Origin: an uncultured delta proteobacterium
GTDB lineage: Bacteria; Myxococcota_A; Polyangia; Fen-1088
Direction of reading: 5' to 3'
Assembly (NCBI GenBank): GCA_963767925.1
Contig: CAVYGB010000008.1
Coordinates: 1,536,001 to 1,600,000 of the forward strand
Length of the DNA: 64,000 nt
Shown here: in pieces, positions 1 through 64,000 of the stretch
Position numbering within the stretch: position 1 is the stretch's first letter
Layout: the number at the start of each line of letters is the position of its first letter
Position numbers and translations under genes: made by a program
The notes under the pieces: generated by a model
Databases searched by the model: none
Seen by the model: the letters and a program-made list of their open reading frames with translations, nothing else
Told to the model about the DNA's origin: nothing

Positions 1-488
1 TGCAGCCGGTCGTGCTGCCGATCGCTCCGTTCGGGCGGGTCTTCGAGGCTCTCGATACCGGCGAGGTGGACGCCGCCCTCCTCATCCACGAGGGGCGGCT
101 GCTCTATCAGGAGCGAGGGTACGTGCAGCTCGTCGAGCTGGGCGCGTGGTGGCTCGGCGAGACCGGGTTGCCGCTCCCCCTGGGGGTCAACGTCATCCGG
201 CGGGGCCTTGGCGCGCCCGTCATCCGCGAGGTGTCGCGGATCCTGCGCGACGCGATCACCTGGGCCCTGGCCAACCGCGACGAGGTGATCGCCCTGCTGG
301 TGCAGGAGCCACGGGGGGACGCGGGGCTGTCCCGGACCGAGCTGCTCGACCGGTATCTGGCGATGTACGCCAACGACGATACCGCGGCGATGGCCCCCGA
401 CGTACGCCGGGCCATCGACGCCCTCTTCGAGCGCGCGCGCGCGGCCGGTCTGCTACCGGCGGGCGCGCCGGTCGAGTGGGCGCCCTAG
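1..488 (+). CDS. mqnD: 1,4-dihydroxy-6-naphthoate synthase (MqnA/MqnD family), 5'-truncated by window
   Basis: Motifs 'DAALLIHEG', 'LGAWW..ETGLPLPLGVNVIRR', 'YLAMYAND' typical of MqnD; adjacent to a futalosine hydrolase-like gene. Confidence 0.75.
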   Translation, partial: QPVVLPIAPFGRVFEALDTGEVDAALLIHEGRLLYQERGYVQLVELGAWWLGETGLPLPLGVNVIRRGLGAPVIREVSRILRDAITWALANRDEVIALLVQEPRGDAGLSRTELLDRYLAMYANDDTAAMAPDVRRAIDALFERARAAGLLPAGAPVEWAP

Positions 489-1100
489 ATATTCCAGGAG
501 CACGGCGCAGGCCCGGGCCGCCGCCTCGGCGCCGTGAGCGGCCCACTCGGCGTGTGCCCGGGGGCCCACCTGGTTGGCGATGCCCAGGACGGCCGCGAAC
601 GGCACCCCCGCCTCGGCGGCGGCGCGCGCCACCGCGAAGGCCTCCAGGTTCTCGACCGCGGCCCCGGTCTCGCCCGCCACCTCGGCGGCAGCAGCCGCGC
701 TGCGGGTGATGGCGGGCGGGCAGGCCACGTCGACCTGCAGGACACTGGCAGCGGCCGCCAGCCCGCTGCGCAGCTTCCGGTCGCACGAGGCCGCCAGGGG
801 CATCGGTCCCGGGAAATAGACGAGCCCCCGGGTCGTACCCACCGAGGCAAAGCGGATGTTGCGGGCCACGACCGCCGCGCCGATCGCCGGGCGGGGACCG
901 CTCCCCCGATAGACGCCCGCGGTGCCGAGCAGGATGAGGGCGCGCGGCTGCAGGTCGGCGAGGGCGCGGGCCGTGCCGAGGGCCGCCTCGACCGGACCGA
1001 CTCCCACCACCGCCCGCTCGACCGATCGATCCCCGGGGGGGCGCCGGCTCCGGGTCAGCGCGCGCAGCTCCGGGCGCCAGGCCGCGACGACGAGGATCAC
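453..1100 (-). CDS. mqnB: Futalosine hydrolase / purine nucleoside phosphorylase-family protein
   Basis: GTG start at 1100 within ORF 453..1541; 'GVGPVEAA', 'LLGTAG', 'ENLEAFAVARAA...GIANQVG' PNP/MTAN motifs; convergent with mqnD. Confidence 0.6.
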   Translation of the reverse strand: MILVVAAWRPELRALTRSRRPPGDRSVERAVVGVGPVEAALGTARALADLQPRALILLGTAGVYRGSGPRPAIGAAVVARNIRFASVGTTRGLVYFPGPMPLAASCDRKLRSGLAAAASVLQVDVACPPAITRSAAAAAEVAGETGAAVENLEAFAVARAAAEAGVPFAAVLGIANQVGPRAHAEWAAHGAEAAARACAVLLEYLGRPLDRRARR

Positions 1101-1110
1101 CGGGCGCGCT

Positions 1111-2175
1111 TCAGTAGCCGAGCTGCACCTGGCGCTGCTTGCCGTATTTGTCGGGCACCGCCGCCGGCCCGCGCCGGTCGCCGCCGACCCGCACACTGAC
1201 ACCGCGCAGGCCCTCCACCCCGACGGAGACCCGCTGGCGAACGGTCTTGGACGACCCCTCGTGCCAGGTCTCCATGTCGTAGTCGCCGGGTGGTACGCCG
1301 CGGATCGTGAAAACGCCGGCCGCGTCGGCCTGCCCGTACCAGGGGCTGTCCACAACCACGACGTAGGCCAGCATCGAGGCGTGGATGTTGCACAGGATCT
1401 GGACCGGCCCGGGCTTGGCGAAGGTCTTGCTGAAGGACTGACCGGCCTTGTAGAGCCCGCTGTCGAAGTCGTTGGGACGCGACAGCGAGAAGACGTTGTG
1501 GAAGATGGGGTCCTGGTTGGCGAAGTTGACCGTCGAGCCAACCGTCACGGGGAGCACCCGGGGGACGAAGGTCTTGTTGAGCTGGTTGATGCTCTTGCCC
1601 CGAATGGGGGCCGGGCGCGGGGTGTTCCCGTCTGCGCGCTTCAGCCAGACCACCGCGCCACCCGGGCCGAGGATGCCACTCGCCCCGACCTGCCCACTGA
1701 CGTTCACCAGCGGCTGCACCGGATCGGCCGCGGGGGCCGCCGCGGCGGTGGCCGCCTGGGCGACCGGACCGGGCGGAGGGACCGCCGGCGGGGTCCCCGC
1801 GGCCGCGGGCTTGCCCGCGCGCGCCCGGGCCTCGACGGCCAGCGGGCGGATCACGCGATCGAGATCGGCGTCGATGCCCGGTACGCGCAGCAGCGCCTCC
1901 CACTTGGCGGCAGCGGTGGAAAAATCACCCGCGTCCCAGGCGATCTTTCCTCGCGCCAGCAGGTTGAAGACCAGGTATTGCCGCTCGGCGACCGCCTTGA
2001 GCGCGAGATCTTGCGGGGTCTTGACCGAGAGGGGCAGGGGCAGCTCCTCTCCCAGCCAGGCCGGTGCGGGATCCGGCCGGGCCGCTGGCTCTTGCCCGAG
2101 CGCCTGGCCGGAAGCCTCATCCGACAGGGACAGAAAGACCCAGAGAGTTACCCACCCCAATCGCGATCGGTTCAT
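1111..2175 (-). CDS. Exported cupredoxin-like plus carboxypeptidase-regulatory-like domain protein
   Basis: Signal peptide, TPR-like helices, Pro/Ala linker, 'FVPRVLPVTVGSTVNFANQDPIFHNVFS...CNIHASM' with type-1 Cu ligands, then 'GVFTIRGVPPGDY'. Confidence 0.75.
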   Translation of the reverse strand: MNRSRLGWVTLWVFLSLSDEASGQALGQEPAARPDPAPAWLGEELPLPLSVKTPQDLALKAVAERQYLVFNLLARGKIAWDAGDFSTAAAKWEALLRVPGIDADLDRVIRPLAVEARARAGKPAAAGTPPAVPPPGPVAQAATAAAAPAADPVQPLVNVSGQVGASGILGPGGAVVWLKRADGNTPRPAPIRGKSINQLNKTFVPRVLPVTVGSTVNFANQDPIFHNVFSLSRPNDFDSGLYKAGQSFSKTFAKPGPVQILCNIHASMLAYVVVVDSPWYGQADAAGVFTIRGVPPGDYDMETWHEGSSKTVRQRVSVGVEGLRGVSVRVGGDRRGPAAVPDKYGKQRQVQLGY

Positions 2176-2241
2176 GCGAGCTCGTCTCCTGGTTTACCTC
2201 ATCTCCGAACCTGGATCGCCGCTAGTCGACTGCGCACCGCC

Positions 2242-3543
2242 TCAAAACGTCCAGATCAGGGACATCGTTCGCACGTCGTTGTCCACGTCCGGCGCACCCA
2301 GCCGTTCGCGGTTGAGGAGGACCTCGCCCTTGAGGACCACGGAATCGCCGAGGTCGAGGCGCAGCCCGACGGTCAGCCGGCGCACCTCGAGCGGCGAGAA
2401 CCCCCGGAACCGAGCTTGCCGCTGCTCGAGGCGGGCGTGACCGGTCACCCGACGGACGATCTCGCCCGAAAAAGGAGGGACATAGGCCAGCTGGGCCCAG
2501 AACCCCTCGGCCTCGAAGGCGGAGGCGATGAACTGCCGGCCCGCGCCGGTGAGCTTGTCGACGGCGCTACCGGGATCCTGTCCGAGGTCGAGGATCTCCC
2601 CGCTGAGGCTCAAGCCGAACAGGGACAGGCGCAGGTCGCCCACCAGCATGCGCTGCCGGGCCCGGAGATCGCCCTGGTCGTTGCGCGGCCCGCGCAGGGC
2701 GCTCAGGCCGACCTTGGCCTGGAAGCCGGGCAGGTTCAGCTCGTAGCCCAGCCGCCCGCTCCACACCGGTCGACCGGTCAGGCTCACCTCGCTGGCGAGC
2801 AGGACTTCGTTGAAGGGGGCGCTGTTGGTGGCGGCCAGGTTGAGGCTCAGCGCCGACCAGAGGGCGGGGATCTGGAAACGGTAAAACAGCTTGGCGCCGA
2901 GGTACGAGCCGCTGGTGTAGCGGGCGAACAGGGAGGGGGTGACGCCGGTGCGCTGGGGCGCCTCCTTGTCGAGGTATTCGATGCCGACCACCGAGTCGAA
3001 CTTGCCCGCGAGCAGGAACAGCTCCTGCGAGGCGAGGGGCGACAGCCGGCCGTAAGCCTGCTCGAGGGCGACGCGCACGGCGCTGCCCCGATCGTCGAGG
3101 CGGGGCAGGAGCTGCACCCGGGCGAAGAGCAGCAAGGTGCCGGTGGGCGGCCCGTGCCGGAGGTCCAGGCTGGCGGTGTTGAGCAGGAAGGAGGGGCGAC
3201 CGCCGATCCCCGCCGAGCGGGGCAGGAACCCGTTGGTGAAGCGCCCCCCGGTCTCGATGGAGGCCACGTCGCCCCGGGCGTTCACCGCCGGGGCGAAGGC
3301 ATCGACCGCGTAGTCGGCGGGGAGGCGCCAGTCGTCGGGATGGAAGCTGGTGCCGTTCCCCTCGGCGTCGGCGAAGCCGAGGTCGAGGTAGCCCGACAGC
3401 TCGATCGCGGGCGGCGGCGCGCTGGGCGTGAACCCGGAGAGGTCCTCGTTGGGGGAGACCAGCGGGTCCTGAGCCGCCCGGGCGGAGCCCGTCCCCAGCC
3501 AGACGGCGAGGGCGGCGACTCCGATCCGGGACAGCGCGGCCAC
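2242..3543 (-). CDS. Putative outer-membrane beta-barrel (porin-like) protein
   Basis: GTG start about 3543, signal peptide ending ARA-AQ, amphipathic beta strands, 'GKFDSVVGIEY', C-terminal aromatic 'LIWTF'. Confidence 0.65.
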   Translation of the reverse strand: MAALSRIGVAALAVWLGTGSARAAQDPLVSPNEDLSGFTPSAPPPAIELSGYLDLGFADAEGNGTSFHPDDWRLPADYAVDAFAPAVNARGDVASIETGGRFTNGFLPRSAGIGGRPSFLLNTASLDLRHGPPTGTLLLFARVQLLPRLDDRGSAVRVALEQAYGRLSPLASQELFLLAGKFDSVVGIEYLDKEAPQRTGVTPSLFARYTSGSYLGAKLFYRFQIPALWSALSLNLAATNSAPFNEVLLASEVSLTGRPVWSGRLGYELNLPGFQAKVGLSALRGPRNDQGDLRARQRMLVGDLRLSLFGLSLSGEILDLGQDPGSAVDKLTGAGRQFIASAFEAEGFWAQLAYVPPFSGEIVRRVTGHARLEQRQARFRGFSPLEVRRLTVGLRLDLGDSVVLKGEVLLNRERLGAPDVDNDVRTMSLIWTF

Positions 3544-3547
3544 GGCG

Positions 3548-4777
3548 TCAGGGCCTCGAGACCGGGACGGCGGTGCCGCCGAACGAGAGGTACGGGCAGG
3601 CCACCAGGATCTCGCTCGGATAGAGCACGTGCCCGAGGTGGCGCTCGATGGCGGCCTGCGAGTCCAGCCAGGGGCAGCGGGCCAGATCGGTCGCGGCGAG
3701 CGCCGCCGGCAAGCAGGTCTCGTCGAGCAAGACCTTGAAGGCGTGCTCGTCGAGCTCGGCGGCGGTGGCGACCAGCCCGGCGGGAGGCTCGACGGTCGGT
3801 GGACCCAGGCCCGCACCGCCGTTACGGGTCTCCCACTCGGCGCGGCGCTCGCGGGGCACGAACACGCGGGCGCTGGGCGGCAGGTGGACGGCGTGGAGCC
3901 GCCAGAGCGATCCGAACATCGGGCGATTTCCCGGGGCCAGGGGGACCCGGCCCGCGAACAGGGGCCCGGTGCCGCCCACCCGGGGGATTGTCGTGTGCGG
4001 CGCCCACTGCCCGGCGGCGTCGCGGCCGAAGAAGAAGAACAGCGGCTGCTCGATGACCTCGTCGCGCTCGTTGTATTCGAACCGGCTCGCTCCGAAGTCG
4101 AGGGCGAAGACCTCGGTGCCGTCGCGGTCCAGCCACCCGCTGCGGAGCTGGGGGCGGCCGATCCAATCGGGCGGGCGCAGCTTCGGCAGGAGAAAGCGGG
4201 TCGTCTCCTCGGGCCCCATCTCGGGACCCGGGAGCAGGGTGGCCAGCCGGGTGGGACCGGGGTGAAGGGGCAGCCGGGCGTCGAGGATCGCCCGCACCGA
4301 CCGGTACCGGTCGGGCGGGGTTTCGGCCGGAACCTGCACGTAGGTGACCCGGTGAAAGGGGCTCCAGAAGGGGCTCTCGGACCCGACGCTGAACACCCAG
4401 GGCAGGTCCAGCAGGTGCGCCTCGGGCGCCTCGGCGTTCCAGTCCGAGACGAACAGATAGAGGGGTTGCACCCAGATCACCGGGAAGTTCACCCAGACGT
4501 CGGTGGTCATGTAGGCGGTCTGCTCGCCCTGGGTGTAGGCCGGCGCCACCCGGATCTGGGTGGGCGAGGCGAGGAAGTAGGACGGAGGGAACCCCCCGGT
4601 GAACACCCGCGAGAGCCCGACGCCGAACGGCTGGTCGGAGTCGGCCTGGTAGGCGGCCTGCAAGCTGGACAGGGTCACCACCGCGGCGGACGGCCGGTCG
4701 GACGGCGGGACCTGGCAGGCCGATAGCAGCGCCGCCAGCAGGACCCCGGCGCTCGCGGTCGAGGCGGGGCGGCTCAT
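3548..4777 (-). CDS. Hypothetical lipoprotein
   Basis: ATG at 4777 overlaps upstream TGA (ATGA); lipobox 'LLSAC'; two related 'WSPFHRV'/'FGSLWRL' segments. Confidence 0.7.
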   Translation of the reverse strand: MSRPASTASAGVLLAALLSACQVPPSDRPSAAVVTLSSLQAAYQADSDQPFGVGLSRVFTGGFPPSYFLASPTQIRVAPAYTQGEQTAYMTTDVWVNFPVIWVQPLYLFVSDWNAEAPEAHLLDLPWVFSVGSESPFWSPFHRVTYVQVPAETPPDRYRSVRAILDARLPLHPGPTRLATLLPGPEMGPEETTRFLLPKLRPPDWIGRPQLRSGWLDRDGTEVFALDFGASRFEYNERDEVIEQPLFFFFGRDAAGQWAPHTTIPRVGGTGPLFAGRVPLAPGNRPMFGSLWRLHAVHLPPSARVFVPRERRAEWETRNGGAGLGPPTVEPPAGLVATAAELDEHAFKVLLDETCLPAALAATDLARCPWLDSQAAIERHLGHVLYPSEILVACPYLSFGGTAVPVSRP

Positions 4778-6852
4778 GACGAGGGACGGAGGTTCGAGCG
4801 CGGCTCGACGGGAGCCGCCACCTGCGAAGCGGTGATGGATCCGCCGGAGAACCGGGCCTCCTCGCGGCGGAGGTCGTCGGCGAAGAGGCGGTTCATGATC
4901 TCGGTCATCGCGATGGACCCCCGACCGACGTGCGGCGCCACCGCCGCCTGGAACTCGCCGGCCGACTGGTAACGCGCGCCGGGGTCGACCTGCAGCGCGC
5001 GTTCGAGGATGGCGCCGGCCGGCTCGGGCAAGGCCCGCACCCGCGCCAGGTCGTCCGGGCTGGGGCCGGTGGCAGCGTGGAGCAGGACCTCGTAGCTGCT
5101 GGTGCCCCGGTAGAGCGGCTCGCCGGCCAGGCAATAGAAGAGCACCAGCCCCATCGAGTAGAGGTCGGCCCGGGCGTCGACCTCCTGGCCGCGCGCCTGC
5201 TCGGGAGACATGAAGACGACGTTGCCCTTGACCACCCCGTGCTGGGTGCGGGTCACCCGGCCCTCCGCCTTGACGATTCCGAAGTCGAAGAGCTTGATCT
5301 CACCACGGGCCGAGACAAGGACGTTGTTGGGAGAGACGTCGCGGTGGACGATGCCGAGCGGCCGCCCGCCGCTCCCGGTCTTCGTGTGGGCGTACTCCAG
5401 GGCCTGGAGGGTCTCGTGAGCGGCGTACAGCGCGGCTGGCAGAGGCAAGCCCCCGCCGGCCATCTCCCGGTGCCGCGTTGTCACCCGGTCGAGGTCGCGG
5501 CCGAGGATGTATTCGGTGGCCAGGAAATATTCGTCGTCCACCTTGCCGAAATCGAGCACCGGCACGACGTTCGAGTGCACCAGGCTGGAGGCCATGTTCG
5601 CCTCGTCGATGAACTGCGCCACCACGGTCGGCTCCTTGAGCAGCTCTGGCCTCAGCCGCTTGATGACGAAGCGGCGGCGGAAGCCCTCGGCGCCGAAGAT
5701 GACCGCCGTGTAGACCTGGGCCATGCCCCCTTCCCCGAGCCGATCGAGCAGCATGTAGCGGCCGAAGGGCTGTTGCAGCGGGCCCTGGCCGGCGGCGGCC
5801 GGCGCCGGCGGGAGGGGCGTGAGGCCCACGCTAACCTCGGCCGGGGCGGGCTCGGGCTCCGGCTCCACGGACGCGGGGCGAACCGGCGCTGCCCTGGCGG
5901 GTCGACCCTCCCGGGTCACGGCGGCGTTGCTCCCGGCGCCGCCGCCGGTGCTGGCCTCCGCGAAGGCGGGGCTGCCGCCGCGCAGCCCGATGAACAGGGC
6001 CAGCAAGGCGATCAGCCCGCCCGCCGCCCAGATGATCGTCTGGGTGGTCCGGACCGAGGCGGCCGCCTGCGAGGCGGTCGCGCTGGCGTCGAACGTGACC
6101 CACAGCCGGTAGGCTCCCGTGACCGGGACGGCGGTGGCGGCCCAGGTGCCGTCTTCGGCGACGTGGGTGGTCGGATGCCCCCCCTGGGCGGCCTGCAGCA
6201 GGCGGACCTGATCGGCTCCCCGGGCCGAGCGGGCCAGCTCTCGCCCCCCCTCGGCCAGCAGGACGCTGCCGCCCGCCTGCTCCGCGATCTCGACGAGGGC
6301 CCGGCCATCGAGCGCCTTGGCCAGCACCAGCACGGCGGGCGTCTGCCGGTTGGGAACGGCGACCCGGGCGGCAGCCGCCGCCAGTGGGCTCCCCGCCGAT
6401 AGCCAGCCCGAGGAGACGCCATTTCCTCGTGCGGCCGCGACCAGGCGGTCCGCCCCGAGCTGACCGGGATCGGCCCCTTCGATCAGGCCGAGGTGCGCCT
6501 CGTCGGCCGAGACCGCGTAGACCCGGAACTCGTTGCGAAAGGGCTCCCACTCCGGCTCGCCCCGGAACCAGTCGGCCAGGGTGGCCTGCAGCTCCCCCTC
6601 GAGGCGGTGGTTGCGCAGGAGCGCGAGCTGGGCCCGGAGCTGCGGCAGCGCCGCCGCCGCCAGGGCCCGGGACTCCTGGCGCTGCAGATAAGCCCGCAGC
6701 GCTTCACTGGCCCGCAGCCGCACCGGCGTGCTCGCGGCTTCCGCGGCGTCGCGCGCCTCCTGCCGGGCGCTCTCCTGTACGCGGGGGGGCGAGGCCGCGG
6801 CGCCGACCAGCGCCGCGACCGCGATGAGCACGCTGACGACTCTACGCATCAC
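4774..6852 (-). CDS. Membrane Ser/Thr protein kinase with N-terminal extracytoplasmic domain
   Basis: Hanks motifs 'LGEGGMAQVY', 'VIKR', 'HRDVSPNN', 'DFG', 'MSPEQ', 'DLYS'; two hydrophobic segments flank a domain of about 250 aa. Confidence 0.92.
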   Translation of the reverse strand: MMRRVVSVLIAVAALVGAAASPPRVQESARQEARDAAEAASTPVRLRASEALRAYLQRQESRALAAAALPQLRAQLALLRNHRLEGELQATLADWFRGEPEWEPFRNEFRVYAVSADEAHLGLIEGADPGQLGADRLVAAARGNGVSSGWLSAGSPLAAAAARVAVPNRQTPAVLVLAKALDGRALVEIAEQAGGSVLLAEGGRELARSARGADQVRLLQAAQGGHPTTHVAEDGTWAATAVPVTGAYRLWVTFDASATASQAAASVRTTQTIIWAAGGLIALLALFIGLRGGSPAFAEASTGGGAGSNAAVTREGRPARAAPVRPASVEPEPEPAPAEVSVGLTPLPPAPAAAGQGPLQQPFGRYMLLDRLGEGGMAQVYTAVIFGAEGFRRRFVIKRLRPELLKEPTVVAQFIDEANMASSLVHSNVVPVLDFGKVDDEYFLATEYILGRDLDRVTTRHREMAGGGLPLPAALYAAHETLQALEYAHTKTGSGGRPLGIVHRDVSPNNVLVSARGEIKLFDFGIVKAEGRVTRTQHGVVKGNVVFMSPEQARGQEVDARADLYSMGLVLFYCLAGEPLYRGTSSYEVLLHAATGPSPDDLARVRALPEPAGAILERALQVDPGARYQSAGEFQAAVAPHVGRGSIAMTEIMNRLFADDLRREEARFSGGSITASQVAAPVEPRSNLRPSS

Positions 6853-6915
6853 GCGGCGACATCCTTCCCCCGTCCCACCGGTACGTCAACCGGTGGGATC
6901 TGGATCGGGGGGCGC

Positions 6916-7974
6916 CTACTTTTTCGCGACCAAGGTCTCGCCTTCGGTCAGCAGGGCGTTGTTGTCGCTGGCGACCCTGTACCAGCCCAGGGAGTGCTCG
7001 CTGCGCACGAGCACCTCGGGCGTGAGCGCCGGCGGGGGCGGCGCGTTGCCCGACGCCGGCGTCGGCAGGATCGGCACCTTGGTCCGGGCCAGCTCGGCCC
7101 AGCCGATCGGCCGGCCACGCGAGAAGTATTCGAGCCTGAGGTGGACGGTCGGCGCGCCGGAGGCGGGGTTCTCCCCCTTGCCGAGCACCTCGGTGGGGAA
7201 CAGCCCGAAGATCCGATCGTGCCAGTTCTTCAAGGTCGTGTCCGGCTTGTCGGGAGCCTCGGCCGGAGCCAGCCGGATACCCGGGAACTGGTCGATGCGG
7301 CTGCCGATGAACTCGCGCTTCTTGGTCCCCGCGATGATCACCACCCGGTCGACCTCCTCGATGCGGAAATTGTGCAGCCGGCGCTCCACCAAATTGGTGG
7401 TGGCCGCTTGCAGGTCGGTGAGGATCGGGCGATCGATGACGTACACCCGGTTGTCCTGAACGTCCCGCAGGTAGGGGTCGCTGCCACCGGGCGGGGCGGG
7501 CACGATCGCGAACCGGCGCTTGCCCGCCCGGGTCGTGACCTCGAGGAACCTCTTCGTCGTGTCGAGCCCCAGCTCCTTGGCCTTGCTGGCCTCGAGCACG
7601 CCGAGCGCCCGCTTGCCCCGCAAGGGAGCGAACTTGTCGAACAGCCGCTGGGCGGTCTCGCTGCCGCGGATGAGCCGCTCGGGCATCTTGAGCTGGACCC
7701 CCGGGTGTCCGGCCGGCATGCTGGCGCCCGTGTTGTCGTAGCCGCTCAGGCGGACGGTCACGAAGGGGCCGGCGCTGTCCCGGTCCTTGACCAGCTCGAC
7801 CCAGGTCTTGGCCTCCTGATCCTCGAACCGGATGCGCTGGAGGTCGTTCTTGGTGGCGTCGAGCACGAACACCTCGCCCGAGGTGAGCTCCGGCTCGCGC
7901 TGCCAGGTCGCGTAGGCGAACAGCAGGGCGAGGGCGGCGAGGGCGCCCTGGATGATGACGCTGCGGCTGCTCAT
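6916..7974 (-). CDS. DUF4340-like membrane-anchored protein of Gld-like ABC system
   Basis: N-terminal TM, 'ELGLD', position after GldG-like gene with overlapping start/stop. Confidence 0.6.
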   Translation of the reverse strand: MSSRSVIIQGALAALALLFAYATWQREPELTSGEVFVLDATKNDLQRIRFEDQEAKTWVELVKDRDSAGPFVTVRLSGYDNTGASMPAGHPGVQLKMPERLIRGSETAQRLFDKFAPLRGKRALGVLEASKAKELGLDTTKRFLEVTTRAGKRRFAIVPAPPGGSDPYLRDVQDNRVYVIDRPILTDLQAATTNLVERRLHNFRIEEVDRVVIIAGTKKREFIGSRIDQFPGIRLAPAEAPDKPDTTLKNWHDRIFGLFPTEVLGKGENPASGAPTVHLRLEYFSRGRPIGWAELARTKVPILPTPASGNAPPPPALTPEVLVRSEHSLGWYRVASDNNALLTEGETLVAKK

Positions 7975-9972
7975 GGCACTACCTCGGAGGTCGGCGGGGA
8001 GGGTTTGTCGGAGGGAGGCGTCCCCGGGCCGGTGCGACCGGGCGCCAGCTTGGCGCGGGTCCGCTTCTTGCGCTTGGCGGTCATCACGAAGCCCAGCCCG
8101 ACGACGAGGGCGGGGACCGCAAAGATCGACAGGTAGAACCAGATCAGGTCCTCCTTGCGCGTGTGCGTGACGGGCATGTCCTCTTCGCTGCTCACCTGAC
8201 CGCTGAAGCGTTCCTCACCGGCCAGCCAGCGGAAGGTATCGACCACGAGGATCTGGTTGCCCCGGTTGAGCCGCAGGGCCCGGTCGGTCAGCAGATCCGA
8301 GTCGGCCATCACGACAACCCGCGCCTCCTCGTCCGGCCCCACCGCGCTGGCGTTCCGCTTGGTGACCGAGGCGATGAGGTCGTAGGAGGCCCGCATCTCG
8401 GCCCCCTCGTTGAAGTTGAAGTCCCCGTTCTTGTCGGCCCAGGTGTCCTTCGGGGTGCGAAGGTTGACGTCGACGTTGATGATCCCGGTCCCCGCCTTCT
8501 CCTTCTTGGCGAGGTACCCGGCGCCCATGAGGAGCACCGCTCCCCGGTCGCCCATCCGGCTGTTGGTGGTGACCGAAGCGTGGGACGACCAGCTCACCGC
8601 CCCGATGTTGATCCGGTCGGAGATCTGCCGGGTCAGCGGGTAGTAATAGGCGTCGTGGGCCAGAGGGACCGGGTTGTATTCGAGCCAGAGGTTCGACAGC
8701 AGCTCGGAGAAGGTCAGCCCCGCCTCCGGATCGAGCGCGACGAGCAGGCGGCCGTTCCGGTCGAGGTAGCGCTGCAGGGCCACGTTCTCCTCGGGCAAAA
8801 ACGGCTTTGCCGGCCCCACCACCAGCACCAGAGAAGCGTCGGCCGGCACGTCGGTGCCGAGGCCCTGGGCCAGGCCCAGGTCCTTCACCTCGAAGCCCTG
8901 ATCGGCGAGCTGTGCCCGCAGGGCCCGCACGCTGCTCCGGCGCTCACCCGCCTCCGGGTCGTGCACGCCGGGGGCGTCGCTGCGTTCGTCGTGGCCGGCG
9001 GTGAAGTAGGCCACCTTCTGCTTGCGGCTCACCTGCAGCAGGCGCTTCTGGAAGTCGCCGTCGAGGCTACGCAGGTTGGCCCGCGCCCGGTCGATCTCGA
9101 GGGCCACGCCCGATCTGCTCGCGCATGGCGTCGCGGGCGACGACGATGACGCCGTTGGCGGCGACCCCGAGCTCGCGGGCCTTGGCCGGGTTGATCGCCT
9201 GATCCCAGCGCTGCAGGCTGAGCATCCTGGACTCCCGGGACAGCTCGGAGAAGTACGACTCCACCTCTTCCCGCACCTCGTTTGCCGGCGGGAAGAACAG
9301 GTGGACGGTGACCGGCTTGTCGAGAGCCGCCACGATCTTCTTCGTCGACTCCCCCGGACGGGCGGTCCGGAAGTACGAGAAGTCCACCCGACCGTCCCGC
9401 TCCGAGGCGACGTAGGTCAGCGAGAAGCAGAAGACGAGGGCCAGGGCGATGCTGAGGCCCGACAGCAGCGCCGATCGCACCCGCCCGATCTCGATGACCG
9501 GCGCCTTCGCCATGCTGAAGAGGGCCATCTCCACGAAGAGGATGGGCAGGAAGCTGGCCACCAGGAGGGCCGGCCAGAGGACGGACAGCACCCCCGACAG
9601 GCGGGGCATCGACTGCTCCAGCGCACGCCCGCTCATGCGGATCGCCAGGTCCGAATCGATGAAATGCAGCAAGAGGGCCAGCGCCCCGATCCCGTAGAGG
9701 AGCAGCAGGGCACGCTCGGGGATCCGGTAGTTGGCCGGCCCCGAGGCCTGCCGGAGCGCGCGGACCGCGATGGCCGCCAGCACGAGCACCACGCCGAGGA
9801 CCGTGAACACGGTCTGGGTCTCCCCGACGTCGAGCACGCGCTCGCCGAGGAAGATGGCCATCAGGCCGCCGAGGAAGAGGAGGGTGGGGTAGATGGCCGG
9901 TCGGTAGACCGGCCCGCCCGGAGCCCGGCCGGGAGCGGCCGGGGCGGGCGCCGAAGGATCGTTCAACGCCAT
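7971..9972 (-). CDS. GldG-like ABC-transporter auxiliary component (split by a frameshift near 9110)
   Basis: ORF 9067..10152 (from Met 9972) joins ORF 7971..9107 if one extra G is removed (REQIG-VALEIDRAR); motifs 'YFTAGHDE', 'LVVGPAKPF', 'VVMADSD', 'FRWL'. Confidence 0.8.
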
Positions 9973-10687
9973 CGTCGAGCCTCCACAACGCGCGTCGCGC
10001 AGAACAGAGCGAAGTAGGTTATGGCCAGGTAATAGACGACGTCCCGCAGGTGAATCACGCCCACCTGGAAGGGGGGAAAGTGGCGATGGTAGAGGGCGAG
10101 CGACTCGAACACCCGGTTGATAGGGTGTTCGGTCACCTTGGCCAGCAGCCACATGACGATGAGGGCGACGATGAGACAGCCCGAGACGATGGCCGCCAGC
10201 ACCTGGGTTCGGGCCACCGCCGAGCCGAAGGTTCCGATGGCCAGCGTCGCCCCGCCGAGCAGCACCAGGCCCAGGTAGCCCACCACGACGTGCCCGAAGG
10301 AGACCTTGCCGTTGACCAGGATGAGGGCCGGCATGAACACGGTCAGCAGGGTCATGATGGTGAGGAAGGCCCAGCCCGAGAGGAACTTGCCGAGCACGAT
10401 CTCGTGGTCCCGTACCGGCGAGGAGGTCAGGAGCACCAGGGTGCCCGTCTGTTTCTCCTCGGCGAACAGGCGCATCGAGATGAAAACGCTCGCGATCATC
10501 GTGGTGCCGCTGGAAAAGTAGAAGAACAGCGCCAGCACCTGCCCCGACAGCTTCTCGGGGCCGCCGAGGGCGAAGGCGTTGAACAGGATGCCGTCGACAA
10601 CCAGGACGGCGGCCACGATGATGTAGCCGGTCATGGAGTGGACATAGGCGCCGAGCTCGCGGCGAGGATCAACCAGATCGGGGTCAC
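9963..10687 (-). CDS. ABC transporter permease (GldF-like)
   Basis: 'RRELGAY', 'MRLFAEEKQTGTLVLLTSSPV...LGKF'; true start is probably GTG at 10687 with a 1-nt indel near 10665. Confidence 0.85.
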
Positions 10688-11660
10688 GACGGCCTCCTGC
10701 CGGCTGCCGCGGCGGCGTCGGCAACATCGCCCGATCCGGTCCGGGCGAGCTGGATGAAGATGGTCTCGAGTCGGGTCGCGCCGCGATCGAAGCGCAGCAG
10801 ATCCAGTCCGGCCAGGACCAGCGTCCGGGCGAGCTGAGCCCGCACGTCCGAGAGGGCCGAGATCCGCAAGGAGACCTCGCCGCCCACGTCCTGGACGACC
10901 TCGACCTGGTTCACGCCGAGCACCCCCCGGGCCGCTTCCTGAGCGCGGGTGGCGCTGCCCCGGATCGTCACCTCGATCTCGTGTGCCGTGCCGAGGGTGG
11001 CGGCCAGATCCTGCTCGCTGCCCTGGGCGACGATCTCGCCCTTCTGGATCACGAGGAGCCGGTCGCAGGTCTGGCTGATCTCGGCCAGGAAGTGGCTGGA
11101 GATGAGCAGCGTGTGCTCCCCTCGCAGGCGGCGGATGAGCCCCCGCATCTCGACGATCTGCACCGGGTCGAGCCCGGCGGTGGGTTCGTCGAGGATGAGG
11201 AGGGCCGGGCGGTGGACCATCGCCTGGGCCAGTCCGACCCGCTGGCGATAGCCGTGCGACAGGCTGCTGATGAGCTCGTCGTGCACGTCCCGCAAGGCGG
11301 TCTTGTCCTCCGCCTCGCTGACGCGCGCTGGCGCATCTTTGGCCGAGACACCCCGCGCAGGCGCGCGGCGAAGGTGAGGTAAGAACCCACCGTCATCTCG
11401 CCGTAGAGCGGCGGGGTGTCGGGCAAGAAGCCTATCTTGCGGCGAACCTCGTGCGGGTTGGCCAGCACGTCGACACCATCGACGACCACCTTGCCCGAGG
11501 TGGGCAGAAGGAGGCAGCCGAGGATCTTGAGGGTGGTTGTTTTACCTGCACCGTTGAGCCCGAGAAACCCGATGACCTGGCCTCGTTTGATGTCGAAGCT
11601 GAGATCTCGAATTGCGGCGTGCTCCCCGTAATACTTCGTGAGCTGACGAACCTCGATCAT
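10684..11660 (-). CDS. ABC transporter ATP-binding protein (GldA-like), frameshift near 11345
   Basis: Walker A 'GLNGAGKTT' in ORF 11049..11660; signature '[10 protein letters not shown]' and Walker B 'LILDEP' in ORF 10684..11295. Confidence 0.9.
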
Positions 11661-11808
11661 GGCGAAGTGGGTAGAGGTATATCGCAGGGATTCGCCAGGA
11701 CAAAGTCTTCCGCGAGGCTGACCCCTGTTTCGCTGCTCGCCTGACCCGGGTGCCCGGCCGCGCTGCTCCCGGCGTCGGAGGAAGACGCTGCGCCCTCCGC
11801 GGGCCGCG

Positions 11809-12813
11809 TTGATCGGGGCCCTGGGCCTCGCGCTGGCCCCCGGCTGTCAGTGCTCGGCAGAGCCGACGCTCGAGGCGTCGCCAGCCCTGCCCGCGGCTTT
11901 CACCTCCCTGGCCGCCGCGCCGGACACCGGGCCACCGCCCGAGCCGCCGCCGCCCCCCACCGTCGTGATCGCGGCGGCCGGAGACATCGCCGGACGGATC
12001 ACCCACCACCGGGCCACCGCCAACCTCTTGCTGGGGATGGCCGAACGCGAGCCCCTCTCCGCTCTGCTAGCCCTGGGCGACCTGCAGTACCCCAGGGGGG
12101 AGTACCACGACTTTCTCGCCCACTATCATCAGAGCTGGGGCCATCCCACCCTGCGGGCGATCACCCGCCCGGTCCCCGGAAACCACGAATACGACCAGGG
12201 ACGTTCGGACGCTAGCGGGTACTGGGACTATTTCAACGGTCCCGGCCGATCCAGCGGCATGGCCGGTGAGCGGCACAAGGGGTACTACAGCTTCGACCTC
12301 GGGGAATGGCACCTGGTGGCGCTCAACAGCAGCAACGGCTGTCGCCGGGTCTCCTGCGCACCGGGCTCGGCCATGCACACCTGGCTGGTCCAGGACCTCG
12401 AGCGCACCCGCAGCCGCTGCGTACTGGCCTTCTGGCATCACCCCCGCTTCCAGGTGGGCAACCACGCCGACAACCGGGCAGTGGCCCCCCTGTGGGACGC
12501 CCTCTACGACGCCGGGGCCGACGTGGTCCTCAACGGCCACGACCACAACTTCCAGCAGCTCGCCCGGCTCGACAAGCGCGGCCGGATCGATCCCCAGCGG
12601 GGCATCCGCTCCTTCGTGGTGGGCACGGGGGGCGCGCCGGCCTACACCCGGTTCGACGACAGCTTGCATCCGGGCGCCGGGGAGACGGTCCTGGCCAGCC
12701 GCGCCGGGGTGCTGCTCCTCACCCTGGAGCCCGGCGCCTACCGCTGGCGCTTCGTGGCCGCCGACACCGCCGAGGGCCGCGTGCTCGCCGAGGGCCGCGA
12801 TGTCTGCCGCTGA
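11809..12813 (+). CDS. Exported calcineurin-like metallophosphoesterase
   Basis: Motifs 'AGDI', 'LGDLQY', 'PGNHEY', 'WHHP', 'NGHDH'; start uncertain. Confidence 0.85.
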
Positions 12814-12885
12814 GCCCTCCGAGCAACCGGCTCCCGGTGGCGAGCCTCACTCGCCTTTTGGCGCGAGCCAGGGTAAAAGATCCAG

Positions 12886-13353
12886 ATGCGAAAGCTGCTC
12901 GTCGCATCCGCGTTCACCCTGTGCCTGGCGGGCCCCGCCTCTGCCCATGCCATGGGTCTCGAGATCTCGCTCGGTAAAGGAGCGGAGGTTTCGCCCAACC
13001 AGGCGGCCCAGCCCATCAACCTGATGGTGGCCCCGGGGATCTCCTTCGTGATCGTCCGGCTGCAGCTCGGCCTTGTCGCCGATCTGCCCGACGTCAAGGA
13101 CAGCGAGTTCGACATCGGCTTGCGGCCGATGTTGACCATCTCGCCGCCGATCCTCCCGCTTTACGCCCGGCTGGTGTTCGCGGTCAACAACCTGCTGAAC
13201 GACACGACGGTGGCCTACGGCGGTGCGCTCGGGCTGTCCTTCGGCCTGGGTGGCATCGGGGTATTCGCCGAGGCCGGCCTCTTGCCCCGTAGCGTGAACG
13301 ACCGGACGAGCTGGGTGCTCGAGGGCCGCGTCGGGTTGTCGCTCGGTTTCTGA
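12886..13353 (+). CDS. Small outer-membrane beta-barrel protein
   Basis: Signal peptide ending AHA; alternating hydrophobic strands; terminal Phe ('LSLGF'). Confidence 0.7.
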   Translation: MRKLLVASAFTLCLAGPASAHAMGLEISLGKGAEVSPNQAAQPINLMVAPGISFVIVRLQLGLVADLPDVKDSEFDIGLRPMLTISPPILPLYARLVFAVNNLLNDTTVAYGGALGLSFGLGGIGVFAEAGLLPRSVNDRTSWVLEGRVGLSLGF

Positions 13354-13378
13354 CCCCGCCGGTACTATCCTTGGGACC

Positions 13379-13798
13379 GTGCGTACGGTCCCGGTTCCGG
13401 TCCGGCAGTACCCCACGGTGCGGCAGTACATGTCGCCATCGCCGTGGACGATTGCCCGGACCCAGCCGCTGGGCGCCGCCCAGCGCCTCATGCGTGAGCG
13501 GGGCATCCGCTACCTGCCGGTTGTCGACGGCGATCGCGTGATCGGCACCGTCTCGGAGCGCGACATCTCCCTCCTCGAGTCCTTTCCGGGCGTCGACCCC
13601 ACCAACCTGCGGGTCGAGGAGGCGATGGCCTCCGACCCGTACAAGGTCTCGCCCGACGCCCCCCTCGCCGAGGTCGTCACAACCCTCCTCGAACGTCGGC
13701 TCGGCTCCGCCATCGTCCTGGAAGCCGACCGCGTGACCGGCGTCTTCACCACCCACGACGCCCTCCGCGCCCTGGCCGACCTGCTCGAGAAGCCGTGA
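13379..13798 (+). CDS. CBS domain pair protein
   Basis: 'IRYLPVVDGDRVIGTVSERD', 'GVFTTHDAL'. Confidence 0.88.
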   Translation: MRTVPVPVRQYPTVRQYMSPSPWTIARTQPLGAAQRLMRERGIRYLPVVDGDRVIGTVSERDISLLESFPGVDPTNLRVEEAMASDPYKVSPDAPLAEVVTTLLERRLGSAIVLEADRVTGVFTTHDALRALADLLEKP

Positions 13799-13802
13799 GC
13801 GG

Positions 13803-15242
13803 TCAGGTTCCGCGGTGGCGCTGCTCGGCGCGCAGGAACGCCAGGAACTCGCGGCGGGTGCGGGGGCCGAGGTAACGCCGGGGGTGGGGGAGGGGGACGG
13901 AGCGGGGGTCGTCCAGGTAGGCCATGCGCAACCGATCGATCGCGTCGTCGGCGACGGCGTAGCGCACCGCCGCCGGGTCGATCCCATAGACCGCGGCGCC
14001 GTTGAGGCCGAGGATCCTGCGCTTCACCTCGGTGGTGAGCGGTGGGTAGACGTCGCGGAGAGCGGGGGGCATCTCGAACAGCCAGAAGGCGTCGACTTGC
14101 GGCTGAGGATTGCCGGTGAACACGCTGTCCGTCCCCCAGAGGATGCGCTCAGGGCCAAGCTGGGCGAGCAGCTTGCCCAGCACGTGCCCGGCGGCGAGCG
14201 CGTCGCCCATCAAGTTGAACCAGGTGTTGCCCAGCTCGGCGTACAGGTTGCCGCCCGGCCCGATGCCGCTCTCGCGCAGCGCCTTGATCAGGCGGTCGAC
14301 CCCGCGCGTGTCGTTGCCCGCGTCGAGGTAGGGGTGGTTCTCGTCGTTGGCCGCCTCCCAGCCCGAGTGGTAGACGAGGAACTTGATGTCCGGGTAGAGG
14401 CGCGCCGCCCGGACCATGTCCCGCGGTGAACCGGGCGCCAGATAGTCGCCGTTGCCGCTCAAGCCCCGGTGGGCGGCGACAACCTTCACGTCCAGGTCGA
14501 TCGCCCGCTGCATGAAGGGCGCGACGTCCGGGTGGTCCAGCCCGTGCCCGGGCTGCTGGGGGAACACCTTCCAGGCCGCTATGCCCGGAAAGCGATGCGC
14601 CACCTCGGCCTGATAGTCGGGCTCGCCGGGGGCCTCCGGATCGGCGTTGCAGTGAAACAGCAGTCGGGGCCCCCCCAGCCGATCGATCAGCTCGCCCACC
14701 ACCGCCTTGGCCTCGACGTTGCCGATCCCGAGGCTTCGGGTGGTGGGCACGCCCGAGACGCAGGCCACGGTCGTCTGGCACTGCACGAAGATGCGCTTGA
14801 GGAAGTCCAGCACGAGCTCTGGCGGGCTGGCGGGCGGCCAGGGCAAGATCTCGACGTCCGTGATGTGGGTCTGCACGTCGAACACGAACGGGTCGTGGCG
14901 CAGCACCTGGCGGGCCTGCGCCATGTCCTCCAGCGCGCCGGCATCGATGTCGTACCCCGAAGCGTCCCGGCCGCCCGCACCGCCCTCGACCGCGCCGCCC
15001 CGGCTGCCGCACGCCGTGAGCTGCCCGAGCGTGAACAGCCAGGCCGCCGTGCCGCAGGCGCTGTCCGCGAACTGCCGCCGGGTCATCCCCAGCCGGCGAT
15101 GTTTCTGCTCCACCAGCGATCGCCACATCTCCAGCCGGCGCCGCCCGAGCTCCGTCGGCGGCAGGGGACAGTGCTCACCGTTGGAGGGCGGATCGAAGTC
15201 CACCGGCGGCAACACCGGCCATTCCGGCTGCGACTTCCTCAT
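13803..15242 (-). CDS. Amidohydrolase (Amidohydro_2-like) with internal twin-Arg-like motif
   Basis: 'FDVQTH', 'AAHRG', 'YHSG', 'LWGTDS', 'ILGLNGAAVYGI'; 'MTRRQF' motif. Confidence 0.8.
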   Translation of the reverse strand: MRKSQPEWPVLPPVDFDPPSNGEHCPLPPTELGRRRLEMWRSLVEQKHRRLGMTRRQFADSACGTAAWLFTLGQLTACGSRGGAVEGGAGGRDASGYDIDAGALEDMAQARQVLRHDPFVFDVQTHITDVEILPWPPASPPELVLDFLKRIFVQCQTTVACVSGVPTTRSLGIGNVEAKAVVGELIDRLGGPRLLFHCNADPEAPGEPDYQAEVAHRFPGIAAWKVFPQQPGHGLDHPDVAPFMQRAIDLDVKVVAAHRGLSGNGDYLAPGSPRDMVRAARLYPDIKFLVYHSGWEAANDENHPYLDAGNDTRGVDRLIKALRESGIGPGGNLYAELGNTWFNLMGDALAAGHVLGKLLAQLGPERILWGTDSVFTGNPQPQVDAFWLFEMPPALRDVYPPLTTEVKRRILGLNGAAVYGIDPAAVRYAVADDAIDRLRMAYLDDPRSVPLPHPRRYLGPRTRREFLAFLRAEQRHRGT

Positions 15243-15325
15243 GCCCGTGACTATACCGCGCGCCGTGGCGCCGGCGTCGAGACTATCCTCGAGGAACACC
15301 AGCCGGTCGACGGCAGCGATCAGGT

Positions 15326-18300
15326 TCAGGTCACGCCTGGTGATTGCCCAGGCGGGTGCTCGCCCTGGTGCAGGAAACGGCCGAGGACCGAGCCCAGCTT
15401 CTCCCGGTCGATCGGCTTGGTGAGGTAGCCGTCCATGCCGGCGGCGTAGGCGCGCTGCTCGTCGCCGCTCATGGCCAGGGCGGTGAGGGCCACGATCGGG
15501 ATGCGCGCGGTATCAACGCTGGATTTCAGCTCCCGGGCGGCGGTGTAGCCGTCTTTGCGGGGCATGGCGAGATCCATGAAGATGAGCGCGGGCTTCGGCT
15601 CGCGCTGGGCGGCAGCGATGGCCTTGTCGCCGTCCTCGGCGTCGACCACCCGGTAACCCATGCGCTCCAGCAGGTGCCGGGCCAGGGTGCGGTTGGTGTC
15701 GTTGTCATCGACGACCAGGATGACCGGCGGCTCGCTCGGCGCGGCCGACGCGACCACCATCGGTGCGGAGGCGGAGTTCCGGCGGTCACGCAGGGCGGTG
15801 GCGGCGTTGACCGCGGCCAGCAGCTCCTCGTCGGTCACGTTGCCTTTCTCGGCGATGGAGCGGACCTGACGGCGCAGGCGGGCACGTTCATCCTCGCCGA
15901 GCTCGGCCGCGGTGAGCACGATGATGGGCACGGCGCGGGTGCGCGGGTCAGCGAGCAGCCGCTCCACCACCTCGAAGCCCGACATCTCGGGCATCACCAG
16001 GTCCACGATGATGGCGTCCGGGGGCTGGGCCTGGGCCAGGGCCAGTCCCTCGGTCGGGCGGGTGGCCGAGCGCAGGCGGTATCCGGTCGGCTCGAGCGCC
16101 GCTCGCAGCAGGTCGTGGACCCGCTGATCGTCGTCGATGAGCAGGATCTCGGAGCCGTCCCGGCCGCCCCCGATGACCGCCCGGTCGAGCGAACGCAGCA
16201 AGCTCTGGGTCTCGAACGGCTTGGCCAGCAGGCTGGCCGGCCGAGGGAAGGCGCTCATGACCACCGGGATGTCGCGGGTGGCCTCGCCCCGGGCCAGCGC
16301 ATCGAGCACCGCTATGCCGTCGCGTCGTTCGGTGGCGGGGTCGAGCACGATGGCGGAGGGGCGCAGCTCGGTCGCCACCACCGCCGGGTCACGGCCGTTG
16401 TCGAAGCGGGCCACCCGGTAACCTTCCCGCCCGAGGCGGGCCGCGAGGTGGGCGCCGGTACCGGGGTCGCTGTCCACCAGCAACACGAGCGGACCGGCCG
16501 GCGACGGGGTCGGCACGCGCGCCGCCGACTCGGCTACCGGCAGGGTGAAGGCGAAGCCGCTGCCGTGGCCCACCGTGCTCTCCACCGTCACCTCGCCCCC
16601 GTGGAGCTGGACCAGGCGGCGGGTGATGGCCAGCCCCAACCCGGTGCCCTGGTGCTTCTTAACCATGGGATCTTCGCCCTGGACGAACGGCTCGAAGAGC
16701 CGCCCCAGGAGCTCGGCGTTCATACCTGGTCCATGGTCGACCACTTGGAAGCGCACGAAACGCTGGCTGACCTCGACTTCAACCCGGACCTCGATGGCTG
16801 CGCCTGCGGGGGAGAACTTGATGGCGTTCGACAGGAGGTTGAGCAGGATCTGCCGGACCTTGCCGGCGTCGGCCCGCACCGGCCGGCTGGAGACCACCCG
16901 CTCATCGATCTGCAGGCGCTTCTCGCGGGCCGAAGCCTGCACCAGGGCACAGGCGTCCCTGACCGCGTGCTCGGGTAACATGTCCTCCGGCGCCAGGCGG
17001 AGCGCGCCCGCCTCGATCTTCGATAGGTCGAGGATGTCGTTGATGAGCGCCAGCAGGTGGCGCCCGCTCGCCAGCACGTGGCCAATGAATTCGCGCTCGA
17101 GGTCGGGCTTGGCCTGGGCGGCCCCGCCGAGCAGGAGCTCGGAGAAGCCGATCACGGCGTTGAGCGGGGTGCGCAGCTCGTGGGACATGTTGGCCAGGAA
17201 CTCGGATTTCATACGGCTCGCGCGTTCGAGCTCCGCCCCTTTGACCTGCAGCTCCTCCTGTTGCCGGCGCAGCTCGTCCTTCTGGGCCACGAGCTCGTTC
17301 TTCTGGACCTGCAGCTCCTGGTTAGCCTGTTCGAGCGCCGCGGTGCGGTCCCTGACCCGCTCTTCCAGGGTGTCGTGCGCGGTCGCCACCGCCACCGCCA
17401 TGTCGTTGAAGGCACGGGCCAGGGCGCCGACCTCGTCGTCGCTCTCCGCGGTGACCCGCACCCGGCGGTCGCCGGCGCGCATCGCCGTCGCCGCCCGCAT
17501 CAGCGCGTCGATCGGCAGCACGATCCGGCCGGCCAGGGCCAGCCCGAGGGAAAGCGCGACGATAACGAGGATCGCCCCGCCGGCCGCTGTCGAGAGGGCG
17601 AGGCGGGACACCGGGCCTTCGAGCGCCGCTTCGGGCACCAGGCAAAAGAGGGTCCAGTCGGTGGCCCGCAAGCGTTTGGTCACCCCGAGGTTGACTTCGT
17701 TGTTGGCCGGAGACGTCCCGGTGAAGTAGCGCTCCCTCGGGGGAGCGCCCTTCAGCGCCCGGGTGAACTCCGCCTCCATGACCGAAGGGGTCTCGAGCAG
17801 CCGCCGGGTGTCCCGACCAAACCGTTGCCCGGCGATCAGGCTGGCCAGCAGGTCGGGCGGCAACGGACCCGCCGGTCGGAAGACCTCGGCCTCGTTGAAG
17901 CTGTGGGCGATGCGGATGCCCTGCCCGTCGTAGAGGACCGAGAAGCTGCCCAGCCCGGCCCGACCGTTGGCCGCCCGGATGACGTCCCAGAAGGCACCAG
18001 CCTGTACCGTCACCACCACCACCCCGACCACCGCGGACTGCTCGGAGAAGACCGGCGCGGCATAGACCAAAACCGGTGCGTTCTCTGGGAGCAGGGGCGA
18101 CAGGAAGATGTCCGAGATGTACTGGTGGCCCGACATCGCCGCTTGAAAATAGGCCAGCCCCGACAGATTCGAGTTGCGCGGCACGGTCTCGGTGCTGGCC
18201 AGGCTCCGGCCGCTGGCGTTGAGCAACGCCACCCCGCGCAGTCGCCGGTCGCTCTGCAGGTAGACCTGCAGGAGACGCTGCAGGTCCGGCAGGTCGCCGG

Positions 18301-18580
18301 AAGGCGAAGCCGTCGCTGCCGACGCGCGCGCCACCAGCGGGACGCCGGCGAGGCGCGCGGCCATGCCGCTATAGAGCTCGTGGAAGGCGTCCAGCTCGAC
18401 GGCGAGCTGATCGGCGCGCGCGGCCAGCAGGGAGACCGCGTCGCTGCGGATGAGAGCGCGGGTCCGCAGGAACATGGTGCCGATGCCCAGGGCGAGCGGC
18501 AGCGCCGAGCCCAGCAGCAAGAGCACCAGCAACTTCCGCCGTAGAGGGAGCCGATCAAACCAAGGTCTCAACAGCATCAA
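15326..18580 (-). CDS. Hybrid sensor histidine kinase (Cache-like sensor, HAMP, HisKA, HATPase, multiple REC domains)
   Basis: 'FLANMSHELRTPLN', 'QILLNLLSNAIKF', 'DHGPG', 'GTGLGL'; three receiver-like domains ('LLVDSD', 'LLIDDD..DLVMP', 'LVVDDN..DLAMP'). Confidence 0.93.
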   Translation of the reverse strand: MMLLRPWFDRLPLRRKLLVLLLLGSALPLALGIGTMFLRTRALIRSDAVSLLAARADQLAVELDAFHELYSGMAARLAGVPLVARASAATASPSGDLPDLQRLLQVYLQSDRRLRGVALLNASGRSLASTETVPRNSNLSGLAYFQAAMSGHQYISDIFLSPLLPENAPVLVYAAPVFSEQSAVVGVVVVTVQAGAFWDVIRAANGRAGLGSFSVLYDGQGIRIAHSFNEAEVFRPAGPLPPDLLASLIAGQRFGRDTRRLLETPSVMEAEFTRALKGAPPRERYFTGTSPANNEVNLGVTKRLRATDWTLFCLVPEAALEGPVSRLALSTAAGGAILVIVALSLGLALAGRIVLPIDALMRAATAMRAGDRRVRVTAESDDEVGALARAFNDMAVAVATAHDTLEERVRDRTAALEQANQELQVQKNELVAQKDELRRQQEELQVKGAELERASRMKSEFLANMSHELRTPLNAVIGFSELLLGGAAQAKPDLEREFIGHVLASGRHLLALINDILDLSKIEAGALRLAPEDMLPEHAVRDACALVQASAREKRLQIDERVVSSRPVRADAGKVRQILLNLLSNAIKFSPAGAAIEVRVEVEVSQRFVRFQVVDHGPGMNAELLGRLFEPFVQGEDPMVKKHQGTGLGLAITRRLVQLHGGEVTVESTVGHGSGFAFTLPVAESAARVPTPSPAGPLVLLVDSDPGTGAHLAARLGREGYRVARFDNGRDPAVVATELRPSAIVLDPATERRDGIAVLDALARGEATRDIPVVMSAFPRPASLLAKPFETQSLLRSLDRAVIGGGRDGSEILLIDDDQRVHDLLRAALEPTGYRLRSATRPTEGLALAQAQPPDAIIVDLVMPEMSGFEVVERLLADPRTRAVPIIVLTAAELGEDERARLRRQVRSIAEKGNVTDEELLAAVNAATALRDRRNSASAPMVVASAAPSEPPVILVVDDNDTNRTLARHLLERMGYRVVDAEDGDKAIAAAQREPKPALIFMDLAMPRKDGYTAARELKSSVDTARIPIVALTALAMSGDEQRAYAAGMDGYLTKPIDREKLGSVLGRFLHQGEHPPGQSPGVT

Positions 18581-19419
18581 TCTCCCCGCTGATAGATGCG
18601 CAAGGCCTCGCGTATACCCGGATAGGGACGGAAGCCGCGCAACGCCTCCCCCTCGAGAGATTCGAACGACCCCAGGACCAGAACGCCGCCGGGACGGAGC
18701 ACCCCCCGCAGCCGTTCGAGCGCCTTGGTCCGCAGGCGGGCATCGAAGTAGATGAGCACGTTACGCACCGCCATCAACTCGAAGGCCGCCACGATGGCTT
18801 CGGAAGGCGCCAGGCGAGGTCCAATCAGATCGTGCTGCGCAAAAGTGACCCGGGCGCGCAACTCGGCCCCGACGACGAGATCCGCTCCCACCCGGCGAAA
18901 GAAGCGTTCACGCCAGATGGTCGGGACGCTTTCGGCCGATTGATACCGGCCGGCGCGCGCCCCGGCCAGGGATCGTTCGTCGACGTCGGTGGCCAGGAGC
19001 TGACCGATGGGCAGGACTCCGGCGTCTCCGAGCGAGACGAGCAACATGGCGAGGGTCCAGGCCTCCTCGCCCGACGCGACCCCCACCGACCAGGCCCGCA
19101 ATCCGCCCGGCGGGGGGCGCGCAGCCAGCGCCGGCAGCACCTCGCGCTGCAAGGCCTCCCACACCTCCGGCTCGCGAAAGAAGTCCGACACGGGCACCAC
19201 CAGGGCGTGGGCCAGGCGGCAAAGCTCCTCGGTGTGGCTCTCGAGAAACTCCCGGTAGTCGGCCAGGCTGGAGACCCCGGTCGCCTTGACCCGACATTCG
19301 ATTCCCCGTCGCACGGTTTCTCGGCGGTGGTCACTGAAGTCGACCCCCGACCGCGTGCGCATGAGCGCCAGGATGCGCCGCCGCTCCTGGTCGTCATCCG
19401 TATGACCTACACGTGACAT
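18577..19419 (-). CDS. cheR: CheR-type protein-glutamate methyltransferase
   Basis: 'SDFFREP', 'WSVGVASGEEAWTLAM', 'ATDVD', 'RNVLIYFD', 'LVLGSFES'. Confidence 0.88.
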   Translation of the reverse strand: MSRVGHTDDDQERRRILALMRTRSGVDFSDHRRETVRRGIECRVKATGVSSLADYREFLESHTEELCRLAHALVVPVSDFFREPEVWEALQREVLPALAARPPPGGLRAWSVGVASGEEAWTLAMLLVSLGDAGVLPIGQLLATDVDERSLAGARAGRYQSAESVPTIWRERFFRRVGADLVVGAELRARVTFAQHDLIGPRLAPSEAIVAAFELMAVRNVLIYFDARLRTKALERLRGVLRPGGVLVLGSFESLEGEALRGFRPYPGIREALRIYQRGD

Positions 19420-19599
19420 GATCTCGATCGCGCGGGTCCTGTGATCCTGGACGCGCAGCTGTCGGTGACCAACCCATCATGGGACGGCCCACCCCCGGCA
19501 CTGCTCGGGGATTTGCGACAAGACCCCGTTTCAGGGTTGCCCCTGCTGGAAGCACAGGGCGGGGTCCCCGACGCCTCGACCGCGTCGAAGTCGACCTCG

Positions 19600-19630
19600 C
19601 CCAGCTACATGTCCCAGCTACATGTAGCTG
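19600..19630. repeat. 13-bp tandem duplication (CCCAGCTACATGT x2) overlapping a perfect 16-bp palindrome CAGCTACATGTAGCTG
   Basis: Read directly: repeats at 19600-19612 and 19613-19625; palindrome at 19615-19630. Confidence 0.8.
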
Positions 19631-19749
19631 CTCGTGAGACAGCGGGGCCGGCCACAGACGGGGAGGCGTCAGTCGCGCACGCGAGTCGAGCTTGCGCAGG
19701 CCTTCACAAGGACCGCCTCCTCACCCGGAAGGTGCCGCGTCGCGAGCAG

Positions 19750-19845
19750 ACAGCCAAGGTCTTCGAGCGCCGGCACCAGGAGGTGGTCGTCCTCGTGGAG
19801 GTTGGCAAACGCCTCGCAAGTCACCAGCGCCACCGTCTTGCGGGC
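19750..19845 (-). pseudogene. Relic N-terminus of an ATP-grasp (RimK/glutathione synthetase-like) protein
   Basis: 'KTVALVTCEAFANLHEDDHLLVPALEDLG' resembles the N-terminus of that family; no continuation. Confidence 0.35.
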
Positions 19846-20019
19846 GCACCAGACTGAGACCGAGGCGCCCCCGATGAGGTGAACGGCTGGAGGCCGCCGC
19901 GAGAGCCGGTCGGAGCGAGGCGAGAAGGGGAGGGCGGCGCCCGTCCCTCTCCACCTTCGTCTTATGCCAGAGCCGGGGGCTTGCGGCAAGCCCCCGGTCG
20001 TGCCGCACAGTCATCGACC

Positions 20020-21480
20020 ATGACGAATCACGCAGTGGTGATCGCGGGAGGTGGTCCGACCGGGCTGATGCTGGCAGGTGAGCTGGCGCTGGCGCGCGTC
20101 GACGTCGCCATCGTCGAGCGGCGCACCAACCAGCACGTCGCCGGCAACCGCGCAGGCGGTCTGCATGCACGCACCATCGAGGTGCTCGATCAACGCGGAA
20201 TCGCGGAGCGCTTCCTCTCGCAAGGGAAGGTCATGCAGGTCGCGGGCTTCGCGATGATCCCGCTCGACATCGGTGACTTTCCCACGCGCCACAACTACGG
20301 CCTCGCGCTACCGCAGGAGGGCATCGAGCGCGTCCTGGCCGCGTGGGTCGACGAGCTGGCGGTGCCGATCCATCGCGGCTGTGAGGTGACGGGCTTGGCC
20401 CAGGACGCGACCGGCGTCGACGTCGCGCTGTCCGACGGCCGTTCGTTGCGGGCGAAGTACCTCGTCGGATGCGACGGCGGTCGGAGCCTCGTCCGCAAGA
20501 AGGCCGGCATCGACTTCCCGGGATGGGATCCGTCCATCAGCTACCTGATCGCCGAGGCCGCGATGACCGAGGAGCCAGCCTTGGGGTTTCGCCCCAACGA
20601 AAGGGGGATCAATGCCCTCCGCAGACTGGAGGACGGGAAACGCGTGGGAGCCGTGTTGAACGAGGGGCCGGTCAGGCAAGGCGAAGCCCCGACCCTCGAC
20701 GACCTTCGCGAAGCGCTCACCGGCGTCTACGGGACCGACTTCGGTGTTCACGACGTCACCCTCCTGTCGAGGTTCACCGATGCCGCCCGGCAGGCGTCGT
20801 CCTACCGAGCTCGACGCGTGCTCCTGGCCGGGGACGCGGCGCACGTTCATGGCCCGACGGGGGGCCAGGGACTCAACCTCGGTGTCCAGGACGCCGTTAA
20901 CCTGGGATGGAAGCTGGCCCAGGTGGTCCACGGCACGTCACCCGAGCGCCTGCTCGACACCTACCAGGTCGAGCGGCACCCGATCGGAGCGCGCGTCCTC
21001 AAACTCGCCCTGGCGCAAACGGCGGCCATGCGCGGTGACGAACGAACCAAGGCCCTGCACGAGAACCTGTCCGGGCTGCTGAAGATGGACGAGCCTCGCA
21101 AGCGCTACGGCGCGATGATGTCTGCTCTGGACATTCACTACGACCTCGGCCCGGGCCACCCCCTGCTCGGGCGCCGCATGCCCGATCTCGAGATGGCCAC
21201 CCCCGACGGTCCACGTCGGGTGTTCACCCTGCTGCACGGTGCCCGGCCGGTCCTGCTCGACCTCGGTGAGTGCGGCGCCCTCGACATCGCGGGCTGGGTG
21301 GATCGGGTGCAGCGGGCCGAAGCTCGCTACGCGGGCGGGTGGGAGCTCCCGGTGCTCGGCGCGGTCGCGGCTCCCCCGGCCGTCTTGATCCGACCCGACG
21401 GACACGTCGCCTGGGTCGGCGACGGCACGGATCAGGGCCTTCGTGAAGCCTTGACCGCCTGGTTCGGCCCCCCAGTCTGA
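20020..21480 (+). CDS. FAD-dependent monooxygenase (rifampicin monooxygenase Rox/PheA-like family)
   Basis: 'GGGPTGL', 'GCDGGRS', 'LAGDAAHVH...GGQGLNLGVQDA', C-terminal 'LIRPDGHVAW'. Confidence 0.9.
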   Translation: MTNHAVVIAGGGPTGLMLAGELALARVDVAIVERRTNQHVAGNRAGGLHARTIEVLDQRGIAERFLSQGKVMQVAGFAMIPLDIGDFPTRHNYGLALPQEGIERVLAAWVDELAVPIHRGCEVTGLAQDATGVDVALSDGRSLRAKYLVGCDGGRSLVRKKAGIDFPGWDPSISYLIAEAAMTEEPALGFRPNERGINALRRLEDGKRVGAVLNEGPVRQGEAPTLDDLREALTGVYGTDFGVHDVTLLSRFTDAARQASSYRARRVLLAGDAAHVHGPTGGQGLNLGVQDAVNLGWKLAQVVHGTSPERLLDTYQVERHPIGARVLKLALAQTAAMRGDERTKALHENLSGLLKMDEPRKRYGAMMSALDIHYDLGPGHPLLGRRMPDLEMATPDGPRRVFTLLHGARPVLLDLGECGALDIAGWVDRVQRAEARYAGGWELPVLGAVAAPPAVLIRPDGHVAWVGDGTDQGLREALTAWFGPPV

Positions 21481-21494
21481 GCGTGCGGATCCCA

Positions 21495-21722
21495 TACTCC
21501 CCTCAGCGTTGAGGTTCGTCGCATGGCGCGCGCGTTCGATCTGCCGGAACATGGCGTAGGCGACCCCGCTCGCGTGCAGAAGGCGACGCTCGAGCCGAAC
21601 GGAGCGACAGCGTGTGCGGCTCGCCGCCACGACAGGAACTCGCCCGCTCGCCCACAGCGAGCTGTCCAGACCCGTTCGACGCAAGGAGAATCGGACCGGC
21701 GATCGTCGATGGCCAGGATCAT
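21495..21722 (-). pseudogene. Internally deleted AraC-family regulator relic
   Basis: N-terminus 'MILAIDDRRSDSPCVERVW...GEFLS' lies directly beside HTH-region text 'RRLLHASGVAYAMFRQIERARHATNL' in another frame; middle and end missing. Confidence 0.55.
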
Positions 21723-22076
21723 GGGTGGGTCAAGGTCCGGGGCGCACGCCGACCTCCGCTGCGGAGTTCGAGCTTCTCTCCAGCGTGATGCAGAGCTGGC
21801 CGGGGGGATTGGGGACGCTGGTGAGTGGAGAGGGGCCGGGCTGGGCGTGAAACTGGGGCCACGGACGCCTCCGCAGAACCGCGGACGCACGAACCGCGAT
21901 CCGATCGGCTTTTCGGCGAGGCATATAATGCACCAGCTACTGAAAGAAGCGGCACGTGGCACGACGTACTCTTCCCGACCATCCTGACCTCGAAGAGGTC
22001 TTCAACTGATTGCGTCGCCGCTCGCGATCGGAACGTTCGGGGCCTCGAGTGGCAAATCCCTCACCGAAAGTCGCAA

Positions 22077-22451
22077 ATGGACCATATTGGATTGATCGTT
22101 TCCGACGTGGAAGGTGCCAAGACCTTTTACAGGGCTTGCCTTTCGACGCTGGGCTGGGAGTTCCGTGACTACGGTGATCGCGGCGGCGTCTTTCGCAACA
22201 GCGGAAGTCCTCCCTTCTACGTAACCCCCGGGGCCGTCGACGCATCTGGGGCCCACTTCGCGTTTCGTGCCTCGTCCCGTGAACAGGTCGAAAACTTCCA
22301 TCGGGCGGCCATCATGCAGGGCGCGACAGACAACGGCGCCCCAGGATTGCGACCGGATTATGCCCAAGGCTACTACGCGGCGTTTGTCTTGGACGCCAAC
22401 AGAAACAACCTCGAAGCGGTTTATTACGAAGCCAAGGACGGCGACGGATAG
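22077..22451 (+). CDS. VOC/glyoxalase family protein
   Basis: 'MDHIGLIVSD', 'HFAFRA', 'DNGAPGLRPDY...YYAAFVLD...NNLEAV'; visibly lower GC than flanks. Confidence 0.88.
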   Translation: MDHIGLIVSDVEGAKTFYRACLSTLGWEFRDYGDRGGVFRNSGSPPFYVTPGAVDASGAHFAFRASSREQVENFHRAAIMQGATDNGAPGLRPDYAQGYYAAFVLDANRNNLEAVYYEAKDGDG

Positions 22452-22594
22452 CGAACGTTGGCCGCGCGCGCCGTTCGATCGTCGTGACCGTGGACGGCCG
22501 GTGGCGTCGTCGTCACGCTCGAGCGATTCGCAAAGGCGAGTCACCTGGCGCGGGTCAGCCCCAGCACCTCCGCGCCTACGACCAGGGCCCGACT

Positions 22595-22622
22595 AGTTGA
22601 CATAATATCTCTTATCGGACAC
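22595..22622 (-). other. dif: dif / XerCD recombination site
   Basis: Minus strand reads GTGTCCGATAA-GAGATA-TTATGTCAACT: 11-bp XerC arm, 6-bp spacer, 11-bp XerD arm (E. coli dif is GGTGCGCATAA-TGTATA-TTATGTTAAAT); AT-rich patch in intergenic DNA. Confidence 0.85.
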
Positions 22623-22686
22623 CTCGACTGTGGCAGCTAAGTAAGGAATGTCCGCGTAAGCGTCGCGTCAGATACAAGCGGCGGGC

Positions 22687-23862
22687 ATGGAGAAGCCCCC
22701 GGAGCTGGTCACGATGAGCACGAAAGAGATCGACCGGCTGGAGGTCATTCGGCGCGTGCTGGAGCACGGTCTCAAGCGAAGGAAGGCGGCTCAGCTGCTC
22801 GGAATCACGAGCCGGCAGGTGTGGCGGCTGTGCGAGACGTACAAGAGCGAAGGCCCAGCTGGGCTGGCGTCGAAGCGCCGAGGCCGTCCCAGCAATCGCC
22901 GCCTGTGGCAGGACCTGGAGAAGCGAACCGTCGAGCTCGTCCGAGAGCTATACGGCGACTTCGGGCCGACGCTGGCCCGGGAAGGCACCAACGGGCTCGG
23001 CCAGGGCGTGACCCAGTTCGGGCGGGCCCTGTCGGAGCTCAACATCGACAGCATCTGCGCGAACACGCCTCAGGCCAAAGGCCGGGTCGAGCGGATGAAT
23101 TCAACGCTGCAAGACCGGCTGGTGAAGAAGCTGCGCCTCCAGGGCATCAGCACCATGGAGGCCGGCAACGCCTTCGCGCCCAAGTACATGGAGGACTTCA
23201 ACCGCCGATTCGCCAAGCCGCCCCGCAACCCGCACGACGCGCACCGCCCCGTCGACGAAAAGGTGCTCGAGGACGTCTTTGCCTGGCGCGAGGAGCGCCG
23301 AATGACCCGCAATCTCGTTGTCCACTTCAAGCGCGTCTCGTACCTGGTCGAGCCGACACCCGAAGCGCTGAAACTCGGGGGCCAGAAGGTGCAGGTTCGC
23401 GAGTGGCAGGACTGGAGTGTCGAGATCAGCTGCGATGGAGTCCCCCTGCCCTACGCGGCCGTTGACAAGCAGCCTCACGTCGCGCCCGGGGACATCGTCG
23501 ACAATAAGCGCCTCGGCGCCATCCTCGTGACGATCCAGGACATGCAGACGAAGCGGGACGAGGCGCGACTCGCCTCGCCGAAGGTGAAGCTTGCGGACAA
23601 GGAGCGGCTCCGGGCCAAGCGCCTCGCCATGCTCAAGGAGAAGGCCTTGAAGGCCAAGGAGCCTCGACCCGCGCATCCTCCCAAGGTGGTGCGGCCCGAG
23701 CGAATCACGCTCGCTGGCGTCGACCCCAACAGCCCAGTTCAAGCGTTCCTCGATCGGTTCGCCGTCGAGCAGGCCGAGCGCCGGCGCAAGTACAACGAGG
23801 CGGGCAACGACCGCACGCGGGCCCGTGAGTTCATGGACGCACGCAGTCGACCGACCAGCTGA
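22687..23862 (+). pseudogene. ISNCY/IS1202-family transposase with in-frame deletion of the catalytic core
   Basis: HTH N-terminus 'MSTKEIDRLEVIRRV...SKRRGRPSNRR', then 'FGPTLARE' joined straight to 'GVTQFGRAL...PQAKGRVERMNSTLQDRL'; the usual 'QIDGS...DDAT...YSD' segment is absent. Confidence 0.85.
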
Positions 23863-23902
23863 GCAGTCGGAGGCCTGGCCAACCTTCGATGAGGCCACCA
23901 AA

Positions 23903-23970
23903 TGTGATCACCACTGGTTCGACTCTCGCGGGCCGGCGTGCGCTCTGCGCGTCTCTGTCGACGACGCAAA
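23903..23970 (+). pseudogene. Degenerate fragment of an IS1202-type transposase catalytic region
   Basis: Translates as 'CDHHWFDSRGPACALRVSVDDAKT', matching the family motif H-x-W-F-E-x-R-G-P-x-C-x-L-x-V-x-V-D-D-A-T. Confidence 0.7.
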
Positions 23971-24194
23971 GACGGAGTCGGCGTTTGCGCATCTCGGTCA
24001 TCGCGAACGCCGCGATCGGAGCATCGAGGACGGAGCGATCGGACCATTGTGAATGGGGGTCTGGTTGGAGCGAAGCGACGCTGAGAAGCGGACGTCTCTA
24101 CTTTAGCCGTAACAGACATGTAATAGCCGAAAGTGTACCTTTTACCCACTGTGCCCGTCCCCCCCCCCGGCTCGGAGTGACCAGGAACGCAACC

Positions 24195-26621
24195 ATGATG
24201 AACGACCTGCGCTACGCTTTTCGCCAGCTCGTCCGCGCGCCCGGCTTCTCGGCGCTCGCGCTTCTGACCATCGCCCTCGGCATCGGCGCCTGCACGGCCA
24301 TCTTCTCGGTGGTCTCGGGCGTGCTGCTGCGGCCGCTGCCCTATCCGGAATCCGACCGCCTGGTGGTGGTCCGCGAGACCAACTTTCCCAAGTTGCCCGA
24401 GTTCTCGGTGGCGCCGGGACAGTACTTTTCCTGGGTCGCGCAGTCTCGCAGCTGGGAGAGCCTCACCGCGGTCCGCCGCGCCTCCTACAACCTGACCGGA
24501 CGGGGCGAGCCTCAGCGGCTCCTGGGTCGCCGCGTGACCGCGAACTTTCTGCGCACGTTGCGGGTGGCGCCAGCGCTGGGGCGGGATCTCTCCCCCGAGG
24601 ACGAGGTGCCGGGTCACGAGCGGGTAGCCATCGTTAGTCACGGTTTCTGGCAGCGGCAGTTCGGCGGCCGGCCCGATGTGCTGGGGCAGACCATGCAGCT
24701 GGACGGTCAGCCGTTCACGATCGTGGGGGTCATGCCCGCCTCGTTTGGCTGGGTCGGGAAGGGCGTCGTGCCGCAGCCGGGCGCCCGCGCCGACCTCTAC
24801 ACGCCCGCCGCCTACACCGCCGACGAGCGCGGGCAACACGGGGCCCACTACATCGGCGTGTTCGGCCGCCTCAAGACGGGCGTCACCCTCGATCAGGCCC
24901 GCGCCGAAATGACGGTCATCGCCGATCGTCTGGCCAAGCAGCTCCCCGACACCAACAAGGGCTGGGGGGTAAAGCTGACGCCGATGCTGGAATCGGACGT
25001 GGGCGAAGCGCGGCCGGTGCTGCTGGCGCTCCTGGGCGCGGTCGGCTTTCTGCTCCTCATCGCCTGCGCCAACGTCGCCAACCTGCTCCTGATGCGGGCC
25101 ACGGCCCGCAGCAAGGAGATCGCCGTCCGGGGCGCTCTCGGCGCCGGACGCGCCCGGATCGTGCAACAGCTGCTCACCGAGAGCGTGGTGCTGTCACTGC
25201 TGGGCGGGCTGCTCGGGCTGGCCGTGGCCAAGGGCGGGCTGGGCGCGCTGCTGGCGCTCGCGTCGGAGACCCTGCCGCGCGCCGGTGAGGTCTCGGTCGA
25301 CCTGAGCGCGCTCGGTTTTTCAGTCGGGCTCGCTCTGATCACCGGCGTCATCTTCGGGCTGGTGCCCGCCGTCCAGATCACCCGCCTGGACCTGCAGCAG
25401 ACCCTGAAGCAGGGCGGGCGCGGTTCCACCGAGGGCGTCGCCCGGCACCGCCTGCACGGCGCACTGGTGGTCGCGGAGCTAGCCATCGCCCTGGTGCTGC
25501 TGGTCGGTGCCGGCCTGCTGATGCGCAGCTTCGTGCACCTGCAGCGGGTCGACGTTGGCTTCCGTCCGGAGAACGCCTTCGCCGTCGCCCTGCAATTGTC
25601 CGAGAAGAAATACGAGACCCCCTCGCAGAAAGTGTCCTTCGAGCAGCAGGCCAGCCGACGCCTGGCGGCTATCCCGGGCGTGTCGGCCGTGGGCGCCGCC
25701 CACGTGGTCCCGCTTTCGGGACCGGACCACAACCTAATCTTCACGATCAAGGGCCAGCCGCCCATCGCCCCGTCGGATCTACCGAGCACCAACTATTACG
25801 CCGCCAGCGGCGGCTACTTCCAGGCGATGGGCATCGGTCTCGTGCGCGGGCGCTTCTTTGCTGGCACCGACACCGCCGCTTCGGAGCCGGTGGCCATCAT
25901 CAACGAATCGATGTCCCGCAAGCATTTCCCGGGTGAAGATCCGATCGGCAGGTTCATCAATGTCACGGGCGATTCCGACAAGTGGCTGCGGATCGTCGGC
26001 GTCGTCCGGGACGTGCGCCAGTACGACCTGCACAGTGACGTCACTGAGCAGACGTACGAACCGCTGGCTCAGAACCCATTCGAGCTCCTGACGTTCATCG
26101 TGCGCACCTCCGGCGGCAGCGCCGGCCTGCCCGCCGCCATCCGCCGCGCCATGTACGACGTGGACCGCGACCAGCCGATCGCCACCATCCGTCCGCTGCA
26201 GGAACTGGTGGACGGAGCGATGGCCCGCCAGCGCTTCGCCACGTCGCTGTTCTCGGTCTTCTCGGCCACGGCGCTGCTACTCGCCGCCATCGGCATCTAC
26301 GGGGTGATGGCCTATTCCGTGCGCCTGCGGACCGGCGAGATCGGGGTACGCATCGCCCTCGGCGCCGGCAGCGGCGACGTCCTGGGCCTGGTCTTTCGCC
26401 AGGGCGGCCGCCTGCTGGCGCTTGGGCTGGCCGCGGGGATCGCGGGTGCGCTGGTGCTGACCCGCGTCCTCTCGACCCTCTTCTTCGGCGTCAGCGCCCA
26501 CGACCCGCTCACCTTCGCCGCCATCGCCGCGCTCCTCACCGTCACCGCCGCCCTGGCCTGCCTCTTCCCCGCCCGCCGGGCGATCGCCATCGATCCCATG
26601 ACCGCCTTGCGGTCGGAGTGA
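24195..26621 (+). CDS. ADOP-type duplicated ABC permease (MacB/FtsX family)
   Basis: 'DLRYAFRQL..PGF', 'LLIACANVANLLL', 'EIAVRGALGA', 'GIYGVMAYSV', C-terminal 'DPMTALRSE'. Confidence 0.92.
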   Translation: MMNDLRYAFRQLVRAPGFSALALLTIALGIGACTAIFSVVSGVLLRPLPYPESDRLVVVRETNFPKLPEFSVAPGQYFSWVAQSRSWESLTAVRRASYNLTGRGEPQRLLGRRVTANFLRTLRVAPALGRDLSPEDEVPGHERVAIVSHGFWQRQFGGRPDVLGQTMQLDGQPFTIVGVMPASFGWVGKGVVPQPGARADLYTPAAYTADERGQHGAHYIGVFGRLKTGVTLDQARAEMTVIADRLAKQLPDTNKGWGVKLTPMLESDVGEARPVLLALLGAVGFLLLIACANVANLLLMRATARSKEIAVRGALGAGRARIVQQLLTESVVLSLLGGLLGLAVAKGGLGALLALASETLPRAGEVSVDLSALGFSVGLALITGVIFGLVPAVQITRLDLQQTLKQGGRGSTEGVARHRLHGALVVAELAIALVLLVGAGLLMRSFVHLQRVDVGFRPENAFAVALQLSEKKYETPSQKVSFEQQASRRLAAIPGVSAVGAAHVVPLSGPDHNLIFTIKGQPPIAPSDLPSTNYYAASGGYFQAMGIGLVRGRFFAGTDTAASEPVAIINESMSRKHFPGEDPIGRFINVTGDSDKWLRIVGVVRDVRQYDLHSDVTEQTYEPLAQNPFELLTFIVRTSGGSAGLPAAIRRAMYDVDRDQPIATIRPLQELVDGAMARQRFATSLFSVFSATALLLAAIGIYGVMAYSVRLRTGEIGVRIALGAGSGDVLGLVFRQGGRLLALGLAAGIAGALVLTRVLSTLFFGVSAHDPLTFAAIAALLTVTAALACLFPARRAIAIDPMTALRSE

Positions 26622-26699
26622 GGACGGTCATGGCGGGCGGGCGCCTCGCTCGGGACCACTATGATCGTCCCCGCCGTCGTAGGAGGCCGGAGCCGACCC

Positions 26700-26900
26700 C
26701 ATGAACCGGCCAAGCGCCGCGGCCGGCCTCCCAAGGATGCCTCCCGAGTCGTTCTCGCCGGCGTGGACCCTCGCGGCCCCGTCCAAGCGTTCCTCGATCG
26801 CTTCGCCGTCGAACAGGCAGAGCGTCGAAGGAAACAAAACACCAAGAGCAACGATCGGAAGCTTGAGCGGGAGTTTGCTGCTGCCAAAGCCCGCGGCTCA
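26700..26900 (+). pseudogene. Second, diverged copy of the transposase C-terminal tail
   Basis: 'RVVLAGVDPRGPVQAFLDRFAVEQAERRRK' versus 'RITLAGVDPNSPVQAFLDRFAVEQAERRRK' at about 23700-23790. Confidence 0.8.
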
Positions 26901-27018
26901 GAACGGCACCCCCTCGGTGCGGCGCTGCTGACCCACAAGGACGCGTCGCATCCATGACCGGGGCATGACGACGATTTTCTGGAACCCGCGGGCGGGGTGC
27001 TGCGTGAAAGAGGCGAAA

Positions 27019-27621
27019 ATGGTGACGCTCCAGCCCACGGCCGACGCGCCCGGCGCGTCCGGTGAGCTCGACGAGATCACCCTCGCGCGCGCGCAGAAGG
27101 GGGAGCGGGTGGCGTGGGCCGCGCTGGTCGCGCACCACCAGGGCGCGGTCTTTGCGCTGATCTCTCGCATCCTCGGCCGCCGCCGCGGCAGCGCGGCCCA
27201 TCAGGACCTGGCGCAAGAGACGTTCCTGCGCGTATTCCGCGCCCTGCCCACCTTCGAGCGCAGGGGGCCGGCCCGGCTGTCGACCTGGATCCTGACCATC
27301 GCGACGCGGCTGGCCATCTCCGAGCTGCGGCGCCGACCGGTGGAGTACCTGCTGCCCGTCGACGTCGCCGATCCGGCGGCGCCGGACGACGGCGGCGCCG
27401 CGCGGCGCGGGCTGGCGCGGGCGCTGGAGAAAGCGATGGGCGAGCTGGCCGCGCCCTACCGCGCAGCCTTCGTGCTGCGCGAGCTGCACGATCTGTCACA
27501 CGAGGAGATCGCGAGGGCGCTGGACATTCCGGTAGGCACGGTCAAGTCGCGCCTGTCGCGCGCGCGGCAGGAGCTGGCGTCGGCGCTGCGCGATCTCGAG
27601 GGAGGCGGCAAGCATGGCTGA
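27019..27621 (+). CDS. ECF RNA polymerase sigma factor
   Basis: 'DLAQETFLRVFRAL', 'LSTWILTIA', 'LSHEEIA...GTVKSRLSRAR'. Confidence 0.92.
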   Translation: MVTLQPTADAPGASGELDEITLARAQKGERVAWAALVAHHQGAVFALISRILGRRRGSAAHQDLAQETFLRVFRALPTFERRGPARLSTWILTIATRLAISELRRRPVEYLLPVDVADPAAPDDGGAARRGLARALEKAMGELAAPYRAAFVLRELHDLSHEEIARALDIPVGTVKSRLSRARQELASALRDLEGGGKHG

Positions 27622-28999
27622 TAAGCCGACGGACGACGGTCTCGACCCCCGCTACCGCGAGGTGTGGAGGCCGGCGGCACCGCCGACGGGCTTCGTCGAT
27701 CGCGTGCTCGCGCTGACGGACGCCGAGGGGAGCGTGGCGGCGCGCAAGCGGCGATCGCTGTTCGGGCGCGGCGCCATCGCGATGGCGGTGCTGGCGGCGG
27801 CCGCCGCTCTGGTCATCGGCTATCGGCCGCGCGCGCGCGAGGGGGAGCATTTGGCGACGACCGCCCGCCTCTCGGTCCCGATCACCGAGCAAGCGGCGGC
27901 CGTGCTCGAGCCGCGCGCGCACCTGCGCTGGCGGTCGGCCGACGGTCGCGTGACCGTCGAGCAGGACGCCGGCGAGGTCTTTTATCGCGTCGACCGCGGC
28001 GTGGCCTTCGAGGTGAAGACGGCGGCGGGGTCGGTGCTGGTGAAGGGAACCTGTTTCAAAGTGGAGGTGAACGCGATGAGCCCGATTACTCACACTCTCA
28101 TCGGCGTCGTGTCGGGCATCGCGATCACCGCGTTGGCGGTGACGGTGTATGAAGGGATGGTCGAGGTGCACAACGAGCGCGGCGAGACCCGCCTCGGCCC
28201 GGGCGACCGCGGCGTGGCCGAGCCGGGCCAGGCCCCGACCGTGGCCCGGCCTGCGGGCGCCGCGCGGGCGAGCAACGTCCTCCGCCTGAGCGACGCGACT
28301 CTGGCGGCGCTCGGCGCGGACACGCGCGCCACCATCGCGGCCCTCGAGCAGAAGGCGGCGGCCCTCTCGTCCGAGCTGGCGGAGGCGCGGCGCCTGGTGC
28401 TGGAGGGGCCGCCCGACGAGGACGGCATCCCCAAGAAGAAGATTCACGACTTCACGCCCGAGGAGCTGGCCGTTCTCGCCCGTCGCTGCGAGATCCGCTA
28501 CGACGTGCCCAAGTTCCTCAGCAACGGCCGGATCGAGCTCAGAGGCCTTGGCGAGGCCAGCAACGGCATCAGCGAGGCGCAGGTGGCGCAGCTCAATCAG
28601 CACCTGCGGGAGTTCGCGCCCGACAACCTGGACCGCCTGCGCGCACTCTACCGGGAAGGGACAGGCGATCACGTCGGCGCCGCGACGCTGGCTCCGAAGG
28701 TCATGACGCAGGCCCTCTTCAAGCGCTACCCGCACGAGCTCGACCGCGCCCAGCAGCGTCTGTCGCTGGAGCGCGCTGGGCAGCCGGCGCCGCCGCCTGA
28801 TCCCGGCGGACCGAGCGTGGTCGAACGGCTGCTGCGATTGATCTTCGCCGCCGGCGACGAGTTGGAGCGACGGGGCGCGCAGGTGCTCGGCGCCGAGCGC
28901 ACCCACGAGCTGCGCCGCACGGGCGCAGGCTACGAGCCCGGCCTCATCCAGTATGGCTGCCCGAATGGTTCGACCTCGCGAATACTCGGCGCAGAGTAG
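27614..28999 (+). CDS. FecR-domain anti-sigma factor
   Basis: Overlaps the sigma gene stop; TM helix; 'GEVFYRV..FEVKT..GSVLVKGTCFKVEV', 'VTVYEGMVEV'. Confidence 0.8.
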   Translation: MADKPTDDGLDPRYREVWRPAAPPTGFVDRVLALTDAEGSVAARKRRSLFGRGAIAMAVLAAAAALVIGYRPRAREGEHLATTARLSVPITEQAAAVLEPRAHLRWRSADGRVTVEQDAGEVFYRVDRGVAFEVKTAAGSVLVKGTCFKVEVNAMSPITHTLIGVVSGIAITALAVTVYEGMVEVHNERGETRLGPGDRGVAEPGQAPTVARPAGAARASNVLRLSDATLAALGADTRATIAALEQKAAALSSELAEARRLVLEGPPDEDGIPKKKIHDFTPEELAVLARRCEIRYDVPKFLSNGRIELRGLGEASNGISEAQVAQLNQHLREFAPDNLDRLRALYREGTGDHVGAATLAPKVMTQALFKRYPHELDRAQQRLSLERAGQPAPPPDPGGPSVVERLLRLIFAAGDELERRGAQVLGAERTHELRRTGAGYEPGLIQYGCPNGSTSRILGAE

Positions 29000-29236
29000 A
29001 CGACGAGCGATCCTCCTGCCGCGCGGCAGCCGGCCCGGCGATGGTAGTACCAGGCGCAGCGCCACGCCATGGCCGCGAGCAGCAGCAGCCAGAGGACGTA
29101 GATGCCGAGGAGGCCGGTCTTGTGGCGCACGATCGCGGCGGCGAGGCCGAGGGCGTAGAAGGGACGAGGTGGAACAAGAAGGGGACGCGGCCGAAGATCG
29201 GAGCGTGGGCGAACACACTAGCCAGTCTCCCAACCG

Positions 29237-29284
29237 GACATTTCAACTTTGCTCAGAAGCAGACATTTCAACTTTGCCGTGACA
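29237..29284 (+). mobile_element. IS1202-type right end (two 16-bp GACATTTCAACTTTGC repeats, terminal ACA)
   Basis: Exact repeats at 29237-29252 and 29262-29277; reverse complement TGTCACGGCAAAGTTGAAATGTCTGC resembles the left end at 22629. Confidence 0.8.
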
Positions 29285-29362
29285 GTCACGGAGGCTCGCC
29301 TGCCTCGCCTTCACTTCGTCCCGTCCAGCGCCACGGTCCCCGGGGGGCGCCCCTGCCTGGCT

Positions 29363-30190
29363 TCACATCGGTCGAGTCGAGTCCGGCGTCTCCGCCGGAC
29401 TGACCAGGCGGCGTGCGGCGGCGGCGGTGGCAGGGTCGGCTGGGAAGAAGCACTCGATGCGCAGCTCCTGGACGGTGACGTCCTGGGCGGTGCCCAGGGT
29501 GGTGATGGCAGAGAAGTAGTCGAAGCGCTGGTCGCCATGAGCAAAGCGCATGGGGATCACCGGCAGCTGAGGGGTGGTGGGCGGCGCGATCGCCAGGCCA
29601 GCGGGGACGCCCGGGTAGGCCAGCACCTCGGCCAGCAGCGCCCGGGTGTCGGCGTCGGGGCGGCCGCCCAGCGCCTCGCGCTGGGTGCGCACCAGCAGGG
29701 TGCGCGCGACGTCCTCCCAGTTGGTGAGGAAGGGACGCAGGCCGTCGGGGTCGAAGATCAGGCGCAGCACGTTGGCCGGGCCGGCGGCGCGCGGGCCGAG
29801 CAGCAGGCCGAAGAAGCGGGCGGCGGCGCGGTTGGTCTGCAGAAGGTCCCAGCGGTGGTTCATCACCACCGCCGGGAAGGGCTCCTGCTGGGCCAGGATG
29901 GCCTCCAGCGCCCCGCGGACCGCTGCCAGGACGGGGGCGTCCAGGGGCGACTCCGGGTAGACCGGGGCGAACCCACCCGCCAGAAGCAAGGCGTTGCGCT
30001 CGCGCAGGGGCACGTCGAGCGCTCCTGCCAGACGCAGCACCATCTCGCGGCTGGGCTGGGCCCGCCCGGTCTCCACGAAGCTGAGGTGGCGGGGGGAGAT
30101 CTCCGCCTCGGTGGCCAGCGCTAGCTGGCTGAGCTGCCGGGTCCGCCGCCATTGCTGGAGAAGGACCCCCACCCCGCTCGCGGTCTGCAT
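29363..30190 (-). CDS. XRE-HTH transcriptional regulator (MmyB-like)
   Basis: 'LSQLALATEAEISPRHLSFVETGRAQPSRE', 'FPAVVMN', 'ELRIECFFPAD'. Confidence 0.88.
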   Translation of the reverse strand: MQTASGVGVLLQQWRRTRQLSQLALATEAEISPRHLSFVETGRAQPSREMVLRLAGALDVPLRERNALLLAGGFAPVYPESPLDAPVLAAVRGALEAILAQQEPFPAVVMNHRWDLLQTNRAAARFFGLLLGPRAAGPANVLRLIFDPDGLRPFLTNWEDVARTLLVRTQREALGGRPDADTRALLAEVLAYPGVPAGLAIAPPTTPQLPVIPMRFAHGDQRFDYFSAITTLGTAQDVTVQELRIECFFPADPATAAAARRLVSPAETPDSTRPM

Positions 30191-30203
30191 GCCGTTGTTT
30201 CTA

Positions 30204-30752
30204 TCAGGCCGCCCAGGCCTGAGCCTGGAAGGGCGCCTCCAGGTCGGGGTGGGTGATGTTGCCGGCGTAGTTGGCCATCACCGACACCGCCAGCCCGGCG
30301 ATCACCTCCAGCACCTGGTCCGCGCCGAACCCGGCCGCCATGAAGCGCTCGAGCTCGCACGCGTTGACGTGCCCGCGCGCCTCGGCCAGGGCCCGGGTCA
30401 GCGCAGACAGGGCAGCCAGCCGCGGCACCGCCGGCAGCCGGCGCTCACGGATGGCGCGCACGTCATCGGCCGCCACCCCCTCCCTCAGCGCGGCGGTGGA
30501 GTGAAAGGCCACCGCCCACGGGCAGCGGTTGCCCACGGCGTTGCTGAGCAGCAGCACCTGCCGCTCGGCGCCGGTGAAGCTGCCTTGCGCGAAGCGCCCG
30601 AACACGCCCACGAAGCCGTTGATCAGCGTGGGCGAGGTGGCCATGGTGGCCGCCAGGTTGGGCACAAGGCCCAGCGCCTGCTGCAACCCCTGCAGCGCAG
30701 GGCGCGACGCCTCCGGGGCAGTTTCGAGTGAGTGGATGGGATAGATGCTCAT
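30204..30752 (-). CDS. Carboxymuconolactone decarboxylase/AhpD-like protein
   Basis: 'GLVPNLAATMA', 'NRCPWAVAFH', 'QVLEVIAGLA...NY'. Confidence 0.85.
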   Translation of the reverse strand: MSIYPIHSLETAPEASRPALQGLQQALGLVPNLAATMATSPTLINGFVGVFGRFAQGSFTGAERQVLLLSNAVGNRCPWAVAFHSTAALREGVAADDVRAIRERRLPAVPRLAALSALTRALAEARGHVNACELERFMAAGFGADQVLEVIAGLAVSVMANYAGNITHPDLEAPFQAQAWAA

Positions 30753-30929
30753 GGTTCGATCCTCCATGCCTCCCGTGGTACCGCCCCGCCGGCTGCGTCT
30801 CAATTCCCTGCGAGGTAATGGCGGGCGGTTTCACCCGCTACTGTTCGCCCTCGCCCCCCGTCTGCGGGGCCGCCTTCGGCCCGTCGGAACAGCCGACGAC
30901 GTTGAGAGCCAGCTCACGCTGGAACGGAG

Positions 30930-31690
30930 AGTCGGTCTGAGTCGATCGATCTTCGTGTTCGTGTTGGTGACCGCCGGCGTCCCCGGCTGCGCGTCGCTGC
31001 GGCGGGCGCCGATGGCCGCCGGGCCGGACCTGCTCTACGAGGTCACGCTGCTCGAGGACGGCGCCGCTGGCATCACCGGCGAGATCAGCATGCAGGTGAA
31101 AGGGGCGGCGGAGGGGGTTACGACCTTCACGCTGGCCGAGGGCCGCGACCACGGGGACGTGGAGCGCAACTTCGCCGGGCTGGTTGCCAGTACCCCCGAC
31201 GGACAGGCCCTGGCTGTTGCCCGGCGGCCCGGCCGCCCCCAGTGGGTGGTACAGCACCGGCCGGGCCAGCGCCTGTCCCTGCATTGGCGGCAGACCCAAG
31301 CGCTGCCCAGGTGCGAGGACCGGGCCGGGCGACACTTCCGGGTGGCGGCTGCCAGCGGCCTCCCCTATCCCTATCCCCCACACCTCGGTGAGGAGGCCCA
31401 GCGTATCGGCTTTCGCTGGCGTGGGTTCGCCGAAACGGCGGGCTGGGCGACCGCCTCGTCTTTCGGGCTGGAACGAGACGTGACGTTCGCAGCCACCCGC
31501 TGGCAGTTCCTGCACACGCACTCTCTGGCCGCGCCGCACATGACGTTCACTCGGCGGCAACTGGACCCCGACCGCGCCCTGGTGCTGGCGGTCGTCGGTC
31601 AGCAATGGAAATTCTCTCGCGACGCCCTGGCTGACGACGCGATTCGCATCGTGCGCGGGGTGCGGGCGCTTTTCGCCCACCCTGGCCCGC
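30930..31690 (+). pseudogene. Truncated exported protein, possibly the N-terminus of an M61-like peptidase
   Basis: Lipoprotein-like leader, 'WVVQHRPG', 'WATASSFG'; coding-like sequence ends before any HEXXH and runs into the next gene. Confidence 0.35.
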
Positions 31691-31724
31691 CCCTCCCGGG
31701 GAGCGGGCGCGGTAGTCTGGGCGT

Positions 31725-32648
31725 GTGTCGCTCCACACGAAGATCATCGGACGCCAGAGCGGGATCTGCCTCTACGGCCTGGCGCCGCCCAAGCGGGCCA
31801 CGGCCGCCGCCGAGATGGAGGTAATCGCCGCCCAGCAGGAGGCGAGGCTGGGGTCGCTGGGATTGGATGGTCTCATCATCTACGAGCTCCAGGACGAGGC
31901 CGAGCGAACCTCGGAGCCCCGCCCTTTCCCGTTCCTCCCTACCGTCGATCCGCTCGCGTATGCGCATCAGCACCTCGGGCGCCTGGCGGTGCCCAAGATT
32001 GTCTACCGCTGCGTTAGCCGCGACACTGCCGCAGGCCTCGTGGGCTGGCTCCAGCAGCCGCGCCCGGCGTCGTCCCAGCTGTCGGTGCTGGTCGGCGCGG
32101 CCAGCCGGCACGCGCCCGCGAGCCTGCGGCTGACCGAGGCATACGCGCTAGCCCGACAGCATGCACCTGCGCATGTGCTTGGCGGCATCGCCATCGCCGA
32201 GCGCCACGCGCGCACCGGCGACGAGCACGAGCGCATCCTCGCCAAGACCGAGGCGGGCTGCCGCTTCTTCGTCACCCAGGCGGTCTACGATGTGACCGCC
32301 ACGAAATCACTCCTGTCCGACTACGCGCTCGCCACCCGCCGGTCCGGCGTCGAGCCAGTGCCAATCATTCTCACGTTTTCCCCCTGCGGTTCCGCGAAGA
32401 CGCTGGCCTTCATGCAGTGGCTGGGAATTGCCTTTCCGCGGTGGCTCGAGAACGAGTTGCGCCACGCGCCCGATCCGCTGGCGACCTCGGTGGGCCTGTG
32501 CGAGAAGATCTATGCCGAGGCGTGGGAGTACGCCCGCGACAAGGGACTCCCGCTGGGAGTGAACGTCGAAAGCGTGTCGATCCGAAAGGCGGAGATCGAG
32601 GCGTCGGTCGAGTTGTTCCGTCGGCTGCGCGCCCTGATGAGCCGGTAA
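31725..32648 (+). CDS. Methylenetetrahydrofolate reductase-like protein
   Basis: 'LYGLAPPK', 'YELQDE..R...PRPFPF', 'GCRFFVTQAVYD', 'NVESVSIRKAEIEAS'. Confidence 0.8.
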   Translation: MSLHTKIIGRQSGICLYGLAPPKRATAAAEMEVIAAQQEARLGSLGLDGLIIYELQDEAERTSEPRPFPFLPTVDPLAYAHQHLGRLAVPKIVYRCVSRDTAAGLVGWLQQPRPASSQLSVLVGAASRHAPASLRLTEAYALARQHAPAHVLGGIAIAERHARTGDEHERILAKTEAGCRFFVTQAVYDVTATKSLLSDYALATRRSGVEPVPIILTFSPCGSAKTLAFMQWLGIAFPRWLENELRHAPDPLATSVGLCEKIYAEAWEYARDKGLPLGVNVESVSIRKAEIEASVELFRRLRALMSR

Positions 32649-32651
32649 TAC

Positions 32652-33670
32652 CGTGGGCAGGCGCAGTTCTTCAGCGAGCTGCTCCGGCGTCTCGAGGCCC
32701 TACCGGGCGTGAAGGGCGCCACCTTCGCGCGAGAGATGCCTTTCGGGCGGGTGTTCAATTCGTGGAGCTTCACGCTGGAAGACCGACCGGCACCCGCGGC
32801 CGACAATCCCTGGTGGGCGAACGCCCGGGGCGTCGGCGATGGGTACTTTCGCACGCTGGGGATCCCGGTTCTTCAGGGCCGGGGCTTCGAGCCGGCCGAT
32901 ATGCTGGCCCCGGACCCGCCAAGGTGGTCGTGATCAACGAGACCCTGGCCCGCCAGTACTGGCCTCGGGGCAGCGCCCTGGGCCATCGAATCCGGGCCTA
33001 TGAGCGAGATGTCGCCATCGTGGGCGTGGTGGCGGACACCCGCGGAACCTGCGATCAGTCGGGCTGTGCCGGCGCCGGAGCGGGACGGCTGGATCGGGCC
33101 CCGGTGCCCGAGGTCTACATCCCCAGCCAGGCCTTCAGCCAGAGCTACCTGGCGCTCCGGGCGGCCGGCCCATCCTCCACCGCTCTCGTCGGGCCGCTGC
33201 GCGAGACGGTGCGGGCGCTCGATCCCGGCGCGGTCATCAGCGAGATCCGCCCGATGGAGGCGGCGATCGACGACTCCCTGGACCAGCGCCGGCTCGTCAT
33301 GTTCCTCCTTGGCGCCTTCGCGGCGCTCGCGATGGTGCTCGCCGCCCTCGGCATCTACGGCGTCGTCTCGTATTCCGTCACCCAGCGAACCCGGGAGATC
33401 GGCGTCCGGATGGCGCTGGGCGCGAGCCCCTCGGGCATACGCACCATCGTCGTCATGCGGCTCTGTCTGGTCGGGCTCCTGCTCGGCGTGGCGGCCGCGC
33501 TGCTGCTCACCCGCCTGCTCGCGACCCAGCTCTTCGGCGTTTCGCCAGCGGATCCCGTGACCTTCCTGGGTCTCGCCGCCCTCATCCTGACGGTCTCGGT
33601 CGCCGGAAGCCTGGTCCCCGCTCTCAGGGCGACGCGCACCGATCCGATGATCGCCCTTCGCACGGAGTGA
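32652..33670 (+). pseudogene. C-terminal part of a second ADOP-type ABC permease (5' part missing, frameshift near 32915)
   Basis: Begins mid-domain with 'FFSELLRRLEALPGV' just after the MTHFR stop; ends 'DPMIALRTE'. Confidence 0.75.
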
Positions 33671-33774
33671 GCCGCGCCCTGCGGGCGGCCGGGTCTGGCC
33701 GCGGCGCTCCTGCATATCCCTGGCGTACATCACGAACACCTGGTTGCTCCCGGCCCCGCGCGGTAAGGACGGGC

Positions 33775-34380
33775 ATGCTCTCGCCGTCGACGCCGCTTCT
33801 CCTGGGGTTGGCAATCAGCTGCCCGGCCTCGACTTTCTGCAACCGGATCGAGCCGCCCGCTGTGCTGGCAGCGCCGCTGGGCGGGACCGGGCGAACGGCG
33901 GTGACCCTGGCCTTTCGCGGCGTGCGCATCTTCGATGGCCAACGGATCCTGCCGCGGGCGAACGTGCTGGTGGGCGGCGATCGTATCTTGGCAGTGGGGC
34001 AGGCGGCCATCCCGCCTGGGGTGGAGGTGGTCGCCGCCGACGGCGGCACCTTGTTGCCCGGGCTGATCGACGCCCACGCCCATGTGTGGACGGCCAGCCA
34101 GCTCGAGCAATCCCTGGTGTTCGGAGTGACGACGGTGCTGGACATGTTCAGCCAGCCCGCCGTGGTCAAGCAACTGCGGGACACGGACGGTCCAGGGCGG
34201 GCGGACCTTCGCTCCGCCGGCATCGTGGCCACGGCACCCGGTGGTCACGGGACCGAGTACGGCTTCCCCATCCCTACCCTGTCACGTCCCGAGGAAGCCC
34301 GGGCCTTCGTCGACGCCCGCCTGGCCGAGGGGTCGAGCTACCTCAAGATCGTCTACGACAGCTACATGCCCACGCTGTGA
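33775..34380 (+). pseudogene. 3'-truncated amidohydrolase
   Basis: 'LLPGLIDAHAH', 'GVTTVLDM', 'GGHGTEYG', 'YLKIVYD' then stop; the rest of the barrel is absent. Confidence 0.7.
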
Positions 34381-34503
34381 GAGCGGCAGCTCCTGGTACT
34401 ATCGCGGCTCGAACACCTTCAGGGCGGCCGAGGTGCCGAAGGCCTGGAAGAAGCGCCTGACCTGGGCGCGTCACCGACCAGTCGACGGCCCGTCGATCAC
34501 GTG

Positions 34504-35133
34504 TCAGGGGAGGCGGCGCGCGCGGATAACGGCGTCGACACCGCTGCCCGCCGCTGCTCGCGGACGCTCCTCGGCGACGACGACCTCCCAGGAGCGCGGA
34601 TCGAGCGCGGCGGTGGCGGCCTCGACGGACACTTGCACCTGACCGGCGGCCGCGGTCGCAGCTCCGGTCGCGGGATCGACGGGGCGGTGGCCGACCATGA
34701 GCAACGTCCCTCCACGTGCGACGCCGCTCGCCATCCGCTGCACCATCTCGTCGACGGATCCCGCCACGTGGACATAAAGGCAGACGACGAGATCGTAGTG
34801 CGCGAGCGCCGCCGTCCAGGTGGCGAGGTCGCCCTCGACCCAGACGATGCGCTCCGCGAGGTCGGCCCCGAGGGCCTCGGCCGTCGAGCGCCCGTGCGCC
34901 AGCGCGGACGACGAGAAGTCGACCGCCGTGACCTGCCACCCATGTGCCGCCAGCCACAGCGTCTCGGCGCCGTGGCCGCAACCAGCATCGAGCGCGCGCC
35001 CCGGACGAAGGCCGTCGATCTCGGCGATCAGATGCGCGTTCGGGGGACGGTGCGCGACCTTGTCCCCGTGCTCGCGCAAGGTCTTCGACCAGAGCTTCTC
35101 CCAGAACGACCGATCGTAGGTTGGCGTCGTCAC
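34504..35133 (-). CDS. Class I SAM-dependent methyltransferase
   Basis: 'RALDAGCGHG', 'VTAVDFS', 'YDLVV'. Confidence 0.88.
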   Translation of the reverse strand: MTTPTYDRSFWEKLWSKTLREHGDKVAHRPPNAHLIAEIDGLRPGRALDAGCGHGAETLWLAAHGWQVTAVDFSSSALAHGRSTAEALGADLAERIVWVEGDLATWTAALAHYDLVVCLYVHVAGSVDEMVQRMASGVARGGTLLMVGHRPVDPATGAATAAAGQVQVSVEAATAALDPRSWEVVVAEERPRAAAGSGVDAVIRARRLP

Positions 35134-35365
35134 GATGGCAGTTGCCTCATGCCAGCATCTTCACGGATCCGTCGGTTCCATGCACGCGGATGCGCTGCCC
35201 TGGACGCGACGGCAAGCGGAGAACCCGACGGCCGTCTCGCGAGCGCCTCGCCGATCCGTGCCACGTCCGGAGATGATGAGCATCGTCCTCAGAGCAGCGT
35301 CCCCCGCCCAGGGGAGCGAGGGACCACGGGGAAACCCTGACCACGCAAGCAACCAAGGAAGAAAC

Positions 35366-35857
35366 ATGGCAAACGACAACGCACGAGATCAGGACGCACC
35401 CAAGCCGGACCGCGCCTTGCAGCGCCTGAATCGCCTCGTTGGAACCTGGCGCATGAAAGGTCACGCCGTTGGTTCGAGCGAAGAGAACATCCTTGGCACA
35501 ACCACGTTCAAGTGGGTCCACGGAGAGATCGGCACCAGCTTCTTCCTGCAGCAGGACATGGATCTCGACTACGCCGGTACGTCGATCAAGAGCCGCGAGC
35601 TCATCGGCTACAATCCAAAAACCAAGGCCTTCTCGTCGTTCGTGTACTCGAACATGGCTCCCGATCCATGGCCCTACGACTGGGACATTCAAGGCGACAA
35701 GCTGACGATATCGATCAAGCACGGACCCATGAACGCATCGTTCGAGGGCAAGTTTTCGGAGGACGGCAAGAGCTTCTCGGGCGGCTGGCGCCCAAATCGA
35801 GGCGCCGATGAAACCATCAATTTTCCGTACGACATCCGCGTGTCCCGTACTGGGTAA
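35366..35857 (+). CDS. DUF1579-like protein
   Basis: 'RLVGTW', 'ELIGY', 'FEGKFSEDG..FSGGW'; RBS AAGGAAG upstream. Confidence 0.65.
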   Translation: MANDNARDQDAPKPDRALQRLNRLVGTWRMKGHAVGSSEENILGTTTFKWVHGEIGTSFFLQQDMDLDYAGTSIKSRELIGYNPKTKAFSSFVYSNMAPDPWPYDWDIQGDKLTISIKHGPMNASFEGKFSEDGKSFSGGWRPNRGADETINFPYDIRVSRTG

Positions 35858-36191
35858 AACCCGGAGAGGGATCTTGCTGGGCCTCGCCTTGGCGGTCGGC
35901 GTGGGTGCCTGTGGCGAGGACGACGACCTGGACTTCGGCGCCTGCGAGCAGGCCACAGCCGTCCTCAGGCTTCGCACCGCCGATGGCCAGGCGACGATCG
36001 CCCGGGTGGAGCTCGAACCGATCTTTCCAGGTCGCGCCTGTACCACGTCCTCGCCCTGTGGACCGATGACGCCCGCCGACGCCGGGTCGGCAGCCTGCGC
36101 CGAGCTCGACGTCGTCTCCTGGGGGGCCCTCGGCTGCTCCGTCCGCCTGACCTCCCTCAGCGGCAAGGTCGTGACCGTCGAATCCGGGTGA
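35808..36191 (+). CDS. Hypothetical Cys-containing lipoprotein (may continue past a frameshift to about 36280)
   Basis: Lipobox 'GVGAC'; several Cys; start uncertain. Confidence 0.45.
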   Translation: MKPSIFRTTSACPVLGKTRRGILLGLALAVGVGACGEDDDLDFGACEQATAVLRLRTADGQATIARVELEPIFPGRACTTSSPCGPMTPADAGSAACAELDVVSWGALGCSVRLTSLSGKVVTVESG

Positions 36192-36490
36192 AGGCAATTC
36201 CTGGCAGCGAGCACCGGTGCCGCGATGACCGCGGCTACCTTCGCGACGTTCCGGACGTCGCCTTCGACCCGCCCCTGAGTCACGGTCGACCTCTCGTCGC
36301 CTTGACGGCCGCCACAGTTGCAGCCTGGGCGCCGGTCGGTGGGAGCCAGAAAGGGCACGCGGTAGCCGCGGCCGACGCACGGCGTGGGGTACCCTCGCCC
36401 GCCGGTGCGCGCCGAACATCCGGGGGATCCGCCCCTTCCGCCCGGCCGGCACCCTACACATCTTCGACGAGAGGGCTTCGACGGCTGTCC

Positions 36491-36802
36491 ATGAAGGTGA
36501 CCATCTACGCGACCAGATACTGCGGGTTTTGCGTCGGCGCGAAGGCCATCCTTGATCGACTGGGCATCCCCTATGACACCATCGACGTGACGGGCGACCG
36601 GGCCGCCCGGGCGGCCCTGGTCCAGCTCGCGGGCGGGCGGCGGACGGTGCCGGTCATCCTCATCGGCAGGGAGGTGATCGGCGGCTACGTGGAGCTGGCG
36701 CGGCTCGCGGCCAGCGGGGAGCTCCACCTCCGGCTGGAGGGCGACGACGCGGCCGCCCCCGCCAACGACGCCTTCTACCCACCCGGCTCCAAGACCGGCT
36801 GA
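36491..36802 (+). CDS. grxC: Glutaredoxin
   Basis: 'YCGFC' active site, 'TVPVI', 'IGGY'. Confidence 0.8.
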   Translation: MKVTIYATRYCGFCVGAKAILDRLGIPYDTIDVTGDRAARAALVQLAGGRRTVPVILIGREVIGGYVELARLAASGELHLRLEGDDAAAPANDAFYPPGSKTG

Positions 36803-36919
36803 CGGCCCCGCCCCGGGGCCTCGGCGGGCCCGTGTTATGGTCCGCCGCCGTGTCACGGACGACGTGGATCGACCTCGCCGCCGCGGGTGTCGTCGCGTGC
36901 CCGCCCCGGAGGCGGCGGC

Positions 36920-37926
36920 GTGAGCGACCTCGGCGCGAGCGCCCTGGTCGCCGATCGGTTCTCGATCGACAGGCTGGTCGATCGCGGGGGGATGGGCGTC
37001 GTCTACCGGGCCTGGGATCGTCGCAGTGGAGAGCCGGGCGACCAGGTGCTCGTCTCGGTCGTGCTGGCGGCCTCCCGGGCGGCGGTGGACGGATCCTCCG
37101 CCTCTCCGGCGGCACCGCTCGAGGACATCGAGGGCTTCGAGGCCGTGCGGGCGGCCATGGCCCGGTTCAACTGCCCCCTCGATCGGCTGCGCGATGGCTC
37201 GGTTGTCGCCACCATCTTGCCGCCTCACAGCGCGACGGATCAAGCGCGCATCGCCGCCCGCTGTGCCCTGGCCCTGCGCGATCGGATGCCCGGTGCCCGG
37301 CTGGCCGTCACCACCGGGCCCGCGCCCCGCGACGGCAGCACCCGCATCGGCGACGCCGTGGATCGCGCCATCCGCCTGGTCGAGACCGAGCCGGAGAGCG
37401 CGGATGGCATCCGGCTCGACTCCCTCACCGCCGGCCTGCTGGACGCCCGGTTCCTGACCGCCGCCCGGGGCGAGGCGCGCTGGCTGCTGTCGGAGAACCC
37501 CGATCTCGACGAGACCCGCCCGCTGCTCGGCAAGCCTACCCCCTGGGTGGGACGGGAGATGGATCTGGTCCAGCTCGAGAGCCTGATGGCCGCCGTCGTC
37601 GAGGAGTCGTTGGCCCGGGTGGCGCTGGTCACCGGGCCACCCGGCATCGGCAAATCGAGGCTGCGCCACGAGCTCAGCCGGCGGCTGCAGGGGCGTTATC
37701 CCTCGGAGGTCCGATGTGCAGCGAGCTGCTCCTCCGGGTCAGCGCCGCCGAGGCCCTGTACGAGGCCGGCGATCGGGACCGGGCCCGGATCGTCCTCGAC
37801 CAGGCGCTGGCCCGGATCGATCTACGGGCGGAGAAGATGACCGATCCCGGGCTCCGGGAGATCTTCCTGAACCGACGGGCCGAGAATCACCGCGCCCGGG
37901 CGCTGCACCTGGCCTGGCAGCGCTGA
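36920..37926 (+). pseudogene. Multiply deleted Ser/Thr kinase-cyclase-like-AAA ATPase gene
   Basis: Only kinase subdomain I ('RGGMGVVYRAWD') remains; Walker A 'GPPGIGKS' is followed by a jump to the C-terminal tail 'LREIFLNRRAENHR'. Confidence 0.7.
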
Positions 37927-38047
37927 GGCGCCGGGAAGAGGGCCCAGCGAAGCGACAAACGTTTCCGCCGGCCTGACGACGACGGGGGCATCTTTACCAT
38001 GCTTTGACATGGGGTCTCGCCAGCCGCCGGTGTAAAGCTGTCCCTCC

Positions 38048-39247
38048 ATGCCGAGCACTGCGCATCGTCTCGGGATCGGCCTCGTCGTCCTCGGGCTGCT
38101 GGGTGCCCTGGCCCGCGACGCCGGCGCCCAGCGCTCGAAGGAGCTGGGCATTCCCTGGTGGATCTACGTCGGCACCTACACCGGACCGGAGAGCAAGGGC
38201 ATCTATCTCTTCCAGATGAAGACCTCCGAGAACCCCGACATCCCGGAGTTCGTCACCATGACGCCGCAGGGCCTCGTCGCCGAGACCCTGAACCCCACCT
38301 TCCTCGAGATCGATCCCAGGCGGCGCGTCCTGTTTTCGGTGAGCGAGGTCGACACCTTCCAGGGGAAGAAGTCCGGGTCGGTCAGCGCGTTCGCCATCGA
38401 CGCGGTCTCGGGCAAGCTGACGCTGCTGGGCCAGCGGCCCTCGCTGGGCGGACGCCCTGGCCACCTGGCGCTCGATCGGGAGCGGCGGCACCTGGTCGTC
38501 GCGAACCACAGCGGCAGCGTCGCGGTCTTCCCGGTGGCGCCCGATGGGAAGCTGGGCGAGCCCACCGACGTCCGCCAGCACAGCGGCAAGAGCGTCCATC
38601 CCGAGCGGCAGCAAGGTCCTCACGCGCAAGGCGTGACCTTCAGCCCCGACAACCGCTTCCTCTTCGTGTGCGACCTCGGGCTCGACCGGGTCGTCGCCTA
38701 CCACTTCGACGCCCGGACCGGGAAGCTGGCGCCCCACGAGGCTGGGCTCGCTCGGGTGAAGCCGGGCGCGGGCCCCCGCCGTCTGGCGTTTCGTCCCGAC
38801 GGCAAGTTCGCCTACCTGGTCAACGAGCTCGACTCCACCGTCACAACCTTCGCCTACGAGCCGAAGGCCGGCCTCCTGAAGAACCTGCAGACGCTACCGA
38901 CGGTCCCGCCTTATCACGACGGCCCCAACCGGGCGACCGAGCTGGGGCTCCTGCCCTCGGGCAAGTTTCTCTTCGTCTCGAACGCCGGGCACAACAGCGT
39001 GGTCCTGTTCAGCGTCGACGCCAGCCAGGGCACCCTCACCTACGTCGAGGATCAGAGCACCTACGGCACCATGCCCCTGCACTTCGGCATGGACACGCCG
39101 GGCAAGCACCTCGCCGTCGCCAACCGCGAGTCCGGCAACATCCTCATCCTGCGGGCGCCCGAGAACGCCCGCGTGAAGCCCGGGGGAAACGTGGTGAAGA
39201 TGCCGGGCGCCGCCTGTGCGGTCTTCCTCTCCCCGCCCGCCCGGTAG
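38048..39247 (+). CDS. Lactonase (6-phosphogluconolactonase-like 7-bladed propeller)
   Basis: 'YVGTYT', 'HPERQQGPHA', 'DLGLD', 'GAGPRRL', 'YLVNEL'. Confidence 0.88.
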   Translation: MPSTAHRLGIGLVVLGLLGALARDAGAQRSKELGIPWWIYVGTYTGPESKGIYLFQMKTSENPDIPEFVTMTPQGLVAETLNPTFLEIDPRRRVLFSVSEVDTFQGKKSGSVSAFAIDAVSGKLTLLGQRPSLGGRPGHLALDRERRHLVVANHSGSVAVFPVAPDGKLGEPTDVRQHSGKSVHPERQQGPHAQGVTFSPDNRFLFVCDLGLDRVVAYHFDARTGKLAPHEAGLARVKPGAGPRRLAFRPDGKFAYLVNELDSTVTTFAYEPKAGLLKNLQTLPTVPPYHDGPNRATELGLLPSGKFLFVSNAGHNSVVLFSVDASQGTLTYVEDQSTYGTMPLHFGMDTPGKHLAVANRESGNILILRAPENARVKPGGNVVKMPGAACAVFLSPPAR

Positions 39248-39286
39248 TTCGGGCAGCGGCTCACTATTTTCTGCGACAGTCGCTAG

Positions 39287-40030
39287 CTAGGGGCAGTCGC
39301 CGTTGGCCTTGAGGCCGGCGTAGATGAAGCTGCAAGCGGTGTTGTTGTTCGCCGCGGCCTGGTAGGCCGCCTGGCACTGGGTCTTCTTGGCCGGGTCGGC
39401 GATGGCCGCGCAGCAGATCATCAGCTCGGAGCAGGTCCCGCCAAAAAGGCCATCGGGGAGCCCGCCATCGAACGGAAACGGAAACCCGCCGTCCGGGATC
39501 GGCGCAGGGTCGCTCAAGCAGGCCGGCCGGGTGCAGGGCGAGGCACTCTGGCACGCCTGGACGGTCTCCGCGCAGGTCTGACAGGCAGTGGAGGGAAATC
39601 CGCAGCCGGTGAGACAGGTGATGTCCCCGCAACCGCACCGGCTGTAGCACTGGATGAAGGTGCCGCAGGGGCCGCTGAAGTTCCCCATCTGGACGCCCGT
39701 GCCGTAGCAGGCCTTGAACTCGGTCTCGCACCGGGAAAACGTGCAGGTGTTGTAGGTGTCGAGCTCCGCCTGGGTGCAGGAGCTGGATCCTCCTCCGCCC
39801 AGCCCGCAGCCCAGGCTCGGCATCCCGCCGCTGCCGCCGGTGCCCCCGCCGCCACCGCTGCCGCCGCCGCCACCGCTGCCGCCGGCCCCGCCCGTGCCCC
39901 CTGCCCCACCCGAACCGCCCGTCGCCGGCGCGTCCCCGCCGCCGCCGTCCCGTTTGACGGTGCTGCCGCTGCCACAGGCGGCCATTCCGGCGGTCAGAGC
40001 AACCACCACGACGACGAGAGGCGTTCGCAT
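39287..40030 (-). CDS. Cys-rich lipoprotein with Gly/Ser/Thr linker
   Basis: Lipobox 'MAAC'; long GGxGG linker; many Cys. Confidence 0.75.
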   Translation of the reverse strand: MRTPLVVVVVALTAGMAACGSGSTVKRDGGGGDAPATGGSGGAGGTGGAGGSGGGGGSGGGGGTGGSGGMPSLGCGLGGGGSSSCTQAELDTYNTCTFSRCETEFKACYGTGVQMGNFSGPCGTFIQCYSRCGCGDITCLTGCGFPSTACQTCAETVQACQSASPCTRPACLSDPAPIPDGGFPFPFDGGLPDGLFGGTCSELMICCAAIADPAKKTQCQAAYQAAANNNTACSFIYAGLKANGDCP

Positions 40031-40199
40031 GAGGAGTCTCCTGCGCCGGGATCAGAAAGCCGGCCGCTCATTGTGAAGGTCCCGCCGCGATCCCGTCAGA
40101 ATCCGCTCGAACCACGGAAGGCGTGCCGACCCGCGCGAGGTAGGTGGTCTCGCACCTCGCACCTCGCGCCGGACAGAGACCGTGCGCTCGTCCCGTCGT

Positions 40200-40829
40200 T
40201 CAGTCGACGACGCCGTCGAAGAAGTCGACCTCGCCGGTCTCGAGGTCGTACTCCGCACCGACGATCGACAGCCGGCGGTCGGAGATGAGCTGCTCGAGCA
40301 GGGGAGAGCCGCGCAGGTGATTGGCCGAGGCGACGACGTTGGCCCGCACCGCCTCCCGGATGAGGGCGTTGCGCTCGCGGGGCCGACCGGTCTTCATGAG
40401 CGGCTCGACCGAGGGAACCACCCGGTCGACGATGGCGCGCAGGTTGCGCGACTCGTTCGCTCCGGGGGACTCGAGGCTCTCGAGGGTGGCCAGGATGACT
40501 CCACACTGCGAGTGGCCCATGACCACCACCAGCCGGGTTCCGTACCGGGCGGCCGCGAACTCGATGCTGCCGACCTGGGAAGGCGCGACGATGTTGCCCG
40601 CCACCCGGATGACGAAGAGGTCTCCCAGCCCTTGATCGAAGACCATCTCGGCCGGGACCCGCGAGTCGGAGCAGCCGAGCACGGTGGCGAAGGGCTGCTG
40701 GGCAGCCGCCAGCTCGGCCCGGCGGGTGTGGCTGAGCAGGGAGTCCAGGCTCCGCACGTTGCCGGCGAACCGACGGTTTCCCTCACGCAGGCGAAGCAAC
40801 GCCTCCTTGGCCGAGATCTGGGGGGTCAC
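40200..40829 (-). CDS. Beta-class carbonic anhydrase
   Basis: 'CSDSRV', 'RVAGN', 'GHSQCG'. Confidence 0.92.
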   Translation of the reverse strand: MTPQISAKEALLRLREGNRRFAGNVRSLDSLLSHTRRAELAAAQQPFATVLGCSDSRVPAEMVFDQGLGDLFVIRVAGNIVAPSQVGSIEFAAARYGTRLVVVMGHSQCGVILATLESLESPGANESRNLRAIVDRVVPSVEPLMKTGRPRERNALIREAVRANVVASANHLRGSPLLEQLISDRRLSIVGAEYDLETGEVDFFDGVVD

Positions 40830-41086
40830 GGCCGCGGAACGTACCACGGTCCCCGCCCAGCAGGACCCCGTCCGCGCCGATGCCGCCCTGCCCTCTTGTT
40901 CGCGCTGCGCAAACTCCGGAGGTGGTCGGGGCCACATGATGCCGGCGTTTCCGTCACGTGTCTCCGTCGCTGCGACGGTGCTGGTGGCGGCCGGCCCGGC
41001 TGCGGCGACCGGCGAGGCCCACCGGCGACGGAGCGCGGCTCGGGGTCCGAATCGGGTGCTGTCCGGAGTAAGGTGCGGGCTCGAAC

Positions 41087-41467
41087 ATGCGCCTCATCTG
41101 GATCGGCCTCGGCGGCGCCGCCGGCACCGTGGCCCGTCACCTGGTCGGCCTGGCCGCGCAGAGGCTGCTGGGCACCGGCTTTCCCTACGGCACCCTCTTC
41201 GTCAACGCCCTGGGCTCGTTCCTCCTCGCCATCGTCATGCACGCCGGTCTCACCAGAGGGCTGATCTCGCCCGAGCTGCGCACGGTCCTCGGAACCGGCG
41301 TGCTCGGCGGGTTCACGACCTACTCGAGCTTCAACCAGGAGACCCTCGGGTTTCTCGTGCGTGGGTCGATCCTCTCGGCGATTGCCAACGTCTCGATGAC
41401 CGTGGTTGTGTGCCTGCTGTCGGGTGGTGTCGGCTTGTGGCTGGCCCGTTCCTGGTTCGGACCCTGA
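41087..41467 (+). CDS. crcB: Fluoride efflux channel FluC/CrcB
   Basis: 'GGAAG..AR', 'FPYGTLFVN..GSF', 'GGFTTYSSF'. Confidence 0.92.
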   Translation: MRLIWIGLGGAAGTVARHLVGLAAQRLLGTGFPYGTLFVNALGSFLLAIVMHAGLTRGLISPELRTVLGTGVLGGFTTYSSFNQETLGFLVRGSILSAIANVSMTVVVCLLSGGVGLWLARSWFGP

Positions 41468-41630
41468 ACGGGGCTGCAGCAGCGACATATCCAACACTCG
41501 ACTCTCGGGTGCTTATCGTCTAGAAGCGACCTGGCCAGGGCCTGATCGGGGGGCCTGGCTACGGGGCCGGGTGGCGGTGTGGAGGGCGGGCGGGAGCTCG
41601 GCGTTTTCAGTCATCAACGAGGTGGCCTCC

Positions 41631-43928
41631 ATGTGGTCAGCGATCGGGTTCGAGTGTTCGAGCAAGCGGCGGGGCTGGATGACCTCTCTCGGCGCGTCCC
41701 TTCCTTCTGCCCTGGCCCTTGTCGTCCTCGCCGCAGCCGCGCCCGCGGCGGCCCAGGTGGTGACGACCTCACCCGACGAGGAGCCGCCGCCCGCCGAGGA
41801 AGCCAACGATTCCCGACAGGCCAGCGTGCCGGGCATGGCGCCGCTGTCGCTCGGAGAGCTGCTCGACCCCAGCATCACGACGGCCTCGCGGACCCTCGAG
41901 CGAGCCACCGAGGCCCCGGCGACGGTCTACGTCATCACCAGCGGAGACATCCGCGCCCGCGGTTACTCCAACCTGACCGACGTGCTCAAGGACCTGCCCG
42001 GCATGGAGACGGTCGAGCAGTACTACTCGGAGCAAGGGACCCTGGTCCCGGTCCGGGGCGTCGTCGGGAACAACAAGATCGTTCTCCTCGTCAACGGCAT
42101 GCGGGTCAACCCGCCCGGAGGAGAAGAGCTGGTCATCCGCAGCGACGTCAACGTGCGCTTCGCCGATCAGATCGAGGTCATCTACGGCCCCGGCTCGACC
42201 CTCTACGGGCAGGACGCCATCAGCGCCGTCATCAACATCAAGACCCGCCGCCCCGGCGACGCCACCGTCGAGGTGATGAGCGGTTACGGCCTCTACGACA
42301 CGAAGGAGGCCTACGCCTCGTTCGCCCACACCTTCTTCCGGCAGTCCGACCTGCCGGTCTCGGTGACGGCCTACGCCGCCGGCCGGGACTCCGACCTCAG
42401 CAACTTCCGCCAGGACTTCCCCGAGTGGTGGCAGAAGTACGACAACTACCTGGGCCCGATCAACCGCGCGGGACCACCCGTCCGGGGCGACTTCGGCCTC
42501 AACGCTTTCGCCCGGCTGGAGTCGCGCCATACCTCGTTGCAGGCCTGGTACCGGGAGAGCGACCGCAGCAGCTCCGAAGGCAGCGGCGAGGGGGGGCCCA
42601 GCCCGGTCCTCTTCTTCGTGCCCGAGGCGCGCTGGCGCGACCGCACCCTGGTGGTCGAGGGGCAGAACGCCCTCAGCTTCTCGGACTCGATCACCCTGCA
42701 CTCCATCCTCACCTACAACCGCTACGAGATGGCCCCCGAGTCGCGCTACGTGTTCCCCAACGGCATGGGGAACCTGTTCCTCAACGACTTCAAGTACGCC
42801 ATCGGCACGAGCGCCTCGGCCGAAGGGAAGCTCGACGTCCAGGTCACCCAGTCCTCCCGCTTGATGATCGGGGCCCTGGTCAGTAACTACGACATCGTCC
42901 CCAAGACCACCGTTCCCGGCGGCGCCAACCCGCGCGGCGACGTGGTCACCCAGGCCGGCACCCTGGTCTATTTCACCGAGCCCAACAACCCCGACTCGCG
43001 CGTCGCCCTCAACCGCACGGTCAACCTCCAGTACCAGCAGTTCGGGGCGTACATCGAGGGGGCCCACAACTTCAACCAGCACCTGCGCCTGATCGGCGGC
43101 GTCCGGCTCGACACGAACACCCGCTTCAGCGAGGTGCCCATCAGCCCGCGCGCCGCCCTCATCGTGAACGGCTTCGGCGGACGGCTCACCTTGAAGTACG
43201 TCTTCTCGATGGCCTACGTCGCCCCCGCGCCCTACTACTCGTACAACATCTTCGACAACGGGGTGCAGATCGGAACCGGCAACACCGACCTCAGCCCCGA
43301 GCGGGCCCGGTCGAACGAGGCCAACATCACCTGGCGGACCGAGTACCTGCTCCTGAGCGGCAGCGCCTACTACAACCAGCAGTCCGACCTCCTGATCACC
43401 AGCCAGTCGGAGGCGCCCGAGACGGTCATTGCCCCCCTCGTCTTCGTCAATCCCGACGGCACGGGCAACCGCCGGCTCGCCCACTCGGTCAACCTGGGGT
43501 CGAGCAACGGCATGGGCTTCGACCTCTTCTTCCGCTTCAGCACGGCCGTCCTCTCCGGCTGGGGCTCCTACTCCTACGTCGACTTCAAGCGCACCCTGGG
43601 CGCGGTGGTCTCGGGGCTGCCCCAGATCTCCCGGCACAACGTTCGCGCCGGAGCCACCCTGGTCCTCTTCGACAAGTTCTCGATCACCCCCAGCCTGGTG
43701 CTGCGCTCCACCCCCGAGAACCTGACCGACACCTACCGGAACACCGGGGTGAGCCTGCAACGCCCCTACGAGATCAACCTCAACGCGCTCTTCAGCCCGG
43801 TCGCTCCGCTCGACATCTTCGTGACCGTGCGGAACGCGACCTTCCAGCGCTACGCCTTGCGTGGGATCTCCGGTCCCGCCATCCAGGAGCCACGCTGGGT
43901 GCTGGGCGGCCTCCACTTTCGCTACTGA
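41631..43928 (+). CDS. TonB-dependent receptor
   Basis: Plug motifs 'TTASRT...APATVYVIT', 'IEVIYGPGSTLYG..A...VINI'; 'LSPER'; terminal 'FRY'; start may be 41679. Confidence 0.9.
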   Translation: MWSAIGFECSSKRRGWMTSLGASLPSALALVVLAAAAPAAAQVVTTSPDEEPPPAEEANDSRQASVPGMAPLSLGELLDPSITTASRTLERATEAPATVYVITSGDIRARGYSNLTDVLKDLPGMETVEQYYSEQGTLVPVRGVVGNNKIVLLVNGMRVNPPGGEELVIRSDVNVRFADQIEVIYGPGSTLYGQDAISAVINIKTRRPGDATVEVMSGYGLYDTKEAYASFAHTFFRQSDLPVSVTAYAAGRDSDLSNFRQDFPEWWQKYDNYLGPINRAGPPVRGDFGLNAFARLESRHTSLQAWYRESDRSSSEGSGEGGPSPVLFFVPEARWRDRTLVVEGQNALSFSDSITLHSILTYNRYEMAPESRYVFPNGMGNLFLNDFKYAIGTSASAEGKLDVQVTQSSRLMIGALVSNYDIVPKTTVPGGANPRGDVVTQAGTLVYFTEPNNPDSRVALNRTVNLQYQQFGAYIEGAHNFNQHLRLIGGVRLDTNTRFSEVPISPRAALIVNGFGGRLTLKYVFSMAYVAPAPYYSYNIFDNGVQIGTGNTDLSPERARSNEANITWRTEYLLLSGSAYYNQQSDLLITSQSEAPETVIAPLVFVNPDGTGNRRLAHSVNLGSSNGMGFDLFFRFSTAVLSGWGSYSYVDFKRTLGAVVSGLPQISRHNVRAGATLVLFDKFSITPSLVLRSTPENLTDTYRNTGVSLQRPYEINLNALFSPVAPLDIFVTVRNATFQRYALRGISGPAIQEPRWVLGGLHFRY

Positions 43929-44258
43929 TTGGCGTTCATGTGGGTGTCGAGCCCACCCGCAGGAACGCCTCGAGCCGGCGCGATCGATGCGCGTGTGCGA
44001 AGGCCCTCTCGAAGGCCGCGAGCGAAGTCAAGGAGGGCGCGGGTCGATGAGCGCTGCGCTTCTCGGGCTGCGCGAGCACAGCGCGCAGGTGATGACGGGT
44101 AAGGTAAAGTAACTGATCTGACACCGGATCAGGTCTCCAACGATGACGCCGGTGTACGGCGTGAAGGTGATCGCTAGGGAGCAAGCTTGACCAGTGTGTG
44201 GCGCTGTACTTATTATGCGACCACTTTTTACCACCCCCCCAAGCGGAGGCTCTGCGGA

Positions 44259-44834
44259 ATGCTTAAGCACAGCCGGCAGGTTCAGCGTCTGATGTTTCTG
44301 TTCGCAATCGCGGGTCTGTTCGCCGTCACGGCGGACTTTGCGTGTCTCGAGGATGTGTGTGCCGATTCGCAAACAGGTGCCTATCGCACGATGGGCGATA
44401 TCGCCAAGGAGCGGATCCGGACGCTGGACGAAGCGCTGTCTGAAAACGGTGTGACCCTCACGCCGGATCAGCGCCAAGCCCTCGACCGGAACGGCCAGCT
44501 CCTCGGTCTCGTGAAGCTCGACCGGCCGGTCAAGCACCCCAACGGAAAGGTCGAGATGGCGGCGGACTGGCTGCCGGCCATCCCCGAGGGCCACCCCTGG
44601 CGCAAGACCCTCACCCCGTCCGACGACGCCTTCTACTCGTTCGTCGAGGAGCGGATCTTCCGGTCCAAGCTCTACGACCCGGCGAACCCCGAGCACCAGA
44701 AGGCGGCAGAGGCTTACCTCGCCAAGGTCGCCTCGAGCAACTCGGAGTTCATCGGCTGGACGGCCGAGTCGCGCACCGAGTGCGAGAAGATCAAAGCCGA
44801 CGCCGCCGGCTCCGGCCTCGTCGACGCCATGTAA
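44259..44834 (+). CDS. Hypothetical exported protein
   Basis: Open frame with signal-like N-terminus; no family recognised. Confidence 0.5.
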   Translation: MLKHSRQVQRLMFLFAIAGLFAVTADFACLEDVCADSQTGAYRTMGDIAKERIRTLDEALSENGVTLTPDQRQALDRNGQLLGLVKLDRPVKHPNGKVEMAADWLPAIPEGHPWRKTLTPSDDAFYSFVEERIFRSKLYDPANPEHQKAAEAYLAKVASSNSEFIGWTAESRTECEKIKADAAGSGLVDAM

Positions 44835-44861
44835 CGGAAGCGGCCGGGGGCTCGCTCCCGG

Positions 44862-46670
44862 TCAGCGACCCAGGGAACGCGCGCGCTGCTGAGCAGCGCG
44901 CGCGTTCTCCAGTCTTCCGGCCCGCTCGTACAGGGCCCCGAGTTGTTTCCAGCCGTCGATGGACTCCGGGACCTGGTCCAGAAGCTCTTGCAGCAGATGG
45001 ATGGCCCGTTCCAGCTCCCCGCGAGTTGCCAGTGCCCGCGCGGCGTTGAGCCACGGCCAATCGAAGCGCGGGTCGAGCCTGCGCGACAGGGCGAAGCGCC
45101 CCAGCGCCTCGTCGGTCCGACCGAGCTCGAGCTCGACGAAGCCGAGGTTGTTGAGGATCTGCGCGCGGTGGTGAGGCGGAGGCCCGTCGGCCAGCGCGCG
45201 ACCGAGCTGGACGTGGGCGCCCGCAAGGTCCCCCTGACCCAGCAGCACCAGGCCGTAGGTCTGGCGGGCGTGGAAGTCGTCGCCGAGGGCGAGCGCGCGC
45301 TGGGACGCCAGCAGCGCCGGCAAGGTCTGGCCGGCCCGCAGGTTCGCGGTGGCCAGCCCGAGCCAGGCTCGCTGTGACCCGGGAGCGGCGGCCGTGGCGG
45401 CGGTGAAGAGCGCCAGATCGGTCCGCCAGATGCGTCCCTGGCGCAAGGTACGCAGACCCAGTCCGAGGATGCCCGCGGTGGCGACGAGGGCGAGCGCCGG
45501 GACCTCCAGGAGGGCGATCCGGCGGAGAGAGGGAAAGCGGGTGGTGACGGCCGCCAGCGCGCTGACCGCGGCGAGGGCGAGCCCCAGGGTCGGCAGGTAG
45601 AAGTACCGGTCGGCGCGCGGGTTGGTCAGCGGCACCAGGCCGAGGTTGGGCAGGTAAGCGACGACCGCCCAGAGCAGGCCCAGGGCGCACCAGGGGGCCC
45701 GGCGCCGCAAGAGCCAGCCCCCGGCCACCATCGACCCGATCGCGCCGCCACCAAGGAGCAGGGGAAGCCAGCCGGCGTGCTCCCCCGGGTCCGGATATTC
45801 GGGAGCCAGACGGGCTGGCCAGAGGAACTGCCCCACGCCCTGTAACAAGACGAGCGCCCCCTGCCCGATCCGGTCGACCCCCTCGGCGTGCTGGTGGCCG
45901 ACCTCGGCGGTGCGGCTCACCTCGCCCGGACCCCCGATCGCCCACCACCGCCAGGCAAAGACGACCAGGGCGGCCGCCACGAGGAGCAAGGGGTCGAGCC
46001 AGCGGCGCTTGCTGTCCGCCTGGGGAGGCCGGCAGAGGTCGACAACGACCAGCAGCACGCCGGCCAGGTAGGCGTTCTCCTTGGCCCAGCACCCGAGCAA
46101 CACCGCCAGGAAGGCGGCGGTCCGGAAGGCGGCCGCCCGCGGCCAGCGAGCCCCGGACGGCGGAGTCCGTGCGGCCTCGACCGCCGCCAGCGCGAGCAGC
46201 ACGAAGAAGGCGGCCAGCAGATCCTCGCGGTAGTTGACGGCCGACACCACCTCGACGTTGAGCGGATGCACCGCCACCAGGGCCGCCGCCGCCAGGGGAA
46301 CCGCCAGCGACCCTTGCAGCCGCACGAGCGCCAGGAAAAGCAGGATCACCACCGCCGCGTGCCAGGCGACGTTCTGCAGGTGGTAGCCGCGCGGATCGAG
46401 CCCCCACAGGGCGTGGTCGAGCATCTCGCTCGCCAGGATGGTGGGTCGCCCGGCGTCGGGTGCGCCGGCCGCCGCCAGCTCCGATCCGAGCAGCCGGCCC
46501 AGGTTCGCTGGATCCCGGATCACCGGGTTGCTCACCACCGTCCAGCTGTCGTCGTAGACGAAGCCGTTGGCCAGGCTGGGCCCGTGAAACAGCGCCACCC
46601 CCAGCAGGAGGGCCAGCCCGGCCCAGGCCAGCAGGCCCGCCCCGGGCGAACCGCTGGCCGGGGCGGTCAC
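44862..46670 (-). CDS. TMTC-like (GT-C membrane domain plus TPR repeats) putative protein glycosyltransferase
   Basis: 'FVYDD', 'YHLQNVAWH', 'HPLNVEVVS..NYREDLL', 'KENAY', 'ADRYFYLP', C-terminal TPRs. Confidence 0.8.
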   Translation of the reverse strand: MTAPASGSPGAGLLAWAGLALLLGVALFHGPSLANGFVYDDSWTVVSNPVIRDPANLGRLLGSELAAAGAPDAGRPTILASEMLDHALWGLDPRGYHLQNVAWHAAVVILLFLALVRLQGSLAVPLAAAALVAVHPLNVEVVSAVNYREDLLAAFFVLLALAAVEAARTPPSGARWPRAAAFRTAAFLAVLLGCWAKENAYLAGVLLVVVDLCRPPQADSKRRWLDPLLLVAAALVVFAWRWWAIGGPGEVSRTAEVGHQHAEGVDRIGQGALVLLQGVGQFLWPARLAPEYPDPGEHAGWLPLLLGGGAIGSMVAGGWLLRRRAPWCALGLLWAVVAYLPNLGLVPLTNPRADRYFYLPTLGLALAAVSALAAVTTRFPSLRRIALLEVPALALVATAGILGLGLRTLRQGRIWRTDLALFTAATAAAPGSQRAWLGLATANLRAGQTLPALLASQRALALGDDFHARQTYGLVLLGQGDLAGAHVQLGRALADGPPPHHRAQILNNLGFVELELGRTDEALGRFALSRRLDPRFDWPWLNAARALATRGELERAIHLLQELLDQVPESIDGWKQLGALYERAGRLENARAAQQRARSLGR

Positions 46671-48214
46671 GGCCTGGCTCCCGCTGGAAGGTCCTCGCCG
46701 GGCGTCGAGAAGGAGCGCAGGGCGCCCAGCCCGAGCAGCCACAGGAGCAGCAGCGGCAGCAAGCTCGTGGGCCCGCGCAAGCCGAGCAGCATCCCGCCGT
46801 TGAGCGATCCCGGCAGGATGGCCACCTTGCCCGCGAGCAGGTTCTCGTAGACGTGGTCGACGAGGACATCGTCTCCGAAGGGAACCAGGGGGGTCACCGC
46901 CACCGCCCCGATCTGGTTGATCACGGACACCGCCCCCAGGACGACGAGCAGCCCGCCCAGCGCCCCCCGAAGCCACGCCCGGTCGCCCGGCGACCCGACC
47001 CAGAGCAGGCCGAGGGCGAGAAACCCCAGCGCCGGCACCACGTGCCGGGGACCCAGCGCCGCCCCACCCCACCACATGTAATAGCCGGCCGACATCAGCA
47101 GGAAGCTGACCACCACCGCCACCGCCAGCGCCGCCTCGGCGCGTGTCTTCCGGGCGGCCAGCGCGCGCCCGAGCCCGACGAAGCCGAGCAGCAGCACCGG
47201 TGAAAGATAGAGCAAGCCCCGCGATCGCCCCAGCAACATGCCCACCAGCGCGCCGGGCCGCGGCCAGGAGACGCCCAGCACGCCCTGGCCCATCCCCTCG
47301 GCGAAGCGGGGGTTGCTCAGGTGGCCGTAGCCGGTTGACAGCGGACTCCCGAACGCCGCGAGCTGGTAACCGGCCAGCAGGATCAACGGAGGCGCCAGAC
47401 CGAGCGCGATCCACCCGACCCCCCGGACCCGCTGGCCCTGCGGCAGGCGTCCGATCGCGTAGACCCCGAGCGCCGCCAGGCCCAGTCCGGCCGGCAGCTC
47501 GCACAGGACCGCCAGGCCCAGCAGCGCGCCGGCGCCAGCCAGACGGCGCGCGCCCCAGGTCTCCTGGCCGGCCTCCTGGAACAAAGGACTCAGCAGCAGG
47601 AAGGCGCCGAACAGGGCGGTGCCCGCGAGGACATGGCCGAAGAACATGGTGCTGTAGGCGAAGACCGGCGTGCCCAGGGCCAGCGCGGCGGTCTGGACGA
47701 GGGCCCACCCGAGGGGGACGGCCGCGCGGGCCAGGGCCAGGAAAAACAGCACCCCCAGCGCGGTACCGGCGAGCACGTTCGTCGACAGGTTGCACAGGTA
47801 GACCGCCCGACGAAAGGTGGCGTTCAGGAACATCCGCTCGCCGGCCACCTCCGGGCGGCCGCCCGGCCTCCCCCGCAGCACCGATTCGGGGACCGCCTGC
47901 GGCAGCGGGGCCCCGGTCATCCGCAGCCAGCCGTAATAGGCGGCGTAGGCGGGGACCGCCAGCAGCGCCGCCCCCGGCGCCTTGTCGCTGTAGTAGTGGC
48001 CCAGCCGGAAGGCCTTGTCCTCGGTGTTGCGGTGGTAGGGGTCGATGTCCAGGCGCTGCCGTTCGACCAGCGACCGCACCAGGTCGAAGCGGGAGGATTC
48101 GTTCCAGGCCGGCGCGGGCAGAAAGTAGGCGTAGGTCGAGAACAGGAGCAACGCCAGCAGGGCCGCCTGGGACTTCAGGCCAGGGGGGCGCGCGGCGGGC
48201 TCGCGGTCAGCCAC
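46667..48214 (-). CDS. Polytopic membrane protein, putative GT-C glycosyltransferase
   Basis: About 11 hydrophobic segments; acidic first loop 'NESSR..EDKA..YYSDKAPG', 'GLLYLSP', 'GGAALGPRH'. Confidence 0.6.
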   Translation of the reverse strand: MADREPAARPPGLKSQAALLALLLFSTYAYFLPAPAWNESSRFDLVRSLVERQRLDIDPYHRNTEDKAFRLGHYYSDKAPGAALLAVPAYAAYYGWLRMTGAPLPQAVPESVLRGRPGGRPEVAGERMFLNATFRRAVYLCNLSTNVLAGTALGVLFFLALARAAVPLGWALVQTAALALGTPVFAYSTMFFGHVLAGTALFGAFLLLSPLFQEAGQETWGARRLAGAGALLGLAVLCELPAGLGLAALGVYAIGRLPQGQRVRGVGWIALGLAPPLILLAGYQLAAFGSPLSTGYGHLSNPRFAEGMGQGVLGVSWPRPGALVGMLLGRSRGLLYLSPVLLLGFVGLGRALAARKTRAEAALAVAVVVSFLLMSAGYYMWWGGAALGPRHVVPALGFLALGLLWVGSPGDRAWLRGALGGLLVVLGAVSVINQIGAVAVTPLVPFGDDVLVDHVYENLLAGKVAILPGSLNGGMLLGLRGPTSLLPLLLLWLLGLGALRSFSTPGEDLPAGARP

Positions 48215-48941
48215 GTCCCTTGGGGATGGCGAGACGAAGTCGCCAGACGAGCGTGAGGGCCTCGAGGAAGATCGACCCCGTCATCTTGGACTGCCCGACC
48301 CGGCGATCGACGAACAGGATCGGCACCTCGACCGCCCGGAAGCCGTTGCGCAGGGTCCGGTAGGTCATCTCGATCTGGAACCCGTAGCCCTTGGCGCCGA
48401 CCGCGCCGAGGTCGATTCCCCGCAGGGTCCCGGCACGCCAGGCCTTGAAGCCGGCCGTCAGGTCCTGCACCCCGATCCCCAGCGCCAGCCGCGCGTAGAG
48501 GCCTCCGCCCCGGCTGACGATCTTGCGCCCCAGGCCCCAGTTCTGGGTGCCGCCACCGGCGGTGTAGCGCGAGCCGATGGCGAGGTCGGCGCCCGCGTCC
48601 AGCGCCGCAAGCAGCCGGGGGACGTCAGCGGGATCGTGGGAGAAGTCGGCGTCCATCTGGACGATGCGCTCCCAGCCTTCCTCCAGGCCCGCCCGGAAGG
48701 CGTGCAAGTAGGCCGCGCCCAAACCTTCCTTGCCATGGCGATGCAACACGCGCACCTGGGGATCTTGCCCCGCGAGCCCATCGGCGAGCTGGCCCGTTCC
48801 GTCGGGCGAGTTGTCATCGACGACGAGGATGGTGGCCGCCGGAACCGCGGCCCGGACCGCCTTGACGATGTCCGGGAGGATCTCCCGCTCGTTGTAGGTG
48901 GGGATCACGATCAGCGTGCGCGGCGTCGAGGGCGGCGTCAT
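48207..48941 (-). CDS. Polyprenol-monophosphate sugar synthase (DPM1/Ppm1-like GT2)
   Basis: 'IPTYNE', 'VDDNSPDGT', 'QMDADFSH', 'GSRY', 'GYGFQIEM'. Confidence 0.9.
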   Translation of the reverse strand: MTPPSTPRTLIVIPTYNEREILPDIVKAVRAAVPAATILVVDDNSPDGTGQLADGLAGQDPQVRVLHRHGKEGLGAAYLHAFRAGLEEGWERIVQMDADFSHDPADVPRLLAALDAGADLAIGSRYTAGGGTQNWGLGRKIVSRGGGLYARLALGIGVQDLTAGFKAWRAGTLRGIDLGAVGAKGYGFQIEMTYRTLRNGFRAVEVPILFVDRRVGQSKMTGSIFLEALTLVWRLRLAIPKGRG

Positions 48942-49831
48942 GGCGTGCCGGTCGGGGCGGTGGTGACCGCTTCGCTAGCCAGGTAGGCCCGAGCCTGCTC
49001 TTGCCAGGGAAACGTCTCGAGCCCCAGGGCGCCCAGCCGGCCGCTGACCAGCACGGCCCGACGGGGACGGGCCGCCCGCAGCTTGAGGGCCGTGCCGGCG
49101 ACCGCCTCGACGGCCGCCCCCGGGATGCCGGCCGCGCCGGCCAGGAAACGGGCGAAGTCGGCCCAGGTCGTCTCGCCCCGGGCGGTGGCGTGGTAGAGGC
49201 CAAAGTCCTCGCGCACGGCCAGCCGCAAAGAGAGGTCGGCCACCGTGCCCACCCAGGTCGGCGAGACCCGCCGCTCGTTGTCGGCCCGGATGGCCTCGCC
49301 GGCGCGCAGGCGCCGCAGGAGGGTGGAGGGGAAGTTTCGCCCGCCCCGACCGTACAGGCAGCCGACCCGCACCACGAAGGCGCGCGGCAAGACGTCCAGC
49401 ACCCGCCTCTCCCCCTCGAGCTTGCTGCGGCCATAGGCCGACAGCGGCGAGGGGGGGACGCTCTCGTCGTAGGGGGTCTCGCGCTCGCCGTCGAACACGA
49501 AGTCGGTCGAATAGTGCACCAGCCGGGCCCCCACCCGGCCGGCGGCGCGGGCCAGCACCTCGGGCCCTTCGGCGTTGGCGGCGAACGCCGCGGCCTGGTT
49601 GTCCTCGGCGCCGTCGACGTCGGTGTAAGCGGCGGCGTTGAACACCAGATCGGGGCGCAGCCGATCGAGCATCTCGGTCACCAGCCCGGCGTTGGTGATG
49701 TCGCCTTCACCACGTCCCCGGGGCGCCGCCACCAGCTCGAGGCCGCCCGCCGGCAGGCGGGCCACCAGCGCCTGCCCCAGCAGGCCTCCGGCGCCGAAGA
49801 GGACGACCCTCGGGCTCCTGGCCGTGCTCAT
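48938..49831 (-). CDS. rfbD: dTDP-4-dehydrorhamnose reductase
   Basis: 'GAGGLLG', 'NAAAYTDVD', 'STDFVFDG', 'YGRSK'. Confidence 0.85.
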
Positions 49832-50832
49832 GTCCGCGGTGCCCTCCCCGCGAGCGAGCTGCGCACGTCCTCTTCGTCGGCGCGAACCATCATCGTGATG
49901 AGCTCCTGGAAGGTCACCCGGGGTTTCCAGCCCAGCTTGCGCTGCGCCTTGCTCGCGTCCCCGCGCAGGTGGTCGACCTCGGTCGGGCGGAAGTACCGGG
50001 GATCCACCTTCACGTAGTCCTTCCAGTCCAGATCGAGGGTGCCGAAGGCGAGGTCGAGGACGTCGCGGATGGAGTGCGACTCACCGGTGGCAATGACGTA
50101 GTCGTCGGGCTCGGGCTGCTGCAACATGAGCCACATCGCCTCCACGTAGTCGCCGGCGAACCCCCAGTCGCGGCGGGCGTCGAGGTTGCCCAGGAAGAGC
50201 GTGCTGTCGAGGCCGTGTTTGATGCGCGCCGCCGCCCGGGTGATCTTGCGGGTGACGAAGGGGATGCCCCGCCGGGGGGACTCGTGGTTAAAGAGGATCC
50301 CGCAGCAGATGTGGAGCTGGTAGGCCTCGCGGTAGTTCTGACAGAGCTGGTGGGCGAACAGCTTGGCGCAGGCGTAGGGGCTGCGCGGGCGCAGGGCGGT
50401 CTCCTCGTTCTGGGGCGGCGGGGAGGACCCGAACATCTCGCTCGAGGAGGCCTGGTAAAACCGGCAGCTCGCTCCCATCTCGCGGATGGCCTCCAGCAGC
50501 CGGAGGGTCCCCATGGCCACCGAGGAGACCGTGTATTCGGGCACGTCGAAGCTGACCCGCACATGGCTCTGGGCGCCGAGGTTGTAGATCTCGTCGGGCC
50601 GGATGCTCTTGACCAGGTTGGAGAGCGAGCTGCCGTCTTCCAGATCCCCGTAGACCAGGCGCAGCCGATAATCGGCGCTGTGGGGATCCTGGTAGACATG
50701 GTCGAGCCGCTCGGTGTTGAGCGAGCTGGACCGGCGGACCACGCCGTAGACCTCGTACCCCTTGGCCAGCAGCAGCTCGGCCAGGTAAGAGCCGTCCTGG
50801 CCCGTGATCCCGGTGATGAGCGCCTTCTTCAC
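49828..50832 (-). CDS. gmd: GDP-mannose 4,6-dehydratase
   Basis: '[14 protein letters not shown]', 'AQSHVRVSF', 'QASSSE', 'FNHESPRRG'. Confidence 0.95.
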
Positions 50833-51791
50833 GCCCCCTCCGCGGTCTCGGGGAAGGTCTCCTCGAACCAGGCGACCGTGCGCCGCAGCCCCTCGGGAAA
50901 GGAGGTCTTCGCCTCGAAGCCGAGCGCCTGTCGGGCGCGGCTCACGTCGAGCCGCCGGCGAGGCTGGCCGTTCGGGAGGCTGCTGTCCCACACGAAGCGC
51001 CCCTGGTAGCCGGCGGCGGCGGCCACCTGGGTGGCCAGGTCGCGGATGGCGATCTCCTCACCGCTGCCGAGGTTGAGCGGCTCGCTCGAGTCGTAGCGTT
51101 CGGCGGCCAGGATCAGGGCGGTGGCGGCGTCCGCCACGTAGAGGAACTCCCGGGTCGGCGAGCCGTCGCCCCACAGGCTGACCTCTCCCTGGCCCCGCCG
51201 GCGGGCGCTCACGAACTTGCGGATCATGGCCGGGATGACGTGGGAGGTGCGCAGGTCGAAGTTGTCGCGCGGTCCATAGAGATTGACCGGGAAGAGGACC
51301 ACGCTGTTGAAGCCATATTGGGCACGGTAGGCCTGGGACTGCACGAGGAGCAACTTCTTGGCGATGCCGTAGGGAGCGTTGGTCTCCTCCGGGTAGCCGT
51401 TCCACAGGTCCTCTTCCTTGAAGGGCACCGGGGCGTGTTTCGGATAGGCGCAGATGGTGCCCGCGACGACGACCTTGGCCACGCCCTGCAGCCGGGACTC
51501 CTCGATGAGCTGCAGGCCCATCATGGCGTTGTCGTACAGGAAGCGCCCGGGTTGGTCCTGGTTGGCGCCGATCCCGCCCACCCGCGCCGCGAGGTGGAAG
51601 ATCAGATCGGGCCGGGTCTGCTCGAGCAGGCGGCGGCAAGCTTGCCGATCGACGAGGTCGTGATCGCGGCTGCGCGGCACCTCGATGTCCCGCACGCCGC
51701 GATCGCGCAGGCCGTCGACCACGAAGCTGCCCAGGAAACCGGCTCCACCGGTCACCAGGATGCGCTTGCCGACGAGGGGCGATTGGCTCAT
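50829..51791 (-). CDS. fcl: GDP-L-fucose synthase
   Basis: '[11 protein letters not shown]', 'CAYPK', 'YGIAK', 'NLYGP.DNF...SHVIPA'. Confidence 0.92.
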
Positions 51792-51858
51792 TGGGCGAGC
51801 TTTCCTACAACGGAGCGGGGCCGAGGCGCCAGCGTCTGATTGCCGGCGTCCCGCCCGG

Positions 51859-53112
51859 TCAGCGCCCCCGCTCGCGGGGTGAGGCCGGCAGGGGGGACTC
51901 CTTCAGGGCGTCGCGCAGGGTTCGCTTTCCCGCCGCCACCTCCTCGATAACCGCGTTCAGCTCTACGAGCGCCTGATCGGCCTGCTCCGACTGGCGTGGC
52001 AGGCCCCCCCGCTTGACGGTTCCCAGGTAGGTGGTCACGAGGAACACCCGCAGCACCTCCTTGCGCTCGGCCGGAAAGGCGTCGATGTAGGCCTCCAGCA
52101 GGTCGACGACGTCGCCCGGCGGGCGCCCGTGCAGCACCGCCCGGCCCCAGCCGGTGAACAGCTTGGCCTGAAAGTTCCGGATCGGCCCCAGCACGGCCGC
52201 CCCGCTGACGCCTGCCGGCAGGGGCCCGGACACGAACGGAAGATATGTCTCGGGCGAAGCCACCGCCTGCGCCACCGGACGAAGCTGGGCCATGCGGTAG
52301 ATGACGGTGGCGGCCACCCGCGGGTCTGACAGCAGCTCGGCCGGCGGGCGGAGGCGCTTTCCGTCCTCCGCCAGCGCCGCCCGGTTGTCGCGGATGGCGG
52401 CGAACAGGCTGCGCTGGGTCTCGCTCCCAGCGGTCGTGGGGACCGCGCCGCTCGGCCCGCGCCCCATCCGCCATTCCCGGGCGATGACCTCCATCGCCAT
52501 CCGGTAGGCCCCGGCCAGCGGTGTCTCCTGCGGGGCAGCCGCGCCGGACCCGCCGAGGATCCAGCTCAGGGCGTGGGCGGCCAGCCGCCCGGTGACCGTC
52601 TGCACGGCCGCCTTGTCCTCGACCAGATCTCCGGGTAACCCCAGCCAGGTGGTGCCCGGACGCTCGAGCGGAGCGCGCAGCCAGCGCGTCAGCGCGAGGC
52701 CCTTGCTGCGAGGCTCCGGGCTCTCCTGCCCCAGGACGAGACAGAGCGGCTCGAGGGCCTCCCGGCGCAGCCGATCGTCGTAGCGGCGTCCACCAGGCGC
52801 TCCGTTGCGCACGAGCTGCTTGGCGAGATGAACCGTGCGGATCATCTCTGCGGCAAAACCGTCGGCAAACAGCCGGGCCAGGAGCAGCCCGGGCGCCCCG
52901 TCGGGGTCGAGCGTCTCGACCAGAGGAAAGCCGCCCGGGGACGGCCCCGCCGGAGGGCCCACCGGGGCGTACAGCAGGTACGAATCGGCGGCGCCGAGGG
53001 GCGTCTCGCTGCCGCCACAGCCCGCAGCCGCCAGCAGGCTCAGCCCCAGTAGTCCCCCGATCCGGCCCCTCCCGGAGCGCCACGGCTCGAGCCGCGCCAT
53101 CATGCGCCTCAA
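51859..53112 (-). CDS. Hypothetical lipoprotein
   Basis: Lipobox 'AAGC'; long open frame. Confidence 0.6.
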
Positions 53113-53167
53113 TCTACCCTACCGCTGGCGCGGTCTCACGGATCCAGGGTAGAAAGCCAGGTTCAAC

Positions 53168-53241
53168 GGCCCCGTAGCTCAGATGGATAGAGCAACGGTT
53201 TCCTAAACCGTAGGCCGCCCGTTCGAATCGGGCCGGGGTCA
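53168..53241 (+). tRNA. tRNA-Arg(CCT)
   Basis: GGCCCCG acceptor stem, TAGCTCAG D-arm, anticodon arm ACGGT-TTCCTAA-ACCGT, GTTCGAATC T-loop; CCA not encoded. Confidence 0.95.
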
Positions 53242-54969
53242 CATCGAGGCCCAGCGCTCCACCTCGGCGCGCAGCAGGGCCAGGCTGACCGCCCCGTGGG
53301 CGAGGACAGCGTCGTGAAACGCGCGGATGTCGAAGCGGGCGCCCAGGCGCTGCTCGGCCTGCTGGCGCAGGGCGAAGATCTCCCGCTGGCCGAGCTTGTA
53401 AGCCAGGGCTTGCCCCGGCCAGGCGACGTAGCGATCGACCTCGTTCTCGATGTTGTTGCCGGCGAGGGCGGTGTTTTCGGTCAGGTAGGTGATGGCCTGC
53501 TGCCGGCTCCAGCCCTTGACGTGGATGCCGGTGTCGACGACCAGGCGGCTGGCCCGCCAGGCGTCGAAGCTGAGCATGCCCATGCGGTCGAGGTCCCCGG
53601 AATAGAGCCCCATCTCCGCCGCCAGGCGCTCGGTGTAGAGGGCCCAGCCCTCGACGTAGGCCGTGACGCCCAGGTGCTTGCGGAACTCGGGCAAGGCGCC
53701 TTGCTCCTGGGCCAGGGCGATCTGGGTGTGGTGGCCGGGGACCGACTCGTGAAAGGCGAGCACCTCGGCCTCGTAGCGCGGGCGGGTGGTCGGGGCGTAG
53801 GTGTTGACGTGGTAGGTGCCCGGCCGGGAGCCGTCGATGGCCGGCTGGCGGTAATAGGCGATCGTCGTGTCCCGCTCCTCGTAGGGCTCGACCCGCTTGA
53901 CCAGGCAGGGGGTCCGCGGCAGGCGACCGAACCAGGCGGGCGTGGCGGCCTCGGCGCGGGCCAGCGCCTCGCGGGCCTTGTTCTCCACCTCCTCCCGGGT
54001 CGTGAAGTAGAGGGCCGGATCGCTGCGCAGCCGTCCCTGGATGGCGCCCAGATCGGCCGTGCCGAACAGGCGTTTCCCGAGCGCCGTCATCTCCGCCCGG
54101 ATGCGGGCGTTCTCCTCGATGCCGATCGTGTGGATCTCGTCGGCGCCGAGGTCCAGGGAGGTGTGGACGCCGATGTAGCGCTGGTAGCAGATCCCGCCCT
54201 CGGGGATGTGCAGCAGGCCGACCTGCTCGTCGCCCCGGGCTCGGGGGAGGAGCTCGTCGCGCAGGAGCGCGCGGTAGCGCTCGAACGCGGGGCGGATGCC
54301 CGCCTCGACGGCACCTTCCACCGCGTCGGCGAGGGCCCGACGCTCCGGTTCGCTCCAGTCGGGATGGGGCGCCCGGGCGGGCTCGCTCAGGACCCAGGAG
54401 GCGCTGGGCTGGCCCAGCAGCTCGTCGAGCTGCCGCAGCACCCGCCCGACCGCCTCCCGGGTGGCGATCCGTCCCTCCCCCGCCGCCCGCCGCAGGTTCG
54501 CCAGGCGGCCGTCGAGGTAAGGTCCCATCTTCTGCCAGCGGGCCGCCAGCGCTCGACCCTCGCCGGGCGTCTTGATCGCCTGCAGGTGGGCCAGGTTCAG
54601 GAACATCACCTGGGGACCCTCGAGGGGGTCGACCGCCCACTCGGCAAAGGCGCAGCGGCGCACCGCGATCTCGTTGTCGATCTCCCCGCGCAGGGCGCCC
54701 TGGGTGACCCGGTCGACGTCGCCCAGGGCGGTGGCGTCCAGCGCGCCCACCCGCGTGGCCAGGTCGCTCAGGTGTCCCAGCTCGCGCTGGTTGGCCTCGG
54801 GAGCGGGATCGGGGAGCTGGTCGTCGTACCGGCGATCGCCGAGCAGGGTGGCCTCGATCGGGTCGGCGGCCAGGCGCCGCTGCCAATATTCGTCGGCCAG
54901 GCCAGCCAGCGCCGTGGCGGCCGCGCGTCGCCTCTCCTCTTGGTCAGGCATGGTGGTCGCGCGCTCCAT
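53239..54969 (-). CDS. DUF885 family protein
   Basis: 'HESVPGHHTQ', 'YVEGWALYTE', 'RLVVDTGIH', 'EVDRY..WPGQALAYKLG'. Confidence 0.92.
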   Translation of the reverse strand: MERATTMPDQEERRRAAATALAGLADEYWQRRLAADPIEATLLGDRRYDDQLPDPAPEANQRELGHLSDLATRVGALDATALGDVDRVTQGALRGEIDNEIAVRRCAFAEWAVDPLEGPQVMFLNLAHLQAIKTPGEGRALAARWQKMGPYLDGRLANLRRAAGEGRIATREAVGRVLRQLDELLGQPSASWVLSEPARAPHPDWSEPERRALADAVEGAVEAGIRPAFERYRALLRDELLPRARGDEQVGLLHIPEGGICYQRYIGVHTSLDLGADEIHTIGIEENARIRAEMTALGKRLFGTADLGAIQGRLRSDPALYFTTREEVENKAREALARAEAATPAWFGRLPRTPCLVKRVEPYEERDTTIAYYRQPAIDGSRPGTYHVNTYAPTTRPRYEAEVLAFHESVPGHHTQIALAQEQGALPEFRKHLGVTAYVEGWALYTERLAAEMGLYSGDLDRMGMLSFDAWRASRLVVDTGIHVKGWSRQQAITYLTENTALAGNNIENEVDRYVAWPGQALAYKLGQREIFALRQQAEQRLGARFDIRAFHDAVLAHGAVSLALLRAEVERWASM

Positions 54970-54970
54970 C

Positions 54971-55612
54971 TTACACCGCGCCCGGGCGGCCGCTCTTCCG
55001 CCAGTGAACCACCCGGATGGCCAGCAGCAGGGCGAGCACGCCGGCGAAGATCAGCGGCTCGAGCAGGTCGACCTTGACGCGCCAGATGAAGTGAATCACC
55101 CCGGCCGCCGCTGCCAGGTACACGAGCCGGTGCAGCCGCTTCCAGCGGGGGAAGCCCAGCCGCTTGACCATCCGGTTCGTCGACGTGAGGGCCAGCGGCA
55201 GCAGCAGCAAGAAGGCCAGGACCCCCACCGTGATGAACTTGCGCTTGGCGATGTCCTCCCAGATGGCCCCCCAGTCGAAGAACTGGTCGAGGACGAGATA
55301 GACCGAGAGGTGCAGGCCGGCGTAGCCGAAGGAGAACAGCCCCAGCATGCGCCGGAGCGCGAGCGGCCAGCTCCAGCCGGTTAGGATCTTGATCGGCGTG
55401 CAGGCCAGCGAGGTCAGGAGCAAGACCAGCGTCCAGAAGCCCAGCCGGTTCATCACCTCGGCGATGGGGTTGGCCCCCAGGCGATCGGTCAGGAGCCGGA
55501 CCAGCAGGGCGGCGGCGGGCAGGGTCGCCAGGGTGGCCACCGCGACCTTGAGCAGGGTCCGGCGGAGCTTGCTGGCCCGGGATCGACCCTCGACCTTCCG
55601 CGGCTCACTCAC
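54971..55612 (-). CDS. msrQ: Methionine sulfoxide reductase heme-binding subunit
   Basis: 'LGANP', 'RRMLGLF', 'LALTS', 'WKRLHRLVY...HFIW'. Confidence 0.9.
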   Translation of the reverse strand: MSEPRKVEGRSRASKLRRTLLKVAVATLATLPAAALLVRLLTDRLGANPIAEVMNRLGFWTLVLLLTSLACTPIKILTGWSWPLALRRMLGLFSFGYAGLHLSVYLVLDQFFDWGAIWEDIAKRKFITVGVLAFLLLLPLALTSTNRMVKRLGFPRWKRLHRLVYLAAAAGVIHFIWRVKVDLLEPLIFAGVLALLLAIRVVHWRKSGRPGAV

Positions 55613-55635
55613 GGGTGGATCCGTCCCCGCTCGCC

Positions 55636-56610
55636 TCAGAAGTGCTTCCGCAGGTCGAGGCCCCGGTACAGCGAGGCCACCTCGGCTCCGTAGCCGTTGA
55701 AGGGCAGCGTCTTGCGCTTGAGGAACTCGCCGATGCGCCGTTCGCGAGCCTGGCTCCAGCGCGGGTGGTCCACCTCGGGGTTCACGTTGGCGTAAAAGCC
55801 ATATTCCTGGGGCGCGCTGAGGTTCCAGGAGGTGGGGGGCTCCCGCTCGCTGAGGCGGATGTTCACGATCGACTTGATCCCCTTGAACCCGTATTTCCAG
55901 GGGACGACCAGGCGAATCGGCGCCCCGTTCTGGCCGGGCAGGACCCGGCCATAGATCCCGACTGCCAGCAACGTCAGCGGGTGCATCGCCTCGTCCAGGC
56001 GCAGCCCCTCGACGTAGGGCCACTCGAGGATCTGACGCCGCTGCCCGGGCATCTGCTCGGGCGCGTGCAAGGTCTTGAGCTCGACGTATTTTGCCCGGGA
56101 GGTCGGCTCGAGGAGCTTGATGAGCGACGCCAGGGGGAAGCCGACCCAGGGGATCACCATCGACCATGCCTCGACGCAGCGGAAGCGGTAGACCCGCTCC
56201 TCGAGGGGGAACATCTTCAGGAGCTTGTCGATCTCGAAGGTCCGCGCCTTGGCCACCTCGCCGTCGCAGGTGATGGTCCAGGGCCGCGTCTTCAGGGTGT
56301 GGGCGTGTTCGGCCGGGTCGGACTTCGAGGTGCCGAACTCGTAGAAGTTGTTGTAGCTCGCGACGTCCTTGAAGGGCGTCTTGCTCTCGTCGACGGCGTG
56401 GGCGCTCTTCTTGACGTCGGGCAGGGCCGCGAACTGGCTCTCCTGCACCGTCGCCGCCCGCGCCTGGCCACCGAAGGCCGGGCCCAGCGCCGCCAGCCCC
56501 GCGCCCAGGCTGGCGCCACCGCGCAGGAAGTCCCTCCGGTTGTGGTACAGGCGCTCGGGGGTGACTTCGTGCCCGAGGATGGCTTTACCCAGTTGCTCGT
56601 CGTGCGCCAT
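55636..56610 (-). CDS. msrP: Methionine sulfoxide reductase catalytic subunit (Mo)
   Basis: Tat 'RRDFL', 'YNNFYEFG', 'RCVEAWS', '[17 protein letters not shown]'. Confidence 0.95.
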
Positions 56611-56629
56611 GTGTATAGGACTTTCTGCC

Positions 56630-57142
56630 ATGGAGCCGGCCAGCTTGCCGACGATTCTGGAGATCAAACGGACCCTCGGCGGCGCGCGCAAGGAATTTCG
56701 CTGCCGCCTGGTGGAGCGTCAGTCCGACCGCGCCATCGTGCTCTTCGTCGCCGACCGGGCCTACCAGGTGCCGGGGCTCGCCTTGCCCCCGGGCACCGTC
56801 ACCCTCGGCCATTTCTGGCCGGGCCGGCCTTACAACGTCTACCACTGGATGCAGCCCTCGGGGACCACCCTGGCCCACTACTTCAACCTCGCCACCGACA
56901 CGTCGATCGACGCCGAGACCATCCGCTGGACCGACCTGACCCTCGACGTGCTGGTGCAACCGGGGACACCGCCGGTGGTCCTCGACGAGGACGAGCTGCC
57001 GGCCGACCTGGACCCGGACACGCGTTCCCGGATCGACGCCGCCCGCAGCGCCGTCCTGGAGCAGCAAGGGGCGGTGGTGGCGAACCTGGAGGAACAGGCC
57101 GGCGCGATCTGGCCGCGGCTCTTCGGAGTCAGCCGGCTGTGA
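56630..57142 (+). CDS. DUF402-like protein
   Basis: 'YNVYHW', 'YFNLA', 'DLTLDVLV', 'VLDEDEL'. Confidence 0.7.
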
Positions 57143-57618
57143 TCACCCTGGTGCAGCGGGTGACCCGGGCCGAGGTGCAGGTCGGCGGAGAAGTGGTCGG
57201 CCAGATCGGCGCCGGGCTGTTGCTGTTCGTTGGCGTGGAGCGCGGCGACAGCGAGCGGGACGCCGACGCGACCGCCCGCAAGGTGGCGGCCCTGCGCATC
57301 TTCGCCGGCAAACATCCCATGGACCTCTCGGTGCGGGACGTGGGCGGCGCCTGCCTGGTGGTCAGCCAGTTCACGCTGGCTGGCTCCCTCCGCAAGGGCA
57401 ACCGGCCCGGCTTCGAAGGCGCGGAGGCGCCCGAGAGCGCGCGCGCCCTCTACGAGCGGGTCGTCGAGAAGCTGGCCGGCGAGGGGTTGCCGGTGGCGAC
57501 CGGCCGCTTCGCGGCGGACATGCAGGTCTCGCTGACCAACGACGGCCCGGTCACGTTCGTCGTGGTGGTGCGCGACGGCGCGGTCAGGGACTTGACTCCA
57601 GGAACCGCAGGGGGTTGA
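57139..57618 (+). CDS. dtd: D-aminoacyl-tRNA deacylase
   Basis: 'QRV', 'VSQFTL', 'GNRP', 'NDGPVT'. Confidence 0.93.
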   Translation: MITLVQRVTRAEVQVGGEVVGQIGAGLLLFVGVERGDSERDADATARKVAALRIFAGKHPMDLSVRDVGGACLVVSQFTLAGSLRKGNRPGFEGAEAPESARALYERVVEKLAGEGLPVATGRFAADMQVSLTNDGPVTFVVVVRDGAVRDLTPGTAGG

Positions 57619-58345
57619 GGGGCACGTGGCCCCGCCGCACCTCGAAGTGCAGGTGGGGACCGGTAGCGCGCCCGCTCTGACCGACGCGGGCGATGGTCTG
57701 CCCGGCCCTCACCCGGTCACCCACCTGGACCAGGAGCACGGAGTTGTGGGCGTAGGCCGTCAGCAGGTCGTTCGCGTGCTGCAAGACGACCATGTTGCCG
57801 TAGCCCTGCAAGGTGTTGCCGGCGTAGAGCACCCGCCCCTCGCGGGCGGCCAGCACCGGCGTCCCGCTCGGTGCCGCCAGGTCGATCCCCTCGTGCTTGC
57901 GGCCCCAGCGCCGGCCGAAGGCGGAGGTGATGCGTCCCTCGGGGAGGGGCCAGCGCAGCTCCTCCTTCGCGGGCGTCGCCGCCGGGCTCTCCCTGACGAT
58001 CGCCACCGGGGCCGGCGGGCTCCCGGTCGGATCGCCGGCGGTCGGAAGGGCGGCCAGCGCCCCGAGATCGGAGGCCAGCACGAAGATCACCTGGCCCGAG
58101 CTGAGGGGCGCATCCGGGGCCAGTCCGTTGATCTCGGCGAGATCCTCGAGCGGCACCCGCTGCGAGCGGGCCAGCGCGTCGAGCGTGTCTCCCTCCCGCA
58201 CGACGTAGAAGGACCCCTCCGGGACGGTCGGATGCATGGGGGGCGGGGGGGCATGGCCGCAGGCCCCCTGGGCGACGGCCAGCGCCAGCAAGGTCGGCCC
58301 CAGGAGCCCGAGGGGAGCTCGGCCCGGCCGCGCCCGCGGAGCCAC
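57584..58345 (-). CDS. nlpD: LysM plus M23 peptidase lipoprotein (NlpD-like)
   Basis: LysM 'YVVREGDTL'; M23 'HEGID', 'YAH', 'HLHFEVR'; follows surE. Confidence 0.8.
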   Translation of the reverse strand: MAPRARPGRAPLGLLGPTLLALAVAQGACGHAPPPPMHPTVPEGSFYVVREGDTLDALARSQRVPLEDLAEINGLAPDAPLSSGQVIFVLASDLGALAALPTAGDPTGSPPAPVAIVRESPAATPAKEELRWPLPEGRITSAFGRRWGRKHEGIDLAAPSGTPVLAAREGRVLYAGNTLQGYGNMVVLQHANDLLTAYAHNSVLLVQVGDRVRAGQTIARVGQSGRATGPHLHFEVRRGHVPLNPLRFLESSP

Positions 58346-58347
58346 CT

Positions 58348-59175
58348 TCAGCCCGCCTCCTCCGGCCCGGGCTCGGCGCCCACCTCCCGGGCGGCCTCGC
58401 CCGCGTGGGGCTCGAAGCCCGGCACCTGCCAGCCGGTGAGCTCGGCGATGAGCTGGCGGCTCGTCAGATCGAGCCCCAGGGGCGTGACCGAGATCCGGGC
58501 GGCGCGCACGGCGTTGGTGTCCGAGCCGGCGAGGTCCTCCACCTCGGCCTCCGGCCCGCCGATCCAGTAGTAGGCCCGTCCGCGCAGGTCTTGCCTCACG
58601 TCCACCAGATCACGGTAGACGCGCCGGCCGAGGAAAGTAATCTCGTAGTCGGTGATCGGGGCCGCAGGGACGTTCACGTTGAGGAGGGCTCCCGGCGGGA
58701 TCGCCCCAGGGCCGCGCGCGAGGACCTCCCCCACCAGCGCCCGCACGAAGGCCGCCGCGGGGGCAAAGTCTGACTGGCGGCGTCGTTCCAGGGAAAACGC
58801 GACGCCGGGCACGCCCCGCAGGGCGCCCTCGACCGCGGCCGCGACGGTGCCCGAATAGAACACGTCGGATCCGAGGTTGTAGCCGTGGTTGATCCCCGAC
58901 ACGACCAGGTCGGGCCGGCGCGGCACCAGGTGAAGCAACGCGAGGTAGACGCAGTCGACCGGCGTGCCATCGATCGAGAAGACGCCCGGGCGAATCTCGT
59001 CGGCCCGCAGCGGACGGTCGAGGCTGATCGAGTGAGAGGTCGCGCTTCGCTCGCGATCGGGCGCCGCCACGATGAGCTCGCCGAGGGGCCGCAAGGCCTC
59101 CTCGGCGGCCGCGATGCCAGGCGCGTGCACCCCGTCGTCGTTCGAGATCAGGATGAGTGGCCGGCGCGTTTCCAT
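58348..59175 (-). CDS. surE: 5'/3'-nucleotidase SurE
   Basis: 'SNDDG', 'DGTPVDCV', 'SGINHG.NLG..V.YSGTV'. Confidence 0.95.
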   Translation of the reverse strand: METRRPLILISNDDGVHAPGIAAAEEALRPLGELIVAAPDRERSATSHSISLDRPLRADEIRPGVFSIDGTPVDCVYLALLHLVPRRPDLVVSGINHGYNLGSDVFYSGTVAAAVEGALRGVPGVAFSLERRRQSDFAPAAAFVRALVGEVLARGPGAIPPGALLNVNVPAAPITDYEITFLGRRVYRDLVDVRQDLRGRAYYWIGGPEAEVEDLAGSDTNAVRAARISVTPLGLDLTSRQLIAELTGWQVPGFEPHAGEAAREVGAEPGPEEAG

Positions 59176-59214
59176 GGAAAGGGCCCGAGAACCCCCTCGG
59201 GTTCCCTCGAAATT

Positions 59215-59291
<77 letters not shown>

Positions 59292-59310
59292 ATTTATGTG
59301 AGAGCAGGCT

Positions 59311-59339
59311 TTGTTATTTCAGTTTGGCGTCGAGTTCAA
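59311..59339 (-). promoter_or_regulatory. Putative sigma70 promoter of tRNA-Pro
   Basis: TTGAAC-17 bp-TAACAA on the minus strand in an AT-rich patch about 20 bp upstream of the tRNA. Confidence 0.45.
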
Positions 59340-59363
59340 ACTCTTTCTGTCAGTCGACGCGGA

Positions 59364-59741
59364 TCATTCCTGGACGAGGCGGAGCAGGTCGACGATGCCC
59401 TGCTTGAGCTTGCGCAATGTCTCCCGGTCGACGACGCGCGCGGGCTGCGGCGCCGCCGGCTCGTCCCGCCCTTGCTCACGCAGCCAGGCGCGCGCGCCGG
59501 CGATGGTGTAGCGCTGCTCGTAGAGCAGGTGGCGGATCTGCAGCAGCAGGTCGATGTCCTTGCGCCGGTAGAGCCGCTGCTGGGAGGGCGTCTTCTGGGG
59601 GCGCAGGGAGCGGAACTCGGTCTCCCAGTAGCGGAGCACGTACGGCTGGACGCCACAGATGCGAGCGGCCTCGCCGATCTTGAAATACGGCTTCTCGGGA
59701 ATTCCCTGGTCGTTGACAGGTACGGAGACGCGTCGTGGCAA
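59364..59741 (-). CDS. MerR-family transcriptional regulator
   Basis: 'YFKIGE', 'VLRYWETEF', 'RLYRRKD', 'YTIAGA'; usual position after ihfA. Confidence 0.92.
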   Translation of the reverse strand: MPRRVSVPVNDQGIPEKPYFKIGEAARICGVQPYVLRYWETEFRSLRPQKTPSQQRLYRRKDIDLLLQIRHLLYEQRYTIAGARAWLREQGRDEPAAPQPARVVDRETLRKLKQGIVDLLRLVQE

Positions 59742-59759
59742 TGGGCCCCGGCTGGCGGC

Positions 59760-60038
59760 TTAGGTATTCAGAGCGTTCTTGAGAACCTGGCTCGGCTTGA
59801 AGGTGAGGACGCGCCGCGCGCTGATGGTGATCTCCTGGCCGGTCTGCGGGTTGCGGCCGGCGCGCGCGTTCTTGTCCCGCACAACGAAGTTGCCGAAGCC
59901 GGAAATCTTAATCTTTTCGCCCTTTTCCAGGGTCTCTTTGATCGTATCGAACACAGTCTCGACGATCTCGGCCGCTTCCTTCTTCGAGAACCCGCCCACC
60001 TTCTCATACACCGTCTCCACTATGTCGGCCTTCGTCAT
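59760..60038 (-). CDS. ihfA: Integration host factor subunit alpha
   Basis: 'MTKADIV', 'KISGFGNF', 'GRNPQTG', 'RRVLTFKPS'; follows pheT. Confidence 0.93.
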   Translation of the reverse strand: MTKADIVETVYEKVGGFSKKEAAEIVETVFDTIKETLEKGEKIKISGFGNFVVRDKNARAGRNPQTGQEITISARRVLTFKPSQVLKNALNT

Positions 60039-60067
60039 GATCCACCTATACGCAAGAACCCCATAGA

Positions 60068-60080
60068 AGTCAAAGGGTTA
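60068..60080 (+). promoter_or_regulatory. Possible IHF-binding site upstream of ihfA
   Basis: AGTCAAAGGGTTA has one mismatch to WATCAANNNNTTR. Confidence 0.35.
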
Positions 60081-60133
60081 CCTGATCTCAGGTGTGGGCC
60101 ACGGGGAGGCCGCGTGGCAGGTTCAGCGGGGGT

Positions 60134-62587
60134 TCAGCGGATCTGGATGGCGAGCTTTCCCGAGAGGCTGGCGACCACGCGCGCGTGGGCGGCGTCCGCG
60201 TCCGCGTCCGTCAGTGTCCGGTCCTCCGCCCGATAGGTCATGCTCCACAACATCCCCTTCTTGCCGGAGGGCGCGTAGCGCGGGTCGCGAAAGTCCTCGC
60301 GCACCTGCAGGTCGGCCAGCAACGCCTCGCTGGCCGAGTGGAAGGCCGCGCGTTGCTCGGCCGACGAGACGGCCGTGTCGATCCAGAACGACAGATCGCG
60401 GGTGATGGCCGGAAAGCGCGGTGGGGCAACGCTACGCACGGCGCTGGCCGAACCGGCCAGCCGGTCGAGGTCGAGCTCGGCAAAAAACCCACGGCGCTCG
60501 ATCCCGAGCCGTCGCGCCGTCAGCGGGTGCAGCTCCCCGGCGCAGCCCAGCCGCACGCCTCCGGCCAGCTCGAGCGCAGCAGAGACGCCCGGGTGCAGGA
60601 AAGGAAAGGCGTCGCTGGGGAGGAACGCCGGCTCGCAGCCGAAGCCCGCGCACACGCCGAGCACGACCCGCTTGAGGTCGAAGAAATCCAGGGGCTCGCC
60701 CGGCTTGAGCCAGCCCCCTGCTCGCCCGGTCATCAGGACGCCGAGCCGTTCGATCTGCAGCGGCTCGGCGGCGGGCTCGCCGCCGAGCCCGCGCTGAACG
60801 ACGGGTCCCACCTCGAAGAGTCGGACATCCTCGAGCCCCCGTGACAGGTTGCGGGCCAGCGCATCGGCCAGGCCGGGGAGCAAGGAGGTCCGCATGACCT
60901 CGTAGTCGGCCGAGATCGGGTTCTTCACCCCGATGGCTTCCGCCAGGCCGGGTCGATCGCCAGCGATCGCGGCGAGGCGCGCGCGGGGGACGAAGCCCCA
61001 GCTCACGATCTCCGACAGGCCGCAGCCCGCGAGCAGGTCCCTGGCCCGGTGAGCGGACGCCTCGGGGCTGGGGCCGGGGTGGGCGTTGGCCAGGACCCGC
61101 TCGATCCGCGCCTCGGACTCGTAGTGCCGGCCCAGGCGGAGGATCTCCTCGACCAGATCCTCGGGCACGACGAGGTCCGGCCGGAAGCTGGGCACGTCGA
61201 GGACGACCTTGGCGGCGTCTCCCGTGCCCACCACGGCCACCCTGGGTGGGCCGGAAGGGCCCGGCTCGTCGGCGATCTTGGCGAGCTCCCGGGCGGCCGC
61301 CTGGCCATCGAGCGGCAAGCCGGAGAGGCGGCGGAGCTGGGCCACCGACACCTCGGCCTGGCGCCGCGCCGCGGGACGGGGGTAGCGATCGACAACCCGA
61401 CCCGAGACCGCGCCGCCGCCGAGCGCGGCGATCAGACCGGGCCGCACGTTCGGCGGCCAGCGGGATCCCCTCGGGATCGACCCCTCGCTCGAACCGATAG
61501 GACGCTTCGGAGAGCAGGCCCAGCCGCTTGGAGGTCGCGCCGGATGCTGCGCGGGTCGAAGGTGGCGGCCTCCAGCAACACGTTGCGGGTCGCCGCCGAG
61601 ACCTCGCTGCCCGCGCCGCCCATGACACCGGCCAGCGCCACCGGCCCCCGCTCGTCCGCGATCACGATGTCGTCCGCCTCGAGCGGGCGCTCGATCCCGT
61701 CGAGCGTGGTCATCACCGCGCCCGGGCCGGCCCGGCGCACCGTGATCCCGCCCTGGAGCTTGTCGAGGTCGAAGGCGTGCAGGGGATGCCCCAGCTCGAG
61801 CAGGACGTAGTTGGTCACGTCGACGAGGTTGCTGATCGGCCGGATCCCGCAATACGCCAGCCGCAGGCGGATGGGCAGCGGGCTCGGCCCCAGGGTCACG
61901 CCGCTGACGACGCGCGCCTGGTAGCGGGGACAAGCGCTCTCGTCCGCGATGCGCACGTCCCGGGACGGGCCCTCCCCGTTCGCCGGGTCGCCGCCCGGGC
62001 GCCGGCGCCCGGACCCGGGCGCCGAAGGCCGCCGCCAGCTCGCGGGCTATCCCGAGGTGGCTGAGGGCGTCGGCCCGGTTGGGCGTCACGTTCACCTCGA
62101 GCACGTCGTCGGCCACCCCGAAGTGGTCGGCGAACCCGACCCCGGTGGGATCCGAAGGCGACAGAATCAGGATTCCGTCACCTTGCTCGCTCAGGCCGAG
62201 CTCGACCTCGCTGCACAACATCCCGGGCGACAGGACGCCTCGCACCTCGCGGGCCTCGATGGTCCGGTTGCCGGGCAGACGGGCCCCGGGGGCGGCCCAG
62301 ACCACGCGGTTACCGGCCGGGGGCACGTTGGCGGCGCCACAGACCACCTCCTCCTCCCGACCGCCGGCCCGCACGCGCACGAGGCGGAGCTTGTCTGCGC
62401 CCGGGTGGGGTCTCAGCGCCAGCACCTCGGCGACCAGCACGCCTCCCAGGGAGCGGCCCTTCTCCTCGACGCTCTCCACCTCCAGCCCCAAGCTGGTGAG
62501 GGCCTGGGCTGCCTCCCCTGCATCGAGGGCGGCCACCCGGTCCGAGCCAGGAACGAGCTCCTTGAGCCAGCGCAGCGAAACTTTCAA
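60134..62587 (-). CDS. pheT: Phenylalanine--tRNA ligase beta subunit (three compensating +1 indels near 61996, 61537 and 61439)
   Basis: 'HPGADKL', 'CGAAN', 'TPNRAD', 'MRTSLLPGL', 'RDLSF'; B3/4 domain text ('NLVDVTNYV', 'SEASYRFERG') sits in the other two frames. Confidence 0.93.
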   Translation of the reverse strand: MKVSLRWLKELVPGSDRVAALDAGEAAQALTSLGLEVESVEEKGRSLGGVLVAEVLALRPHPGADKLRLVRVRAGGREEEVVCGAANVPPAGNRVVWAAPGARLPGNRTIEAREVRGVLSPGMLCSEVELGLSEQGDGILILSPSDPTGVGFADHFGVADDVLEVNVTPNRADALSHLGIARELAAAFGARVRAPAPGRRPGERGGPVPGRAHRGRERLSPLPGARRQRRDPGAEPAAHPPAAGVLRDPADQQPRRRDQLRPARAGASPARLRPRQAPGRDHGAPGRPGRGDDHARRDRAPARGGRHRDRGRAGAGGAGRCHGRRGQRGLGGDPQRVAGGRHLRPAQHPARPPSGWACSPKRPIGSSEGSIPRGSRWPPNVRPGLIAALGGGAVSGRVVDRYPRPAARRQAEVSVAQLRRLSGLPLDGQAAARELAKIADEPGPSGPPRVAVVGTGDAAKVVLDVPSFRPDLVVPEDLVEEILRLGRHYESEARIERVLANAHPGPSPEASAHRARDLLAGCGLSEIVSWGFVPRARLAAIAGDRPGLAEAIGVKNPISADYEVMRTSLLPGLADALARNLSRGLEDVRLFEVGPVVQRGLGGEPAAEPLQIERLGVLMTGRAGGWLKPGEPLDFFDLKRVVLGVCAGFGCEPAFLPSDAFPFLHPGVSAALELAGGVRLGCAGELHPLTARRLGIERRGFFAELDLDRLAGSASAVRSVAPPRFPAITRDLSFWIDTAVSSAEQRAAFHSASEALLADLQVREDFRDPRYAPSGKKGMLWSMTYRAEDRTLTDADADAAHARVVASLSGKLAIQIR

Positions 62588-62596
62588 TTTCGGACC

Positions 62597-63671
<1,075 letters not shown>

Positions 63672-63672
<1 letters not shown>

Positions 63673-64000
63673 CAGGCCGCGGCGCGCGCGGCCTCGACCA
63701 CACTCTTGAAGGCGGTCGGATCGCTGATGGCGAGATCCGCGAGGATCTTGCGGTCCAGGCCGATCCCGGCCTTGTCGAGCGAAGCGACGAGCTTGGAGTA
63801 CGAGATGCCGTGCTCCCGCGCGGCAGCATTGATGCGGACGATCCACAGGCGCGGAAGTCCCCCTTCCGCTTGCGGCGATGGAAGAAGGCATACCGCCACT
63901 TGCGATGAACCGCCTCAACCGCCGCTTTCCAGAGCTTGGAGCGTCCTCCGCGGAATCCCTTGGCGTGTTTACGAATACGGTTGCGGCGGTGACGGGTCTT
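63672..64000 (-). CDS. rplT: 50S ribosomal protein L20 (5'-truncated; 1-nt indel near 63850)
   Basis: 'AKGFRGGRS...RRKRKGDFR' joins '[11 protein letters not shown]...[10 protein letters not shown]'. Confidence 0.92.

Follow-up and report, generated by a model that had tools for sequence, protein, structure and literature searches.

The 64,000-nt stretch of DNA analysed here (the window, positions 1536001–1600000 of contig C8) most probably holds the chromosomal dif site of a member of the Myxococcota together with a decayed, dif-homing insertion sequence (IS) of the IS1202 family. We place the probability of this reading, taken jointly for the identity of dif, the membership of the element in the ISAba32/ISAjo2 subgroup, its insertion and its decay, at roughly 0.87. 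The transposase-proximal left end of the element faces dif and starts 6 bp beyond the XerC arm. The element is a decayed member of a known group of dif-homing IS, found in a phylum for which that group had no earlier description as far as our literature search reached, and not a new kind of system. Full-text literature searches, with the supplementary host list of the preprint of Siguier et al. (bioRxiv 10.1101/2022.12.17.520857) outside their scope, returned no paper linking the IS1202 family to Myxococcota. A previous sequence-only reading had interpreted the locus as a chromosomal dif targeted by the same IS1202 mechanism in a myxobacterium-like genome, an interpretation that our analysis supports; the catalytic death of the element, its missing target duplication and the further IS relics to its right had gone unnoticed. 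That reading gave the range 22595..22660, which takes in only dif, the spacer and the left inverted repeat; the element extends to 24114 and is a decayed copy (Table 1).

Table 1. Features of the dif locus and the adjacent DNA, in window coordinates
Feature	Position	Strand	Remarks
Chromosomal dif, 28 bp	22595..22622	-	XerD arm 22595-22605, central region 22606-22611, XerC arm 22612-22622; minus strand reads XerC to XerD
Spacer CTCGAC, 6 bp, from XerC arm to IS left end	22623..22628	.	5 or 6 bp in relatives
Defective IS1202-family IS, 1,486 bp, TGT...ACA termini	22629..24114	+	Paired ends and transposase family
Left inverted repeat (IRL), TGTGGCAGCTAAGTAAGGAATGTCCGC..., C at position 9	22629..22671	+	Motif ...A(A/T)TGTCC common to relatives
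Transposase ORF, 391 aa, open	22687..23862	+	N-terminal HTH and C-terminal parts retained
Right inverted repeat (IRR)	24072..24114	-	Flank GACATG; weak match to IS-end model at 24085-24109, E 0.029
MacB/FtsX-type permease gene	24195..26621	+	Pfam MacB_PCD and FtsX; between IS and IS relic
Second transposase relic, C-terminal 63 residues	26715..26897	+	64% identical to residues 327-389 of the first; in ORF 26661-26957
Orphan IS1202-type right end, well formed, two AAAGTTGAAATGTC repeats	29231..29284	-	Body points towards dif; nhmmer E 3e-11 in window

dif is the site at which XerC and XerD, driven by FtsK, resolve chromosome dimers. On the plus strand, the 28-bp site reads AGTTGACATAA-TATCTC-TTATCGGACAC and is followed by CTCGAC and then, from 22629, by TGTGGCAGC...; the minus-strand reading of the site is GTGTCCGATAA-GAGATA-TTATGTCAACT. 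The XerC and XerD arms were assigned by their resemblance to the targets in Table 8 of Harmer et al. (PMC10132070). The assembly comprises 9.34 Mb in 13 contigs, with a G+C content of 71% and a completeness rating of 84%. The core ATAA-N6-TTAT(G) occurs nowhere else on either strand of the 13 contigs (9,336,993 bases), and no second 28-mer within 9 mismatches of dif exists on either strand of any contig. Furthermore, the 27-mer AGTTGACATAATATCTNTTATCGGACA, searched with at most 3 mismatches, is single-copy in 31 of the 41 family genomes sampled, representing 16 of 19 genera, and a reversed-pattern control of the 27-mer yields 0 matches in the 41 family genomes. The expectation of a single best dif in the genome is borne out by these counts, and we take positions 22595–22622 to be the conserved chromosomal dif of the family.

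The strand polarity of contig C8, which is 3.3 Mb long, switches at dif, located at 1.5586 Mb. Strand-skewed 8-mers were sought in the far arms of the contig alone (0–1.0 Mb and 2.1–3.3 Mb), where the top word is GGGCAGGG (272 versus 107 occurrences, z 8.5), which we take to be a variant of GGGNAGGG, the KOPS word of E. coli. Counted along the entire contig, GGGNAGGG occurs 410 times on the plus strand and 144 times on the minus strand left of dif, and 174 and 389 times, respectively, right of dif; its cumulative maxima fall at C8:1.538–1.566 Mb, depending on the variant counted, and dif lies inside this range. The cumulative GC skew of the contig is weak and broad, with a plateau at 1.2–1.6 Mb, a maximum at 1.40 Mb and a drop thereafter, and is consistent with a terminus, albeit imprecisely, its maximum lying ~160 kb off dif. 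The inflection of polarity foreseen by the sequence-only reading is therefore seen in the strand switch of GGGNAGGG, with GC skew giving a weak and broad signal. As an observation in its own right, no 8-mer family is more strand-skewed than GGGNAGGG, chiefly in the forms GGGCAGGG and GGGGAGGG; this skew and the change of strand at dif make it a candidate FtsK-orienting word of this myxobacterial lineage. The dif consensus AGTTGACATAA-TATCTN-TTATCGGACA and the KOPS-like word GGGNAGGG can be used for this uncultured myxobacterial family and should aid the placing of replication termini in draft genomes.

The genome encodes an XerD protein that scores above the curated cut-off (338.5 versus 329.6 bits) and an FtsK gamma domain, likewise above its cut-off (102 bits). 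The XerD protein shares 80% identity with its counterpart in a "Myxococcota bacterium" MAG and 65–71% with those of "Polyangia" and "Myxococcales" MAGs, in agreement with the proposed myxobacterium-like host. No protein of the genome reaches the cut-off of the XerC model, the best non-XerD candidate scoring 178 against 335 bits. This candidate recombinase is encoded at G000:C10:1827287–1828198; the second Xer partner of the lineage is diverged or not recognised.

The DNA next to the spacer is bounded by paired IS ends. The right end was located by aligning the reverse complement of the left end to the DNA after the transposase ORF, and it terminates in ACA at 24114. The local alignment of IRL and IRR has a score of 30, which is equalled by 1 of 1,500 random 538-nt stretches of the same contig. 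Because the TGT at 22629 is paired with an inverted repeat ending in ACA at 24114, it represents a real IS end. Both ends begin with 5′-TGT (TGTGGCAGC on the left, TGTTACGGC on the right), and position 9 of the left end is C, as it is in every left end shown in our end alignment. The true ends are absent from the 25 longest pairs of a generic inverted-repeat scan of 22400–24400, and the IS-end model misses the left end because of its divergence (E 3.7).

In Pfam, the ORF between the two ends matches HTH domains only. It also passes the cut-off of the NCBIfam model NF033594 (ISNCY family transposase; 258.7 bits, cut-off 250), with a match split in two by the absence of profile positions ~100–207. 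Alignment with full-length relatives, ISKpn21 and ISAjo2 reveals that ~123 residues have been deleted in frame after residue 99, with the junction at ~22983/22984. The deletion takes the QIDG, VDDAT and YSDK motifs, and with them two of the three DDE residues and two extra aspartates, and leaves the glutamate of the GRVER motif (residue 135) and the glutamine at +7. In the alignment, full-length relatives keep the whole DDE triad, the extra aspartates and the glutamine, in line with the main text of Siguier et al., which ascribes to the IS1202 family a DDE triad, two more conserved aspartates and a glutamine seven residues past the glutamate (bioRxiv 10.1101/2022.12.17.520857). Since two of the three catalytic residues are gone, the copy is catalytically dead, and since Glu135 and the glutamine at +7 are retained and the full-length relatives are complete, the element is a dead member of the IS1202 family and not a non-member. 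Together, the sequence, the paired IRR and the match to NF033594 confirm the arrangement originally described, namely a 28-bp dif-like site, CTCGAC and a TGT-initiated IS end.

A full-length relative from the sister genus, a member of the clade, shares 48–50% identity with plasmid-borne transposases of the ISKpn21, ISLad2, Rhizobium and Acinetobacter types and 45% with that of ISEsa1. These identities, together with the NF033594 score, bear out the assignment of the transposase to the IS1202 family. In a tree of 26 proteins (L044, identical to L037, and the partial L011, L017, L020 and L025 were dropped; an Acinetobacter nosocomialis match, L146, had no ORF of at least 330 aa and was replaced by ISAjo2 of pAF-401), this copy falls in a clade with support 100/99 that consists of elements from the same family of genomes and from a Myxococcales MAG. 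ISEsa1 lies across the midpoint root, and the myxobacterial clades interleave with ISKpn21, ISAjo2 and a Rhizobium IS along a backbone without resolution, in a reference set without the ISTde1 and IS1202 subgroups. The main text of Siguier et al. (bioRxiv 10.1101/2022.12.17.520857) describes an insertion of ~30 aa before the catalytic domain in the IS1202 subgroup and one of 5–10 aa between the second Asp and the Glu in the ISTde1 subgroup. At these positions, full-length clade members differ from ISAjo2 and ISKpn21 by gaps of only 1–2 residues, in a comparison made without ISTde1 and IS1202 references and over a region mostly deleted in the present copy. In addition, C at left-end position 9, given in the same main text (bioRxiv 10.1101/2022.12.17.520857) as a mark of the ISAba32 subgroup, is present here. 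The element very probably belongs to the dif-homing branch of the IS1202 family.

To obtain relatives of the element, we used three sources: a scan of public genomes, which gave four loci, mostly in Myxococcales MAGs; 401 genomes of the phylum, 20 of which, including this one, match at E ≤ 1e-20; and 31 close relatives, eight of which have a match. Outside each IS end, the 28-base stretch at a distance of 5 or 6 bp was scored against the dif arms of this genome, in either orientation and out of 22; at random positions, the 99th percentile of this score is 11/22 and the 99.9th percentile is 13. In the phylum and family samples and the four MAG loci, a score of at least 12 is reached by 24 of 30 left ends and one of at least 14 by 18 of 30, versus 1 of 21 and 0 of 21 right ends, respectively; these counts overstate independence, as the genomes are related and some same-genus dif-adjacent copies may be one inherited insertion. 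The left-end count omits the copy in this window and one spurious internal match, and includes three ends labelled "other" by the script, which are followed by the transposase gene. Relatives of the element home to dif in Myxococcota, in favour of the sequence-only reading.

The same preference is visible from the side of dif. An IS-end model, a small profile made from 31 ends, finds matches beside the XerC arm at 9 of 30 dif loci of the family (eight at a distance of 5–6 bp and one at 9 bp; one is a right-end stub), and the copy in this window, recognised by its paired ends and not by the model, makes a tenth. Four further loci have TGT-initiated stubs discerned by eye, and the other 16 of the 30 have nothing, so that 10 to 14 of 30 family dif sites carry an IS end or stub. 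This pattern agrees with a remark in the preprint that partial copies retain the left end at an unchanged distance (bioRxiv 10.1101/2022.12.17.520857). In a genome of the same genus (G401), a dif identical to ours at 26 of 28 positions is followed by TCGGC (5 bp) and the left end of an IS of a different lineage, which is 54% identical in its N-terminal part, has a different end sequence and contains stops. In a genome of the sister genus (G403), the same dif is followed by ATCGG (5 bp) and a third kind of left end. Insertions of distinct lineages at the same dif are clearly independent events. No empty site is offered by the same-genus genome, where dif is occupied by the other lineage and the flanks cannot be aligned, and a search for right ends and duplications at four extended family dif loci found no right ends.

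As a positive control, we analysed 80 loci from an alignment-based scan with a taxon-neutral test, which asks for ATAA-N6-TTAT in register. The loci are mostly from Burkholderia, Paraburkholderia, Alphaproteobacteria and Gammaproteobacteria, with a few from "Deltaproteobacteria" or Myxococcales MAGs, Anaerolineae, one Verrucomicrobiia MAG and one Pyrinomonadaceae MAG. Of 62 left ends, 31 score at least 7 out of 8, and most of the others belong to the second or third copy in a tandem array; none of the 25 right ends exceeds 4, and a score of at least 7 is reached at 16 of 20,000 random positions. For named genomes such as those of Burkholderia and Rhizobium, the approach reproduces the pattern that has been published. 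Three relatives from Chloroflexota (Anaerolineae; L007, L203 and L205) have ends of the family type and no recognisable dif-like site 4–6 bp from the left end.

The copy in the window has no 5–6-bp target duplication, its flanks CTCGAC (left) and GACATG (right) having only GAC in common, and none of seven older relatives with both ends has a perfect direct repeat. The sister-genus genome G403, with about nine IS copies, is informative in this respect. Three of its five complete recent copies are flanked by perfect repeats, namely ATTTG, AGAAT and, in a tandem of the form dif-like site-GCGGCG-IS-GCGGCG-second IS, GCGGCG; a fourth copy has TCTGA on its right, matching the flank of the XerC-like arm at an unoccupied site. 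Because these recent copies carry perfect repeats, we infer that the clade makes 5–6-bp target duplications, and that older copies, including this one, have lost them. Recombination between copies is suggested by Siguier et al. (bioRxiv 10.1101/2022.12.17.520857) as a cause of such losses.

Several further arrangements are seen in the relatives. Tandem head-to-tail copies are present at G403:C14 (L044), at G403:C11 (L059) and in Paraburkholderia fungorum (L176); among these sites, one pair is parted by TT only and one three-copy array has the same 5–6 bases between its members. In the sister-genus genome G403 (L152), there are more than 30 secondary dif-like sites, such as CGATAAAATATGTTCTGTCAAC, located at C11:94–199 kb, C13:5–31 kb, C14:19–50 kb and C4:120–129 kb, several of which hold IS1202-type insertions. 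In the one stretch examined, two dif-like sites fall within identical direct repeats of 106 nt on either side of a 3.7-kb segment, which contains an ORF of 1,167 aa without a Pfam family. This array recalls the xrs or dif-module arrays known from Acinetobacter plasmids. At G253:C58 (L029), a full-length IS lies between inverted dif-like sites, with each XerC-like arm 5–6 bp from an IS end, a layout that resembles a dif module holding the IS alone. Moreover, in one sublineage of the same phylum, the left end lies 5–6 bp from an XerD-like arm (G015:C104, L151; G318:C58, L018; G015:C86, L019; G298:C177, L023); the site at G015:C104 is a canonical ATGTCCGATAA-GTATTA-TTATGTCAAGT, and close relatives of the XerD-side IS (L021 and L160) lie on the XerC side. 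The main text of Siguier et al. (bioRxiv 10.1101/2022.12.17.520857) and the portion of Harmer et al. (PMC10132070) drawn on here report XerC-side insertion alone. XerD-side insertions, an IS between inverted dif-like sites and a cassette array bounded by dif-like repeats would bear on how the transposase recognises its target, and also on whether Xer-site gene cassettes exist outside Acinetobacter.

The DNA to the right of the element contains further IS1202-type relics. The C-terminal tail of a second transposase lies directly upstream of an ECF sigma factor gene, which is followed by a FecR-like gene. Beyond these, 5.2 kb past the dead IS, the orphan right end, with the flank GTCACG, is the sole genome-wide match to the IS-end model; no left end that would partner it was found. 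Searches of the genome for further IS copies at the DNA level found none save the short tail relic, and protein searches gave no match other than the element and the tail. The IS1202-type material detected in 9.3 Mb is thus confined to within 6.7 kb of dif, on the XerC side, and the presence of relics on the same side suggests that dif has been hit more than once. We rejected the idea that GACA-TGTAATAGCCGAAAGTG..., just right of the IS, is what remains of an earlier left end, as its likeness is weak and the IS-end model does not match it. The ECF sigma gene (26955–27643) is 93% identical at the DNA level to positions 6412–7099 of G412:C142, from another genus of the family (L154, L264). The similarity sets in abruptly at 26955, immediately beyond the transposase relic; the G412 gene lies 1.17 kb from its dif, compared with 4.3 kb here, and no IS end is found beside the G412 dif. 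The sigma gene could be native dif flank or shared cargo.

Two alternative explanations concern the relation between the IS and dif. The least probable of those we weighed, to which we give hardly any credence, is that an element without target preference landed beside dif by chance. Such an event would sit well with the target duplication not being preserved at this copy, and with L054, L056, L039, L040 and the Anaerolineae loci, whose left ends have no recognisable dif-like site. It is at odds with the 24 of 30 left ends, as against 1 of 21 right ends, that abut dif-like sites at a fixed distance of 5–6 bp, and with the occurrence of three IS lineages on the same conserved dif in three family genomes. 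Only slightly less improbable is that an island or integrated element carries the 28-mer as a secondary Xer site (xrs), the real dif lying elsewhere, perhaps in unassembled DNA. Because the assembly is in 13 contigs and is rated 84% complete, a second dif-like site could lie in the missing DNA; in addition, IS relics and genes are interspersed to the right of the site, where KOPS orientation is mixed, and the sister genus has its more than 30 secondary dif-like sites. Against this, the 9.34 Mb at hand contain no other dif-like site, the same sequence is single-copy across 31 of 41 family genomes and 16 of 19 genera, and the site sits at the polarity switch of a 3.3-Mb contig. The reading of the site as the chromosomal dif, with a homing IS beside it, is preferred.

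Two others concern the nature of the element itself. The core-less, open transposase gene might have been kept as a DNA-binding protein, for example as an inhibitor shielding dif from insertions, an idea suggested by a frame that is open over 391 codons with intact HTH and C-terminal parts. We consider it improbable, since long open frames are common at 71% G+C (a 10-kb stretch is overlapped by 48 ORFs of 80 aa or more), a deletion has a one-in-three chance of staying in frame, other relics contain stops, and no orthologue with the same deletion was found in this genome, the 401-genome phylum sample or the 31 close relatives. A better candidate, though still unlikely, is a single element of ~6.66 kb that runs, or once ran, from the left end at 22629 to the orphan right end at 29284; the permease and sigma/anti-sigma genes would be its cargo and the 1,486-bp unit only a part of it. 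The orphan end is well formed and faces dif, the transposase tail lies directly upstream of the sigma gene, and cargo-carrying members of the subgroup are known from the main text of Siguier et al. (bioRxiv 10.1101/2022.12.17.520857). The 1,486-bp unit, however, has a right end of its own, the flanks CTCGAC and GTCACG differ, and the 93%-identical sigma gene 1.17 kb from the G412 dif, where there is no IS end, indicates that this gene may be native flank. We retain the reading of a decayed 1,486-bp IS beside dif.

From these observations and the literature, the history of the locus can be sketched as follows. The IS would have entered 6 bp beyond the XerC arm, its transposase-proximal left end towards dif, and left the 28-bp site intact. 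Its DDE transposase would have bound repeated motifs in both ends, as proposed for the family, and may have been steered to the target by the Xer-bound site, probably via XerC, by analogy with the targeting discussed in the literature. Insertion would have created a 5–6-bp target duplication. The copy would later have decayed, through the in-frame deletion of its catalytic core and through changes that left the duplication no longer recognisable. A more speculative proposal, which we regard as possible and rather doubtful, is that the family dif acts as a chronic landing pad, hit repeatedly by IS1202-type elements, some with cargo, that decay from the far end and leave left-end stubs. On this view, the 6.7 kb from dif to 29284 would be an island assembled by such insertions, to which the MacB-type permease and perhaps also the sigma/anti-sigma pair would belong, and the XerD-side sublineage would hint that homing may read the whole Xer–dif complex and not XerC alone.

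The locus extends dif-homing by IS1202-family elements from Proteobacteria and their plasmids to chromosomes of Myxococcota. Such homing is frequent in this family of genomes, where a third to nearly half of the examined dif sites carry an element or stub.

The closest known systems are the elements of the ISAba32/ISAjo2 subgroup (ISAjo2, ISAba32, ISKpn21, ISBcen27, ISRel26 and ISMex6), which have a transposase of the same family. They share with the present element and its relatives the TGT/ACA ends, the C at left-end position 9, the repeated transposase-binding motifs, a left end that faces the XerC arm at 5–6 bp, stubs that keep the left end, tandem successive insertions and, in recent relatives, 5–6-bp duplications. 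The dif described here also resembles the Burkholderia targets of Table 8 of Harmer et al., AATGTCGATAA-TGTTGA-TTATGTCAAAT (PMC10132070). The differences are the host, a member of the Myxococcota, the loss of the catalytic core and of the duplication in this copy, and the presence in the same phylum of one sublineage that is also found on the XerD side. With respect to hosts, the main text of the preprint lists mainly gamma- and beta- and some alphaproteobacteria for the dif-homing subgroup and gives Deltaproteobacteria for the ISTde1 subgroup only (bioRxiv 10.1101/2022.12.17.520857).

A more distant likeness is to Tn7. According to Harmer et al. (PMC10132070), the family transposase models on TnsB, the TGT/ACA ends have several binding sites, and insertion is oriented beside a conserved chromosomal site that is not destroyed. 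Unlike Tn7, the element described here is a single-gene IS without TnsA, TnsC, TnsD or TnsE, and its target is an Xer site and not glmS. Finally, IMEX elements and dif modules, such as CTX-type phages and the pdif modules of Acinetobacter, likewise exploit dif or dif-like sites and pile DNA beside them. They differ in mechanism, in that they rely on strand exchange by XerC/D inside the site, whereas the element described here would have used its own DDE enzyme, 5–6 bp outside it.

Follow-up and report, generated by a model that had tools for sequence, protein, structure and literature searches.

IS1202-family relics and interleaved genes on the XerC side of a chromosomal dif site in an uncultured delta proteobacterium

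The chromosomal dif site of an uncultured delta proteobacterium (GenBank assembly GCA_963767925.1) is flanked on its XerC side by what is probably a graveyard of dif-targeting IS1202-family elements with other genes trapped between the remains. The window analyzed here, a stretch of 64,000 nucleotides (64 kb) of contig CAVYGB010000008.1, supports a stack of same-orientation IS1202-type relics at dif (Table 1). The dif site, left end, deleted transposase, catalytic-core fragment, transposase tail and right ends recognized in an initial annotation of the sequence were all confirmed, and eight of the nine items listed there lie where they had been placed, the exception being a left end at position 24119. 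For one subgroup of these IS it is already published (2022/2023) that the elements target dif, insert in a fixed orientation, stack in tandem with the most recent copy proximal, and can carry passenger genes; the lineage and the frequency are new here, and they extend published behavior without constituting a new kind of system.

Table 1. Features at the dif locus (positions are those of the window; position 1 is its first nucleotide)
Feature	Position	Strand	Details
dif	22595..22622	+	XerD arm AGTTGACATAA, spacer TATCTC, XerC arm TTATCGGACAC
Gap between XerC arm and IS left end	22623..22628	.	6 bp, CTCGAC
Proximal dead IS1202-family element	22629..24114	+	1486 bp, TGT...ACA ends
Deleted transposase	22687..23862	+	391 aa; in-frame loss of ~123 residues (~91-212 of 513-aa homologues)
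Stray catalytic-core fragment	23903..23995	+	Residues 144-184 of homologue P0003; 3' of transposase stop codon
Interspersed repeat inside proximal IS	23986..24083	+	98 bp
Right inverted repeat, proximal element	24088..24114	-	Reverse complement TGTTACGGCTAAAGTAGAGACGTCCGC pairs with left end
Candidate vestige of older left end, uncertain	24119..24135	+	TGTAATAGCCGAAAGTG
ADOP-family duplicated permease, intact	24195..26621	+	808 aa; TIGR03434
Second transposase tail, C-terminal	26661..26957	+	Open frame to native stop; different IS1202-family transposase
ECF sigma factor, intact	26965..27621	+	218 aa; Sigma70_r2, Sigma70_r4_2; TIGR02937
FecR-like putative anti-sigma protein, intact	27614..28999	+	461 aa; Pfam FecR
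Canonical right end, outer element	29237..29284	-	Identical 16-bp sites 29237-29252 and 29262-29277; terminal ACA 29284

The chromosomal dif site

The site is identified from its sequence and context as a genuine chromosomal dif, with predicted XerCD binding and cleavage, because it is unique in the genome, recurs in related genomes, lies in the skew turnover zone and occurs together with a XerD gene. It has the 11-6-11 layout of such sites, its XerC and XerD arms being recognized from their resemblance to the C and D arms listed in PMC10132070. The arms are matched once in the 64-kb window and the core motif once in the whole genome. Allowing up to three mismatches, dif was found in 46 of the 89 genomes of the order, almost always as a single copy (44 genomes, with two copies in G059 and G061); a smaller first set had given one copy in each of 15 out of 41 related genomes at the same tolerance, and a reversed-sequence control returned 0 matches. 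The position coincides with the plateau of the cumulative GC-skew maximum on contig C8, as expected of a terminus site, and the XerD gene scores 338.5 bits against a cut-off of 329.6. The terminus region is strongly rearranged among relatives (e.g., the FAD-monooxygenase gene that neighbors dif here lies on the opposite side of the site in G015 and, in further genomes, on different contigs).

The proximal relic

The left-end TGT of the proximal element faces the XerC arm from a distance of 6 bp, and the corresponding gap in relatives is 5 or 6 bp. Its left and right ends pair at 18 of 27 bases, which gives the imperfect terminal inverted repeats with TGT/ACA termini typical of the IS1202 family (about 24-26 bp in the family), and its transposase, even with the internal deletion, exceeds the cut-off of model NF033594 (ISNCY_2; 258.7 bits versus 250, E 8.9e-77, in two matched stretches). 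An inner transposase-binding repeat is not evident at these ends and is clear at the outer right end. The encoded protein lacks alignment columns 101-223 of 513-aa homologues, with the first part of the catalytic core gone; tblastn with P0003 recovers residues 1-90 at 72% and residues 210-507 at 68% identity, and Pfam detects HTH domains only. The stray fragment beyond the stop codon, which translates as CDHHWFDSRGPACALRVSVDDAKTESAFAHLG and includes a VDDA stretch, is 56% identical to the catalytic core of P0003 (tblastn, E 4e-9). The interspersed repeat has copies of about 91% identity at C2:543687-543782 and C10:1846102-1846198, and shorter ones at C2:2144743-2144810 and C10:1843618-1843675.

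No intact or further copy of the proximal element was found in the genome. The element is possibly a fusion of two stacked copies, in which case its 3' part (stray core fragment and right end) would probably come from an earlier copy joined to the present left part by deletion. An intact DDE catalytic domain is absent from the proximal copy, and the outer copy retains a tail only; the transposases are relics of IS1202 family members, not working members.

The outer relic and its right end

Homology of the second transposase tail spans 26703-26906 within its open frame and amounts to 63% against residues 444-508 of P0003, 78% against residues 348-410 of another homologue, P0037, and 62.9% (protein) or 73% (nucleotide) against the tail of the proximal copy. 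Two different IS species are present: the outer tail resembles P0037 more closely than it does the proximal copy, and the register of the outer end differs from that of the proximal ends. The right end at 29284 has an end-motif score of 31.6, which ranks it first among the 113,380 TGT sites in the genome, and its 16-bp site occurs nowhere else in the genome than in the two instances at 29237-29277; the same two-site layout is present at the ends of relatives' elements. Of the outer element, this perfect two-site right end and the final 65-80 codons of the transposase would be all that is left.

When the ends were aligned to the motif, the sequence at 24119, proposed in the initial annotation as a second left end, fared differently from the outer right end. 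Over 30 nt its motif score is equaled by 16% of random TGT sites and over the first 14 nt by 2.5%; its best identity to any known end, 9/17, is reached by 72% of random TGT sites, and an inner binding motif of the AAATGTCC type is absent. It is a weak candidate that by motif looks like a random TGT site, and what speaks for it is its position (P 0.0007-0.0046 for position and motif together, with the TGT required to fall 3-7 bp past a fixed point).

The genes between the relics

The ADOP permease covers model positions 2-803 of 803 of TIGR03434 (983.6 bits, 7e-296) and contains two MacB_PCD and two FtsX domains in Pfam. Its closest relative, at 76% nucleotide identity, is found in the same-genus genome G001 on a different contig that has no IS parts, where it adjoins a FecR-like gene; this hints that the two kinds of gene may be neighbors for reasons independent of IS. 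The initial annotation had placed the permease within the outer element, and as IS cargo it is unsupported. The permease may have been carried in as the passenger of an intermediate element that then lost its IS parts by deletion and left at most a 14-17-nt vestige of a left end at 24119, or it could represent a later replacement.

The cargo idea fares better for the other two genes. The ECF sigma gene starts 8 bp after the outer transposase stop (stop 26955-26957, ATG 26965), and the sigma/FecR-like pair lies precisely in the interval bounded by that stop and by the right-end sites beginning at 29237. This is where known passenger-carrying members of the family hold their passengers, which makes it plausible that the pair were passenger genes of the outer element; judged from position, the chances are about even. 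Genes unrelated to transposition between transposase and right end are a feature of transporter IS, whose two functional ends, duplication and occurrence at more than one location are lacking here. The FecR-like protein falls just under the Pfam FecR cut-off (23.7 bits versus 24), has paralogues of 34% and 37% identity in its own genome, and, among the other 88 genomes of the order, has no orthologue above 38%, the identity of its best match there. In G012, a gene located 1.2 kb from dif shares 93% nucleotide identity with the sigma gene, with homology that begins at the transposase stop codon and forms a shared tract of 689 bp with sharp edges. No recognizable IS end or transposase remnant occurs near the G012 gene on its contig, which ends 75 bp past the homology and leaves the downstream side unseen.

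Target-site duplications and mobility

As the initial annotation had already noted, there is no clean target-site duplication at any of the three junctions (flanks CTCGAC, GACATG and GTCACG). An undisturbed stack would be expected to repeat the same 5-6 bp at every junction, and the absence of such repeats counts against the reading as a stack.

The annotation had further suggested that 24119-29284 may be a non-autonomous cargo carrier, and a defined unit of that kind that is still mobilizable is unsupported. The unit has no inner motif at its proposed left end and no intact cognate transposase in the genome. No second copy of it or of the IS parts occurs in the genome, its genes were not found between IS ends in the 88 related genomes of the order, and no sibling was found in 79 metagenome loci that share its 16-mer. 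Intact family copies in relatives measure 1442-2192 bp, which leaves no room for multi-kilobase cargo. Mobility of anything at the locus today is unsupported, because there is no functional transposase, no usable outer left end and no other copy.

Related elements and other dif loci

TGT/ACA ends are also present in relatives from other phyla that share 50-57% identity. Exact 5-bp duplications flank 17 of 66 automatically delimited relative copies, and half of the duplication-bearing copies with enough flank (8 of 16) are located 5 bp from a strict dif-like core. Intact copies with 5-bp duplications lie at dif-like sites within the same bacterial family, and the 5-bp duplication is seen in four intact copies within the same class. 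Within the order, a TGT end lies 5-6 bp from the XerC arm at 18 of the 38 dif loci examined, and 13 of these pass the 99th percentile of the end-motif score, so that 13-18 of 38 loci (about a third to a half) are occupied by a stub. The IS stubs common to one genus appear to be inherited. A second stack was found in G060, where a GH53 gene and a GGDEF fragment lie between two same-orientation relics, and in G001 a left end and transposase stub run into another ECF sigma gene and an S41 peptidase gene. For the comparison of relatives' dif loci proposed in the initial annotation, these occupied loci are favorable, and the G012 sigma gene near dif without IS parts is of the kind named there as refuting.

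Proposed history of the locus

The behavior of the elements would match that of the ISAba32/ISAjo2 subgroup described by Siguier, Rousseau, Cornet and Chandler (bioRxiv 10.1101/2022.12.17.520857) and by Harmer, Pong and Hall 2023 (PMC10132070), a likeness drawn through the behavior of the relatives at 50-57% identity. The left end at 5-6 bp from the XerC arm (6 bp here) and the fixed orientation of that subgroup are found at the locus; the duplicated target sequence of 5-6 bp (Harmer et al. give 3-5 bp) is not. Elements would go in with the left end leading, at 5-6 bp from the XerC arm, and because this distance is fixed every new arrival would push earlier copies outward from dif. The copies would then decay through internal deletions, and the dif-adjacent piece would survive, presumably because a deletion reaching dif would be harmful. 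At least two arrivals, and probably three, would be recorded. The published model for the subgroup takes the copy nearest the site as the latest arrival, and elements inserted in tandem at a single site are described there along with partial copies that retain just the left end (bioRxiv 10.1101/2022.12.17.520857). An order with the newest copy proximal would fit this model and the occupied loci in relatives; of the earlier proposal that repeated insertion displaces older copies outward, the stacking stands and the order is consistent with the model.

Alternative explanations

It is somewhat unlikely that the ADOP permease and the sigma/FecR-like pair were never carried by an IS and reached the already dead IS debris at a later time, through illegitimate or homologous recombination, or that such events split the debris. 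The G012 sigma gene near dif, with its sharp-edged 689-bp tract and no IS parts, points in this direction, as does a second tract of 637 bp (window 32014-32650) with 94% identity to G012 against a background of 66-79%, which suggests short recombination tracts between lineages; however, both of these 93-94% tracts lie at extreme contig ends (75 and 139 bp from the end), so that a draft-assembly artefact is possible. The lack of a sibling cargo element, together with intact copies too short for multi-kilobase cargo, also agrees with late entry. On the other hand, such an insertion would need to have landed precisely between the transposase stop and the inner site of the right end and to have left both intact, at a position where passengers are documented in the family (bioRxiv 10.1101/2022.12.17.520857). 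With late entry, the stack would be a record of IS arrivals and not of gene delivery.

It is quite improbable that the permease and the sigma/FecR-like pair are native neighbors of dif among which IS pieces were scattered by terminus inversions, deletions and recombination between IS copies, such that distance from dif would say nothing about age. The rearranged terminus of the relatives (the FAD-monooxygenase example) and the missing duplications, for which recombination between copies is the published explanation, would suit such a history. Yet inversions would have flipped some of the IS parts, which instead all point the same way and follow one another in the natural order (left end, transposase, right end, tail, right end); there is no further copy in the genome with which they could have recombined; and the FecR-like gene, unlike a conserved neighbor, lacks an orthologue above 38% identity in the 88 related genomes. 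A misassembly, in which IS fragments and genes of separate locations or strains were put together, is highly improbable. The assembly is a 13-contig draft with an estimated contamination of 5%, IS copies are classic sites of assembly error, and no public contig bridged a junction, but the region lies within a 3.3-Mb contig, and with each of its IS parts present just once in the genome an assembler would have had no repeat to join wrongly. Additionally, every component is matched in part by short soil-run contigs (0-1 differences in X3, 0-11 in X1), none of which has an alternative joint at the unit boundaries.

Comparison with known systems

The locus shares with ISAba32 and ISAjo2, as far as these are described in the two sources, the transposase family, the TGT/ACA ends (with a repeated inner site at the outer right end), the left end 5-6 bp from the XerC arm in one orientation, the gathering of several elements at one site, presumably with the proximal one newest, and partial left-end copies. 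It differs in that all copies are dead, the 5-bp duplication is gone and non-IS genes are interleaved, and in that the host is a high-GC soil bacterium, not one of the Acinetobacter, Klebsiella, Burkholderia or rhizobia named in those accounts. Passenger genes are reported in five of 166 family members, namely ISKpn21, ISKpn65, ISKpn63, ISRel10 and ISShal2 (bioRxiv 10.1101/2022.12.17.520857), whose interior likewise includes genes with no role in transposition; dif-like sites are also the target of ISKpn21. These carriers are described as intact and multi-copy with a single hypothetical-protein passenger, whereas the present candidate is a two-gene, 2.3-kb regulatory pair in one decayed copy.

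Site-specific accumulation of genes is known from other systems. Some elements integrate at dif by Xer recombination, and accessory genes are found beside Xer sites. The dif modules or xrs cassettes of Acinetobacter plasmids, in which accessory genes gather in this way, are described as bounded by Xer sites and moved by XerCD, whereas a single dif-like site is present here. An origin as an Xer-dependent integrated element or dif module is not supported, since no second dif-like site occurs in the window or in the genome. Tn7 needs dedicated targeting proteins, and IS of the present type do without them. Tn7-like elements at attTn7 downstream of glmS, which the literature on these IS names as an analogy, resemble the locus in using a site-specific "safe haven" in which an island grows insertion by insertion. 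The transposase is of the same broad TnsB-like type (PMC10132070).

Implications

A broader and unlikely possibility is that the XerC flank of dif in this order is a standing gene-accretion zone, in which elements arrive at a fixed base, some of them with passengers, IS parts are deleted while the left-end stub and useful genes are kept, and the outward order is a record of arrival. If so, the window (ADOP permease; ECF sigma and FecR-like genes), G001 (ECF sigma and S41 peptidase genes) and G060 (GH53 gene and GGDEF fragment) may be three independent instances of accretion. The main value of the data at present is descriptive, in that dif targeting of the ISAba32/ISAjo2 type extends to a high-GC soil lineage. 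Should the passenger reading be true, dif-hunting IS would move other genes besides their own and could bring regulatory and transport functions to a single, predictable place in the chromosome, and the resulting ordered fossil record at dif would be useful for dating acquisitions and for ideas on site-directed gene delivery.

The dif site and the IS relics beside it

The locus is organised around a 28-bp sequence that is taken as the chromosomal dif site, with a left arm resembling the XerD arms and a right arm resembling the XerC arms in the tabulation by Harmer et al. (PMC10132070). The 28-mer is unique in the window and in the 9.3-Mb genome, which also contains a XerD gene scoring over the curated cut-off. 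When up to three mismatches are allowed, one copy is present in each of 15 of 41 relatives. Across the order, dif was found in 46 of 89 genomes (in two copies in two of these), and a reversed control gave 0 matches. The cumulative GC skew of the 3.3-Mb contig reaches its maximum at 1.40 Mb and remains on a plateau to ~1.66 Mb before declining; dif lies at 1.5586 Mb. Xer-mediated integration was considered and rejected, as neither the window nor the genome contains a second dif-like site. In one relative (locus L280, G069:C3), the final 13 dif bases (TGTTATCGGACAT) are present twice, 6 bp apart, ahead of an IS left-end stub, so that the XerC arm is partly duplicated.

Features of the dif locus and related sequences (positions are those of the window unless a contig or locus is named)
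Feature	Position	Details
Sequence taken as chromosomal dif, 28-mer	22595-22622	AGTTGACATAA TATCTC TTATCGGACAC; 11-6-11 layout of an Xer site
Degraded catalytic-core piece	23903-23995	Same strand, 3' of the stop codon; residues 144-184, 56% identity, E 4e-9
Interspersed 98-bp repeat inside the dead IS	23986-24083	~22-bp subunits (CATCGTGAACG..GCGATCGGA..)
Other own-genome copies of the repeat	C2:543687-543782; C2:2144743-2144810; C10:1846102-1846198; C10:1843618-1843675	
Tract shared with related genome G012	26955-27643	G012:C142:6412-7099; 93-94% identity
Tract shared with related genome G012	32014-32650	G012:C80:25852-26488; 93-94% identity
Second stack, genome G060 (L290)	G060:C14:641200-656200	Relics at dif-oriented 34-457 and 3894-4533

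The proximal element begins with TGT 6 bp past the XerC arm and ends with ACA at 24114, and 18 of 27 positions of its ends pair. Its 391-aa frame matches the ISNCY_2 (IS1202-type) transposase model over the cut-off in two stretches, and Pfam recognises N-terminal HTH domains only. In alignment with homologues of 513-519 aa (66-69% identity), columns 101-223 are absent through an in-frame loss that took the opening portion of the catalytic core. The degraded piece behind the frame encodes part of exactly the core that is missing, and it is followed by the 98-bp repeat and then by the proximal right end. Because this core fragment stands behind the stop codon, the proximal "element" would most simply represent two stacked copies fused by deletion. 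Partial matches to the 98-bp repeat also occur at contig ends in relative G019 and at G024:C3:5603-5671. The transposase is broken just past the N-terminal HTH region in three independent relics, at residue ~90 in the window (22956), ~88 in the same-genus genome G001 (locus L027, ~5145), and 113 in G060 (L290, ~457 from dif); the near-identical break points may reflect a deletion hot spot or chance.

Farther from dif, the open frame 26661-26957 ends in a transposase fragment of the same family, comprising the C-terminal 65-80 residues and running to the natural stop. This tail shares 78% identity with P0037, an IS1202-family transposase homologue, against 63% with the proximal copy. The right end at 29284 is formed by ACA and, ahead of it, a pair of identical 16-bp sites, the only occurrences of that site in the genome, and its identification in the initial annotation is borne out by the end motif, which ranks it best among the 113,380 TGT sites of the genome. 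Because its register is one base off that of the proximal ends, the outer relic is a second IS species and not a local duplication. With no other copy of the proximal transposase or of the 16-bp end site in the window's own genome, comparison of ends or empty sites within that genome is impossible. Low-depth contigs in two public soil sequencing runs (X1, X5) join 28962 to 29180, a variant without the 217 bp (28963-29179) that separate the stop region of the FecR-like gene from the right end.

The same motif analysis does not uphold the further left end that had been proposed at 24119 as the boundary of the outer unit. Scored against a position weight matrix of 29 distinct ends from 17 relatives with exact 5-bp duplications, this sequence reaches -9.1 over 30 nt, a value equalled or beaten by 16% of random TGT sites (2.5% when the comparison is limited to the first 14 nt). 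Without gaps, it matches no known end at more than 9/17 positions, a level that 72% of random sites reach, and a AAATGTCC-type inner site is absent. Score and position combined are rare: the P of a TGT site scoring this high or higher 3-7 bp past a given point is 0.0007-0.0046, by length used, and tandem arrays of relatives have 4-5 bp from a right end to the next left end. The sequence at 24119 is not a usable end; that it is a 14-17-nt vestige of one is possible, a little short of an even chance.

Genes interleaved with the relics

The ADOP permease and the ECF sigma/FecR-like pair had been proposed as cargo inside the outer element, a claim that holds in part for the pair. Both genes of the pair are intact; the sigma gene begins 8 bp past the outer transposase stop, and the FecR-like gene overlaps the sigma 3' end and has its stop 237 bp ahead of the first right-end site. 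Since the transposase stop of ordinary family members almost abuts the right-end sites, 2.3 kb have been added at the place where passenger genes sit; five passenger-carrying members among 166 of the family have been described (bioRxiv 10.1101/2022.12.17.520857). This anatomy makes it plausible, but unproven, that the pair are passengers. The missing junction duplications count against cargo: in an undisturbed stack the same 5-6 bp would recur, as they do in the published four-copy array of ISKpn21 (bioRxiv 10.1101/2022.12.17.520857), and none of the three junctions checked carries a target duplication, in agreement with the initial annotation. Intact copies from the same bacterial family and class, at 1442-2192 bp, also count against it. 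No FecR-like relative over 38% identity was found in 88 genomes of the order. In metagenomes, the 16-mer from the outer right end matched at least 122 stretches, and none of 79 loci encodes sigma, FecR-like or ADOP relatives at E 1e-5, the 16-mer being common to many IS species and the scan therefore not specific for siblings; many of these loci are IS ends, and 25 of the loci have transposase matches.

Occurrence of these genes beside dif without IS ends had been named as evidence against the cargo reading, and one such case concerns the sigma gene. In G012, a 93%-identical sigma gene is found at a distance of 1.2 kb from dif, its side and orientation matching those in the window; it lacks a TGT end and any transposase remnant, and homology starts at the window's transposase stop codon. 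Both tracts shared with G012 are ~650 bp long, are outliers against the 66-79% background for other genes shared with the window genome, and occupy terminal positions on G012 contigs; they could result from recent exchange between genera or from an assembly artefact (chimeric contig ends). A sigma gene beside dif in G001 was ruled out as an orthologue of the window's gene (33% identity across 45 residues only).

Cargo status is not supported for the ADOP permease, which is complete and flanked by the proximal right end and the outer tail. The DNA upstream of it is unmatched in the rest of its own genome, and the relative nearest to it, at 76% nucleotide identity, is found in G001 on a 7.7-kb contig that carries a FecR-like gene (41%), an ABC ATPase and no IS parts, and that breaks inside the ADOP gene. 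Two passenger-carrying elements, the IS parts of each removed by one deletion, would produce the arrangement of ADOP and the sigma/FecR-like pair; this model and later replacement of ADOP both fit, with no choice between them. Base composition was uninformative as a marker of the units (62-75% G+C throughout). A ten-C run at 24159-24168, which precedes the ADOP start codon by 27 bp, could be prone to slippage.

Recurrence among relatives and known systems

Among the 38 dif loci readable in the order, TGT stands 5-6 bp past the XerC arm in 18, and over the first 14 nt 13 score above the 99th percentile. At most of the occupied loci a left end stands alone, without a transposase within 10-15 kb, and no convincing right ends were found in the 10-15 kb downstream of dif in relatives. 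These lone left ends match the published description of partial copies of dif-targeting IS that keep the left end (bioRxiv 10.1101/2022.12.17.520857). Almost the same truncation of the stub in three members of one genus suggests that it was inherited. An empty-site comparison is prevented by the extent of rearrangement in the terminus region: in no relative does sequence homologous to that beyond 29284 follow dif. Apparently intact family copies (1442-2192 bp) are present at L306, L309, L311, L330 and L331 (genomes G003, G060 and G211), all but L306 with 5-bp duplications; one intact element of G003 measures 1806 bp. L306, L309 and L311 adjoin dif-like sequences and L330 a half-site, these being secondary sites that have TTATCGG from the XerC arm in common; upstream of L331, no dif-like sequence is evident. 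Among public sequencing runs, at least 20 entries from 12 studies contain 11-16% of the sampled words; none of the contigs from four runs bridges the unit boundaries, all being short and without bearing on contiguity or presence/absence.

The second stack, in another genus (G060), consists of dif, 5 bp, a left end and transposase residues 1-113, after which come genes for a GH53 hydrolase and an unknown product and a fragment of a GGDEF gene; beyond these stand a left end that has diverged and residues 1-178 of the transposase. Its relics have the same orientation and belong to one IS (93% identical over 425 bp). In G001, a left end and transposase stub (residues 1-88) run into another ECF sigma gene and an S41 peptidase.

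As described in two sources (bioRxiv 10.1101/2022.12.17.520857; PMC10132070), the ISAba32/ISAjo2 subgroup targets dif and dif-like sites in fixed orientation with 5-6-bp spacing, inserts successively with the proximal copy newest, and includes passenger genes and absent duplications ascribed to recombination. Neither this lineage nor stacks with interleaved genes were found among the matches listed (15 of 79) in the IS1202/dif literature, the preprint's supplementary tables lying outside that coverage. Present-day mobility is not supported. The stack of same-orientation IS1202-type relics at dif is supported, and the locus is real, well described and of a known kind. For the proposal that dif acts as an "accretion platform", the available genomes provide three suggestive instances.
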